Part shown: one piece after another, positions 1-64,000 of the stretch
Layout: each line of letters opens with the position of its first letter
Numbering within the stretch: the stretch's first letter is position 1
Assembly (NCBI GenBank): GCA_002104905.1
Contig: MCFE01000033.1
Coordinates: 62,001 to 126,000, forward strand
Reading direction: 5' to 3'
Length of the DNA: 64,000 bases
From: Basidiobolus meristosporus CBS 931.73
Taxonomy: Eukaryota > Fungi > Basidiobolomycota
Made by a program: the position numbers and the translations under genes
Notes under the pieces: model-generated
Databases searched by the model: none
Seen by the model: only the letters and a program-made list of their open reading frames with translations
Told to the model about the DNA's origin: nothing

Positions 1-162
1 CAGGATCTCCCCAACGCCATGACCGCCGCCGAGATCACCGACAAACTTGGCCTACATTCTCTCCGTCAGCGCCAGTGGTACATTCAATCCGCTTGTGCCA
101 CCAGCGGAGATGGTCTCTATGAAGGTCTTGAATGGTTGAGCAATAACCTTAAAGGCAAATAA
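1..162 (+). CDS. ARF1: ADP-ribosylation factor (ARF family GTPase), 3' end only
   Basis: Frame 1 reads [53 protein letters not shown], the typical class I/II ARF C-terminus; stop TAA at 160-162. 5' part lies outside the window. Confidence 0.9.
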
Positions 163-436
163 GTGAAACACCCAATTTCATCTAACAAGATTTTCGAGCC
201 ATTCGTTCGTCTTTTTGTACGTGAGTGAAGTTTATATGAAAATTGACATTTTGTTAGAATTTTTCTTTTAATTAAACCGACAATTATATCATAAACATTT
301 TCGCCGATTGTTCCTTTAGTGGAGGACTTGAAAATAATTGAAGAACTGTCGTAGACGAACTTAATCAAATCGACTGACAACTTCCATCAAAATTAACAGT
401 TGCTTAAAATATTTGAATTTAAGTCTGGATTTTAGA

Positions 437-836
437 TTTTTGTTTGTATTTGAAAATGTGAATGTATATTGGTACATACAATGTGGGTATATACACCGCA
501 TGGTTATTCCCAACCGTCAAGGTGACATAGTCACCTGGTCAAAAGACCTACGGAAAGACATAGAATATACGGTGCTCTCATTCCATCGTCGAACTCCACC
601 CCAAGGGGCTTCGCTCAAGACAACAGACGAGTTCTCTCAATGATGTGCCGGATAGAATTATACACCACAAGGGCGACGATTCGCGAAGGATTCGTCTGGG
701 TGCTTCGTAGTACCGATCGAAAGGGCAACTTGCAGAGCAAGCTCCACGATCCACATCAACTGAGGGTGGAAGTGGATCGCTCCGATGTATTTATATTCGC
801 CCCTCCAATCACCCGGACCACCGTAAAATTTGGGAT
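437..836. repeat. ~400-bp inverted duplication, partner at ~3783-4178
   Basis: Reverse complement of 437-836 aligns to 3783-4178; only 3 substitutions seen by eye in the ~300-nt core, more in the flanks. Confidence 0.95.
484..779 (-). ncRNA. Probable snR30/U17 (SNORA73)-family H/ACA snoRNA, copy 1
   Basis: On the minus strand: H box AGAGCA (573-578), m1-like ATATTCTA (561-568) and m2-like AACCAT (500-505) in an internal loop closed by CCGT/GCGG, then ATA/ACA-type tail boxes. Several hairpins in the 5' domain; TATAAATA at 788-795 upstream. Ends approximate. Confidence 0.7.
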
Positions 837-1011
837 ACAAAAAAAGGAAAAAAAAGAAAATTTTCTACCTTGGCAGCTTTCGTGGGCACCAAACAATCAA
901 GGAAACCAAGTATATATCAAGACTCACGAGCATATATTTTATTTGAATATTAAAACAAAGTAAATCTTTTATACATAAAATCTATGATGCTTCGAATTTC
1001 CTACTCCTCGG

Positions 1012-3581
1012 TCAAAGATCCAAATCAGAGCCGTCTCCCAGCCCAACCTCTTTTTCGAATTCGGACTGCTTCATCTTGCCCTTCTTCACCTTCTTGGCCA
1101 ATCTTTCTTCGCGTTGCAGACTTTCCCACTCGTCATCATCGTCCTCGTCGTCACTTGCATCGCGCTTCTTGCCTAGCTGTATGGCTGCCTCAATGGCCTT
1201 TTGGTTGAGATATTCTCGTTTTTTATCCTTCTTCAAGCGACGTTCAGCACGGCGGTCCTTGGCTTCTTGCTTGTCCGACCAAGCTTGCTTTTTCTTGGGT
1301 GCCCTGGGCTCACGTTCTGGACTGAAACAGAAGCCGGATTCATTCAATTAATCTGCCAGAACATGAAACGGCTTGACGAAGCTTACCGATTTTCACGCTC
1401 CTTCAATTTCAAAAGTCTCTGTTTCTCCTTGGCTTTGTCAAGATACTTGAGCTCATCAAGCTAAGGTAGCCAGGAAAGCGGGGTTAGATCGCGATGATTA
1501 GAGGGGAAAGCTGACCGGTACGTACATTAACATCGGGTGGAGAAAAGTCTACTTGACGATCTTTGAGCTCGGGCATTTTAGGGAGCTGTAGAATAAACAT
1601 ATGAGTACGCAGTTTGAGACATGCTAAGAACGGCCTCCCGCAACTAACCCTCAGCAAGCCATAGCCTCTAGCAGCCTTTCCAAAGTCGAAATCCTTGACA
1701 CGGAAGATATAAGTGGCCTCGTGTTTGGAGTAGGATCTTGCAAAGGAAACGAACGCTTTCATGCTCTTGAGAATAAAGGTCAATCATGTAATAGCTTCTG
1801 CGTTGAGGAAGTACATATTACTTTGTCATAGATATCCCTATCAGAGGCCACAATCTGCTGAACTTCCTCTAATATCTTGTCGTTTTCGGGATCTTCGAGA
1901 TCTTCGCTTGAGCCTGAAAGGGGGCTCAGATCTGATTGCAGATATGGGTATCTACGAAGGGGGATCTTTCGGATGTGGAGGAAGTCTTATTGGCGGTTAG
2001 CTTATAACCCTTGGTAGTAGAAGCAATAACGCTGATACTAACCTACATAGGTTTCTTCTCTGCCACAGTTCAAGAACACTATGGCGCGGCCTTCTCTGCC
2101 CGCACGAGCCGTTCTTCCGCAGCGATGTGCGAAGACTTTGGGATCTTGTGGTGGATCAAATTGCACCACAACATCAACATCAGGGATATCAAGTCCACGC
2201 GAGGCAACATCTGTGCATACCAAGATTGCTCCCTCGCCCTCAGGGATACCAACAAACGAGTTGTATGTTGCTATCAAGCGCTGTTGTATTAGAGATACGG
2301 CAGGGCGTCACACTTGTTGAAATGACATACCGTTTCTTCTTTTGGTTTCCATTTGACCATGAAGGGAAAAGATCTTGAATTCCGATAGAGCGGAGTGTTT
2401 GGAAAGTACCTATTGGAGGAGATGTTGATGAGCCGAGGCGACTTTCATTGGACTCTACGTCGGTCCACTCACTTTGAAGAAGTAATCAACACACGCGCAG
2501 GTGCTAAAGTAGACGATGTACTTCTTGTTGCTCTCGCTTTGTAATGTGCGAACAAGCTGTCCTAGTTTTTGGTCAGGATTGCAGACGATGAAGCCGTTTT
2601 CTAAACTGATGGAGGAATTCAGCCACTGTATGAACAAGTAATAGTAGTTGTTGCCTTGACTAACGTTGCGGGGGTTCTTTGTTCTTCGTGAGACTTGAGA
2701 TCTTCCACTTTGACGACAACACGCACCGGGTTACGAAGACCTGCTCTAACCAATTCCGATAGGGCGTCTGTCATAGTGGCTGAGAAAAGACCAGTACGTC
2801 TTTGCTTGGGTAAAGCACCAATGATGTTGGTCAGGGAGTTGGAGAAGCCCATATCTAAGAGTCTGGAAATAATGAAATTCGATGTTATTAGGGGTTGACC
2901 AAGTTCGAACCCTGTAAAGAGTACCTATCAGCTTCATCCAGCACCAGAACTTCCAGTTCTTTGGTATTAATCAACTTTGCTCCTCCTCTTCCGGTCAACA
3001 AATCCTCAAGTCTTCCAGGGGTTCCAATCAAAATATCTGGTCCTTCTTCCTTGAAATGTTTGATGTCATCGGCAATAGTTGCCTCACCACCGATGTATAA
3101 GGCATGCTTAAGGTGTTGGAAGGAGCCCTTTAAAAATATGTCCATGACTTCATAAATTTGCTTGGCAAGCTCTCTCGTGGGAGTGACAATGACTGCGCCA
3201 ATCTGGTTTTTTGCCAAGGGGTCCTCTCTTCTAAGTAAAATCTGCAACACTGGAATAACAAACGCGAGTGTCTTGCCGGAACCTGTTACGGCCTAAGACA
3301 TCGAAGCGAGGTATTAGTATATAGCGAAAAGCTGGTCGCTGCCGTGATGGGAAGTGGCGAACCTCAACGACTACGTCCTTGTTTTTTAAGAATAACGGGA
3401 TCGTCGCTGCTTGAACCGGGGTCATGTTGGTGAAGCCCAAATTCTGAACCGTCTCTAAACTAGAAAAACCAAATCTCAACGACAGTTCTATGTAGAGACG
3501 CCTTTATATTACTGACATTTCCGGTCTAAGTTCGACTTGGGTGTTACCCCAAGTACCAGCATATGAGGGTACAGCTGACAT
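1012..3581 (-). CDS. SPB4: ATP-dependent rRNA helicase Spb4/DDX55 (DEAD-box), multi-exon
   Basis: ATG at 3581 ([11 protein letters not shown]...), Q motif [63 protein letters not shown]4217-like [19 protein letters not shown]-rich tail; TGA at 1012-1014. Confidence 0.95.
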
Positions 3582-3823
3582 TAGAAGTTGATGAACAATA
3601 CAACGTAGTCACAACTAGAAGCTAGGTAGAATATAGGAAATCGACTATCGCTCTTCATTATTCTTTTTTTTTCGAGATTCATGTCTACAGCGGTCAAAAA
3701 AATTCCAATGTGACCGGTGTAGTGATGTTTTACATGTAATGGATATTCTTAAAAAATGTGGGGACAAAATATTTCTTTTCTAATCCCAAATTTTGTGGTG
3801 GTCCGGATGATTGGAGGGGCGAA

Positions 3824-3831
3824 TATAAATA
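3824..3831 (+). promoter_or_regulatory. TATA box of snoRNA copy 2 (equivalent at 788-795 on minus for copy 1)
   Basis: TATAAATA conserved in both duplicated copies, immediately upstream of the first hairpin. Confidence 0.5.
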
Positions 3832-3839
3832 CATCGGAG

Positions 3840-4137
3840 CGATCCACTTCCTCCCTCAGTTGATGTGGATCGTGGAGCTTGCTCTGCAAGTTGCCCTTTC
3901 AATCGGTACTACGAAGCACCCAGACGAATCCTTCGCGAATCGTCGCCCTTGTGGTGTATAATTCTATCCGGCACATCATTGAGAGAACTCGTCTGTTGTC
4001 TTGAGCGAAACCCCTTGGGGTGGAGTTCGACGATGGAATGAGAGCACCGTATATTCTATGTCTTTCCGTAGGTCTTTTGACCAGGTGACTATGTCACCTT
4101 GACGGTTGGGAATAACCATGCGGTGTATATACCCACA
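3840..4137 (+). ncRNA. Probable snR30/U17 (SNORA73)-family H/ACA snoRNA, copy 2
   Basis: H box AGAGCA 4041-4046, m1-like ATATTCTA 4051-4058, m2-like AACCAT 4114-4119, lower stem CCGT/GCGG, upper stems GGTC/GACC and GGTGAC/GTCACC, ATA 4127-4129 or ACA 4135-4137. Same layout as the U17 3' hairpin (canonical m1 AUAUUCCUA, m2 AAACCAU). Confidence 0.7.
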
Positions 4138-4479
4138 TTGTATGTACCAATATACATTCACATCTTCAAATACAAACAACAACCAAAATGAAATTCCAAA
4201 CCGAAGTTCAAGTATAATCAAAGCTAACTGGCTGTATATATAATTTCGATGGCCTTTTTTTTTCATATGACTACGCCATCTTGACAGTTGAGAATTACTA
4301 TGCGGTGTTTAAACCAATATACATACTACAATATCAACGGCCACTTAATGCTTGAAATTCGTCACAGTTTAAGATCAACCCGTGAGTAACAACGAAATGT
4401 AAGGTGGCTTAGCTAGTGCATATGATGTACGAAACTTATTTAAACCCGCTGTATTGGTGTTACTAATCATACCAACATC

Positions 4480-5588
4480 ATGAATCACAAATTTCGGTTG
4501 TTCCTACTTCTGCTTCTCTTCACAAATTCGGTTTTGGGTGATGTTGCTCTGGCGGACTGTGAAGTCGTTTACCATAACAGAGTGTATGACTTGAGTAAAC
4601 TTCGCCCTTCATCCAAGTACATGCAATCCGTCGAAAAGCATCGAATTCTTCTTTTCTAATCACATTCCTAACAGGAAAGGTTGGGAGGTGGCTGGGGTTG
4701 AGGAGAATCATAGGTTTTGGGTGAATATATGTGATAGCTTTCACTCGGAACATCGGAGCTCAGTTGGCGCAGTTCTTCAAGGAACGTCGATGAACATCTC
4801 ACTAGGGTTAGGTCACTAAACCGATACTACCCCTGATACTGTCCCGTCTAACTTCTTACTTCAGAATGGTTAGCAAGAAGCCCTATATCAATAGTAAGAA
4901 TGCACTGTTGTTTCCGCTGACGACAAAAGTTCATTTGTTTCAACTAGACGATCGTATTATGCTGCGTTATGAGAATGGTGACGAGTGCCCAAGCAGTACA
5001 CGACTACGCTCAACCCTCTTGGTATTTCAATGTGACCCCTGGGCGCGTTCAGATCATGTAATGGAATGCAAAAATGCTTCTGTTTTATGCCATCGAACTT
5101 ATTTAGCATACTGCCTTTCTAGGCAACCATTAGCTTTATCGCTGATTGGCACCATTGTGGCTTTTGGTTTATGGTACACACGCCGATGGTTTGCACTGGG
5201 GTTTGGAGATGGGATTCGTTGCACATATGCCTCCTGTATGTGGTAGCCAGTGTATTCAAAGACAACATACTCAATTCTTTTCGTAGGATTTTTGGCGCCT
5301 TGGGAGGGTACTTAGCCCTGGGTGCGCTATACAACTTTTGCGTGCTTAAAGCTAGAGGCGTGAATGTCTTGCCGCAACTCCGGATTTGGAAGAGATGTTT
5401 CCGTTTTAGCAAGGTAAGTCTCTAGGCAAATGGTTTGCACATGTATTGGTAATCACCAAAGGAATTAGGTTGCTCTCGCCTCTGTGATGGGGCTGTTGCT
5501 CTGTAGGTTTCGGAGAAAGTCTAAAATTGATTATCACATGTTGGAGGACTCCACTGATTTATTGATTGACGAGGATTATGATCATTAA
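4480..5588 (+). CDS. Mannose-6-phosphate-receptor-domain membrane protein (MRL1-like), multi-exon
   Basis: Spliced reading: signal peptide MNHKFRLFLLLLLFTNSVLG, DCEVVYHNRVYDLSKL, FWVNICD, LRYENGDECP...TLLVFQCDP (MRH fold), TM GGYLALGALYN...RGVNVLPQ, tail with YHML and DSTDLL sorting-type motifs; TAA 5586-5588. Confidence 0.8.
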
Positions 5589-5776
5589 ACATTAGCGCCC
5601 AGTTGTTGGAGGTGACATCGGGTAAATTACGTGGCGTCTAACACGGCGTTTATATATAAGTCACGCTCAAGATGATATCACTCTGAATACGTAAATCATC
5701 GATTAGTGTGAGGAACTGATATTGGCTTAGCCGGCATGGTTAATTCAGAAAACTTAAACTAGTTACTGCCACTACA

Positions 5777-5992
5777 CTACTCAGGCCCCGTTTTTCCATC
5801 CTGGTGAGATGATTCGGGATCATGGCTACCAAACCCAGCAAACTGCTTGATGGCGTCCAAATGTGGATGTTCGTGCTTCTCGGTGGATTCGACCTCGGTC
5901 TTGGCACCAGCTGGAGAAGCAGTATCCTTCTCTTTATGGTAGCCTGCCTGGTTGATCAATGGTTGCGATTTCTGAGTATTGCCTTTCTCCAT
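5777..5992 (-). CDS. Small hydrophilic protein (71 aa), unknown function
   Basis: Intronless ORF rich in G/E/K/H/T with a TATAAAA about 40 bp upstream on the same strand (6030-6037). No recognised domain. Confidence 0.5.
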   Translation of the reverse strand: MEKGNTQKSQPLINQAGYHKEKDTASPAGAKTEVESTEKHEHPHLDAIKQFAGFGSHDPESSHQDGKTGPE

Positions 5993-6627
5993 GTGTGTAA
6001 ATACAAACAGAGCCCAGCATTCCCCGACCTTTTTATATGTTTTCCTGGGGAAGTACGTAGACTTCAGCCACCAACCCTGACGTAATAGAATATAACGTCA
6101 GTCATCTTGTAAGCCAAGCGTAGAAATGATATATCAATTTGCTATTCGCCAGTCAGGATTCACACACGTATTCTTATCAAGGAGCAGAGAGTTAGACAAG
6201 TAGGATCCTTATCCAGGAGCCAAGGAGCCAGAGTATCGTATCCTTATCATCACACCATAACTCGAAAGCCCCTCTCAATATGGATCACAAATCTATTTTC
6301 CTTCTTTGATTGACTTTAAAGGAAATAGGGCATCCCTACTATTGGCAGAATTTTGGAGCTAGCATTTGTTTGTTTACAGTAAGGGCTGTTGTTTTGGTAG
6401 CCCAGAATTTATCCATGTTGTTAGTTTATATGTGACCATTCAAAACTGCAATAAGCATTTAGCGTGCCATGAAACTAGTTTGGTATTTATTGTTTCCACA
6501 GATATAAGCTGAGAAATCTTAGCGGCATCGCCGGGCCTATTTTGTTTAGTATTCAGGCGTCTCGTTTTTTTTCTCACTTGACAGTTACGGCTCAGCGGTC
6601 TCTTTCACCTGACTTGAAGCATCAACA

Positions 6628-8976
<2,349 letters not shown>

Positions 8977-9195
8977 CAGCCCCAGTGAACGTACAGGGAG
9001 ATAAGCTCTCACATCGACCGTATTCACGGCATACTTGTACTATTAGAGTTTTATATGTAGCATCTCAAGATGTGTTATGTTGTAATTTAGTATGTGTAAT
9101 CTCCATTCCACAAAATAAATAGGTGTTGCGTGGTATCCGGGATGCTCATTGTATTTATCCATATCTATACATACATATATACCTATACATATTGT

Positions 9196-10224
9196 CTAAA
9201 GTTCTTTTATCAGCTCAGCTTTCTCAATGAAGTCCTCTGTGTTCTCCTCTCTGGTGTTGGAGATGAATGTGATCTCCACATCCTTGTGATAGCTCACTTT
9301 CGTTTTGGAGTGCTCCCTACGTTTGCCTCTGGTTGCTTTCCAGATCACGTAGATGGCAGGGTCAAAAAGGAACACGGCTGCGTTGAGTATCCCTTGGGAG
9401 CTGGTGGCCGAAAGCCCGATGATTCTTAGTGGGAACGGATATTCGATCCCGAAGAATTCCGACGACAAGAATACGATCTTGGATGTGTGGGTAAGGATGG
9501 GCACTATTGGGTACAACACGATTCTACGAACCGCCATGTTGACCATGCGTTTGACTGCTGGGTTACACTCGTGGGAAACCTGTGGGAAGTGGTTGGTATG
9601 GCGAAACAGCTTGATCACCGTTAGAAGTGACACAGTGGACAGATAGATACACCCCAGGATGATCCAGATATGCTGGGCCGCCCATTCCCAGAACAAAGTA
9701 GACCCACTATCCAGGTCGATAAACCAGCATGAGCTAGGCCTGGCGGGGTCGTACCCTAGTTTGTGATGCATCGTAGGACCAAGTGAAATCACGGTGGCGC
9801 AGATGAATGACCCACATACAAGGAGGTTTTCAAAATGGCGGATCTTTTCGGTGCCATGAAGGAAAACCACCTGAAGGTTCAGCGCGACGATGATGTTGAG
9901 AAAGATGTAAAGTAGATCGGTCCAGAGCGCACCCCAGGCCACAAAGGTGCAGAAGCTGGTAGGCCCGGCGCTGACATAACTCAGGATTAGGAAGATGGCA
10001 TAGAAGAGGTCCACCCAGGAGATGAGAAAGGCGATCCGAAACGACACCCGGTCAGCATATTTACTATTATACGAGTATATGGCCGTGATAAGTACAATGA
10101 TGAGCAATGATGTGGATGCAGATAAGCAATTCAGCAGGATAGTGATGTCTTTTAGGAGGGTTTCCTTCTTGAACGAGAGCGAGACCATGGGATCGAGATC
10201 CTTCGGCTCTGTATTTATATTCAT
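9196..10224 (-). CDS. 7-TM GPCR-like protein (cAMP-receptor/Git3-like), intronless
   Basis: About seven hydrophobic segments, DRVSFRIAF after TM1, C in ECL1 (SFCTF), SSCWF in ECL2, RRIVLYPIVPIL in TM6, SSQGILNAAVFLFDP in TM7. Likely start M at 10224 (upstream in-frame alternative 10302). Confidence 0.8.
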   Translation of the reverse strand: MNINTEPKDLDPMVSLSFKKETLLKDITILLNCLSASTSLLIIVLITAIYSYNSKYADRVSFRIAFLISWVDLFYAIFLILSYVSAGPTSFCTFVAWGALWTDLLYIFLNIIVALNLQVVFLHGTEKIRHFENLLVCGSFICATVISLGPTMHHKLGYDPARPSSCWFIDLDSGSTLFWEWAAQHIWIILGCIYLSTVSLLTVIKLFRHTNHFPQVSHECNPAVKRMVNMAVRRIVLYPIVPILTHTSKIVFLSSEFFGIEYPFPLRIIGLSATSSQGILNAAVFLFDPAIYVIWKATRGKRREHSKTKVSYHKDVEITFISNTREENTEDFIEKAELIKEL

Positions 10225-10459
10225 CAGGATTGTTAAGTGAATGCGAGTAAATGCTCGTCCTATTGTCATGGATGCTACTTGGAGATGTGTTGCTCTGCGC
10301 ATGCAGTAAAAGGTTATTCACGATTTGGGTTTTCCGCACCATATTTGAAACTGTCTATCCTAACTCTACATATGCATATACAGAATGCCACAAAAGATCC
10401 AGCGCACATCGGTTCAAGGGTTTGTATTCATGGACAATGTTCGAGATTTGGAGAAAGAC

Positions 10460-11768
10460 TCATGCTGATGGACTTTGGATGTAACTCATAAACAATGGGA
10501 TGCCTCGGTTGGTGCTGATGATGAAATAAAACGGCCTGTTGCATTCGAAATGAAACGGGCGTCCTAGAATCATTGCTGACCTGGTGAGGATAACTGCGGT
10601 GGCGGCACTAGCCTTGGAGCCCGACTACGGTGATTTATCAAAGTATGAGTCTTGGTGAATGGGCGAAAGGTTGATCCAATCCACTTACCTCGTCCACCTC
10701 TATTCTGCACTTGTGCAGAATGCTATCTACAGCCAAGGATCCATCAGTCAGCTCCCCCAGATTGGCTTCCCTGGCGTCGAACACTCTCCTGATACCCGCA
10801 TCCTTTAATGCCTGGCTGAGATCTACCTGGCTCTCCAAATCAAACTTCGGCAAAATCACTGTTCCACGGGCTTTCATCTTTCTCTCCAAAAAGACGTGCT
10901 TCCATTCCTCTGGGTTCATCATGGTACTTGCCTTCTGGAAATCAACTGCCTCTTTGGGAAGTACAATGGTGGCCAGAAAGCGGTAATCCTTGTAGGGCAT
11001 ATGCAACACCTGGTAGGACTCTCTTTCTGCATACTCCCATGTTTTCCCCTCAATGGTCATCATGCTAGCATCTAGCTGCTTTCCCAGAGGTGTGGAAAAG
11101 GGTGCGCTCTTCGTATCATCCGGACCAAATGGGTGAAGCCAGCGGCCATGGAAGTAAACAGAGTTGATAAGCATGATCACCGTATTCGAGAAGCTTTGCT
11201 CAGGGCTGAAAAATTCCTTTAGGTGCCCTTTGGTTTTCTTCTCTATCCAAGCGTTCACCCTTCTACCATCCTCGGGGGGTGGAAAGGCTTCGGCGGAAAA
11301 CAGGGCACTCACTTTTTCGAGGTACGATTGGTGGATCCCCTCTCCCCAGATTGAGTTCGCCACCTCGAGGTCGGCGAGCCTATCGCTCGGAATCTCCACG
11401 CTTCCGTCTCTGTTCAATAGCTCATTCAGGAGGTCTTGTGCAGCGTTGTTGACGAGATCGAGGCACTCGGCAGAGTTATTTACGAGGGAAGGGAGTTTGA
11501 AAGCATCTAGGATCTCCTCTCGGCTTTGGGTCTCTTTTGAAGTGCCATTGACTAGCAGTAGTAAGGCGAAGGTTACCGAAGCCGGGGAAAACAAGACGTT
11601 CTGATCTTTTGTCTGGAGCAAAGAGAGGGACAGGCTTTCGGATATACTCCGTATAGCGCTGTACAGCAACTCCTCGTGCTTCTCTAGTTCGATGAAGGTG
11701 GGGTCGTGTTCGCCTTGAAACATTCCGTTGATTTTGTAAGCTGTGAGAGACGCAAATCGGATGGGCAA
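10460..11768 (-). CDS. Serpin (serine protease inhibitor family), 2 exons
   Basis: NVLFSPASV, VANSIW, VNAWIEKKTKG, LINSVYFHGRWLHPF, LPKF; intron 10625-10688 (GTAAGT...TAG) joins VDE to hinge/RCL SGSKASAATAVILTRSAM and serpin signature FECNRPFYFII; TGA at 10460-10462. Start could be 11768 or 11723. Confidence 0.92.
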
Positions 11769-13036
11769 ATATTAAATAGAGTTGGTGACGTTTCCTAATC
11801 CTTCCCATGATTGGAGGAAAACAAGGGCATTTACTTTAACAGTCATATTAAGGATACTCCCTCCCCTCTAGTGTCGCTCGAGTTGAAATCTGGGTCAATC
11901 TTTCCGATGAAGATTCCTCATCGGTCTGGCGTGACAAGCGCAATACTTTTTAATAAGTGATACCTGTGTCTTTCCAAGTCTCCCCCACAAGATCGCACCG
12001 AACTATGGCAGATGCGCGTTACAGTGGTACAGCGCATGTAGGCAAAGCCCACATGTTTCTGCACGTTTGGGAGGTCTCCTTAGTTTGACCAGATAAAACC
12101 TTGATTTATCAATGTCTGAAACCACAAATAGCTAAATGCCATTAGAGGACAACCGAAAAGTCCTCTTACGCTTCCTGTAGAGATTCAGGAATGATACAAC
12201 GTACAGTATTGCAATGGCTCATCGACCAAGCCACTATGCTAAAACACTAACCGGCTTAGGGAGTCGTAGTGGGGTAGCACCAATTGCTTTAATGACCACA
12301 CTATGCCAGACTAAGGCTCGCTACCAACCATCAGCGAGGCGATGCCTTCCCAGAATGAGTTGAGCACCGGCAACGATGACGCGACAGAGCCAAACCGGAC
12401 GGGATATATAGAAAATCCAGCCTTTATAGGCCAAAACGCATGTGACAACCTCCACATCCTACCACATGGGCTGTATGTTGCCAGAGGCGAGGAAACCATT
12501 GTCCCTCCTGGATTTAGGGGGCCGATTGCGTGGGAGGGAATTCATCAGAAAACTTCCTTGGGAAGCAATGTCGGCTTTTTGTGAATTGGGCATTTGTTGG
12601 GCTGCATTACAGAGATAATGTACCGACGATCGGGCCATTATTATTTGTGCTCCTAATCTCCCTTTGATCGAGAAATCACCATGTATTGTGTTTGGCCCTT
12701 GGGGCCAATCACGGGCCTCTGCCCTTGACTAAATTAGTGGGACCACGATGTGGACGGCGAAGGTGTGCGTGAACTGCCATTCTTCTTGGTAAATCCGCTG
12801 GATTGAGAGATCGAACGCTGGATCTTGGATCTCGTGTTTCCTTGATGTGTGGCTTGCCTATATTAATTATATACTGAGAATGATTTCGGTAAAATCCCAC
12901 TGTGCTTGAGGTTGTGCTTTTGGTGTCCCCCTGGCTCAAATATTTAACTTGGGGGTGACCCATTTCTTGAAGCCACGACTTGTTCTCTGCGACAGAATCC
13001 AAAGAATTGTCGCTCCTACCTCTATCGCTCAACGAA

Positions 13037-15107
13037 ATGACTTTCACCCTTCCCAAAAACCTCGACCTCCCCTCCTACTCTTCCACCAAGAACGATAGCG
13101 ACAGTGACAGTTCTGCTAGCACAAGTAGTATAAGCACAGTCAGCAGTAACGCTACCGGTGACAACGTCAACGTGAACGCTCCTCGGCACAACCTACCCTC
13201 GCACGGGAACTTGGGCTACAAGCCCAAAAAGTCTTTTCACTACATGCCTCCGAAGCAGGAGAACCACAAGTTCCAAAAGTACTACAGCAAGGGCCCCAGG
13301 GCTGCCAAACTATCTGAGAAGTCGGAAGAATATTTGACCACCAATATGGTCTCCTTGTACCAGGTTAGTCTTGAACTCTTCTGCGAACGGATGAGATTGG
13401 TTGTGGACCCTAGTCTAGAATAGTTGGTAATTAGGAAATTTTCCATGTTTTTCTAGTCATTACTCCCCACAGCTGAGGATGGCGAGAGAAGGGAGGCATT
13501 GGTGGGGAAGCTTCAGAGTATGCTAGAGAAAGAATGGCCGTCCAAGTACATTAAGGTCCACATGTTCGGGTAAAAATTGTAGTTATTTCTCTGGATTCTC
13601 AGATCATATCAATTGACGTATGCTTCAGTTCTTCTACAAATAGTCTTTCAACCTTGACGAGTGATGTGGATATATGCATCGTCACTGATCATGAGGAACT
13701 TCGTAATGTTTATACCCTTGCCAACTGCATGCGGAAAAGTGAGTGCCTGTCCACTGTGAGACCTTGGACCTAACTCTAACCAATAGCTCTGAATCTAGAT
13801 GGAATGCAAAGTATTTACTGTGTTGCTAACGCCAAAGTCCCTATTGTCAGGATGTGGGATCCAGAATTGTAAGTTGCCAGTGTGGATGGATTCAATGAGC
13901 ACAGGCTGACTGATAGTTTAAAGGAAATTGGCGTGTGATATGAATGTCAACAACCCTATAGCGTTACGAAACACAGAGTTAGTGAAGGCATATGTAGCCT
14001 TAGATCCACGGGTTCGCCCACTTATCATGATCATCAAACACTGGACCAAACGCAGGGTACTAAACGATGCTGGTAAGTTGGTGGCTCGAATGGTGCCTCC
14101 TCGATGAGTTACTAAGATGTTTTCAGGCGTCGGAGGAACACTCTCTACCTACACCTGGGTGAACATCATTCTTAACTTCCTTCAGATGAGAACGCCTCCA
14201 ATACTTCCCGTATTACATCGAATGCCCGAAAAAGCAGCCTTGGAATCCTGTGTAATCGACGGCGTCGACACCACATTCAACGACGATGTCGCCTCTTTGA
14301 AAGACTTTGGAAGTGCTAACAAAGAGACTCTTGGAGAGTTGTTGTTTGCTTTCTTCAAACTGTAAGTGTGTCCCGAGCCTTATTCGATATAGGTAGAGAG
14401 ATAATTAACGAGCTTCCTTTAGATTTGCGTATGAGTTCAACTACAACCACCACGTGATCAGCGTACGAAATGGGTGCTACTTATCTAAGGCAGAGAAAGG
14501 ATGGCATTTTGGTAGACACTTTAGAGCTTTTTGTATAGAAGAGCCGTTCAATCCGGATCGGAACCTTGGAAACAGTGCAGATGAGTGTAGTATCGAGGGA
14601 ATTCGCCAGGAATTCCGGAGGGCGTGTGATATTCTTCTGGAGAGGAGGGATTTAAACCTTATGTGCCAGCAGTATAACTTTCCCTCGAAGTCCAATTTCG
14701 AGCATGTGAAATATAAGAATGACCATTCAAGGAGCAAAAACCACCCGGGAAAATGGACCTGGTCCTACCACCACAACATGAAGGCTCACCAGCCACCTGC
14801 AAGCGCACATGATACGCCGACGGCGACTGGTGCAGAGGTGCAAGAGAACGAGAACACTGACAAATCAAGACCCCCGGTGCCTAGACCTGCACCATTTTTC
14901 CATGGGCAATACAATATGGCGTGGAGTCCCCACAGCAGAAATCAATCCACATCCAGTCAGGAGAGGAGCCCAGGAAATCAGATACTAGTGGCTGATACAC
15001 TTGAACCATCCAACGCAAAGAACTTCGCTCACAATAGTAAGCCTTTCAAGCCACACTCCATGATCAAACCAAGGTCTGATCTTGCAGCGGTTGGTGCGGC
15101 TCATTAA
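13037..15107 (+). CDS. Non-canonical poly(A)/terminal nucleotidyltransferase, Cid13/Cid11/CutA-like, multi-exon
   Basis: FGSS, SDVDIC (two catalytic Asp), AKVPIV, ACDMNVNN (third Asp), IKHWTKRRVLND, GGTLSTYTW, PAP-associated domain and CIEEPFNPDRNLGNS. Confidence 0.88.
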
Positions 15108-15604
15108 GACGAGCATTTTCTATCTTTTCTAGTAATAACTTAAGTACCGAAGATCCACATAAACCTCTATATACACGCTTACCTATAGAAAGTCATTCCA
15201 CCACCACCACCACCTCATTCCCCACTTCATACCAAATAAGATTTCTCTTTGACTAGATTGATTTTTTCCTGTATTTACTCGTAATTTCATTCCCAGTAGA
15301 CCCTTATTCTGCAAAAGAAGTATTTTGCTCGTACATACTGTCACATAATTTACATTCCCGATCGTTAACGGAATACACTTTGCCTTGAATTGAATCGGTG
15401 CATTTTCGTATATTATCACTTGCCTAAAATGGTGGATTTCCTTTTTCAACCCGTGGGTGTCGCAATTGGCTGTCGTGAAAAGCGGAGATGGTATTGGTTT
15501 AGCATATTGATTATTTGATGGTTTGTATTGTTGAATGAGGCATGAAAAAAGCTTGGATTTCTATGTAGTAACATTGGGAAAATAATAAATAGAAAACGTG
15601 CTCG

Positions 15605-17752
15605 CTACTTGAGCTCAAGATAGCCATCCTTGGTGGTCGCCACCTTCTTAACTATCGTGCTGATCAGTTGCTTGTTTCTAGGGTCTGCCTTCAACTTCTT
15701 CTTGACTTTAACGATAAGGTCTTTGGTGGTGAGCCTGTGATGCCTTATTAATTCCGTGATTTCTGCTTCGGTAATCAGATTTGAATCTATATAGAATGGG
15801 CAGTTGAGTTATTGCTTCTGCTATAAGGGAGGGGTGATGAAAACGTACCAGAAGCATTGCTGCTTGAAACGGTGGATAAATTCTGGAAATAGAGTTAGTG
15901 ACTGGTATATGATGATATGGGATAACAGTCACCTTATCATTCTCATCTGATTCATCTTTCCTTTTCTTGGCCTCTGCAAGTCGCGCGGCTGCATTGGGTT
16001 TGTTAACCGGTGGACGAACAGGTTTAGATGCTGCTCCGTTCTTCGGGGTGAAAATCCCGCTGGATTTTGTTGGTTTTGATGGAGGGGGAATCTTTTTGTT
16101 TGTATTAACAGGGACGGGCTTTTTGATCTGTTGGGTTGACGCAGATGGATTTTCGGGAGCTTTGCCTTTTTATCATCGGTGGAGTCTTTATTTTCCTCAG
16201 TCTCAGCTACTTCCTCCTCTTCCTCTTCCTCCTACGAAAGATACGTCAGTCAGAGTTTCCTCACAACACCACAATTTGTAGCTTTTCCCTTACACTCAGA
16301 TATGGATTCTCGTTATCATCAGAGTCGTAAGCAGCATTTTTCTCCAACGTACGCAGGGCTTTTTTAAGATCCTGGAGAAAGGTTAGAGATGCGCGAATCA
16401 AAGCATCACCACACTACAGGACAAAAGCAATTCGATTACCTTGCCCGCTGCGGTTAATTCTTCTTTTTCCTCATCCTCCTCCTCCTCGTCTTCACTAGCA
16501 ATCACAGGCTTGGCTTTTTGTCGAGCCTGAAATCAACAGAACGATGGTTAGGTTGGCCCTTCACATTCACCCCATCCTAAAGGCATACTTCATTTTCTTT
16601 GGTCTCTTCTTGATCACCGTCAAGCTCTGGTGGAGCCTCTTCATCATCTTGAAACTCCTCATCGAAATCAACCTCATCAATATCCCCATGCTATCACAAG
16701 TTCAACATTAGCTAGTGATGTTGAAGGATGAAGAGGTGCATTAGCATGGCAACCTTACTGCCGCCGGCGCCGCGTTTCTTTTTCGGATTACCGTCGTCGT
16801 CGTCATCCTCAAAGAAACTGATTCTGAAGAGATCGCGAGTTATGAATATGATAAGCAACAATTAAACGAGCTCCCATACTGGTCTTCGTGATCCACGAGT
16901 TTGAGTTTCTTTCCGCCCTTGGGTTCTTCTTCTTCGCCCGCGCCTTCACTATCAAGCTTTGACAACAACCTTTTTCTCATCATCCATCGATCACTATCTT
17001 TCTTTTGGGCTTTGATCAACTACAAGACATAAAAACGAGCCAACCAGGTCGAGTGTCAATAATCATCTCGATGAATAAGTAAACCAATCCCTTCAATACT
17101 TGTTCCTCAGCTTCTTCGATTGTTAGCGTGGCATAGGTAAGCTTCTGATTGAACTTGTACCATTTGTGAGCAGGAACCACTTGAAATCCCTCGTCCTATT
17201 GATGATAATCACAACATTGAATATGGATGTCAAGCCAGCTGGAACTCAATGAAGTGCACTCACTGTACAAATGAAAAGATAGTAATTCGACTGCTGACCA
17301 CCCTCCAGCACTCCACTCCAATAATTGGTATTATCGGTATCTTCTATCACCCAAGGCTTGGCTTCTTGCTCCCTTATCTTTCTACTCTCCTCATCGGTGG
17401 GGAACACCTGTTTTGTACGCTTCTTGAACAGCATCTGCTTATTTCTGGAAGCGTTACCATAAGGAGCGATGATGGTGGGATCCGCGGTAGCCACCCCAGG
17501 GGTACCTGGAGCGGTGTTGGCACTCCCATTTGGACCTGAAGAGCCTTCCCCTGTCCCATCATCCATAGTCAACGTTTGGATTTCAGGTTGGATTTGTTTA
17601 CGGTGCAACTTCACAGGTTGGCTAAACTCCTTCAGTTTGACCGGTTTGGAACCATGAAACTTGAGAATATTATATACATTTTTTCTAGAACCCGAAGTCA
17701 ACCGGTGTTCCGTGAACTCCGTCTTTTGACCTAGACTATGGTTATTCGACAT
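15605..17752 (-). CDS. TFG1: TFIIF large subunit (Tfg1/RAP74), multi-exon
   Basis: PVKLHRK, FKKRTKQVF...EAKPWVIED...WSGVLEGGQQSNYYLFI, acidic D/E middle region, C-terminal winged-helix-like KKLKADPRNKQLISTIVKKVA...YLELK*; TAG at 15605-15607. Confidence 0.88.
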
Positions 17753-18514
17753 ACTCTTTGGGAACTCAGCTGGTCTTCTCCTTCAGCTTAGAAAGAAAAG
17801 TCACAGGCCCCTCAGTGATGCGGCTGGGCGAGTTATTTATAGGTATCGTGATGATATGACGAGGCTACTTGGACCGCAACCCTACCTGATCGTGTTCACA
17901 TTGCGATTGGTTGATGGGGTGGAGGTTTCTTAGGATGGGGACAGAAGGAAAGTCACCAAAATCATAGTTGGAGGGCCGAATTCTGGCCATCAATTAGTCA
18001 AAAAAGACTAGATACTTGAGCATATCAGTAGGACAAATGCGCGCATGTACATATTTAATCATGGCTATGGAGCCGTGTGGATAAGTTGGATAGAATCCAT
18101 AAGCAGATTCCTTTAATGCGCTACCACTATTGGACAGCCTCCACTGATGGATGAATTTGGATTGGTGGCCAACCCGGATGATGATCACTAGGCACAAATC
18201 AATACTTGAATGATGATAGGAAGGACTCATTTAATTAATTCCAATGGAGGATGTACTAGGTCCAAGAGGGATTTTCTCTGTCAAAGGGAAAATCCATCAA
18301 TGCTCTCAAGACCAGAATATTATATAATAATGTATAGCAGTGAAGGTGTGGTGGGTGTACAAGAAACAGGATAGCGTTGTATCGAATGAAATGGATTTCG
18401 GCTTATCAAGACTTGTCTGCGGCGAGAGCAAAGTGAGTATTACCAAATATCTTGGTGGTTGGTGAACGGCAAAAAGATTAACTAATGATAAATGCACTAA
18501 ATTATGACTATTGG

Positions 18515-20020
18515 CTATACATCAAGAACTTCGGAGTTGGCGCGAGCAACTGTGGAATTTATACTCCGCAGCCAGGCGAGCATAGAAGGCTGATTTTCGG
18601 CAGCGACGATATAGTTTCTCTGCGGAGTGATCAGCTGAAAACAGAACCGCTTGCTTTTAAAAGCGCTGGGTGTTTTCTCGAACGCCCCCTGAATGGATTC
18701 AATGGGAATGATCTTGTGAAGAACGTACTCCTAGAATTACAAATTAATTTAGCGATTGTGAGACTCATATACCCCAAGGATTCTGGATAGCCAACCTTTT
18801 CGTTTTTGTAATATGAAAGTGTATTACTTCGGAGAACAAACCAGCGCTTGCGCCACGCCTAACCGGTACCATAATCAGTAAGTATGACAAAGGATCCCAA
18901 TAACTCATCAGAACCTACCTTATACATATCGCACTGCTTATGTAGATATCCACTAAAAAGAACCTTGTTATCTTGGCATTCGGGTAATTCGACCTCGTCA
19001 TCTTCATCAACAATTTCCCCTTGCTCCTCATCATCTTCTGAGCTAGTGTTCTCGGATGTGCGACTATAGCTGGGGATGCGCGCTAGATTGCGGGGAGTTG
19101 ATTCGGCCTTGCCGTAGCTGAGAAAATATTCCTTTGGAGGATCCGAATTACTCCTATTAATTATAGAGGATCTAGAACCTGCAGAGCTTTTTCGCGAATG
19201 GGAATATTCGCCTGTAACATCTTCCTCAGTCAGTCCGCTTAAAACATAGTCCATCGTGTTGAGCCATTCATCCAATTGAATACGTGACTCTGCTTGAAAG
19301 TAGTACTTCTTTTTGCTTACTACGATGCCAAATACGTTTTTGCGGGTTTTCCATGTGGCTTCAAGAATCTGAATAGCCTCTGATAAATCAATGATCCTTT
19401 CGAGCTCGTATTCCTTGTTCAATAGATAGTTTGTTGGTAAATGCGTCGCTTGATGAGGCTGACAAGATTACTGCGGACTTACTTATCGTCCTTGTAGCAA
19501 GTGAGAGAGGTCCCGCGTAAAACGAACCAGCGTTTCTTCCAAACCTACGCCCCTTGAGTGAGTAAGGGTATCACCGATCACACAAACTCTTGCAACTCAC
19601 CTTTCTTTTGGTACTACGTTTAAGTAAATATCCACATTTCACCAGTGCTTGATTGTTCAACTCTTCCACAGCGCGAAAGCCCTCGTGGGTCATTTGGCCT
19701 GAAATCTCTTTGGTGGGACTAGACAAAGGGCTGGAAGTTTGAAAGGCTTGCTTGCATGGTACGACCACAACACTGGAATCAACGTGGTGATTCTGTCAAA
19801 ATACCAACAAGACATCAGAAGCTGTAGACTAAAAAAGGGTGGTGGTACAAATTACTTGTTCAAAAGTAGTGGCAAAGGTGACTCTTGGTTTAACCGATTC
19901 CTCCAGTCCTAGGAAAAACCCGTCAGTTAGTTGCCGCTGTGGGATAGGGATAGGGATAGAGATAGAGAGAAATGTACCTCGAGAAATGGGATAGCTAAGT
20001 TTTGAAGACACTTCCAACAT
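18515..20020 (-). CDS. Tandem PH-domain protein (Opy1/TAPP-like), multi-exon
   Basis: PH1: VKCGYLLKRS...VWKKRWFVLRG...YYFQAESRIQLDEWL; PH2: LFSGYLHKQ...AWRKRWFVLRS...YIVAAENQPSMLAWL. Upstream small exons splice in frame from ATG 20020. Confidence 0.82.
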
Positions 20021-21215
20021 ATTGAGCAAGTAAAGAGGTGGGAACTAGCTAATATCGATTTTGTGCCGGAGAATACCAAAAAAGTATATGTAGTTGTGGA
20101 GCAAAGGCTTTACAAAGAAAGTGTTCTCAAAACAGGGACATAAGTAAACCAAATCGGTTCCTTTCTACTTGTATTAGGCTACGGGCAGAGAAAGAAAGAA
20201 GGGAAGAACAGGGAAGAGTCAGACAACTGAAACTATGCTGAGAAATAGGAATATCGGCGAGGGAAATGCCTTAAGTATATTGGTGGTGGAAGCCTAAGTG
20301 TATGCAAATTGAGACGGAAATAACAAATGCCCATGTGGGGAGCTCGGAAGATATATATTATATTGCATTGCCTATGCTCGTCACGTGCACTGTATTTAAG
20401 TTCGAGAAGCGGATGCGGATAAGCCCCGATTCTATTGTGGATCATGGTCAGGATCCCAACCCTTAATCGTTTAGGGACATTCACCATGCAATGAAATGAT
20501 GGCCCTTATAAAACGGGATGTTTCTCTTTCGTCTGAGTCAGGACAAGCCCTGTACCATGTCCATCCAATAGCACAACCACTCGATGATCGCCATATGAGA
20601 GCAATGTGGTTGTTGACGTATCTTCATGCGTACAGGGACGGCGTGAATGTGCATCTTTCTTTGTTAATCTTTCGACCATACATACACGACACTGCTAACA
20701 TAGCCTCGGCTTAGCATGTCTGTTTCATTCGACCCCGATGCCAAATGTGAATATAGTGGCTGTCTGTGTGTTTGAATCAAACCCGTTTCCAGCTGGTCCA
20801 TCTGAACAGAAAACGCGAGGCCAAGCTCTACACATTCCTACTCCATGGAAGTCTAGTTCACTGATTAATATGCGGGTTTCAATATGAAATTTGTGTACTT
20901 CATTGTTAATTAAAGTAAGGTTGTACTGAGCATGGATTAATATAGCTCAGATGACCCATTAGTCGTGATAATCATCTATTTAGCTATTCCAGTCTTTGTG
21001 CGCATGTTGGAGCAACTGCAACTCTACTGTCATAAAGGAGATCAATGCAGTGGTAACCAAAATAATTGCTATCTATGCAAGTAGACAGTTTTGTTTACTA
21101 AAATTAGATCTAGGCTTGGGAGTATGATTAGGGCTTAGATGACGCCACGGGTAAAGCATGGTTGACAGTACGATGGATGGGCATGAGCATGGTTGGCAGG
21201 CAGTGGAATAATATA

Positions 21216-21311
21216 GATGAATGAACAGTGATAGGGATAACATGGATGAATGAACAGTGATAGGGATAACATGGATGAATGAACAGTGATAGGGATAATA
21301 TGGATGAATGG
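21216..21311. repeat. 29-bp minisatellite, ~3.3 copies
   Basis: Unit GATGAATGAACAGTGATAGGGATAACATG starting at 21216, 21245, 21274 and partial at 21303. Confidence 0.9.
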
Positions 21312-21465
21312 GAACGAGTATGGTTTGCAGTAGGACAATGGATGGCCAAGGATAGTAGGATATATGGATGAATGGCCGTGAATTAAATGATGGAATAAAT
21401 GTCCACCTATGCACCCCCGAGGCTTACAGTAGATAGAGAGGGTCATTTAGGCTAACGCGCAAGCA

Positions 21466-21515
21466 AGCCCAATCCTATTAACCGTACCATAGCCCAATCC
21501 CATTAACCGTACCAT
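21466..21515. repeat. 25-bp direct tandem repeat, 2 copies
   Basis: AGCCCAATCC(T/C)ATTAACCGTACCAT twice, one mismatch. Confidence 0.9.
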
Positions 21516-21852
21516 GTTTCAAACAAATAAACACTCCTGTTCATTAATAAGTAATGGAACGACAGGCCAATGAAGCCTTCCTAGGTGAATCAATCCTTGG
21601 GTTACTAGATGGGAGCCTATGCACTTGGTCGATATCAATTCCTGCATTAAGAGCTCCCAATAAGAACCAAGCGCAAATCCTTTTTCCAGCCAAGAAATCG
21701 CGGGCACTATGGTACCATTGGCTTACTGAGAATAGATGCCGAAATGGTTGGTTCTTTGCTATGACAGCTTTATGAACTCATAACGCATCGTTCTCACTAT
21801 AAATTCTGGCTTCTGCTGACCCTTCAAAAACCAGTTCAGAACACAAACCAAT

Positions 21853-23532
21853 ATGAAGTCTTTCTGTGGATTAGCCTTATCGATCCTTTTGTACACCTCG
21901 GCAGCACTGGCTGAATGCACCAATGGTGAGTTCAGATGTTCCGTTGACAATCCCAGCCAGATTGATCAATGCTCCAACAATGATTGGATCCATATCACTT
22001 GTGGCGAAGGGACCGTCTGTAGCATGAAGGACAGCAAGACACCTACTTGTGTACTCAAGGGGAACGAAGATGAAGATGGAAATAATCATCATGAACTGGC
22101 AAAAGGCAGTCCTCCCAACCAACAGGAAGACAGCGGAAGTGACGATGCAGGTGAAGATGAGGAAGACGACGAAGATAATGATACGCACAAAGAAATGGCT
22201 AAAAGCAACCCTCACAGCAGTGATAAAGTAATCCACAAACGCGAGGATGACGATGGTGATGAAGATGAAGATGAGGAAGACAACGAGGATGGTGATACAC
22301 ATAAGGGACTAGCTAAAAGCGACCCTTCTGATGATAAAGTAATCAACAAGCGTGAGGTGGGGGAGGATGAAGATGTTGCCGATGAGGAAGAAGACGATGG
22401 CGAGGAAGACGACGGGGATGATGGTACACACAAAGAGTTGGCAAAAGACAATCATTCTGATCACGGTGAAGATAAAGCAACCCGCAAACGCGAGGAGAGT
22501 GATGATGAAGGCGAGGATGATGAAGATGAAGATGGTGAAGATGATGATACACACAAAGAAATGGCGCAAAGTAACCCTTCTAATCACGGCGACGAGAAAG
22601 TAATCAGCAAGCGTGAGGAGGGTGATGATGATGCTAAAGACGAGGAAAATGATGATGACGATGGTGGTGATGGTAAGGATGATGAGGGCGAAGATGATGA
22701 TACACACAAAGAGTTGGCCAAAGGCAATACTTCCGATCACCGTGGTGATAAAGGAATCAACAAGCGTGAAGAGGATGAAGAGGATGATGATAATGATGGT
22801 AGTGAGGACGAAGAGGATGATACACACAAGGAGTTGGCCAAAGGCAATACTTCCGATCCCCAAGGTGGCAAAGTAATCAATGAGCGTGAAGAGGAAGAGG
22901 ATGATGAAGATAGTGAAGAAGAAGAAGAAGATGGTGAGGACAACGGTGACAACACTCACATAGAGTTGGCTAAAGGCAATACTTCCGATCGCCGAGGTGA
23001 TAAAGTAATTAACAAGCGTGAGGAGGATGAAAATGAAGACGAGGGCGAGGAAGAGGACGAAGATGATGGTGAGGATGATGATACACACAAGGAGTTGGTC
23101 AAAGACAATACGTCCGATCCCCGAGGTGATAAAGTAATCAACAAGCGTGAGGAGAAGGACGATGAAGAAGATGAAGATGAGGACGACAACGATGAAGATG
23201 ATGAAGATGGGGACGACAACGATGATGATGATGAAGACGAGGACGACGACGACGACGAAGAAGAAGATGATGATGATGATGAGGACGACGACGAAGACAG
23301 TTGGGATGATGGGGGTAGAGATAAGATGCTTGCAAAAAATGGAAACGGAAGCCGCAACAATGATGATAAAAGCCAGGCTGATCCCTTATCAAGTGGACCA
23401 AAAACACCAACTGCCTCTCCAAGTTCTACTGCAGGTGGAGCCCATCCCTCACCCAAGGCTTCCGGTATACCGGAGCCTTCGGCACACAACAGTAAGGGTT
23501 TGCGACGCCGCTTCCTGTTAAGACGTTTATAA
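21853..23532 (+). CDS. Secreted CBM19-like domain + KR-delimited acidic repeat protein (Kex2-processed repeat protein candidate), 559 aa, intronless
   Basis: Signal peptide MKSFCGLALSILLYTSAALA; Cys domain CTNGEFRC...QCSNNDWIHITCGEGTVC; 8 full repeat units THKE(L/M)AKxNxSDxxxDKVINKR (7 end in KR, one in ER) separated by poly-D/E; TATAAA at 21798-21803. Confidence 0.85.
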   Translation: MKSFCGLALSILLYTSAALAECTNGEFRCSVDNPSQIDQCSNNDWIHITCGEGTVCSMKDSKTPTCVLKGNEDEDGNNHHELAKGSPPNQQEDSGSDDAGEDEEDDEDNDTHKEMAKSNPHSSDKVIHKREDDDGDEDEDEEDNEDGDTHKGLAKSDPSDDKVINKREVGEDEDVADEEEDDGEEDDGDDGTHKELAKDNHSDHGEDKATRKREESDDEGEDDEDEDGEDDDTHKEMAQSNPSNHGDEKVISKREEGDDDAKDEENDDDDGGDGKDDEGEDDDTHKELAKGNTSDHRGDKGINKREEDEEDDDNDGSEDEEDDTHKELAKGNTSDPQGGKVINEREEEEDDEDSEEEEEDGEDNGDNTHIELAKGNTSDRRGDKVINKREEDENEDEGEEEDEDDGEDDDTHKELVKDNTSDPRGDKVINKREEKDDEEDEDEDDNDEDDEDGDDNDDDDEDEDDDDDEEEDDDDDEDDDEDSWDDGGRDKMLAKNGNGSRNNDDKSQADPLSSGPKTPTASPSSTAGGAHPSPKASGIPEPSAHNSKGLRRRFLLRRL

Positions 23533-23694
23533 GTATTCGCATGCTCCAAACAATGATAGATGTATATGCTGGTTTCTATACAATTCTATGCTATCCATCA
23601 ACCAAATAACATCACTTTTACGTGAGAAATAAAATTCTGTTCACTGGAGAATGCGGATATTTATTAACATTAAGTACATGATGATGGTTTCTAT

Positions 23695-24606
23695 CTAATC
23701 GGTTGCCCAAACACTGCCGTGCTCTTCATGAACCATCTCATCTGGGCTCCACTTGATTAGAGTCTCTAGTACCGCTCTCCCTGCCTTCTCTTCGAGACCA
23801 GGGACAATGGAGTGGTCGATAAATTGATTCGTCACCCGATCAGCGAATACCATCATTGAAGCTCCACAATGGATGCTTTGGTTGTGCTTCTTCTCCATCA
23901 GGGGTGCTGATGTGGTGCAGTGTGCAAGATGATAAAGCATGAAGGTTTCCATTTCTAGTGATACAGCTGACGGAAGCTCTTTATGAATGACCTCGAATAG
24001 ATCCTCGTTGGCGTCGGTGAAATTCTCATCCACTCGCCCTTGAGAGGAGTAGAACGAATCTGCAGTAATATTAACTCCGCTATGGACCTTTTCTTGTCCA
24101 AATACCTGAGCCAATTCAGCAGTTAGAAGCTTAGAGAGCTCCGGATCGGCAGGGAATTCCTCAGTGATGTCGTAGGGCTTGGGACATTTGGAGCCTGGTG
24201 CAAAATAATTGTAGTTGCGGGTAAGAGCAACAGAGCTAGTGGGGACCATAAACTCTCCAGGCTTAGCCCCGTTCAAAGATCCACAGGAGCCAAGACGGAT
24301 GATGCACATGGGACCGTCTACGACAGCGCGTACTTCACGTACAAAGAAGTCCATCATTGGGATGCCCATTCCAATGGCAATGATACTAACCGGAACACCC
24401 TTGTAACGACCAGTTGCAGTGTAGAAGCCTCTATGGGAGCTCAACTCGAACACTGCTGGTTCGGGATCAAGGAATTTGGCAAGTCTCTTGGCACGGGCTG
24501 GATCGCCGACAGTAATGATGCGGTTGGCGGCCTCGCCTCGCTTCAATTCCACATGGTAGGTGCGACCATCGGGAGAGGTTGGGAAGTTGGCGTTAGCAAA
24601 GACCAT
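23695..24606 (-). CDS. Uridine/nucleoside phosphorylase (PNP_UDP_1 family), intronless
   Basis: YHV...RIITVGDPARA, GMGIPMMDFFVRE, IIRLGSCG, ADSFYSSQGR, LEMET. Likely start MVFANANF at 24606. Confidence 0.9.
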   Translation of the reverse strand: MVFANANFPTSPDGRTYHVELKRGEAANRIITVGDPARAKRLAKFLDPEPAVFELSSHRGFYTATGRYKGVPVSIIAIGMGIPMMDFFVREVRAVVDGPMCIIRLGSCGSLNGAKPGEFMVPTSSVALTRNYNYFAPGSKCPKPYDITEEFPADPELSKLLTAELAQVFGQEKVHSGVNITADSFYSSQGRVDENFTDANEDLFEVIHKELPSAVSLEMETFMLYHLAHCTTSAPLMEKKHNQSIHCGASMMVFADRVTNQFIDHSIVPGLEEKAGRAVLETLIKWSPDEMVHEEHGSVWATD

Positions 24607-25828
24607 ATTGTATAGGCTGTTTAGGAGTGAAGCTGAATTGATTACAAGGCAACTGTGTTGAGACAACCATTAAATACTCCAGTCGCTGTTTCAGAAATAT
24701 ACCGCTTGAGCTCTTGCCATCATTCACAATATTTCTTTATTAGTGATCGTACCACAGATGATCAGCTAGACCACTTGTGCCGCACAATGTTACTGTTCTC
24801 AGTTGGCGGTTATATTAATCCATTTTTCCTGCGCTCCTTTACCCATAATTTCTCAGGATCATTTACCCATAATTTCTTTTCTAGTTATGGTCATTTATCC
24901 AAATTTCCATCAGTGGCATTCGCGGAATTGTTCCAGAACGTCATTCCAGTCCACCAGCCCAGCGACCCGCAATAGAGTAATATGCCTTATGAACAGCCCG
25001 GAATTCCCTTGCTTTGAGCATCCTTGTTCCACGGTTGGAATGACTGTGAGAATCTGAACCCAATACAGCGTCGTCCAGAACCCTATACTGTCTACTATAT
25101 CTGACATAGTGTTAATTTGGAATATGCTTTTGATCTTTTTACCCGATTGCATTGGAATTATTAGTGTAGTGTGATATTCCATGCTCAAATGTTGCCAGAG
25201 TATTACTAATCTGTTGAATTGGTAGAGATCCTGGTTCAACTTATTCTAATGTTACTAAGCTTTCAGGCTCTTTCACTGATATATCGATATCATTTGTATT
25301 CGAAGCTTTACGCGCGGCTTATATATTTCAAACTCACCTAATCAGCCAAAAAGTAGATATTATACAATCGGAATTGTCCAGCTCATGGTCAATACTCCCC
25401 CAAAGCCAATTTCTCTGAAATCCATTGGGACTTTGTCAGTGCTAATTATTCAATCTCTTCAATGTAGTCCAAACAATTATGGAAACAAGAAAAAGATTAA
25501 CAAGTGCCCAGATCACTCAATACCAGTATGAAGTAAGCCTATTGTGTAGTACCAAACAGCTAGCTAAGCCCATAAAATACTTCCATGCTTCAAATCTCTA
25601 TTTGATATGCTACTCATTTGTGGAATATTTTCTGTTAGAACAAATAATGGCATGTAACCACAAACCCTATGAAAAAAAACTTGATGATCCTGTCAAAAGA
25701 CTGTGACAAAATTCAAATCCTAGGACCAAAAGGTATTGATGTTGTCAGAATACTGTGTAGACACTATTAGAAGAAAACAGCACCTCAGATTTCACAAAAA
25801 ACTTGGTCAAGATATAGCACCTCAATAG

Positions 25829-26177
25829 TGTTGTAAAAACTTGTAATTCCACCTAAATATTCACCTAACTTAGTCACTTAGATCACTACCTTTGAATCCT
25901 AGAGAATACTGGCCAAATTCCTTGTCAAGATTTACTTGGAATATTTTCACCAAAATACCAGGTACCCAGAGTATGAGAATCAGATAAGTTGTCCAAACAG
26001 CCCCAAACTTTGCACACATGCTCTTGGGACCTTCCTTAGCCTATTCTACATGTTTGTAATGCCAAGAACATGTAACAGTATAAATACTACTTTTACATTC
26101 AATAAATCATTAAGTGAAAACCACAAAATCTACTTGTTCTCTCAATCACTTCCTATATATCCAACACTCTTTCAACA
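25829..26177 (+). mobile_element. Solo LTR, copia family 1
   Basis: TGTTGTAA...TTCAACA termini, homologous to the 26930/31266 LTRs in opposite orientation, 5-bp TSD AATAG on both sides (25824-25828, 26178-26182). Confidence 0.9.
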
Positions 26178-26929
26178 AATAGGTCCTAGATTGCTTTTGA
26201 TTGGTTCTCTCCTATTTCTTGCACTTTCTGATTACAGACACTCAATCATCTCCTACATCAGTGTACATTGTGTTGCTATTACATCTTTTCAAATATCTTA
26301 CTTACTGACTCTACTGGTGCTTTTAGTTTTCAGGCATACAGATTGGCTTATATCTGTTTGGTCTTCAGATGTAAATCAATCCTTCATAGAACTAGCATAT
26401 ACTGTCATAAGTTTTGTAATTACCCCTAAATATTCACCTAACTTAGCCACTTAGATCATTACCTACAAATCTAAAAGAATCCTAATTAAGTTGCTTGCTG
26501 GGATTTACTTAAAAACCTAAAGTTGTCCATATAACTTCAACCTTGTACACATCTTCTTGGGGCCTTGCTAAGCATATGCCAAATGTTTGTTTTGCCAGCA
26601 GCAAGTCAAAGTTTTGATGCTACTTTACATACAACTAATCATTAAGCAAAAGCTACATTGTCTACTTGTTCTCTTGGTCCATTTGGAAATCTCCAAGACT
26701 TTCACAACCTGTAATAAGCCACAGGCTAACACTCCCTAGAATGCCTGCTACTTGAATTACTGGCCCTATGAAAATTATTATGATGATCCCATCAAAAGGC
26801 CATCACAATTTTAAGGTCCCATGATCAAGTAGTATTGATCCCATCAGGACACTGTGCAAAGACCGTCATGTTTTAAGAGTCTTGGAGATATTGGAAGTGA
26901 TTGGGAGTACAAGTAGATTATGTGGTCTT

Positions 26930-29900
26930 TGTTGTAAGAGTCTTGGAGATATTGGAAGTGATTTGGAGAACAAGTAGATTATGTGTTTTTCACTTAATGA
27001 TTTATTGAATGTAAAAGTGGTATTTATACTTTTACCTGGTCTTGGCATTACAAACACGTAGAATAGGCTAAGGAAGGTCCCAAGAACATGTGTGCAAAGT
27101 TTGGGGCTGTTTGGACAACTTTGAGAATTTTCATGTTCTGGGTACCTGGTATTTTGGTGAAAATATTCTAAGTAAATCCCGACAAGGAATTTGGTCAGTA
27201 TTCTCTAGGATTTGAAGGTGATGAGCTAAGTGACTAAGTTAGGTGAATATTTAGGTGGAAATACAAATTTTTACAACACTCCCACTCAGCTAAATGTTCA
27301 TACTGACTAGTCCTAATTTTGACCTAAGATATTCAAACTTGTCTCTAGCTAATGGTTTGGTAAATATGTCCGCAATCATTTCATCTGTAGAACAGTAAGC
27401 TAAGCTAACTAAGTTATTCTCTATAGCTTCACGTATGAAATGATGTCGAATATCTATGTGCTTGGTTCTAGCATGAAAAGTTGGATTTCTACCTAGTTGT
27501 ATACATCCTTGATTATCTTGAAATAAAGTAATAGGCGTTTTTTGACATAGGCCTAAATCTGCAAAGAGCTTTGTTAACCATATTGCTTCTTTTGTAGCTT
27601 CACAGGCTGCCATATACTCTGCCTCTGTAGTAGAAAGTGCTACGGTTGGTTGCTTTCTTGGATTCCATGAAATTGCTCCTTTACAGTAAAGAAAGGTGTA
27701 TCCTGTGGTGGATCTTCTGTCTTCTAAATTTCGTCCTCAATCAGCATCAGAGTATCCCACAAGATCCTGTTCTGAATCCTTATAAGTGTATCTTAAGCAG
27801 ATATCAGCAGTTCCTTTTAGGTATCTAAAAATCCACTTAACTGCTGCAATATGATCAGATCCATAATTCTGATTATGTTGGCTGACAACTCCCACTGAAT
27901 ATGAGATATCTGGACGTGTTCCAAGCATGATATACATCAGACTGCCGACCATAGATTGATAAGGAAAGTCAGGGCTTTCAGATGGCACCAAGCTCTCTTG
28001 ATTTGGTTGAGTTTTGACCAAGTTAAGGTTTGTCTCCATTGGGGTAGCTGCCGGTTTACAGTCTTCCATTTTGTACTTCTTTAGTATATCTTGAATATAC
28101 TTGGATTGGCTTAGGGTAAAAGTCTGGGTACTTCTGTCTATGGAGAACTTAATCCCTAAGTAGTAACTGAGTTCTCCTAGATTGGACATCTTGAACTCCT
28201 TAGATAGGCTGGATTTAGTCTCTTCCAATGTTTCTAGGTTATTAGTGGCTATAATAAGATCATCCACATATAGAGCTAATAGAACTGGATTTGCTCTATC
28301 TGGCTTATAGTATATACTATAGTCAGCATTACTCCTTTTGAAACTCAAAGATTCCAAATAAGAATCTATCTTGCAATTCCAGGCTCTTGGTGATTGTTTG
28401 AGACCATATAGTGACTTTTCAAGCTTGCAGACCAAATGGGGGTTATCTTGGTCAACAAACCCATCAGGTTGGTCCATATACATGTCCTCATCAAGTTCTC
28501 CATTCAAAAATGCAGTTTTTACATCCATTTGATGAATGAAAAACTTATATATGGCTGCAACAGCCAATATTGATCTGATGGAATTAAACTTGGCTACCGG
28601 TGCAAAGGTCTCAGTATAGTCAAGTCCTTTTGTTTGAGAGTATCCTTTGGCTACAAGTCTTGCTTTGTATCTTTCAACCGTACCATCAGCCTTGTATTTT
28701 GTCTTGAAGACCCATCTGCATGCAATTGATTTTTGGTTGATTGGTAATTTGACTAAGTCCCAAGTTTGATTTTCCATCAGGGCCTGATATTCCTCAGTCA
28801 TTGCAGATCTCCAAAACTTTGTCTGAGGGCTATTTAGGGCCTCTTTTACAGTCTGGGGTTCATCAATATGGACTGAATAGGCATAGGCTAAGTTTGTACC
28901 CTCATTAAAATAGTAATTTGGGCTATTTCTTGTCCGATTTGATCTCCAGGCATTTGATACTGGAATGATCACTTCTGGGATATTCCTGGGCACTGATTCT
29001 GGCTGAACCACAGTTGTAGAGTCCTCTGGAGTGAAAAAATTTTCATTGTTTTGCTCTGATTCAATCCTGACAATTGGTGGACTTGAGATCAAATTTTTGT
29101 CATCATCTGATGTCATTTTTTGTAAACATTTTGAATTTTCATCAAACAACACATCCCTGGACTTGATAAGCTTCTTTGCTTTGGTATTGTAGAGTCTGTA
29201 TGCCTTACTCTCATTGCAGTAGCCCAAAAATATGCATTTTACACTTTTTGGCTCAAATTTTGACTGATTTCTAGCCAGTTTTTTGGCATATGCTGTGCAC
29301 CCAAATATTCTTAGATGTTCTGCACTTGGTCTGTATCCATACCATGCTTCAAATGGAGTAGAATCATGAAGTATTCTGTTATAACTCCTATTTTTAAGGT
29401 ATACAGCAGTGGCAACTGATTCCGCCCAAAAATCATAGGATAATTTTTGATCATGGATCATAGATCTTGCCATATCAATTATTGATCTGTTAGCTTGTTC
29501 TGCTACTCCATTTTGCTGTGGGGAGTATGGTACAGTAGTCTCTTGCTTTATCCCATGAATTTTGCAGAAGTGGATGAAGAGTTTTGGGGTATATTCTCCA
29601 CCATTGTCAGAGCGTATTTTCTTCATTTTTTCACCAGTTTCTCTCTCCACCATGGCTTTAAACTCCCTGAACTTAGACAGAGTTTCTTCCTTTCTCTCCA
29701 TGAAGTAGACCCATGTGTATCTTGTATAATCATCAATAAAAGAGATTAAATACTTCATCCCACCTAAGGATAAATTTTGCATAGGTCCACACAGATCTGA
29801 GTGAATTAGATCTAATTTTTTCTTAGTTTTGATTAACCCAGAGCTCTTGAGCAGTTGTCTGGATTGTTTCCCATATATGCAGGCTTCACAGTGCTCCAAA

Positions 29901-31612
29901 TTAGCTGGGGGATCAATTTTTACTCCAGAAATTAGCTGATCTTTGATCATTTTGCGCAAATAATCAAAATTGATGTGCCCAAATCTCCTGTGCCAAAGCA
30001 TTGGTGTTTCTTCATTTAAGTTACTTATATTGGCTTCCAGATATGATGCAATATAAGTCAACTTACATAGATTCTGATCTCTGATGCCCAAAGCAATATG
30101 AGCACCATTTTGATCAGTGATCCTCCATCCAGAATTGTCAAAACTGAAACTGAGTCCTTCTGCTGTGGCCTTGCTTACAGAGAGTAGGTTCTTGGCTATT
30201 TCTGGTACATAGAGTACTTCTTTAAAGGTCAGTGTATGGCTTCCTTCACTACTTCTAAGGTTTACTTGGATAGTTTCTTCTCCCACTGCATCAAGTGTTC
30301 TATTGTCACCCATGAAAACCTTCTTAATTGGAATTTGTTGATATTGGGTAAAAAGTTCTTTTTGGTGTGTAAAGTGTTGAGAAGCTCCAGAGTCAATATA
30401 CCACGTCTGAGAATCCTTGTTTGTGGTCATATTTAGTGCAGATATGAATAGTCTATCTTCAGTTGTTGCAGCATTTCCATATTCAGGCTTCTTTTGCTGA
30501 TAATCTCTCTTTTTGAAACACCGGTCTGATGTGTGTCCTTTCCTTTTGCAGTAGTTGCAAAATAGGTTGCTGTTGCCTTTGTAGGGTCTTGGGTACCTCC
30601 TTTGTTGGTTATCATTGCTTATTAAAGCATTTTCTTCTTCCTTCTTATTGGCGCTTGATTTTCTTAATTCTTCATCCAGGAGCCTTCCATATACGTAGTT
30701 TAAGGTCAAATCTTCAGTTCTGGACTCTAGGGCTGATACAAGGCCCTGAAACTTGTCTGTCAGGCTATTCAGGATGGTAACTATCACATCCTCATCAGTA
30801 GTTGGTACACCCACAGATTCCATCTCATCTACCAGCAGGGTAATTCTGTTAATTAGATTTTTCATTTCTTCTCCTGGCAGCATCTTTGTAGTAAAGAATT
30901 TTCTTCTCAGATACATTTTCTTGGCAGCTGAACATGACTGGTAGGTGTCTTCTAATGCCTTCCAGGCATTCTTTGCCGTTTTTGCTCTTGAGCATTGAAT
31001 TAGCAATTTGTCCTTGACATTAAGGCAAATGCAGTTAAAGGCACTTTGTTCTTTCTTCTGGTACTTTAAGGCTTCCTCTCCCACGTTTTTAGGAGGGCAT
31101 TCTTCTCCCATGACAATATCCCAAAGGCCTCTTTCTTGCAGCATCATCTTCATCTTCACCTTCCACACTTGGTAGTTAGATCCATCCAACTTTTCAGCAG
31201 AGGGAAAAATTCCAGTAATAGCAGTAGTAGACATTGCAGAGAGTGACAGCTTGGGGCTCTTAACCTGTTGTAAGAGTCTTGGAGATATTGGAAGTGATTT
31301 GGAGAACAAGTAGATTATGTGTTTTCACTTAATGATTTATTGAATGTAAAAGTGGTATTTATACTTTTACCTGGTCTTGGCATTACAAACACGTAGAATA
31401 GGTTAAGGAAGGTCCCAAGAACATGTGTGCAAAGTTTGGGGCTGTTTGGACAACTTTGAGAATTTTCATGTTCTGGGTACCTGGTATTTTGGTGAAAATA
31501 TTCTAAGTAAATCCCAACAAGGAATTTGGTCAGTATTCTCTAGGATTTGAAGGTGATGATCTAAGTGACCAAGTTAGGTGAATATTTAGGTGGAAATACG
31601 AATTTTACAACA
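26930..31612 (-). mobile_element. Full-length Ty1/copia LTR retrotransposon (family 1), one premature stop
   Basis: LTRs 31266-31612 and 26930-27278 (TG...CA, 5 substitutions + 2 indels), TSD GTCTT both sides, PBS GGTTAAGAGCCC after the 5' LTR, PPT GAGTGGGAG before the 3' LTR. Confidence 0.97.
27290..31234 (-). pseudogene. copia gag-pol (gag, Zn knuckle, protease, integrase, RT, RNase H)
   Basis: CNYCKRKGHTSDRC, WYIDSGASQH, LWHRRFGH, HSDLCGP/FIDD/SDNGGEY, KARLVAKGYSQ, LYVDDL. Open until YSDAD* (TGA at 27737-27739 where W is expected); RNase H continues in frame (RRSTTGY...STTEAEYMA...TKHIDIRHHF) to 27290. Confidence 0.93.
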
Positions 31613-32145
31613 GTCTTCACCTAATGATGTATTGAATGTAAAAGTAGTATTTATAGTTTTACATGCTCTTGGCATAACAGACATGTAGAGTAGGTTTAGG
31701 AGGGTCCCAAGACCATGTGTACACGGTTTGGGGCTGCTTGAGCAACTTTGAGAATACTCATGTTCTGGGTACCTAATATTTTGTTAATAATATTCTAAGT
31801 AAATCCCAACAAGGATTTTAGTCAGTATGCTCTGAGATTTGAAGGTAATGATCTAAGTGACTAAGTTAGATGAATATTTAGGTGGAATTACAAACACTCC
31901 CACTCAACTTGATACTTATACTGACTAGTCCTTATTATGGCCCAAGATATTCAAACTTGTCTCTAGTCAATGGTTTGGTAAATATGTCTGCAATCATTTC
32001 ATCTGTAGGATTGTAGGCTAAGTTAGCACAGTTATTCTCTATAGCTTCATGTATGAAATGATGTCTAATAACTATGAGCTTAGTTCTAGCATGAGAAGTT
32101 GGATTTCCACCTAATTGTATACATCCTTGATTATCTTGAAATAAA

Positions 32146-35100
32146 CCCTATGAAAAATAATTTGGTCCCACAGGTGGATCCAATCCGGATCAGCTGTCAG
32201 GATCCTCTTGAGAGACCATCATAATACCAGCAGCTTGGAATTAGTGACCCTCCTAACAATCTTATGATGGGATCATGATGGTGTCTTGCTAATTTTACAA
32301 CCAAATAAAGGGAAAAAACTTGACAATATTCTATTGGTGCTGTGACAATATTTGCGTGGTGTTGTTGCAGTCTTTTAGCACCCTATAACTATTTTAAGTG
32401 GATCCAGTTGGCCAGAACATCCAATTGCCTTATATAGCAAGAAACTTGACAGTATTTTGATGGCCTCACAGCAAGACTCTGATGGCATTATATTGGCAGT
32501 ATGATGGCCTACCACTGGCTCTGTATATTGCTACTGTACCAATTTACCAAATGGTATTTCCTTTTTCTACCATCCCTTGTGCAACTCATTTATTCCACTA
32601 TAGAATCACCCCTCTTTATTTGCTTACTCATTACTACCTTGGGTATTCCACATATAGTTTGAACCAAAAAAAACTATGGCCTCCTGCTTACTAACCTCTA
32701 CAAATGCGCACACCTGACGCAATTGACATACTTCTATTACATCAACTTTATGGCTTTTTAGTGTGATACTTGCAACATTACCATATACCTTGTACTGCTG
32801 GTAACATATACATCTTGCAAACATATGTCTGGTTGTTGCCACTTCTGCCATGAATACCTCCTGAATATCCGCAAAGTACTTCTTGGTATTTAGCCAATAT
32901 ATTCCTTCTCCCTGCTGGATTCTAGTCCCCCTTATAGGTGTGCTCTGGCTTTTGTTTGTGTGAATTCCATATTGAATGGTTTAAAGGTGGCTTGTGACCA
33001 TGAGAAATCCAGCATACCTTGGTGGAGTTTTCCTAACAAAAATTAGTTGCTTGTTGCACCTAACCTAACTTTGCATTACTTAATTAATTACTCTTGCATT
33101 GGGGCTGCTTAGCTTCTTAATACCATAGACATAGGTGACTCCATGTGCACATTTGTCCTCAGCATCTTCCAACTTTTTCCGGCTGTCCTCCATGTGCCAA
33201 CTCATCACATCCATGATGGACTTGAAGGTAATATTCTTGATGAGATTGGGATATGGTAGTACCTGCAACTTGACCTGTCTTCCAATCTCCCTACACCTCT
33301 GCTCCATAGGAAACTCCCAAAAGGTGAAGCAAGGCCCAATATTCTCCACACACCATGCAGGATGGAGTAGAGAATGGATACAGTAGCAGCAGAGATCTAT
33401 GTGTTCAGCTTTATGTTTGTAGTATAGCCGCTCAAATCCTGTCACAAACTCCTCACACAACAGCTGTAGATGCGTCAAGTTGGCATTGGTGATCCGCCTC
33501 TGGATAAATATTCCTACAATGTCCACATATGGCTCCCAATGCTTCCAATGTACTCTTGGTAGGAATGGCTTCAGAACACCACTTAAACAAATACATATCC
33601 AGTTCATCCAGTCTTTGCATTTGCATTGTTGCATATGCGTATGAATATTAATTGGCACCCATGAGAAGTACTTAGGGTAGCAAATACTCTGTAATATCTT
33701 GCCAATTCTTTCAAACTTCTCCGGTATATCAAAGGGCTCATTTAGCTTGAAATGCCACATGGACAACTTGGTCATCAGTACAGGGATATTGTTGAAATAC
33801 AAATGCATTGCTCCCAGTGGAAAGCTTTTGCTCCAACAGATACCCTCTATCTTAAGTATCTCTGGTTTCCAATTGATTCCATATTCCAACCAATGGCTTA
33901 TAGCTTGCTAATTTTGCAGCAATTACATGCTTACTTCTGTATATTCTCTCTGTGGAAAGATGATGTTCTTAGTGCTGGTGTTAGGTTAGTAATAATGTGT
34001 GTGAGTTATGGAGTAAATCCCCAGGATCTCACACATTTGACAGCAATACTGTCCATTGTGCCTGGAAAAACCTGCTATCTTGCTGATGGCTGGGGTATCT
34101 CCAATGCAGATAATAATATGCACTTTTACATGATGGCCATTTACCATTATCCTACTGGAAAGCATACAAAATTCATCCAGCAATGGAAACAGGTAGCTAT
34201 CCAGGTTGGATAGTGATTTATGCCCAGATACCAGTGAGACTACCAGCAGATTATTGTTCTGATACCATAAGATGGGCGGCAGATTCAGATTGATGAGAAT
34301 CAGTGGCTAGCAGGATTTACTGGTAGAGTACTTATTTAATGAGAATCCATCAAGTGCTAAAGCAAAGGCATGGTCAAACATAACTTCAAAGTAGCCCTTG
34401 CTTCTTAGCTCTTTGTAATGTTTGCCATCCAATATATTGGATATGCTTGCACTTGATTGATACTGATTGCGGTACTGTATAGCTTTGCAATATTTGTTGG
34501 ACTGCATCTGCTTCCTCAGATGGGGTATGGCCTGAATATATCCGGAGTGCGTGCAATATTTTCCCTTGATGGTGGTGGATTCCTGGCAATTTGGACATGT
34601 GGCAATGATAGCATATTAGATGTGAATGCCATGCAATTGTTAACACATACTGGAATCAGGACAGTTTCTGGATCATATGTTGCCAGCCACATGACAGTTG
34701 TCCACTTGTACCATGTACATGGTTAGTGGCATCTTGGTATGATTTTAGCAAGAAGTAGTAATAAATCCTCAAAGCCCCCATTACTGATATTAGTGGAAAT
34801 GCACCACTTCTCTAGCCACAACATTACATCATTCACCAGTAGATGGATTGCTGGGCTCACTTGGCTTCATAAAGTATCCTTGGCATTTGTTTCAATGGGT
34901 GCTGTCTCATTGCTTATAGGGACTTGACCAGGCTGATACATGGTACTTTTGTTAGGGGAGATAGGCTCAAAATCCATCAGCAAACCTTTTTTGTCAGAGC
35001 TATCACTCTGTGTACCATATTCAGAAGGCTGAGGTGAGCCTAAAGGCATCACAAATTCACCTGACTCAGTTTGTGCAAGGTGACAAAGATGGCCAGGTGC

Positions 35101-36290
35101 CAATATAGAAGTACTAACTGGCTGGCAAGATAATGCTGATACAGTAGTGCATGATGAATAGTCAAATATGACTTGGGTGGCAAAACACTGGCCATGATCC
35201 TTGTAATACTTCCTATGCTGTCTGCATGCCTCATTGCTGAGAGGCTTGCCACAATAGCAACATGGTCTTATTTCTCTTCTCTTACAGCATTAAGTCAAAG
35301 CAGTTTTGTCCATAGGGCAAACAGTTTGACCTTCAACAACATGATGCTATTATATCACCTCTTGGTCAATACTCATGTGAACTTGAGACAGTCTTGTACT
35401 TGAGACATTGCACCTACATGAATGTAAGATTCAATGATGACCTGCAATAGTAAGCATTATAAATAAAGTTGTGGCACCACATACACACATATATGTAACA
35501 CTATTTCCCCTTTGGCATAACTCACTTCCATATATATGCCGCCAAAAAATAAAGCAAAGTTGTCTGGTTCTAAACCAAACCCCTCCACTGATGGCAACAG
35601 AAGAATGGTTGGACAACAGCTTGCTTTGACATTCAGTGCAACAAGTGGGGCTACATCCAAAAAAGGCCCTGTGGACAGTGCGCCCATTAATGGTAATAAT
35701 GTAGACTCCTCAGGTTCTCAATCAAGTAGGCAATTGAGAACCTCTGTGTAGCCACAAGCTGACTGTTATGCTCAGGCAGATGAGAATGCAGCAAACACAG
35801 TACACTCAGTTGAAGATCAGTAAGTGGCCATAATAACAGCACCACCACCCATATTAGCAGGTATGTTGTCAGCTCATACCAAAGCATTAATGAAGCTACT
35901 AGGTGCAGTGGCTGATAGGATAGATGCAATGGCCCAGAGAAATCAGGAAATACTCCAGAAACAGGATGAGTGGATAATATGCATAGAGCAATCAATATCC
36001 CAGGTAGACAAAGCAGCATCTTTGCTGCAAAGAAGGAACTTAAGTAGCTCAGTTTCACAGCCAAGAATTGAGCCATTTCCTGATGTAACAGCAGAGGAGC
36101 ACTATACAGACTTTGAAGCACAGCAACAGTCCCCAAAGATAAAGTCCACAGAAGAACCTATCACAGTTTGAGAGGTAGACAATGTGGTGTTTATACCAAA
36201 GTCTGAAAATTAAAATACATTGAGGATATGTGAAGCCAACAAGTGCAACAATGAAGAGTGGCTTCAGCTTTCTACTCAAGTTCTTCCATC
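32146..36290 (-). mobile_element. CACTA/EnSpm (CMC) DNA transposon copy A, degenerate
   Basis: Terminus CCCTATGAAAA...; Tnp2-type transposase fragments AFALALDGF, IICIGDTPAISK...YCCQMC, IHSLLH...GPCFTFWEFPME at ~33050-35400 on minus; divergent ORF at 35536-36290. Inner boundary approximate. Confidence 0.82.
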
Positions 36291-37929
36291 TATTTCAACT
36301 CTCTGAGCTATCTAGTTCAACTAGATTAATGAGTAGTGCCCAAATATCTGTATGAAGGCTCATCATAGACACTTGGACCATACTAAAATCATTTGGCAAG
36401 AACTCAAGCGGATCCAACATTGACTTTTCCGGTCTGGAGCATGCTTGCAAGCTAGGGGATGGGTTTTGTCTGGGTTGTACTAAAGATGAGGTGAGACTTG
36501 GTATAGGGACCATAGTGATGGATTTGGATACTTATACAGTGATGTATTGGCATCAACCTGGTCTTATATGAAATATGTATGAAAACTAATGTGATTGTTG
36601 AATTGTCTGTATATTATGCATGATGCATCTCAGACTACATTGACAGGGATCAGATCACATCAATTGCAGATTTCCTATTTCATTATAGACTTGTGAGTAA
36701 AACATCAATAAAAATACCCAGTCATTGTTTAAGGATGATTTTTGCAGCATAATGATGGGATACATGGCAATTGATGGAGATTTAATCATAATGCATGGAA
36801 AATCAGATAAATAAAGCTGATCATGCCAAATCAAATCAAATCATCTCTGTGCAATCTCTTCCAATTTTAATATGATATACTCATCTGAATAGTCTTTTCT
36901 CATCAATCCCAACACTACCACTGGATTTCCTTTTGACACACTAGAGGAGATCTATACAAAGTACTGGGGTCCATCTACCCCAATCTACTCAAGGAGATCC
37001 CTAGTTAAGCTTCTCTGCTATTATAGGAACTATTGCCCTACAAGGTTTCATCCCACCATCCATGGCAACAAAAGTCCTAGAAGCTTTCATTTTCAAATGA
37101 CAGCAATGGAGAGCCACCTTGCAGAGGGTATGAATGACTTAGAGCAAGCTTGGAATACTAGGTTTAGAAGCTCAAATAGACTTCCATATCCCTGAGTGTT
37201 CAGCAACAGGTTCCATATAAGGAGTATTTTGGATACCTTCCCAGTCAGGATTAACAGAGCTTCTAGAGGGCAGAGGCACTTTTATTCTGGCAAGTACAAG
37301 GCACACTGTGTGAAGTTTCAAGCACTGTCTGACATTGAGGGTAACATCATCTGGTTTAGTGAGCCATTTGCTGGAAGTGAGCATGACAAAGCACTCTGGG
37401 TAGAGAGTCATCCAGAGTTCAGTAGAGGGGAGAAATGTATGGCAAACTTAGCTTATATAGGAGAGGATTGTCAGAGATTAGGATGTATTACAGCTTACAG
37501 GAAGCCAAGGAATGGAGTGCTTAGCAGGATGCAGAAGCTCTACAATGAGATATTTAATTATTTCAGAGTGAGGGCAGAGCATACATTTTGATGTCTGAAG
37601 ATATTCAGCATATTGGCAGGTAAATACAGAGGAAAGTCATATATAGGAGAACACAGCAGAATAGATAAATAGTTAAGATACTTATCAATGCACAGTATAT
37701 TCATACAAGAAGATATCCACTGAGAGAAATGTGTCTGGAGCATTATGACAAGTAAATAAAGCAAGGAAAGCACTACTCTGAGCAACATAAGTAAAATTGA
37801 GTAAAATTACCAGTAACTATAGCCTACCACTGGCATGATGGTAGAAATTATAGTGCCAGATAGTGCCAGATCAATCCAGCACTCTAAACAGGCTGGCACT
37901 ATGTGGCACTATCCAACAGAACAAGTCTA
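36290..37929 (+). mobile_element. ISL2EU/Harbinger-like element, partial (ORF2 5' part + DDE_Tnp_4 transposase + TIR)
   Basis: ILDTFPV...YSGKYKAHCVKFQ...GSEHD...RVRAEHTF; ends ...AACAGAACAAGTCTA followed by AT (37930-37931). Confidence 0.8.
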
Positions 37930-37949
37930 ATGTATTATGTGGTATATTA

Positions 37950-39444
37950 GTAGAGCTAAGTAGCTTCCAAGAGCTATATACACAGGACTCATCCAGGCAA
38001 CAGTTCTAAAGTATCAGACAGAGGGTAAGTGAATACCTTGAGGAATCAGAAGGTGAGCCTCAAAAGGAAGAATACAGACTGCAAGCAACAGCATCCAGAT
38101 TGTGCCAGTGCTCTTTGCTGGATTCCTTGCCATCCCTTACAACTGCAGCATGCTGGCACATGTCAGTCTAAACTATGCTAATACCCTTCTCATGAGCACC
38201 CTGCATTGAGTCAACACATGTTAGGTCAATGTGTGCACTTTAGAGCAAAACCACCAGAACTCTCCAAACTGCTCATTTAAATGCAAGTCTATTGGAGCAG
38301 GCCAAATTGCATCAACAAGCAACATCACATTGAACTCAGCCACAGGCCATTCCAGCGCATCAAGTTGCACCTGTGCCTGCCATAACACCTGACCATCAGC
38401 TAGTTACTTCTGGTGAGCTCACTGATGATGATCCACATAAAGTGCCTCCACCACCAGAGCCTCTGGCAAGTAAAAGAACACCTCAGCATGTAGCACTGCC
38501 GGCCAGTTCAGTAGCATCATCCAGGGCAATTAAGTGTGGCCAAGCTGCAGCATTGCACCATCAACTAGGAGGCAAAATACTGACCACAAATACACAAGTA
38601 GCCAAGATGATAGTTAGCAAGCAAGTAGTGTAGGTATGCAAAGTGAATCACTACCAATTGCTTCAGTAGTAATCCTTGTGAGAAAAAAACCTAGGAGAAG
38701 ATGATGTAATTGCATTAAGTTGCTATTATTTGTCATGATCTAAACAATGCATTTTTTTGCAATCCAACTCAAGCCACCGCAAATCAGTATTCACTAAATT
38801 TTTGATATAAGCAAAATAAAGGTTGTCTCACATCTGAGACAGAGCCCCTCCAAGTAAATAACCTGCATATATATATTTCATCTGTTACACCAGTGCAGCC
38901 ATTTGATCTGTTTTGCACCTGTTTGATTGGTTGCATGCTGGCTATGACACCTTGTCCAATCACTAGGATCAGGGATTTACTTGCTCAATGGGCAAAATGG
39001 GATATTTGAGGGCAAATCAGGTAGCTTGTGTATTGGTCAGAGCCAATTGAGGGCTGACGGCCTCAGGATACTTTGGACCAATTAACTGCTGAGATATCAT
39101 CCAATTGGAGTGATGGTAGCCAAAATGGTAAGTATCAGTGTAGTTTATAGTGTGATATCCATTTATTTCCATTTACATTAAAGAAACATATCCAAATACT
39201 GTATTTTACCTACCACAATAGTGGTATCCAACTGTACATGTGATGCATACATTGCTAGTTGGTGCAATCATCTGAGCCAACCTCATTGTGTCAGATTGTG
39301 CCAAAGTGAGCAAGATTGTCCCACATGGTGCAAAATTGTCCAAGAGCAATCCTGCCTACTGGAAGCTATAATATTGCACCCAATTGTTCTCAGAGACCAC
39401 AGATAGCACCATGTGCCCTGGCACAGTACAATGGAGCAAGTCTA
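37950..39444 (+). mobile_element. ISL2EU-like element, other half (ORF2 3' region + TIR)
   Basis: Colinear with 49480-50974; ends CAATGGAGCAAGTCTA. Confidence 0.7.
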
Positions 39445-39445
39445 T

Positions 39446-39571
39446 TGTTGCAGCTGTATTACTTCTACAAAGGTACAAATACTGAGCCTCTTGTGAATAA
39501 ACAACAGTTCCACTATTATCACTATGTCTTGATAAGTTCCTTATATTCAAATCACTTCTTAATTTGCAACA
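39446..39571 (+). mobile_element. Isolated short LTR (126 bp), copia family 2
   Basis: TGTTGCA...TGCAACA termini; homologous to 42459-42585. No TSD recognised. Confidence 0.75.
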
Positions 39572-40495
39572 CATCCCCCTTACAGGCACTTGCCTGGCTA
39601 CCTGGCATTACTTGACCACTTGTGATTTGCCTCAGCTCTGCTTGAAATTAGCTCTTGAAGAAGTGCAGGCTTTTAACTGTGGCACCATTGCTTGTCTGCC
39701 TTCAATAGTTTCTGCCATTCTTGAGGTACTTTCTTAACATACCTATGCTGGCCCAAAATCTAGTTGCTTGCTTGAATCAATAATTTAATTATCAGGCTTT
39801 GGTATAAACACCACATTGTCTACCTCTCACACTGTGATAGGTTCTTCTGTGGACTTTATCTTTGGGGACTGTTGCTGTGCCTCAAAGTCTGTATGGTGTT
39901 CCTCTGCTGTTACATCAGGAAATGGCTAAATTCTTGGCTGTGAAATTGAGCTACTTGAGTTCCTTCTTTGCAGCAAAGATACTGCTTTGTCTACCTGAGA
40001 TATCAATTGCTCTACACATATTATCCACTCATCCTGTTTCTGGACTATTTCCTGATTTCTCTGGGCCATTGCATCCATCCTATCAGCCACTGCACCTAAT
40101 GGCTTCATTAATGCTTTTGTATCAGCTGACAACATACCTGCTAATATGGGTGGTGGTGCTGTTATCATGGCCACTTGCTGATCTTCAACTGAGGGTACTT
40201 CATTTGCTACATTCTCATCTGCCTGAGCATAATGGTCAGCTTGTGGCTCTGCAGAGGTTCTCAATTGCTTACTTGACTGAGAGCCTGAGGAGTCTGCATC
40301 ATTACCTCAAGTGGGACACTGTCAACATTGCCTTTATTGGATGAAGCCCTACTTGTTGCACTGAATGTCAAAGCAAGCGGTTGACCAACTGTTCTTCTGC
40401 TGCTGTTGGTGGTGGGGCTTGGTTGGGAGCCAGACAACTTTGCTTTATTATTTGGTGGCATATATATGGAAGTGAGTCAAACCAAAGGGAAAATA

Positions 40496-40864
40496 TGTTA
40501 CAAGTCTTGGTATAAGAGTTGTAGAGGAATAGGCAGTTTAGCTAGTATTGTATTTGCTAAAACTTGAATTGATTTTTATTGAGGTTCCAGCAGCTCCTTA
40601 TATACATTTTGCCAGATCAATTGCTGACTAATTGTATTTCCTAATGTAGGTTGTGGCTGATGACTCATTTGATTGCATCATCATCACCCAATAAGATCCC
40701 ACTTAATATATCTATTTCTGTCTGATAAGGATCTGCTGATTCATTTGCTGACTAATGCTACTGATTTGATACATAATACTGATATACTGATAACCTAAAT
40801 ATATACTAATTGATTTGACTAAAAAACTGATCTAACTTAAACATTCAAGCGGCAGATCATAACA
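40496..40864 (-). mobile_element. Solo LTR, gypsy family 2 (369 bp)
   Basis: TGTTATGATC...CTTGTAACA on minus, 4-bp TSD AATA, absent from the equivalent site in CACTA copy A; homologous to 59425-59793. Confidence 0.8.
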
Positions 40865-42458
40865 AATAGTGTTGCATATACATGTGTATGTGGTGCCACA
40901 GCTTTATTTATAATGCATACCATGGCAGGTCATCACTGAATATTACATTCATGTAGGTGCAATGTCTCAAATACAAGACTGTCATGGATTTACATGAGAA
41001 TTGACCAAAAAGTGATATAATAGAGTTACATTGTAGAAGATCTAATGGTTTGCTTCATGGACAGTAATCCATATACTGGTGAATGATGTAATGTTGTGGC
41101 TAGAGTAATGGTGCATTTCCACTAATATCAGTAATGGGGGCTTTGAGGATTTATTGCTACTTCTTGCAAAATTCATTCCAGGATTCAACTTACCATGTCC
41201 ACGGTACAAGTGAACAACTGTCATGTGGCTGGCAACATATGACACAGAGACTGTCCAGATTTCAGCATGTGTTAACAGTTGCATGGCATTCAAATCCAAA
41301 TATTCTACCATTGTAACACTTCCAAATTGTCAGAAATCCACCACCACAAAGGGAAAACATGGCTCACACTCCTGATATATTCCAGTAGTACCCTGTCTAA
41401 AGAAGCTAATGCAGTCTGACAAATATTGCAAAGCTAGACAGTACCACAATCATATAAATCAAGCCAAACATATCTAATATATTTGATGGCAAACATTAAA
41501 AACAGCTAAGAAGCACAGGCTACTTTGATGGTATGTATAACCGTGCCTTTGCCTTAGCACTTGATAGATTCTCATCATACAAGTACTCTACCAACAAGTC
41601 ATGCTGGCCACTGATTCTTGTCAATATGAATCTGCAACCCATCTTACAGTATCAGAGCAATAATCTGATGATAGTCTCACTGGTATGTGGGCCTAAATCA
41701 CCATCCAACCTGGATACTTACCTGCATCTATTGCTGGCTGAGTTTTGTATGCTTTCCAGCAGGATAATGGTAAGTAGCCATCATGTAAAAGTGCATATTA
41801 TTATCTGCATTGGAGATACCCCAACCATCAGCAAGATGACAGGTTTTCCGGGCACAATGAACAGTATTGCTGTCAAATGTGTGAGATCCAGGGGATTTAC
41901 TCCATAACTCACCTATGTTATTATAACCAAGTACCAGCACTAAGAAGATTGTCTTCCCACAGAGAGAATGTACAGAAGTCAGTGTGTAATTGCAGCAAAG
42001 TTGGCAAGTTATAAGCCATTGGTTGGAATATGGAACCAACTGGAAACCAGAGATATGTGAGATAGAGGCATCTGATATAGCAAAAGCTTTCTACTGGGAG
42101 AAATGCATTTGCTTTTCAGCAGTATCCCTATACTGATGACCAAGTTATACATGAGGCTTTTCAAGCTAAATCAACCCTTCAAAATGCTGGAGATACTTGA
42201 AGGAGGTGGCAAGGTATTGTTGAAATATTGAACTATTTGGTATCATTCAGCAGCTAAAAATTAACTCAACAATTCAAGACTAGTCTTAGTCACTGTAGGA
42301 CTCATTTACTGCCTTAACTTTGCCACTTTCTCCTGATATATGATCTTATGATTATTCCCTATATTCAGGATCAAATTAGCACTATTACCAAACATTATGT
42401 ACTAGCCCTGAAACTGATACACAATGCTCCTGAATATTGAGAAACCCTCCCTTCTTAG

Positions 42459-45400
42459 TGTTACAGCTGTATTACTTCTACAAAGGTAAAAATACTGAGC
42501 TTCTTTATGAATAAACAACAGTTCAACTATTACCACTATTTCTTGATAAGTTCCTTTTATCCAAATCACTTCTTAAGTTGCAACAGGTTATGAGCCCTAA
42601 TTGCCTTAATCTATTCTAAAGATGACTTCTACCAGCAAACAAAGCAATACCAACATCTTCCCTGTAAAGGAGAGGTTTGAGGGGAAGAATTACAGACTTT
42701 GGAGAATCAAGATGCAGATCCACCTTGAGGAAAGAAAGCCTTGGAACATAGTAACAGGAAAGGAAGTTGAGCGCAAAGGAACAGCAGAAGATGTGGAGAA
42801 GTTTCAAGAGAAGGAGAGAAAGGCCTTCAATGCCATATGCATCAATGTGCAAGACTCTTTCATTGGACAAATCCATGCCTCAAATACTGCCAAAGCATCA
42901 TGGGAATCCTTAGAGAAGATCTTTAGAGCAAAGTCAGTATCAAGCAAGCTTTATTTGAAACAAAAGTTCTTCAACATGAGGAGAAGCCAGAAGATGACAT
43001 ACTACAACTCATTGCCAAAATGGAGACACTTGCAGAAGAACTTTACAGTATTAATGCTGGTGTAGATGATGAAGAAAAGATACTCTGTCTGCTTTGCAGC
43101 CTACCAGACAAGTATGAGCCATTCATACTTTCTTTTGAAAGTAGAGAAGACAACTTGACTTTAGACTATGTCAAAGAAGACTTCTTGATGAAGAACTCAG
43201 ACGTAATTATCAAGCAGAGAAAATTGAGGATAATGCTTTATTCAGTTCAGAAAGGCACACAGAAAAGAAGGGAAAGCAACAAAACCAAAGAAAACCTGGC
43301 TGCTGTAACTACTGTAAAAAGCCAGGACACTGGGCAAGAGAATGCAAAAAGAAACAAGCAGACAAAAAACAGAAACTAGAGCAGGCAAACCAAATAACTA
43401 CTGATGTACAGTTATTTGTAACTGTAAAAGAGAGTGCAAGTAACCAAAGTAATGAATGGTATATTGACTCTGGAGCATCACAGCATATTTGTGGTATAAA
43501 GGATTTGTTCAGCAACTTAAAGACTATTCCCGCAAGAAAGGTTTATCTGGGAGATAACTCTGCATTGGAAGCTACCGCCAGTGGGTCTATACAACTAATT
43601 ATGAGAGATAACCCAGGGGCAACAACAGCAAAACTGACAGACGTACTCTATGTACCTGGAATAGCTAAGAACCTACTCTCAGTCAGCAAAGCAACTACTC
43701 AGGGACTGAAACTTGTTTTTACTAAGCTGAGCTGCTTGATATTGAGTGAAAATGGACAAAAATTAGCTTTGGGAATCAGAGATCACAATATATACAGGTT
43801 ACAATGCAAGATCATTGTACCTGAGTAGGTCAACATTGCTGCAACTGATAAAACCAACTGGGAGATGTGGCATAGGAGGCTAGGACACATTGGGGAACAG
43901 AAAATGAGCCAATTGGTGAAAAATCAGCTTGTTTTAGGCCTAAGATACTCAATTCCAATCAAATTGAATGTTTGTAAGGGATGCTCATATGGCAAACAAG
44001 CTAGGCAACTTTTCAAGAGCTCAGAAGGCATCAATACCACCAAAATATTGGCTATTGTACACTCAGACATATGTAGCCCCATGAGAACACAGTCCTTTGG
44101 AGCCAAGAGATACTCTATGACGTTTATTGATGACAAGACAAGATATATATGGGTGTACTTCCTCAAAACAAAGGATGAAGCTTTAGAGATGTAAGCACTT
44201 CAAGAACATGGCAGAAACACAAACTGGGTGTAAATTGAAGGTACAACAAAGTGACAATGGAGGAGAATACTGCTCAAAGGAGTTGGCAAAATACTGCTTG
44301 TCTACTGGTATACTTCAGCAGACCACAGTTCTGCCTACTCCACTGCAAAATGGAGTAGCAGAACATGCAAATAGACCAATAGTAGAGAGGGGAAGATCTA
44401 TGCTACATGATAAGGGAGTGGACTACAGGTTTTGGGCTGAATCTGTTGCAACTGCTGTATACATCAAGAGCAGATGCCCAACAACAGCACTACAGGATTC
44501 TACACCCTTTGAAGCATATACAGGCAAAAAACCAGATCTCCAGCATCTCAAGATAACTGGCAGTGATGTTTTTTATCACATCCCTGACAAAAAACGCTCA
44601 AAGTTGGAACCAAAGAGTAGGAAAGGGATCTTTCTTGGGTATTGTGAAGATACTAAAGGGTATAGAGTGTATGATGGCAAAATTCAGAAGATGATCAAGC
44701 GCAGGGACATTGTATTTGCGGAAAACTCAGATCAGAAAGCCACAGAAATCATTGGCCAGCTGCCTGATGATGCAATCAACACTAATGAATGAGATACATA
44801 CCAAATCCAGCCACAAGGCTAGATTGGTAGCTAAAAGCTATTTGTAGATCCAGGGACTAGACTTTAAGGAAACATTTGCTCCAGTTGCCAAGTTTAGCTC
44901 TGTTAGGACAGTTCTAGCACTGGCAGCTGTACACAGTCTTGATCTACACCAAATGGACATCAAAACAGACTTTCTAAATGGGGATTTGCAAGAAACTATA
45001 TAAATGGAGCAACCAGAAGGCTTTATGATCCAAAAGTACCCCATAAGGTGTGCAAGCTTAGAAAATCATTGTATGGACTTAAGCAGGCACCCAGAGCATG
45101 GTAAAACAAGATTGACACAAATCTAGAGGAAATTGGGTTCTCTTGTAGCACTGCAGATCACAGTATATATGTGAAACAGCTCAAAAAGGGTGTGATCATC
45201 CTAGTTCTTTATGTGGATGATCTAATTATAGCTACAAATGACCAAGAGGCACTTAAACAGACAAAATTGGATTTCTTCTGCAAGTTTGAGATGAAAGATC
45301 TTGGAAAATTGAGCTATTTTCTTGAAATTGAGGTCAAATTTGACATACCTACTCAAAATATTGTGCTAAATCAGTCTAAGTACATCAGGGACATTCTTAG

Positions 45401-46105
45401 ATGCTTCAAAATGGAAAATTGTAAACCTGCAGCTACCCTTATGGACAATAACCTGAAATTAAGCAAGTCTCAGCCAGTTATATATGAAAACGGCTCAAAT
45501 ATGGACCAAAACTTTCCCGATCAATCAAGTATTGGTAGCCTAATGTACTTGATAGTGTCTACACATCCAGATATTGCAGTGGCAGCTGGAATAGTCAGTC
45601 AACTCATGCAGAATTATGGATTAGATCAAATAGCAGCAGTTAAGCGGATTTTCAGATATTTACAAGGTACCATAAATATGGTACTGGAATAATCTGGAGC
45701 AGCCAACAGGCAAAAATTTAATGGTTATAGTGGTTCAGATTGGGGTAAAGATCTGATTGACAGATGTTCTACCACAGGCTATGTATTTCTTTATGATGGT
45801 GCAGCTATTACTTGGAATTGCAAGGAACAACCAACTATGGCACTATCTACAACTGAAGCTGAATATATGGCTGCATGTCAAGCAACTAAGGAGGCTATAT
45901 GGCTACTTAAATTATTCAAAGACTTAGGTTTTAATTCAGGTGAACCAACATGTATTCACAAGGATAATCAAAGTTGTATTTCATCAGCTAGAAATCCTAA
46001 TAATCATGCCAGAACTAAGCACATTGATATACAGCATCACTTTGTGAGGGAAGCTGTAGAAAATAGCTTAGTGGAGTTAGTGTACTGCCCAACTAATTCT
46101 TGTTA
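42459..46105 (+). mobile_element. Degenerate Ty1/copia element (family 2), 3'-truncated
   Basis: 127-bp LTR 42459-42585, PBS GGTTATGAGCCC 42586-42597, fragments of gag (NYRLWRIKM), WYIDSGASQH, WHRRLGH, HSDICSP/FIDD/SDNGGEY, LYVDDL, STTEAEYMA; many stops/frameshifts; no 3' LTR. Confidence 0.9.
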
Positions 46106-47054
46106 GGAAAGCTCCACCAAGGTATGCTGGATTTGTCATGAACACAAGCCACCTTTACACCATTCTATACAAAATTCACATAAACAAGAGCCAGAGTGCA
46201 CATCTAAGGGGGACTAGAATGCAGCAGGGAGCAGGAATATATTGTCTAAATACCAAGAAGCTCTGTGAGGATATCCAGGAGGTACTCATGGCAGAAGTGA
46301 CAACAACCAAGCACATGTTTGTAGGATATATATGGTCCCTGCAGTACAAGGTTTATGGCAACTTTACAAGTATTCTATTATAATGCTGTAAAGTTGAGGT
46401 GATAGAAGTATATCAAATGTGGCAGGTGTGCATGTTTATAGAGTTTAGCAATCAGGAGGCCATAGTTTTTTTATTTGGACTATATGTGGAGTACCAAAGG
46501 TAGTATTAGGTAAGCAAATAAAAAGGGGTGATTCCACAGTGGAAAACATGAATTGCACAAGGAGAGGTAGAAAAAGGAAACACCATTTGGTATATTTGTA
46601 TAGTTGTGTTATACAGAACTAGCTGTAGGACACCATACTACCATAATGAGGACTACAGAGCCTCACTGTGTGGCTGCTAAAGTTCTGTCAAGATTTTTGC
46701 CATATAACGCAATCTAATGTCCTGGCCATTTAGATCAATTTAAAATAGGTGTTGAGCACATCAAAACTGCAACAATGCCATGCAAATATTGTCTTGGCAC
46801 CAATCAAACCATGTTAACTTTTATAACTTTATTTGGCAGTAAATGAGCAAAACGCCATCAGGATCCTGCCTTAACATTATTAAGAGGGTCACTAGTTCTT
46901 AGCTGCTGGTATCAATATGGTCTCCAAGCAGGATCCTCATAGCTGATATGTATTGGATCCACCTGTGGGACCAAATTGCTTTTCATAGGGTAACTCAAGT
47001 TGGTTACCTGCAACTGGTGTTCTCAGCTGGGTGCTGTCAAGCTCAGATATAAAT

Positions 47055-50000
47055 TAGACTTGTTCTGTTGGATAGTGCCACATAGTGCCAGCCTTTTTAT
47101 AGCGCCAGATCAATCTGTACTCCTCAGCACTATCTGGCACTGTAAACTTGACCATAATGCCAGTGGTAGGAAATATTTACTGGTGCTTTGATTTAATTTT
47201 ACATATGTTGCTCAGAATAGTGCTTTCCTTGCTTTATTTACTCATCATAATGCTTCAGATACGTTTCTCTCAGTGGATGTCTTCTTGTATGAATATACTG
47301 TGCATTGATGAGTATCTTGACTATATTACCTATACTGCTGTTTTCTCCTATATATGACTTTGCTCTGTATTTACCAGCCAATATGCTGAGTATTTTCTGA
47401 TATCCAAATGTATGCTCTACCCTCACTCTGAAATGCTCAGATATCTCATTGTAGTGCTTGTGCTTCCTGCTTAGCTCACCATTTCTTGGCTTCATATATG
47501 CACTAACACATCCTACTCTCTGACAATCCTCTCCAATATAAGCCAAGTTTGCCAAACATTTCTCCCCACTAATGAAATCTGGATGATTTGCTACCCAGAA
47601 TGCTTTGTCATGCCTACTTCCAGCAAATGGCCCACTAAACCGTATGATGTTACCCTCAATGTCAAACAGTGCTTGAAACTTCACACAGTGTTCCTTGTAC
47701 TTGCCAGAAGAAAAGAGTCTCTGCGCACTCAAAGGTCTGTTAATCCTGACTGGGAAAGTATCCAAAATACTACTTATATGGAACCTGTTGCTAACACTCC
47801 AGGATATGGAGGTCAATTGGAGCCTCTGAAGCTAGTATTCTTAGGGATCTCCTTGAGTAGATTGGGGTAAATGATTCACAGTACTTGGTAAAGATCTCCT
47901 CCAGTGTGTCAAAAGGAAATCCAGTGGTAGTAATAGAATTAATGGGAGAAGACCATTCAGATGAATAAGTCATACTGGAATTGGTAGGTGATTGGGCTGG
48001 GGTGAGTTGAATCAATTTGGCACAATCACCTTACTTATCAGATTTTCTACGCATTATGATTAAATCTCCATCAATTGCCACATGTCCCTTCATTATGTAG
48101 CAAAAATCATCCTCAAAGTGAGCCTATACTTGGCCACAAAGTGTGAAACATAGCTCTGTATCTTCATACAAAGCAGCCCCTGTGTTTCACCAATTGTGTT
48201 GGAGAATATCCATTTTTTGACCTTTTTTGAATCAATGTTGTACAGGATATGTTAGAGTACAAGCAGATTAAAGATATGCATCAGGTACTCAATACCCATG
48301 GCACTCTGAATCTAGCTCCTGTAGCTTGTATCATGTCACAAAAATGGATGGCACTATCTTGGTCCACTGGCACTATCTGGCACTATAAGTGCTTTATATA
48401 GATCTTACTTTAGGGTTAATATTTAAATATAGTGCCAGATAGTACCAGTGGACCAAGATAGTGCCATTCATTTTTGTGACATGATACAAGGCACAGGAGC
48501 TAGATTCAGAGTGCCATGGGTATTGAGTACCTGATGCATGTCTTCAGTTCTCCTGTGCTCTTACACATCCTGAGCTACATTCATCCACAAAAAAAGGTCA
48601 AAAAATGGATTTTCTCCTGTGCAATGGGTGAAACACAGGAGCTGCTTTACATAAAGAGGCAGAGCTATGCTTCACACTCTGTGGCCCAGTATAGGCTCAC
48701 TTTACCTCTCTGGCACACTATGGTATCATTTGGCACTCATGGCTTAATGTGGCAATATCCAACGGAACAAGTCTAATGACATAGTAGTTTTATTGACACT
48801 TTATTGCCAAGTCTATAATCAAATAGGAAATCTGCAATTGATGGGATCCAATCTGTGTCAATGCAATCCAAGATACTTATGAATAATAGATGGAAAACTC
48901 AACAATCACATTAGTTTTCATATATGCTTCTTTTAAGACCAGATTGATGCCAATACATCACTGTATAAATATCAAAATCCATCACTTTGGTCCCTCTACC
49001 AAGTCTCAACTCATCTTTAGTACAACCCAGATAAAACCCATCCCCTAGTTCACAAGTGCAGTCCAGACCGGAGAAGTCAATGGAAGATCTTATAGAGTTC
49101 TTGCCAAATGATTTTAAAATGGCCCAAGTGTCTATGATGAGCCTAAATACCAGTATTTGGGCACATCTCATTAATCAAGCAGAACTAGATACCCCAGAGA
49201 GTTGACAGAGATGGAAGAACCTGAATAGAAAGCTGTGGCATGAGCTCTACATTGAGATGCCAGCAGATGTATGTAAGAAGATATATAAGAAGAGAGATAT
49301 TGAAATCAAGAATGAGCTGAGAGTGAGGGGATCTGATGAGGAAGCCTGGCAGGAATGATTTTACACACAATTTGCACAGTACAGCCAAATGCGTCTGTTT
49401 GTGCCTCAACTTTGGGAACCAAAGGGATTTTGAGTGTGTTTTTGCCTCAAATGACTAACGTATTACATTATATATTATTAGGGCTAAGTGGCTTCCAAGA
49501 GTAATGTATACAGGACTCATCCAGGCAGCAGTTCCCAAGTATCAGACAGAGGGTAAGTGAATACCTTAAGGAATCATAAGGTGAGCCTCAAGAGAAAGAA
49601 TACAGACTGCAAGCAGCAGTGTCCAGCCTGCGCCAGCATGCCTTGGTTGATTCCTTACCATCCCTTGCAACTTCAGCATGCCGTAGCATGCCAGTCCATA
49701 CTACACCAACACTCTTCAGAAGAGTGCCCCACATCAAGTCAGCACATGATGGGTAATTGTGCACACTTCAGATCAATACCACCAGAACTCTCCAAACTGC
49801 TCATTTTGACACAAGTGCATTGGAGCAGGCCCAGTAGTGTCAACAAGCAGCATCACATCAAACTCAGCAAAGGGACATGCCAGCACATCAAGTTGCATGT
49901 GCATATGCCATTACACATGACCATTGGCAAGTTTCATCTAGTGAACTGACTGATGATGACCCACATGAAGTGCTTCCACCAGCAGAGCCTTTGGCAAGTA

Positions 50001-50974
50001 AAAGAACGCATCAGCACATAGCATTGCAGGCTGGTTCAGTAGCATCATCCAGAGCAATTAAGAATGGCCAAGCTGCTGCATTGCACTCATTGACTAGGAG
50101 GCAAAATACTGACCACAAATACATAAGTAGCCAAGAGGATAGTCAACAAGGAAGTAGTTTAGGTGCGCAAAGTGAATCACTACCAAGTGCTTCAGTAGTA
50201 ATGCTTGTGGGAAAAAAATTTACAAGATAATACTATTGCATTGAATTGCTGTTGTTTGTAATGACCCAAACAATGCACTTTTTTGCAATCCAAATAAAGT
50301 CATTGCAAATCAGTGATCACTAAATTTTCAATATACGCAATACCAAGGTTGTCCCAGATTTGAGACAGAGCCCCTAAAAATAAACAACCTGCATATATAT
50401 ATATATCATCTGTTGCACCAGTACAGCCATTTGATCTGTTTTGCACCTGTTTAATTGGTTGCATGCTTGCTATGACACCTTGTCCTATTACTAGGATCAA
50501 GGATTTACCTGCTCAATGGGCAAAATGGGATATTTGAAGGCAAATCAGGTAGCTTGTGTATTGGTCAGAGCCAATTGGGGGCTGACAGGTCCAGGATACT
50601 TTTGGACCAATTAACCACTCAGATACCATCCAATTGGAGTGATGGTAACCAAAATTGTAAGTATCAGTGTAGTTTATAGTGTGATATGCATTGATTTTGA
50701 TTTACATTGAAGAAACTTATCCAAATATGAGGACTTTACCTACCATAAAAGCAGTGTCCAGTTGTGCATGTGATGCAAACCTTACATATTTGTGCAATTA
50801 TCTATGCCAACATCAATGTGTCAGATGGTGCCATAGTGTGCAAGATTGTCCCACATGGTGCAAAATAGTCCAAGAGCAATCCTGCCTACTGGTAGCTATA
50901 GTATTGCACCTGAGTGTTCTTAGAGACCGCAGATCATGCTGCACACCCTGACACAGTACAATGGAACAAGTCTA
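47055..50974 (-). mobile_element. ISL2EU/PIF-Harbinger-like DNA transposon, both ends present
   Basis: TIRs TAGACTTGTTCTGTTG / CAATGGAACAAGTCTA, AT on both flanks (47053-47054, 50975-50976); DDE_Tnp_4 transposase on minus (47238-~48050); divergent degenerate ORF2 on plus from ~48990; flanks rejoin into gypsy integrase C-terminal sequence (GSY...ELDSTQLRTPVAGNQL, with a 1-nt frameshift). Confidence 0.82.
48115..48775. mobile_element. Foldback/palindromic MITE of the ISL2EU-like family
   Basis: Inverted arms 48115-48387 and 48428-48703, 40-bp spacer; right arm runs on to the family TIR ...AACGGAACAAGTCTA + AT. The host element is colinear with 36580-36790 on either side. Confidence 0.85.
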
Positions 50975-52769
50975 ATAACTTCCATTCCTAATCACTTTGG
51001 AAATGAGGTAGGGGCCAGTTCATTTGTTGTCAAACTACCAACTTCATTGTTTGTTGAAGGTTGAATCATAAAGTAAGACTGGGTCTCCTAGTGAGAGTGG
51101 CTTATCAAAGGGTAATTTGTTCTTCAGCCATACATCCTCAAGTTGTTCAGCATCTCTGTTGATATTTAAGTCATGGTGATCAAGTTGCTGTATACAAGTA
51201 GCTAGAAGGTCTTCAGTGTGCATATCAGATTTCCATTCCAATGAGCTCTAAGTGGCTGTGTCTAACTCAAGTGCTAGTATACAGTCATGTCCATAGTGTA
51301 GCTTAAATGGTAATAATCCAGTTGTTCTCTTAGTAGTACTCCAATCTGCCCAGATTGCAAGATGCAACTGCTGTGGCCACAGTGTTGTATTGTTCTTGAA
51401 GGTCTTGACTAGAGAGTTCACATGTGATCCATGGCCTCTCTCTACCATTCCATTGGTATGAAGATGGTAAGCTGCAGTAGAAGCAATGTGTATTTTGTGC
51501 TTTGAGCACAGCTCCTGAGTCATTTGGGATGTCATCTCTTCTCTATCAGCAATAAGTTGTTGGATGCAGCCAAATCTAATTATAATATCTTAAAGTATAA
51601 GTCTCCATATGGTATGGCTCTGGGTTTTTGGCAAGGCTCAAACTTCTGCACATCCACTAAGGTCATCTCTAGCAATAATTAGGTATTTCTTTGATCCAGC
51701 TATTGGCATGTGGACAGGGTCAATAACAACCTTTTGCCACAGACATATTGTGTAAGTAGGATGCAATGGTTCTTTATAACACTTATATGATCACTTCTGG
51801 TAGGCTACATATGACTTGCCAAAGTGTTGGATATCATAGTACATATTTTCTCAGTAGTACCTCCAAGCTGTGGTATTGTAGGTAGCTTCTTGTCCTCTAT
51901 TTCCTCCTGGTTCTCCTTGTAGGACACTTGTCATGATGTTCAGTTGCTCTTTTGCTGTAGTGACTACCCTTCCTGGTTTAAGTCCAGGCACAACACATTT
52001 AAAGAGAAAGTCATCCATGAGATAGTAGTGGTGAGCCTTCTTTCTTAGTTTCTGAACTCATGAGGTTCCATCCAGCTAGGCTTCTTGAGTGTCCTTAGAT
52101 ACTGAATGATCAAGCTCCAGGTGGTTCACTCTTGGGAAAGTGGGGGCCAAGTCCTTAAACAATTGTGGTCCTTTCCTGAATAGTGCATCAGCCACAACAT
52201 TTGTCTTACCAGGGATATGTCTGACCTCAAAGTCAAACATCTTCAGCCATGCCATCTATTGGTTAGTGGCATCATCAGGTGAGTCAGGCTTATACATCAT
52301 TCCTATCAGTGGCCTGGCATCTGTCTCCAGGATGAAATGTGTTATGTAAAGCTGTGACTTCAGTTTCCTTAGCATCAGCTCCCAGCAGTTCTCTCTTAAT
52401 CTGAGTGTACCTTGTTCTCTAGGAGAGAAAAGGCAGCTCTCATACCTGTAGGCAGAGTGATTGCCATCTTGGTCATCTTGGCCCAGTAGTGCTCCAGCTC
52501 CTATTGGGCTTGCATCAACCATCAATATAGGTGGGCATTTAGTGTTCTGGTAGTCAAGAGGTTTCAAGACTGATGGGGATGCTAGGGCCTTCTTTAGTAA
52601 TTGCATTGCATATTCTTGTTCTTCCCATATAAATGGGGTATTTTTTCTTTGTAGCTAGTAAATTAATCAACCCACAAGCTGCCATAAAGCCACGTGCTTG
52701 GGTCTGGTTTGTGGGAGTAGGCCAGTTGCATATCTTTGTGTCTTGCAGTCTGCAGGTGAGGTAATAATT

Positions 52770-53142
52770 GATCTTACTTTAGGTCTAACATTTAAACACA
52801 GTGCTAGATAGTACCAGTGGACCAAGATAGTGCCATGCATTTTTGTGACTTGTTACAAGCCACAGGAGCTAGATTCAGAGTGCCATGGGTATTGAGTACC
52901 AGATGCATATCTTAAATCCTTTTGTGCACTTACACATCATGCACAACATGATCCAAAAATAAGGTCAAAAAATGGATTTTCTCCATCACAATGAGTGAAA
53001 AACAGGGGCTGCTTTGCATGAAGTTGCAAATCTATGTTTCACACTGTGTGGCCAAGCATAAGCTCACTTGGCCTCTCTGGCACACTATGACATCATTTGG
53101 CACTCATGGCTCAATGTGGCACTATCTGAGGGAACAAGTCTA
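52770..53142. mobile_element. Half copy of the foldback MITE (spacer + right arm + TIR)
   Basis: Aligns to ~48398-48775; ends GGAACAAGTCTA; sits between gypsy gag and pol remnants. Confidence 0.82.
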
Positions 53143-53738
53143 AAGTGTCATGGTAAACTCAGTTATAGCTTGTGACTCTAGAAGTAGCTTGGCCATCTCT
53201 TTGTACTGCTGAGTGAACTCTTCAAGTGCTAGCTTAGAAAGGCCAGCTCTTCCAAAGTGTCTCAGATCTTCAATGCCATAGTATAATTGGGGTCTACCAT
53301 ACTTGGCTTGTAGGTAGGTTTTCATTAAAGCTCAGTCAGTGAGAATGTCTCCTTGTCTGAGAAGCTTAGCGGCAGTATCATTGGCGCAGAAGTAGTAGAA
53401 ATGTTGAGGCATTTCTTGCTCAGAGAGGCTGCACATCTTGTAGAGCTTCTCCCACTTGAATATGAAGCATTCCTCATTCTTCCCATCAGACTGTAAGGCT
53501 CCATGTGAGAGTGGTAATAGCATGGAGTTCATTTTTGGCAGGTAGGTTGGTGTTGTAATCTTGATAATATTGGTAGTCTCTTTTCAATAAGTGGATAATG
53601 GCTCAAATCTTCCGGTAAAACTTGTTGGGTCCTAGGGAGCTTGTATGAACCCCCCACTTTGGGTACCATATGTATGGTGGTGTATAGGTCCAAGGGAGAG
53701 ATAGATCAACACTTCTCAAGTGTTATGTGTTCAAGGTG

Positions 53739-54086
53739 TGTGGTAAAAATTTATAATTCCACCTAACTTTTCACCTAGCTTGGTCACTGAGATCATTACA
53801 TTCCAATCCTAAGGAATACTAACCAAATTCCTTGTTGGGATTTACTTAAAATATTTTCACCCAAATACCAGGTACCCAGAACATGAGAATTCTCAAAGTT
53901 GTCCAAACAGCCCCAAACCTTGCAAACATGTTCTTGGGACTTTCCTTAATCTATTCTACATGTTTGTTATTCTAAGACCATGTAAAAGTATAAATACTAC
54001 CTTACATTGAATAAATCATCAGTTGAAACCATGTAATTCACTTGTCCCTCCAAATCACCTCCTGTTTCCCCAAGACTCTTACAACA
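53739..54086 (+). mobile_element. Solo LTR, copia family 1, inside gypsy LTR
   Basis: TGTGGTAAAA...TTACAACA; flanks AGGTG/GGGTA (imperfect, two A/G differences); absent from the homologous gypsy LTR at 56363-57433. Confidence 0.8.
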
Positions 54087-55091
54087 GGGTATCCTGGGTA
54101 CAATAACCTTTGGCAAATACTTGCCAGGAGTACTTGGGTTCTGTCTCTACTCTAATGTGAAGGGAAATAAGACCACAAGCTTGTCAAGGGAAAACTATTG
54201 AGCTACAATCCCAACTTTGTTGGTGTCTTAACAAAAGAATGCACTGGGCTTAGTGTCCTTTGAGATGACAATGCACAAAAGCTTCCAAAGTCAAAACCAC
54301 TGTAAACTCTACCAGCACGGACTTGATAAGAATGAAGCTTTGGTCAATAGTTACAAAGATAGAAAAGTATTTTTGCCTGCACCAGAACAAGCTTGGGAAA
54401 GAATCAAAAATAATAAAAGATACTTTCTCTGAGTACTGCTCACAAGTAGTGTCTCCAAGGTCAATTGGCTGTCAGCATAGTTTCCAAGGAGTGTCCTGTG
54501 GTCAAAAGTTGGAGTTCCAATAGCAGCAGGTAGCAATGATCACATTAATTAACAAGTCAGTATAGTGATGAAAGGGATGATGATTTTTTGTTGAGGGGTT
54601 GCCTCCTTTATATACTTTTCTTGCTGTTAAAGTGATCACTAATCATGGTGTTCTAGAAGGTTCTGGTGATCAACCAGAAATCTTAATGACATCAGAATGA
54701 GCTAACAGTGCTCTAAGTAAGTGCCAGAAGGTTCTAGGAGGCACAGCACACCTAACTAATCAGGGATCAGTACTCTGAAACCTGCGTAATATAGGAATAC
54801 CATATATGGAGTTAAAATGATAGGGATGGTGATGTGGCTTGGTCCTGGGTCATGGGTTCTGCTGCAGGTACCTACTTAATATGAAAGCACTTACATCAAA
54901 TAATATTACATAAAGTGAGGGATAACATATGCCTTAAGGTAAGCAGGTTTGATAGTAAACCAGCTTCTGGGATAGTGCTAATCAAGTAAAATTTATGAGA
55001 TAAAACTGAAATAAGGGTAGTAGATAAATAGGAAAGTAGAAAATAAAGGAATGAGCACATTGTCAGTGGATGTCACTGTGACCCCACTACA

Positions 55092-58000
55092 CCAGTACCA
55101 TGATAGAGTCAATAAAAACCTGGAAGTTTGGCTCTTGCAGATTAAAGAAGCTATTGAGGCTAAGGAAATTGCTCCAGAAATCAAGTTGCACTATGCATAG
55201 TCTGACTCAGCAGATGCAGCATTACTGGGACACCGCAACAAGATCAGGTCAGCCACTATGATGGGATGCTCTTCAATCTCTACCTAGGATGAGCTTGTGT
55301 TGGAAATTCTGGATGCTCTTGAACCCCCACATTGGCAAACACTACTAAGAAGGAAGTTGAAGACACTCAGACAGAAAGGAATGGTTGAAGAGTACATCTA
55401 TGAATATAGATGTCTGCTTGGACACATTGAAGTATTGAACTCCCTTGCTCAAGTTGAAAACTGTATTGAAGGGCCATTGAAATAACTTGCAAGGAAGTGA
55501 TCTATTGTGGGCTGCACAATGTTGAAGAAGCCATCAAGATTGCCTTTGATTAAAACTCAGCTATGTCTATAGTTGGGAAGCCTACATTGAATAATCAGAG
55601 AGGCCATAATAACTATGTGAGAAGTCAATCAGAGGAAGTGCCAATGGCAACAGAGACTATGCAAAAGAATCCCACCTCAGAAGAATGCAAGAAGAAAGGA
55701 GTTTGCTTTAATTGCCACCAGCAAGGACATATTGCAAAGTACTGCCCTCAGAGAAGAAATATACACCAGTCAACAAGAATCTTCAGCAATACTGAAGCCT
55801 TGAAGCGTAGTAACATGGAGGACAAGCTCAAAGAAGACTTGGAACCCAACTACCACGTGACAAAAAAATTCCTATCCAAATGACCTTAGACTCAGGAAAG
55901 CTAATATACTTGGATAGGGTAATTGATAGAGGACCTGCCAAGATTATGGTTGACTCAGGAGTATCTCATGAGTACATGTCAAGGCAATATGCCTTGAAAG
56001 CTGGAATCAACTTTAGTCTCAAAAACTGATGGGAACTCTCATATAATCAGCACTATTACTTAGCCAGTAAGAATGAAGAATAATAAGACTGGATTTAACT
56101 TTGTCAATTCCAGTGATTGTAACAAGTGAACTTAGCAAGACACATTCCTGTAGAGCATTTCAAAAAGGTACCCAAATGTTCCTCATGGCAGTATTACAGG
56201 AGGATTACCCTACTCCAGCACCCCAGAAGGCACAGACTCTTCTGAAAGAATATATAGACATGTTTCCAGATAATCTTGTAATCCTACCATCAGCAAGAGG
56301 CATGGATCATACCATTGACACAGGAGATAACCCTCCTGCAAGTGAGACAACTTACAGAACGGTGTAGTGGGGTGACAGTGACACCCACTGACAGATGTGC
56401 TCATTCCCTTATTTTCTACTTCCCTATATCTCTACTACACTTATTTTAGTTTTATCCCATTTGTCTTACCCAATCAGTACTATCCCATAAGCCGGTTGCC
56501 TATCACACCTGCTTACCTTATTGCATAAGTTACCCCTCACTTTATGTAAGATTACTAGCTACAAGTGCTTCTATATTAGGCAAGTACCCGCGCCAGTACC
56601 CGTGACACATGATCAATCCGTGTCACCATCCCTACCATTTCCATACCATATATGGTATCCCCATGTTACACAGGTTTCAGAATACTGATTCCTGATTGGT
56701 TGGATGTGCTGTGCCTCTTAGAACCTTCCGGCACCTACTTAGAACATTCTTAGGTCATTCTGATGTCATTAAGATTTCTATTGATCTCCGGAACCTTCTG
56801 GAACACCATGATTAGTAATCACTTAGCCGGTAAGAAAAGTATATAAGGGAGGCTATCCCTCAACAATAAATCATCATCCCTTTTATCAATATACCAACTT
56901 GTTGATTAGTGTGATCACTGCTACCTGCTGCTACCTGAACTTCCAACCCTAGACCACAGGACACTCCCAGGAAACCGCGCTGACAGCCAACTGACCTTGG
57001 AGGCACTACTTGTGAGGAATACTCAGAGTAGGTATCTTTTATTATATTTGATTCTTTCCCAAGTTTGTTCTTGTACAGGCAAAGATACTTTTCTGTCTTT
57101 GTAACTATTGACCAAAGCTGCATTCTTATCAAGTCCCTGCTGGTGGAGTTTACAGTTGTTTTGACTTTGGAAGCTTTAGTACATTGTCATCTCAAAGGAC
57201 ACTGAGCCCAGCACATACTTTTGTTAAGACGCCAACTAACTTGGGGATTGTAGCTCAATAGTTTTCCCTTGACAAGCTTGTGGCTTTATTCCCCTTCACA
57301 TTAGATTAGAGACAGAACCCAAGTATTCCTAGCAAGCTTTTGCCAGAGGTTATTGCACCCAGTGAACACCCCACACACAAAACACTTGAGAAGTGTTGGA
57401 CGTATCTCTCCCTTGGACTTATACACCACCACAATGGGTCCATTGAAGTTGTAAGAGATGAAAAGACAAACACAGTGGTTATTGGAGCAAGGATATATCA
57501 GATGCAGCAAGTTAACTTGGGGAGCACTAGTGCCATTTGTGTAAAAGAGCGATGGAACACTTAGGATGTGCATTGACTACAGGGCCCTCAACTCAGCTAC
57601 CTTGAAAAATAAGTACCCCATACCTTGGATTGAGGAGCTTTTGTATCAACTCCACAGAGCAACTATACTCAGCAAAATTGACCTCATGTCAGGATACAAC
57701 CAGATCAGGTTGAAACTAGAAGACATTCTCAAGACAGCATTGCACACCAGATATAGACACTACCAGTACTTAGTCATGGATTTGGCCTTACCAATAGCCC
57801 TAGATCATTCTTGACCTTTATACAAATAGTCTTCCAGGTGTGCTTAGATATGTCTGCGGTAATCTACCTAGAAAACATACAGATATACAGCAAGACAGAA
57901 GTAGAAAACCTGATGCACATTGTAAAGGTCTTGAAGGGACTTAGAGGGAACAAGCTGCATGACAAGCTAGTAATGTGTCAGTTCATGCACAAGCATGTTG

Positions 58001-59793
58001 AATACCTGGTACACACAGTGACTAGTACAGGAGCTACCTTAGACTCCAAGATGGTGAAGTTATCAAGAATCTGAAGCAGCCCCATGGCATATCAGAACTC
58101 AGCTCATTCCTTGGAATGGTTTCCTGTAATCAGAAATTTGTCAAGTCCTTTGCAAAAATTGCAGCCCTATTAACTGATTTTCTTAACAAAAAGAATACCT
58201 TGAATTGGGACGTAGCCTGTGACACTGCCTTTCAGATGCTCAAGAAGGAAGTTGCTAAGCTGCCAAGCTTAAGAATTCTATACTTCAGAGAAGAGTTTAC
58301 ACTGTGCACAGATGCTTCACATTATGCAATTGGAGGGGTACTGAGCCAAGGACATGATGGAAAGAACTACTCAATTGCTGTTGAGTCTAAGAAGTTGAAT
58401 GCAGCAGAACAAAGCTATCCAGTGCATGAGAAGAAGATGCTTGCCATAATACACTGCATGAAGACCTGAAGATGTTACACTGAAGGAGTCAAGAGCAATG
58501 TGAGGACTGATCATGCCTCACTCAACTATGTATTTACTCAGAAGGTACTATCCAGAAGAATGACAAGATAGAGTGAATACATTCAGCAATTTGACTTGGA
58601 GATTGTCTACTGCCCTGGGAAAACAACACAGTTGCTGATGCCTTATCCAGACTAGAGCAAGTTGCATAACTCAACTTTGTGCATGAATCAGATAGGCCTA
58701 GCTTATTACTAGAGTAATTGGGAAACCATGCCATTCCTGATGAGGTGGATGAAGGGATCAGAAAGATGATCCAGGATGAAGCCTGCAAAGTTGTAGTACC
58801 TGATGAAACACCTTACAAGACTGTTGATGGAAGTCCTATTGCCTATTGCACTTATGTTGCTTGCCTGGATTTAATACATATGCTACATAATGGATATGGG
58901 ATGAGTATCAAGATCAAGCACTTTTGCCTGCTGAGTTAGAGTGCACAACACCACTGAATAATTGCTATACTACCTAGTATATGGATGTAAACCAAAGATT
59001 CCAGGAGATCTCATACAACTAAAGCTTACAGAGGCCTTGGAAGATGAACTCAGTTGGCCAAGTAGACAACAGCAGCCAGAACAAAGACCACAGGAGGCAC
59101 ATGAAAAAGTATCTCAAAGTGCAGAAAAGATGAAGCAGTGATTTGATAAGACAATATCACAACAGGCATTGACAGTTGGGGACTCTGTATTGCTGAGAAT
59201 CAGCACTTGGAACAAGTTTGAAACAAAATGGACGGGACCTTTCAAGATCATCAGAGAATGTCCATTTAGAACCTACCAAATAGTGGATAGATAATATGCA
59301 GGAATATTTAGATCATAGAGGCAGACTCAAGCCTGCCAGACTTGCCAACAATACTGAGGCATCAAAATATTGTATTTAGAAGAAAGAGATTCAGGAAAGC
59401 CTTCTCAACTATAGTAGAGAAGAATGCTATGAACTGCTGCTTGAATGTTTAAATTAGATCTGTTTTTGGCCAAATCAATTAGTCTTAGGTTTAGCCTATC
59501 AATATTGGAGTGTTATCTGTCAGATTAGTAGTGAAAGTCAGCAGAAGTATAAGCCAATCAATATCACAGAGAAACAGATATATTAAGTAATATCTAATTG
59601 GGTGTTGATTATGCATTCAAATGAGTCATCTGCCATAATGTACATCAAGAAATACAATTAGTCAGAAATTGCTCTGGCAAAATGTACACAAGGAGCTGCT
59701 GGAACCTCAATAAAATTCAGTTCATGTTTCAGTAAATACAATATTAGCTAAACTCCCTGTTCCTGCACAACCAATATATCAAGACTTTGGACA
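55092..59793 (+). mobile_element. Degenerate Ty3/gypsy element (family 2), 5' end missing
   Basis: gag with CFNCHQQGHIAKYC, protease MVDSG, RT YRM...LRMCIDYRALN...SKIDLMSGYNQ, RNase H LCTDASHYAIGGVL, integrase tail WTGPFKII, purine tract then 3' LTR 59425-59793. Confidence 0.82.
56363..57433 (+). mobile_element. Solo LTR, gypsy family 1 (~1.07 kb), inside family-2 RT
   Basis: TGTAGTGGGG...CCACCACA; flanks ACGG/ATGG (4-bp TSD, one transition); removal restores TYRMGPL... RT N-terminus. Confidence 0.85.
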
Positions 59794-59799
59794 TCTGTT

Positions 59800-60270
59800 T
59801 GTTCCCCCCAGTCATTTCTAATATCTCCAAGACTCTTACAACTGCTTCTCAGCCCCAAGCTGTCACTCTCAGCAGTACCTACTACTGCTATTATTGAAAT
59901 GTTTCCCTTTGCTGAAAGGCAGGATGGATATAACTCCTGAGTCTGAAAGTCAAACATGAAGATCTTGCTAAAAAAAGTGATCCTTGGATGTTGGTATAGA
60001 AGAAGAATGCCCTCCTAAGAGTGCAGGAGACAAAGCCTCAAATCATTCAAAGCATGTACAAAGTGTCTTTAATTGCAATTTTTGGAAACAAATTTCTAAT
60101 GCACTGCTGAAGAGCTAAAGTAGCTTAGAATACCTTTAAATTACTAGAAGACACCTATCTCTCATGTTCAGCTGCTAAAAAATGTTTTTTAGCCAAAATT
60201 TCTTAACCACAAAGATGCTGCTAGAATGAGTGATGATAAATCTTATTTACAGTATTACCCTATTGGTTAA
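59800..60270 (+). mobile_element. Degenerate copia family-1 fragment (LTR end + gag start)
   Basis: CTCCAAGACTCTTACAA then GCCCCAAGCTGTCACTCTC, matching the reverse complement of ~31230-31290, followed by decayed gag. Confidence 0.65.
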
Positions 60271-60671
60271 TGGGATGGATTTTGTAAGTGTACTATATTC
60301 TGCTGCTTGAATGCTTAAGTTGTATCAGTTTTGCACCAAATAAGTTAGTTTTAAGTTTGGCCTATCAGTATATCTGCATTATCTACTAAATCAAGAGTAC
60401 TACTAAGCGGATCAATTGGCTGATCCTGGTCAAGCAGAAATAGATATATTAAATAAGAGCCAATTGGATGATGATGTTGCAATTAAATGAGTCATCATCT
60501 ACAGCCTATATTAAGAAATACTAGTAGTCAGCCCCTGATCTGTCAAAAGGCACATATGGAGCAGCTAAAGCCTCAGTGTTGATCAGTGCAAGCATTAGTG
60601 TATGTTATGATCTACCGCTTGAATGCTTAAGTTAGATCAGTTTTTAGTCAAATTAATTAGTTCTATGATTA

Positions 60672-61537
60672 GCTTTACTTTATGTAAAATTACTAGATGT
60701 AGGTGCTCCTATAGTAGGCAAGTAATTGCCAGGACCTGTGACACATGATTAAACCATGTCACAATCCCTACCATTTTCATTCCATATATGGTGTCCCTAT
60801 GTTACACCAGTCTCATGTTACTGATCCCTGACTGGGTAGAAGTGATGTGCCTCTTTGAACCTTCCAGCATCTACTTAGAACATCCTTTGCTCATTCTGAG
60901 GTCATTAAGATTTCTATTGACCTCCAGAACCTTCTAGAACACCGTGAGCATTAATCACTTAGCCAATGAGAAAAGTTTATAAGTGTTGCAATTCCTTAAC
61001 AACAAATCTTCATCTTGTTTTTCAATATGCCAACCTGTTGATTGGCATAATCAATGCTACCTGCTGCCACCTGAGCTCAAAACTTTGACCACAGGACACT
61101 CCCAGGAAACTGCACTAACAGCCAACTGACCTTGGAGGCACTACTTATGAGAAATCCTTAGAGCAGGTATCTTTTATTATATTTGATTCTTTCCCAAGTT
61201 TCTTCTTGTACAGGCAAAGATACTTCTCTGTCTTTGTAACTATTGACCATAGCTGCATTCTTATCAAGTCCCAGCTGGAGGAGCTTACAGTTGTTTTGAG
61301 TTTTCAAGCTTTAGTACACTGTCATCTCAAAGCACACTGAGCCCAGCACATACTTTGGTTAAGATGCAAACTAAGTTGGGGATTGTGGCTCAATATTTTT
61401 CTGTTGACAAGCTTATGGTTTTATTTGCCCTCACATTAGAGTAAATAGAGAGGTTATTGTACCCAGTGAGCACACCACACACCAAGCATATGAAAAGTGA
61501 TAAAAGTATCTCTCTCCTGGACATATACACCACTACA
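60672..61537 (+). mobile_element. 5'-truncated gypsy family-1 LTR
   Basis: Aligns to ~56535-57433; ends ATACACCACTACA. Preceded by gypsy family-2 LTR fragments (~60285-60670). Confidence 0.75.
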
Positions 61538-61544
61538 ATGCAAT

Positions 61545-63045
61545 TTGGCTTGCTCCAATCAACTCATGTCTAAATGATAAGTTTGGCAAGTTCTGGTAGT
61601 TTTGCTCTGAAGTGCTTGCATTGATCTGATGCATATCAACTTGATCAGGGGTGCTCTTGTGTAGGGTGTTGGCATAGTTTGAACTAAAGTGCACTGGTGC
61701 GCTGAGAATGCAGGAGATGGCAAGGAGTCATGCAAGGCATACTGGTGCAATCTGGGCCCAGCTGTTTGCACTCTGTACTCTTCCTCTTCAGGCTTGCCCC
61801 TGATTTCTTAAGGTATTCACTCTACACTCTGTCTAGTTGCTTGGAAATGCTGCCTTGATGAGTCCTGTATATATTGCTCTTGGAAGCCACCTAGCTTGAT
61901 TAGTATATCATGTAATACATTAGTCATCTCAGGCAAAATCTCAATTAATAGTACATTAGTCATTTGAGGTAACAGCCCATTCAAAATATTCTTGGTTACC
62001 AAAGTTGAGGCACAAATGTAGATGTCCAGCCTGTATTGTGCAAATTGCATGTGGAATTGTGTGCATGCAGCTTCCTTATCCAATCCCCTCACTCACGGCT
62101 CATTCTTGATTTCAATACTTGTCTGGTAGTATATCTTCTTACATACATCTGCTGGCATCTTGATGTAGAGCTCTTGCCACAGATCACTACTGGTATTCTT
62201 CCATATCTGTTGACTCTCTGAGGCATTCAGTTCTGCTAGATTAATGATTAATGCACAGATATCTGTATTCAGGCTCATCATAGACACCTGGGCCATACTA
62301 AAATATTTGGCAAGAACTCAGATGGATTCAACATTGACATTTCTGGTCAGGACTGTGCTTATGAGCTGGGGGACTGGTTTTGTCTGGGTTTGAATAATTA
62401 TACAGTAGTATATTAGCATCAACCTGGTCTTATCTGCAATATATGTGAGGACTAATGTGATTGTTGAGTTTTCCATACTTTGTATGATGCCTCTTGAATT
62501 GTATTGACATGGATCAGATCACATCAATTGAGGATTTCTTATATTACTATAGACATATGATTAAAGCATCAATAAAATCACCAAGTTATTATTTGAGGAT
62601 AACTTTTGCAACATAATGATAGGATATATGGCAATTGATGGATATTCAATCATATTGCATAGAAAATCAGGTAAATTAAGCTGATTGCACCAAATCAATT
62701 CATGTTACCTGTACTTGATCTCATACCAATTTTGATATGGCTTACTCATCTGAATGGTCTTTTCTCATTAATCCCATCACTACCACTGGATTTCCATTTA
62801 ACACATTAAAGAAGATCTATACCAATTACTGTGGACTATCTGCCCCAATCTACTCAAGGAGATCTCTTGTTAAGTGTCTCTGCTATTACATGCACTATTG
62901 CCCTACAAGGTCAAACCCCACTATCTATGGTAACAAAAGTCCTAAAAGTGTTCATTCCCAGCTGGCAGCAATGGGGAAACACCATGCAGAGGGTATGAAT
63001 GACCCAGAGTAAGCTTGGAATACTAGATTGTGATTCACAAATTGT
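61545..63045 (+). mobile_element. ISL2EU-like element, internal fragment (ORF2 on minus, transposase 5' part on plus)
   Basis: Colinear with the inverted 47600-49800 region without the MITE; ORF fragments 61559-61771, 61817-62092, 62093-62296 and 62737-63012. Confidence 0.75.
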
Positions 63046-63089
63046 GCTCAAGGTATTAGATATACACTGATTTTACTACAGCTTACCAC

Positions 63090-63480
63090 CCTCAATCCAA
63101 TGGAATGGTTGAAAAGGGACTTAGTCCACCAGTCAACTCTCTAGTCAAGAATTTGGAATATCACACTTTACAATGGCCACAACCACTATATCTTGCCCTT
63201 TGGGCAGGTAGAATTACTACTAAGAAAACAACTATACCATTGCCACTAATGCTACTCCATAGAATAGACTGTAAACAACCAGTTGAGTTGGATGTTGTCA
63301 TGTGGGACTCATTAGAATAGAAATCTAATATGCACACTGAAGACCTCCTAGCCACATGTATACAGCCGCTTGAACACCATGATTTAAATATCAACAGAGT
63401 TGCTGAATAACTTAAGGAAACTTCTCTGATGAGTAAAGTGCCCTTTGATATGTCACACTCAACAAGACCAAAGCAATATT
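63090..63480 (+). mobile_element. Gypsy family-1 integrase fragment
   Basis: NGMVEKG...QWPQPLYLALWAGRITTKKTT...CKQPVELD, homologous to 51044-51480. Confidence 0.7.
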
Positions 63481-63509
63481 GACTAAGAGACCCATTGAAC
63501 CTCATGACC

Positions 63510-63753
63510 TACATGGCCTTGGCATAACAAACATGTAAAACAGATTTAGAAAGGTCCCAAGAACATGTGTTTAAATTTTGGGGCTGTCTGGACAACTTTG
63601 TGAACTTTTGTGTTTTAGATACATGATGTCTTTGTGAGATTATTTTTGAGTAGATCCCAACTAGGAAATTGGTCAGTATTCTCTAGAACATGTAAATAAT
63701 GATATAAGTGACTAAGTTATGTCAGTATGTAGGTGGAATTACAAATTTTTACA
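63510..63753 (-). mobile_element. Partial degenerate copia family-1 LTR
   Basis: GGTCCCAAGAACATGTGT...GTGGAATTACAAATTTTTACAA aligns to the 31266-31612 LTR. Confidence 0.75.
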
Positions 63754-64000
63754 ATTAGATTTCATGAAAACTTGGTTAAGGTTTTTCATCACAGCAAATA
63801 AGTGGCTTTTTGTTGGTTCCCTTCTGGTTCTCTCACTTTTTGATCCCAGGCACTCCATTGCCTTCTATGTTTCTGTATATAGATTGATAACTGCCTCTTT
63901 TTGCACTCCACACTTCCTAACTCCAACAGTGAACTTACTTTAATGCATACAAATTGGCTTATTTCTGTTCAGTTGTCAGGTGTAGCTTGATTTCCAGCTG

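Follow-up and report, generated by a model that had tools for sequence, protein, structure and literature searches.

The window analyzed here is a stretch of 64,000 nucleotides from Basidiobolus meristosporus CBS 931.73, and all positions below are counted from its first letter. On its plus strand lies an intact, intron-free open reading frame of 559 codons plus a stop, which translates without an internal stop and is called identically in the public annotation (NCBI GCA_002104905.1, contig MCFE01000033.1, where the gene occupies positions 83853-85532; 559 aa, single exon). Other large ORFs in the window (those of at least 200 aa were scanned) encode a serpin, a Cid1-type PAP, a copia element and PNP_UDP_1. 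A GTAAGG at 23492-23497 was considered as the splice donor of a 3' intron that would delete the basic tail, and was rejected as a working model because the public gene call is intron-free and relatives have matching C-terminal tails (MLKR-MMEL, VRKR-MMDFS). An antisense ORF at 22309-23088 (259 aa) is spurious, a by-product of GAx codon repeats.

A signal peptide and a six-Cys head open the protein; eight acidic units follow, then a poly-Asp/Glu block, and a basic tail closes it (Table 1). The original prediction had described a signal peptide, and inspection supports this secretory architecture: Lys2 is followed by a hydrophobic stretch (residues 5-20, mean Kyte-Doolittle 1.8) and by small residues at -3 and -1 of the A-L-A site. 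Translation likewise reproduces the predicted eight acidic units, seven ending in KR and one in ER, and the basic tail; the count of eight stands, to be extended by one degenerate unit before the array (NHHELAK) and another after it (RDKMLAK).

Asp and Glu make up 39.7% of residues, the calculated pI of the mature protein is 4.05, and the only Tyr lies in the signal peptide. N-x-S/T sequons are present as NTS in units 5-8 and NHS in unit 3, with NDT and NGS outside the cores. The C-terminal sequence is GLRRRFLLRRL, and the last 20 residues are Arg-rich with a mean hydropathy of -1.1; this tail is no GPI signal, as a GPI anchor calls for a hydrophobic C-terminus.

Table 1. Positions of the gene and its features in the window
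Feature	Position	Strand	Basis or remark
TATAAAT box about 50 bp 5' of the start codon	21798..21804	+	Sequence reading, consensus match only; putative promoter element
Whole coding sequence	21853..23532	+	ORF translation and identical NCBI gene call
Signal peptide, residues 1-20, predicted cut after A-L-A	21853..21912	+	By inspection
Six-Cys head, residues 21-68, divergent CBM19/CBM14-type chitin-binding-like knot	21913..22056	+	phmmer, alignment A1, AF2
Acidic linker with degenerate unit 0 (NHHELAK), without dibasic site	22057..22122	+	
Eight-unit array	22123..23148	+	Unit = Asp/Glu spacer of 18-29 aa plus conserved core of 19-22 aa
KR codons	22237-22242, 22348-22353, 22486-22491, 22609-22614, 22762-22767, 23014-23019, 23143-23148	+	
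ER codons (one unit)	22882-22887	+	
Near-pure Asp/Glu block, residues 433-483, trinucleotide-type repeats	23149..23301	+	
Degenerate terminal unit (RDKMLAK...), then Ser/Pro-rich stretch	23302..23490	+	Aligns with C-terminal module of P0001/P0002
Basic and hydrophobic C-terminal tail ending RRRFLLRRL	23491..23529	+	

The six-Cys head and its relatives

The Cys domain had been predicted to be CBM19-like, a claim supported through its relatives and its predicted fold but not as a direct profile match: in a Pfam search the window protein gave no match to CBM_19 (PF03427; gathering cut-off 20.1 bits) at E values up to 10. Membership of the head in CBM19 is indirect for this reason, resting instead on significant homology to P0001, P0002 and P0003. 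In a phmmer search of 1.84 billion proteins, the window protein matched P0001 (E 1.8e-9) and P0003 (E 6.3e-7), and also P0002 and P0015. Their own CBM_19 scores are 42.4 bits for P0003, a protein with four CBM_19 copies, 20.1 bits for P0001 (equal to the cut-off) and 17.9 bits for P0002, and UniProt names P0001 and P0015 as CBM19 proteins. Seven positions are invariant in alignment A1 (C4, G7, C11, C22, W27, C32 and C38) and C48 is nearly so; column W27 corresponds to Trp45 of the window protein. The six-Cys spacing and the invariant Gly and Trp are shared with CBM19, the chitin-binding module of the yeast chitinase Cts1; in contrast to the Cts1 module, the head has no chitinase attached and scores below the Pfam threshold, and its sugar binding is putative.

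The AF2 model of the head (pLDDT 88.6) is a small beta-rich knot with moderate resemblance to the CBM14/peritrophin-A/tachycitin fold. Chitin-binding CBM14-type domains account for seven of its eight best matches by VIA-align, the top ones with moderate Z values (4.2-5.7, below 6) over 44-53 of 54 residues; Der p 23, Avr4, Blo t 12, tachycitin and the CBM14 domain of CHIT1 come closest to it in structure. Foldseek placed like domain types among its top matches, at E 0.15 or worse. The fold comparison turned up no CBM19 structure to set against the model, and the ESM Atlas returned weak leads only for the head (CBM19/CBM1-like clusters at 0.77-0.82). A single-sequence AlphaFold model of residues 1-132 was poor (pLDDT 51.6) and was set aside. 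Relatives support a head of CBM19 type whose own score lies below the Pfam threshold, the fold matches being consistent with this but moderate, and chitin binding is the predicted activity.

Its closest relatives are small Basidiobolus proteins in which this head precedes an acidic tail with a single C-terminal dibasic site. They belong to a multi-gene family, with paralogues at loci L002 and L003 and a B. ranarum member at L004, built of a signal peptide, a six-Cys head and a disordered acidic tail. The window protein has the same parts: a signal peptide, a homologous six-Cys head, 30-43% identical to the family in alignment A1 and about 46% by BLASTP to its closest members P0001 and P0002, and a disordered Asp/Glu-rich tail. 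With P0001 and P0002 it also has in common the dibasic and hydrophobic C-terminus. Family members are 144-325 aa long, carry 0-1 KR and come from genes clustered in tandem; the window gene, by contrast, is a dispersed one and encodes 559 aa with eight KR-bounded units. The KR-punctuated array is the feature that distinguishes it from the rest of the family. In B. ranarum the neighbor of the P0002 gene is not a PNP_UDP_1 gene, and P0002 is therefore the orthologue of P0001 and not of the window gene.

The search of 1.84 billion representatives yielded no other protein with the same array and no relative elsewhere that carries the core motif; the array gave no match in the ESM Atlas. Word-index searches were also blank, with 8000 candidates for residues 1-215 swamped by Asp/Glu words and none significant, no match for residues 1-80, and P0001 as query finding only itself. 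These blanks carry little weight, the window protein being absent from that collection and shared 5-residue words being required.

The repeat array and its KR sites

The eight cores, THK(E/G)(L/M)(A/V)(K/Q), start at residues 111, 149, 192, 233, 284, 324, 368 and 411, and the units end at residues 130, 167, 213, 254, 305, 345 (the ER), 389 and 432. Glu occupies P1' at all eight unit ends and Ile occupies P4 at seven. Ahead of KR the units read V-I-N, or I-H, T-R or I-S where these last residues differ. The pieces between the seven KR sites measure 37, 46, 41, 51, 84 and 43 aa, the 84-aa piece spanning the ER site. Peptides of about 45-55 aa had been predicted; the pieces instead span 37-51 aa (35-49 aa once KR is removed), and the piece at the ER is longer.

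Within residues 71-490, seven KR were observed against 1.08 expected, and the maximum in 10,000 shuffles was six. The count alone is weak evidence because the units are copies of each other, and codon analysis is the better test. Across units the cores have a mean pS of 0.54 and a mean pN of 0.18, and KR is retained with varied codons (AAA or AAG for Lys, CGC or CGT for Arg); the spacers vary between 18 and 29 aa in length and change by slippage. Unit cores and KR sites look selected.

A second copy of the gene lies elsewhere in the assembly (contig MCFE01000996.1; 563 aa, 98% identical). Every site is retained in it, indels are confined to acidic runs, and most of the length difference falls in the Asp/Glu block of residues 433-483. 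At this time scale there is no sign of constraint between the copies, since they differ at 10 non-synonymous and 3 synonymous positions, which are too few to judge. The original prediction had proposed a check of KR spacing in relatives. The second copy keeps all the sites, and in the one-unit relatives P0001 (B. meristosporus) and P0002 (B. ranarum) a KR near the C-terminus lines up with the ends of the units. The members examined at L002 and L004 share the head, but their acidic tails contain no KR.

Kex2 reportedly prefers an aliphatic residue at P4. We take the KR-Glu context of the array to resemble that of yeast alpha-factor, in which an acidic residue also follows the site, and P4 Ile, P2 Lys, P1 Arg and P1' Glu are presumably favorable for Kex2.

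Kex2-processed repeat proteins (KEPs) are catalogued by the thousands, and few have a known product or role. With the alpha-factor precursor, Ustilago Rep1 and Hum3, the window protein shares a signal peptide and at least three KR-bounded tandem units; Hum3, too, couples an array of repeats with Kex2 sites to a folded domain of known function, in its case a hydrophobin. It departs from known KEPs in its units, which are 37-51 aa long, about half Asp/Glu, of net charge -15 to -18 and free of Tyr, Trp and Cys, and in the CBM19-type module attached at its N-terminus. The class has been catalogued (Le Marquer 2019, PMC6339444; Umemura 2020, PMC7329392) and defined by a signal peptide and at least three repeats of 8-100 aa between KR, KK, RK or RR (Umemura 2020, PMC7329392), and B. 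meristosporus CBS 931.73, with 43 KEPs, is the KEP-richest strain in Umemura's survey (PMC7329392). With a signal peptide (by inspection) and six pieces of 37-84 aa between seven KR, the window protein is a KEP by these formal sequence criteria, its cleavage being predicted. The Kex2-type repeat array of the original prediction is formally supported in this way. The architecture had been called unrecognized, which calls for qualification given a catalogued class, a KEP-rich strain and a multi-gene family of heads with acidic tails. The view that this is not a classic RiPP is upheld: the cores contain no Tyr, as a precursor of ustiloxin type would, and neither DUF3328 nor another tailoring gene is found among window ORFs of at least 200 aa.

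Predicted processing and role

We lean, by a small margin over even chances, toward a lineage-specific member of that Basidiobolus family of secreted proteins, whose CBM19-type head is joined to a polyanionic tail, here turned into an eight-unit KEP array. Its sites predict a precursor that is probably cut, yielding a single wall-binding fragment and a number of free peptides with strong negative charge. The signal peptide would be removed after Ala20, the head would fold in the ER into a knot with three disulfides, and the N-x-S/T sequons may carry glycans. Golgi kexin would then cut between (V)-I-N-K-R and Glu at as many as seven sites, after which KR would be trimmed by a Kex1-type carboxypeptidase. 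Three kinds of product are expected. A 108-aa head fragment would hold the chitin-binding-type module plus an acidic stub of 60 aa and carry a net charge of about -19. Six peptides would be freed, five measuring 35-49 aa and the sixth 82 aa, with net charges of -15 to -30, each ending in the conserved His-containing core. A 127-aa poly-Asp/Glu piece would retain the basic tail. The loss of the site in one unit (ER) speaks against processing, and conservation of the core motif could have a cause unrelated to cleavage. The predicted head fragment has the design and approximate size of short family members such as P0001 (144 aa).

Most likely, the head piece would give chitin a coat of fixed negative charge and the freed peptides would act as soluble binders of cations, be it Ca2+, transition metals held by His and carboxylates, or cationic peptides of hosts and competitors. 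Because Basidiobolus associates with the guts of amphibians and reptiles and is also an opportunistic pathogen, cation-binding or RGD peptides could matter for its dealings with hosts. The union of a recognizable chitin-binding-type module with an array predicted to yield extreme polyanions, together with uncut paralogues for comparison, makes this gene a clean test case for three questions: whether kexin processing converts a wall-tethered polyanion into soluble peptides, what such peptides bind, and how the repeat array arose from a single C-terminal module.

Pif of mollusc nacre, whose Pif80 part is acidic, is similar in design only, in that a chitin-binding part and another part come from one dibasic-cut precursor, cleavage of the window protein being predicted. 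The secreted Pif precursor is cut at RMKR into Pif97 (chitin-binding, CBM14) and Pif80 (aragonite-binding) (PMC11291548); it differs from the window protein in being an animal protein with VWA and other domains and one cut instead of an array, and nothing suggests mineralization by Basidiobolus. One may picture a fungal counterpart of this design, with a chitin-docked acidic piece and freed polyanionic, His-bearing peptides (three of them with R-G-D) that, in the gut of amphibians or reptiles or in infected tissue, would absorb cationic host-defense peptides or metals or engage host integrins, as a new class of secreted, kexin-made "polyanion decoy" peptides; we consider this unlikely.

Alternative readings

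A tail that is never cut is the alternative that survives best, and one we hold to be possible though doubtful. With the head seated on chitin, the acidic and glycosylated tail of 490 residues would form a charged brush on hyphae or spores, with roles in hydration, cation exchange, anti-adhesion or shielding, as Rsp3 decorates Ustilago hyphae; KR would belong to a conserved recognition motif or be partly cut only. The KR-free acidic tails of the L002 and L004 members fit an ancestral protein whose polyanion was tethered and left uncut, ER is tolerated in one unit, and four sites have an N-glycan sequon 13 residues upstream. Rsp3 of Ustilago maydis provides a characterized example of a repetitive wall-decorating protein, predicted to be non-processed, that adheres to the hyphae of the fungus that makes it and shields their surface (PMC5923269). 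Like the window protein it is secreted, with a region rich in Cys and a long repeat domain that is polymorphic in length, but its repeats are different, it has no CBM19-type head, and it is predicted to stay whole. A disordered KR stretch with an aliphatic P4 and an acidic P1', in a protein that transits the Golgi, is however a near-ideal kexin substrate, the KR have been kept despite near-saturated synonymous divergence, and the formal KEP definition fits.

Decidedly unlikely is a signaling-peptide precursor, in which the 20-aa core (T-H-K-E-L-A-K ... D-K-V-I-N) would be the active product, pheromone-like or host-directed, and the acidic runs would be mere spacers or pro-regions keeping the precursor soluble. 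Selection on the core beside spacers that slip in length is consistent with such a precursor, as are the usual KEP logic (PMC6339444, PMC7329392) and the R-G-D present in three units, yet spacer and core are not separated by a second cleavage site, which would leave the core attached to its acidic run. The absence of the core from relatives elsewhere (1.84 billion-protein search, ESM Atlas) also argues against it, and the family context of heads with acidic tails points to charge as the common function.

That the ORF is a non-functional, low-complexity annotation artefact in a purine-rich repeat is very improbable: the whole protein has no Pfam match and the region is overlapped by the long antisense ORF, but the product begins with a signal peptide and has a six-Cys domain whose fold is modeled with confidence and whose homologues include named proteins, pN is well below pS in the cores, two intact copies exist in the genome, and a TATA box lies at -50.

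The repeat gene and its surroundings

The gene architecture claimed in the original prediction is real: the open reading frame is intact and encodes a signal peptide, eight acidic units ending in Lys-Arg (KR, seven) or Glu-Arg (ER, one), and a basic tail. The public annotation (NCBI GCA_002104905.1, contig MCFE01000033.1) makes the identical single-exon call, and a TATAAAT box lies ~50 bp upstream. The units share the core consensus T-H-K-E-(L/M)-A-K-x-(N/D)-...-D-K-V-I-N-K-R, the one ER end being a single AAG to GAG change; Glu follows directly after KR or ER in all eight, and Ile occupies P4 in seven. Asp and Glu make up 39.7% of the protein (calculated pI of the mature form, 4.05), while Tyr, Trp and Cys are absent from the units. 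Five of the seven N-x-S/T sequons fall within unit cores (NTS in units 5-8, NHS in unit 3), and the C-terminal tail is insufficiently hydrophobic for a GPI signal.

The neighbours of the repeat gene are a PH-domain gene and, on the opposite strand, a PNP_UDP_1 phosphorylase gene. The window also holds a gene for a serpin, a protein type uncommon among fungi, together with a fragment of a Cid1-type poly(A) polymerase and a copia-type retrotransposon, whose ORF marks the onset of a lower-GC stretch (GC ~0.37-0.40, 26 kb onward). Among the window genes identified in a scan of ORFs of at least 200 aa, none was a peptide-tailoring gene. Were a GTAAGG 12 codons ahead of the stop to serve as a splice donor, the basic tail would be replaced; the public gene model has no splice there.

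Features of the repeat protein, its window and related loci
Feature	Location	Strand	Description
Repeat gene	window 21853-23532	+	559 codons without interruption
Signal peptide	residues 1-20		typical; A-L-A ahead of predicted cut
Six-Cys module (head)	residues 21-68
Acidic linker	residues 69-110		with degenerate unit NHHELAK
Eight repeat units	residues 91-432		each 18-29 aa Asp/Glu/Gly/Asn spacer plus 19-22 aa core
Core starts	window 22177-23148		D-T-H-K in four units, D-T-H-I in a fifth
R-G-D triplets	residues 298-300, 381-383, 424-426 (window 22615-23148)		units 5, 7, 8: HRGDK, RRGDK, PRGDK
Near-pure Asp/Glu block	residues 433-483
C-terminal region	residues 484-559		final degenerate unit (RDKMLAK...), Ser/Pro-rich stretch, tail ending RRRFLLRRL
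GTAAGG	window 23492-23497		
Serpin-domain ORF	window 10638-11768	-	376 aa; PF00079, E 4e-60
Ty1/copia polyprotein ORF	window 27737-31309	-	1190 aa, intact-looking; gag, integrase, RVT_2 domains
Second-copy repeat gene	L006:7075-8766	-	563 codons, 98.2% identical
B. meristosporus cluster	L002:5902-11170
Cluster gene with Gly-Asp-Asp repeat	L002:7906-8787		repeat across roughly 150-170 residues
B. meristosporus cluster	L003
B. ranarum cluster	L004:1552-4229

Homology and fold of the head

The CBM19-like nature of the head is upheld in part. The query itself had no match in Pfam, but its relatives reach CBM_19 and its predicted fold moderately resembles CBM14 chitin binders. HMMER, run over the full set of 1.84 billion cluster representatives, returned 23 matches, most of them uninformative poly-Asp/Glu alignments to residues 430-545. 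P0007 aligns to the array but is a long unrelated repeat protein without acidic KR units. Four matches were to the head: P0001 (B. meristosporus, two gene copies, 144 aa, E 1.8e-9), P0002 (B. ranarum, 168 aa, E 4.8e-7), P0003 (a Logan assembly protein of four tandem modules, 251 aa, E 6.3e-7) and P0015 (Smittium megazygosporum, 446 aa, E 4.3e-4). CBM_19 scores were 20.1 bits for P0001, exactly the gathering cut-off, 17.9 for P0002 and 42.4 for P0003, which matches CBM_14 too; UniProt names P0001 and P0015 CBM19 domain proteins.

All six Cys are conserved in ten aligned heads, as are one Gly and one Trp, and AlphaFold, given this alignment, returned a confident small beta-rich model (pLDDT 88.6). 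Structural alignment against 48,161 PDB representatives placed Aplysia EHEP, Der p 23, two Avr4 proteins, Blo t 12, tachycitin and the CBM14 of human chitotriosidase among the top eight (Z 4.2-5.7, 44-53 of 54 residues), and Foldseek gave similar domain kinds among its top matches, with weak E-values. We take the head to be a divergent CBM19/CBM14-type module that would probably bind chitin; CBM19 membership of the window protein is indirect.

Family, second copy and conservation of the array

The window gene is a dispersed member of a Basidiobolus head-plus-acidic-tail family. Clusters at the P0001 and P0002 loci (L002 and L003 in B. meristosporus, L004 in B. ranarum) hold genes of one design: signal peptide, head and disordered acidic tail. 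They are tandem, with three to four genes each, and synteny between the two species holds for P0001 and its minus-strand neighbour. Long Gly-Asp-Asp repeats occur in the tails, as do stretches rich in Asp, Glu and Asn, and KR is absent from the tails except once each in P0001 and P0002. A regex scan of the 64-kb window found no second head.

P0001 and P0002 are the nearest relatives of the window protein, and their C-termini, dibasic with a few hydrophobic residues (MLKR-MMEL, VRKR-MMDFS), resemble its RRR-FLLRRL. In a short, low-complexity alignment, the repeat units pair with the C-terminal module of these relatives and also with the final degenerate unit of the window protein itself, which is suggestive of an origin of the array through tandem duplication of an ancestral unit made up of an acidic run and a module with a dibasic end. 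Both B. meristosporus and B. ranarum retain that C-terminal site. No other protein carrying this array was found by HMMER among the 1.84 billion representatives or by an ESM Atlas array search; since B. ranarum proteins are in the searched library and gave no array match, an annotated array orthologue seems absent from that species.

The whole locus (PNP_UDP_1, repeat and PH-domain genes) occurs a second time in the same assembly, on the 20.9-kb contig MCFE01000996.1 (L006), with flanks 98% identical across 7.9 kb and an identical PNP protein. All eight units, the seven KR sites and the ER are retained, and length differences are confined to acidic runs. Ten amino-acid changes leave T-H and K-R untouched throughout; one, His128 to Gln, alters the P3 residue, and another turns THKGLAK back into the consensus THKELAK. 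The differences number 3 synonymous and 10 non-synonymous, which gives this comparison no power to judge selection. Either a haplotig or a recent segmental duplication might account for the second copy; upstream of position 3678 the pair differ markedly, with 88-92% identity and rearrangement.

Across the eight cores, a small sample (22 codons) in which units 5-8 are younger or homogenised, the mean proportion of difference is 0.54 at synonymous sites, approaching saturation when units 1-4 are compared with the others, and 0.18 at non-synonymous sites, with pairwise dN/dS, where computable, of 0.12-0.47. Because synonymous divergence is high, non-synonymous divergence low, and the codons varied (Lys AAA and AAG, Arg CGC and CGT), KR looks to be held by selection, beyond mere recent copying.

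Predicted processing and its alternatives

Kex2 favours Lys-Arg sites that carry an aliphatic residue at P4, and it tolerates an acidic one at P1', the KR-Glu-Ala of alpha-factor being an example. Given this favourable site context and a repeat region that is certainly disordered, we lean towards cleavage of the protein in the Golgi. Processing would yield a head product of net charge -19 (residues 21-128), comprising the head and an acidic stub of 60 aa, that would resemble short family members such as P0001 in its head-plus-acidic-tail design and, approximately, in size. It would also release five peptides of 35-49 aa (net charge -15 to -18), one of 82 aa (-30) and a 127-aa tail piece (-39).

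Kex2-processed repeat proteins (KEPs) are defined by a signal peptide and at least three repeats of 8-100 aa between KR, KK, RK or RR (PMC7329392; see also PMC6339444), and B. meristosporus CBS 931.73, with 43, is reported as the KEP-richest fungus (PMC7329392). The window protein fits this definition, a formal class membership by sequence criteria, and would work like a KEP. A ustiloxin-type RiPP precursor is ruled out, in agreement with the original prediction, because the units lack Tyr (as well as Trp and Cys), Tyr is mandatory for DUF3328-type cyclisation (PMC7329392), and no DUF3328 gene lies nearby among window ORFs of at least 200 aa.

A possible but less probable reading is that the protein stays uncut as a chitin-tethered polyanionic brush, which is consistent with its paralogues and has a precedent in Ustilago Rsp3 (PMC5923269). 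It is improbable that the conserved 20-mer core is the active product and the acidic runs spacers, as there is no second cut site to release the core. An artefactual ORF is very unlikely given a folded, homologous head, pN below pS in the cores and two intact gene copies.

With cleavage as the preferred reading, the protein is similar in design to mollusc Pif, whose Pif80 part is acidic. Cleavage at RMKR divides the single Pif precursor into a chitin-binding part and the aragonite-binding Pif80 (PMC11291548). No paper describing this protein or its family emerged from a full-text literature search combining Basidiobolus with CBM19, secreted or chitin-binding; the KEP class is already catalogued, and the family is lineage-specific. 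The observation behind the original prediction is confirmed and its interpretation supported in part, the functional steps all being ones that we infer. The protein has an unusual architecture that is well suited to experimental tests.

The His at the core start is invariant in all eight units. Bovine serum albumin binds Cu/Ni through D-T-H-K at its N-terminus (an ATCUN sequence); such binding requires a free N-terminus two residues ahead of His, which the predicted KR cuts do not create. R-G-D, the classic integrin-recognition motif, occurs in three of the eight cores of this disordered secreted stretch, against ~0.4 expected from composition, and may be coincidental given the shared descent of the three units.
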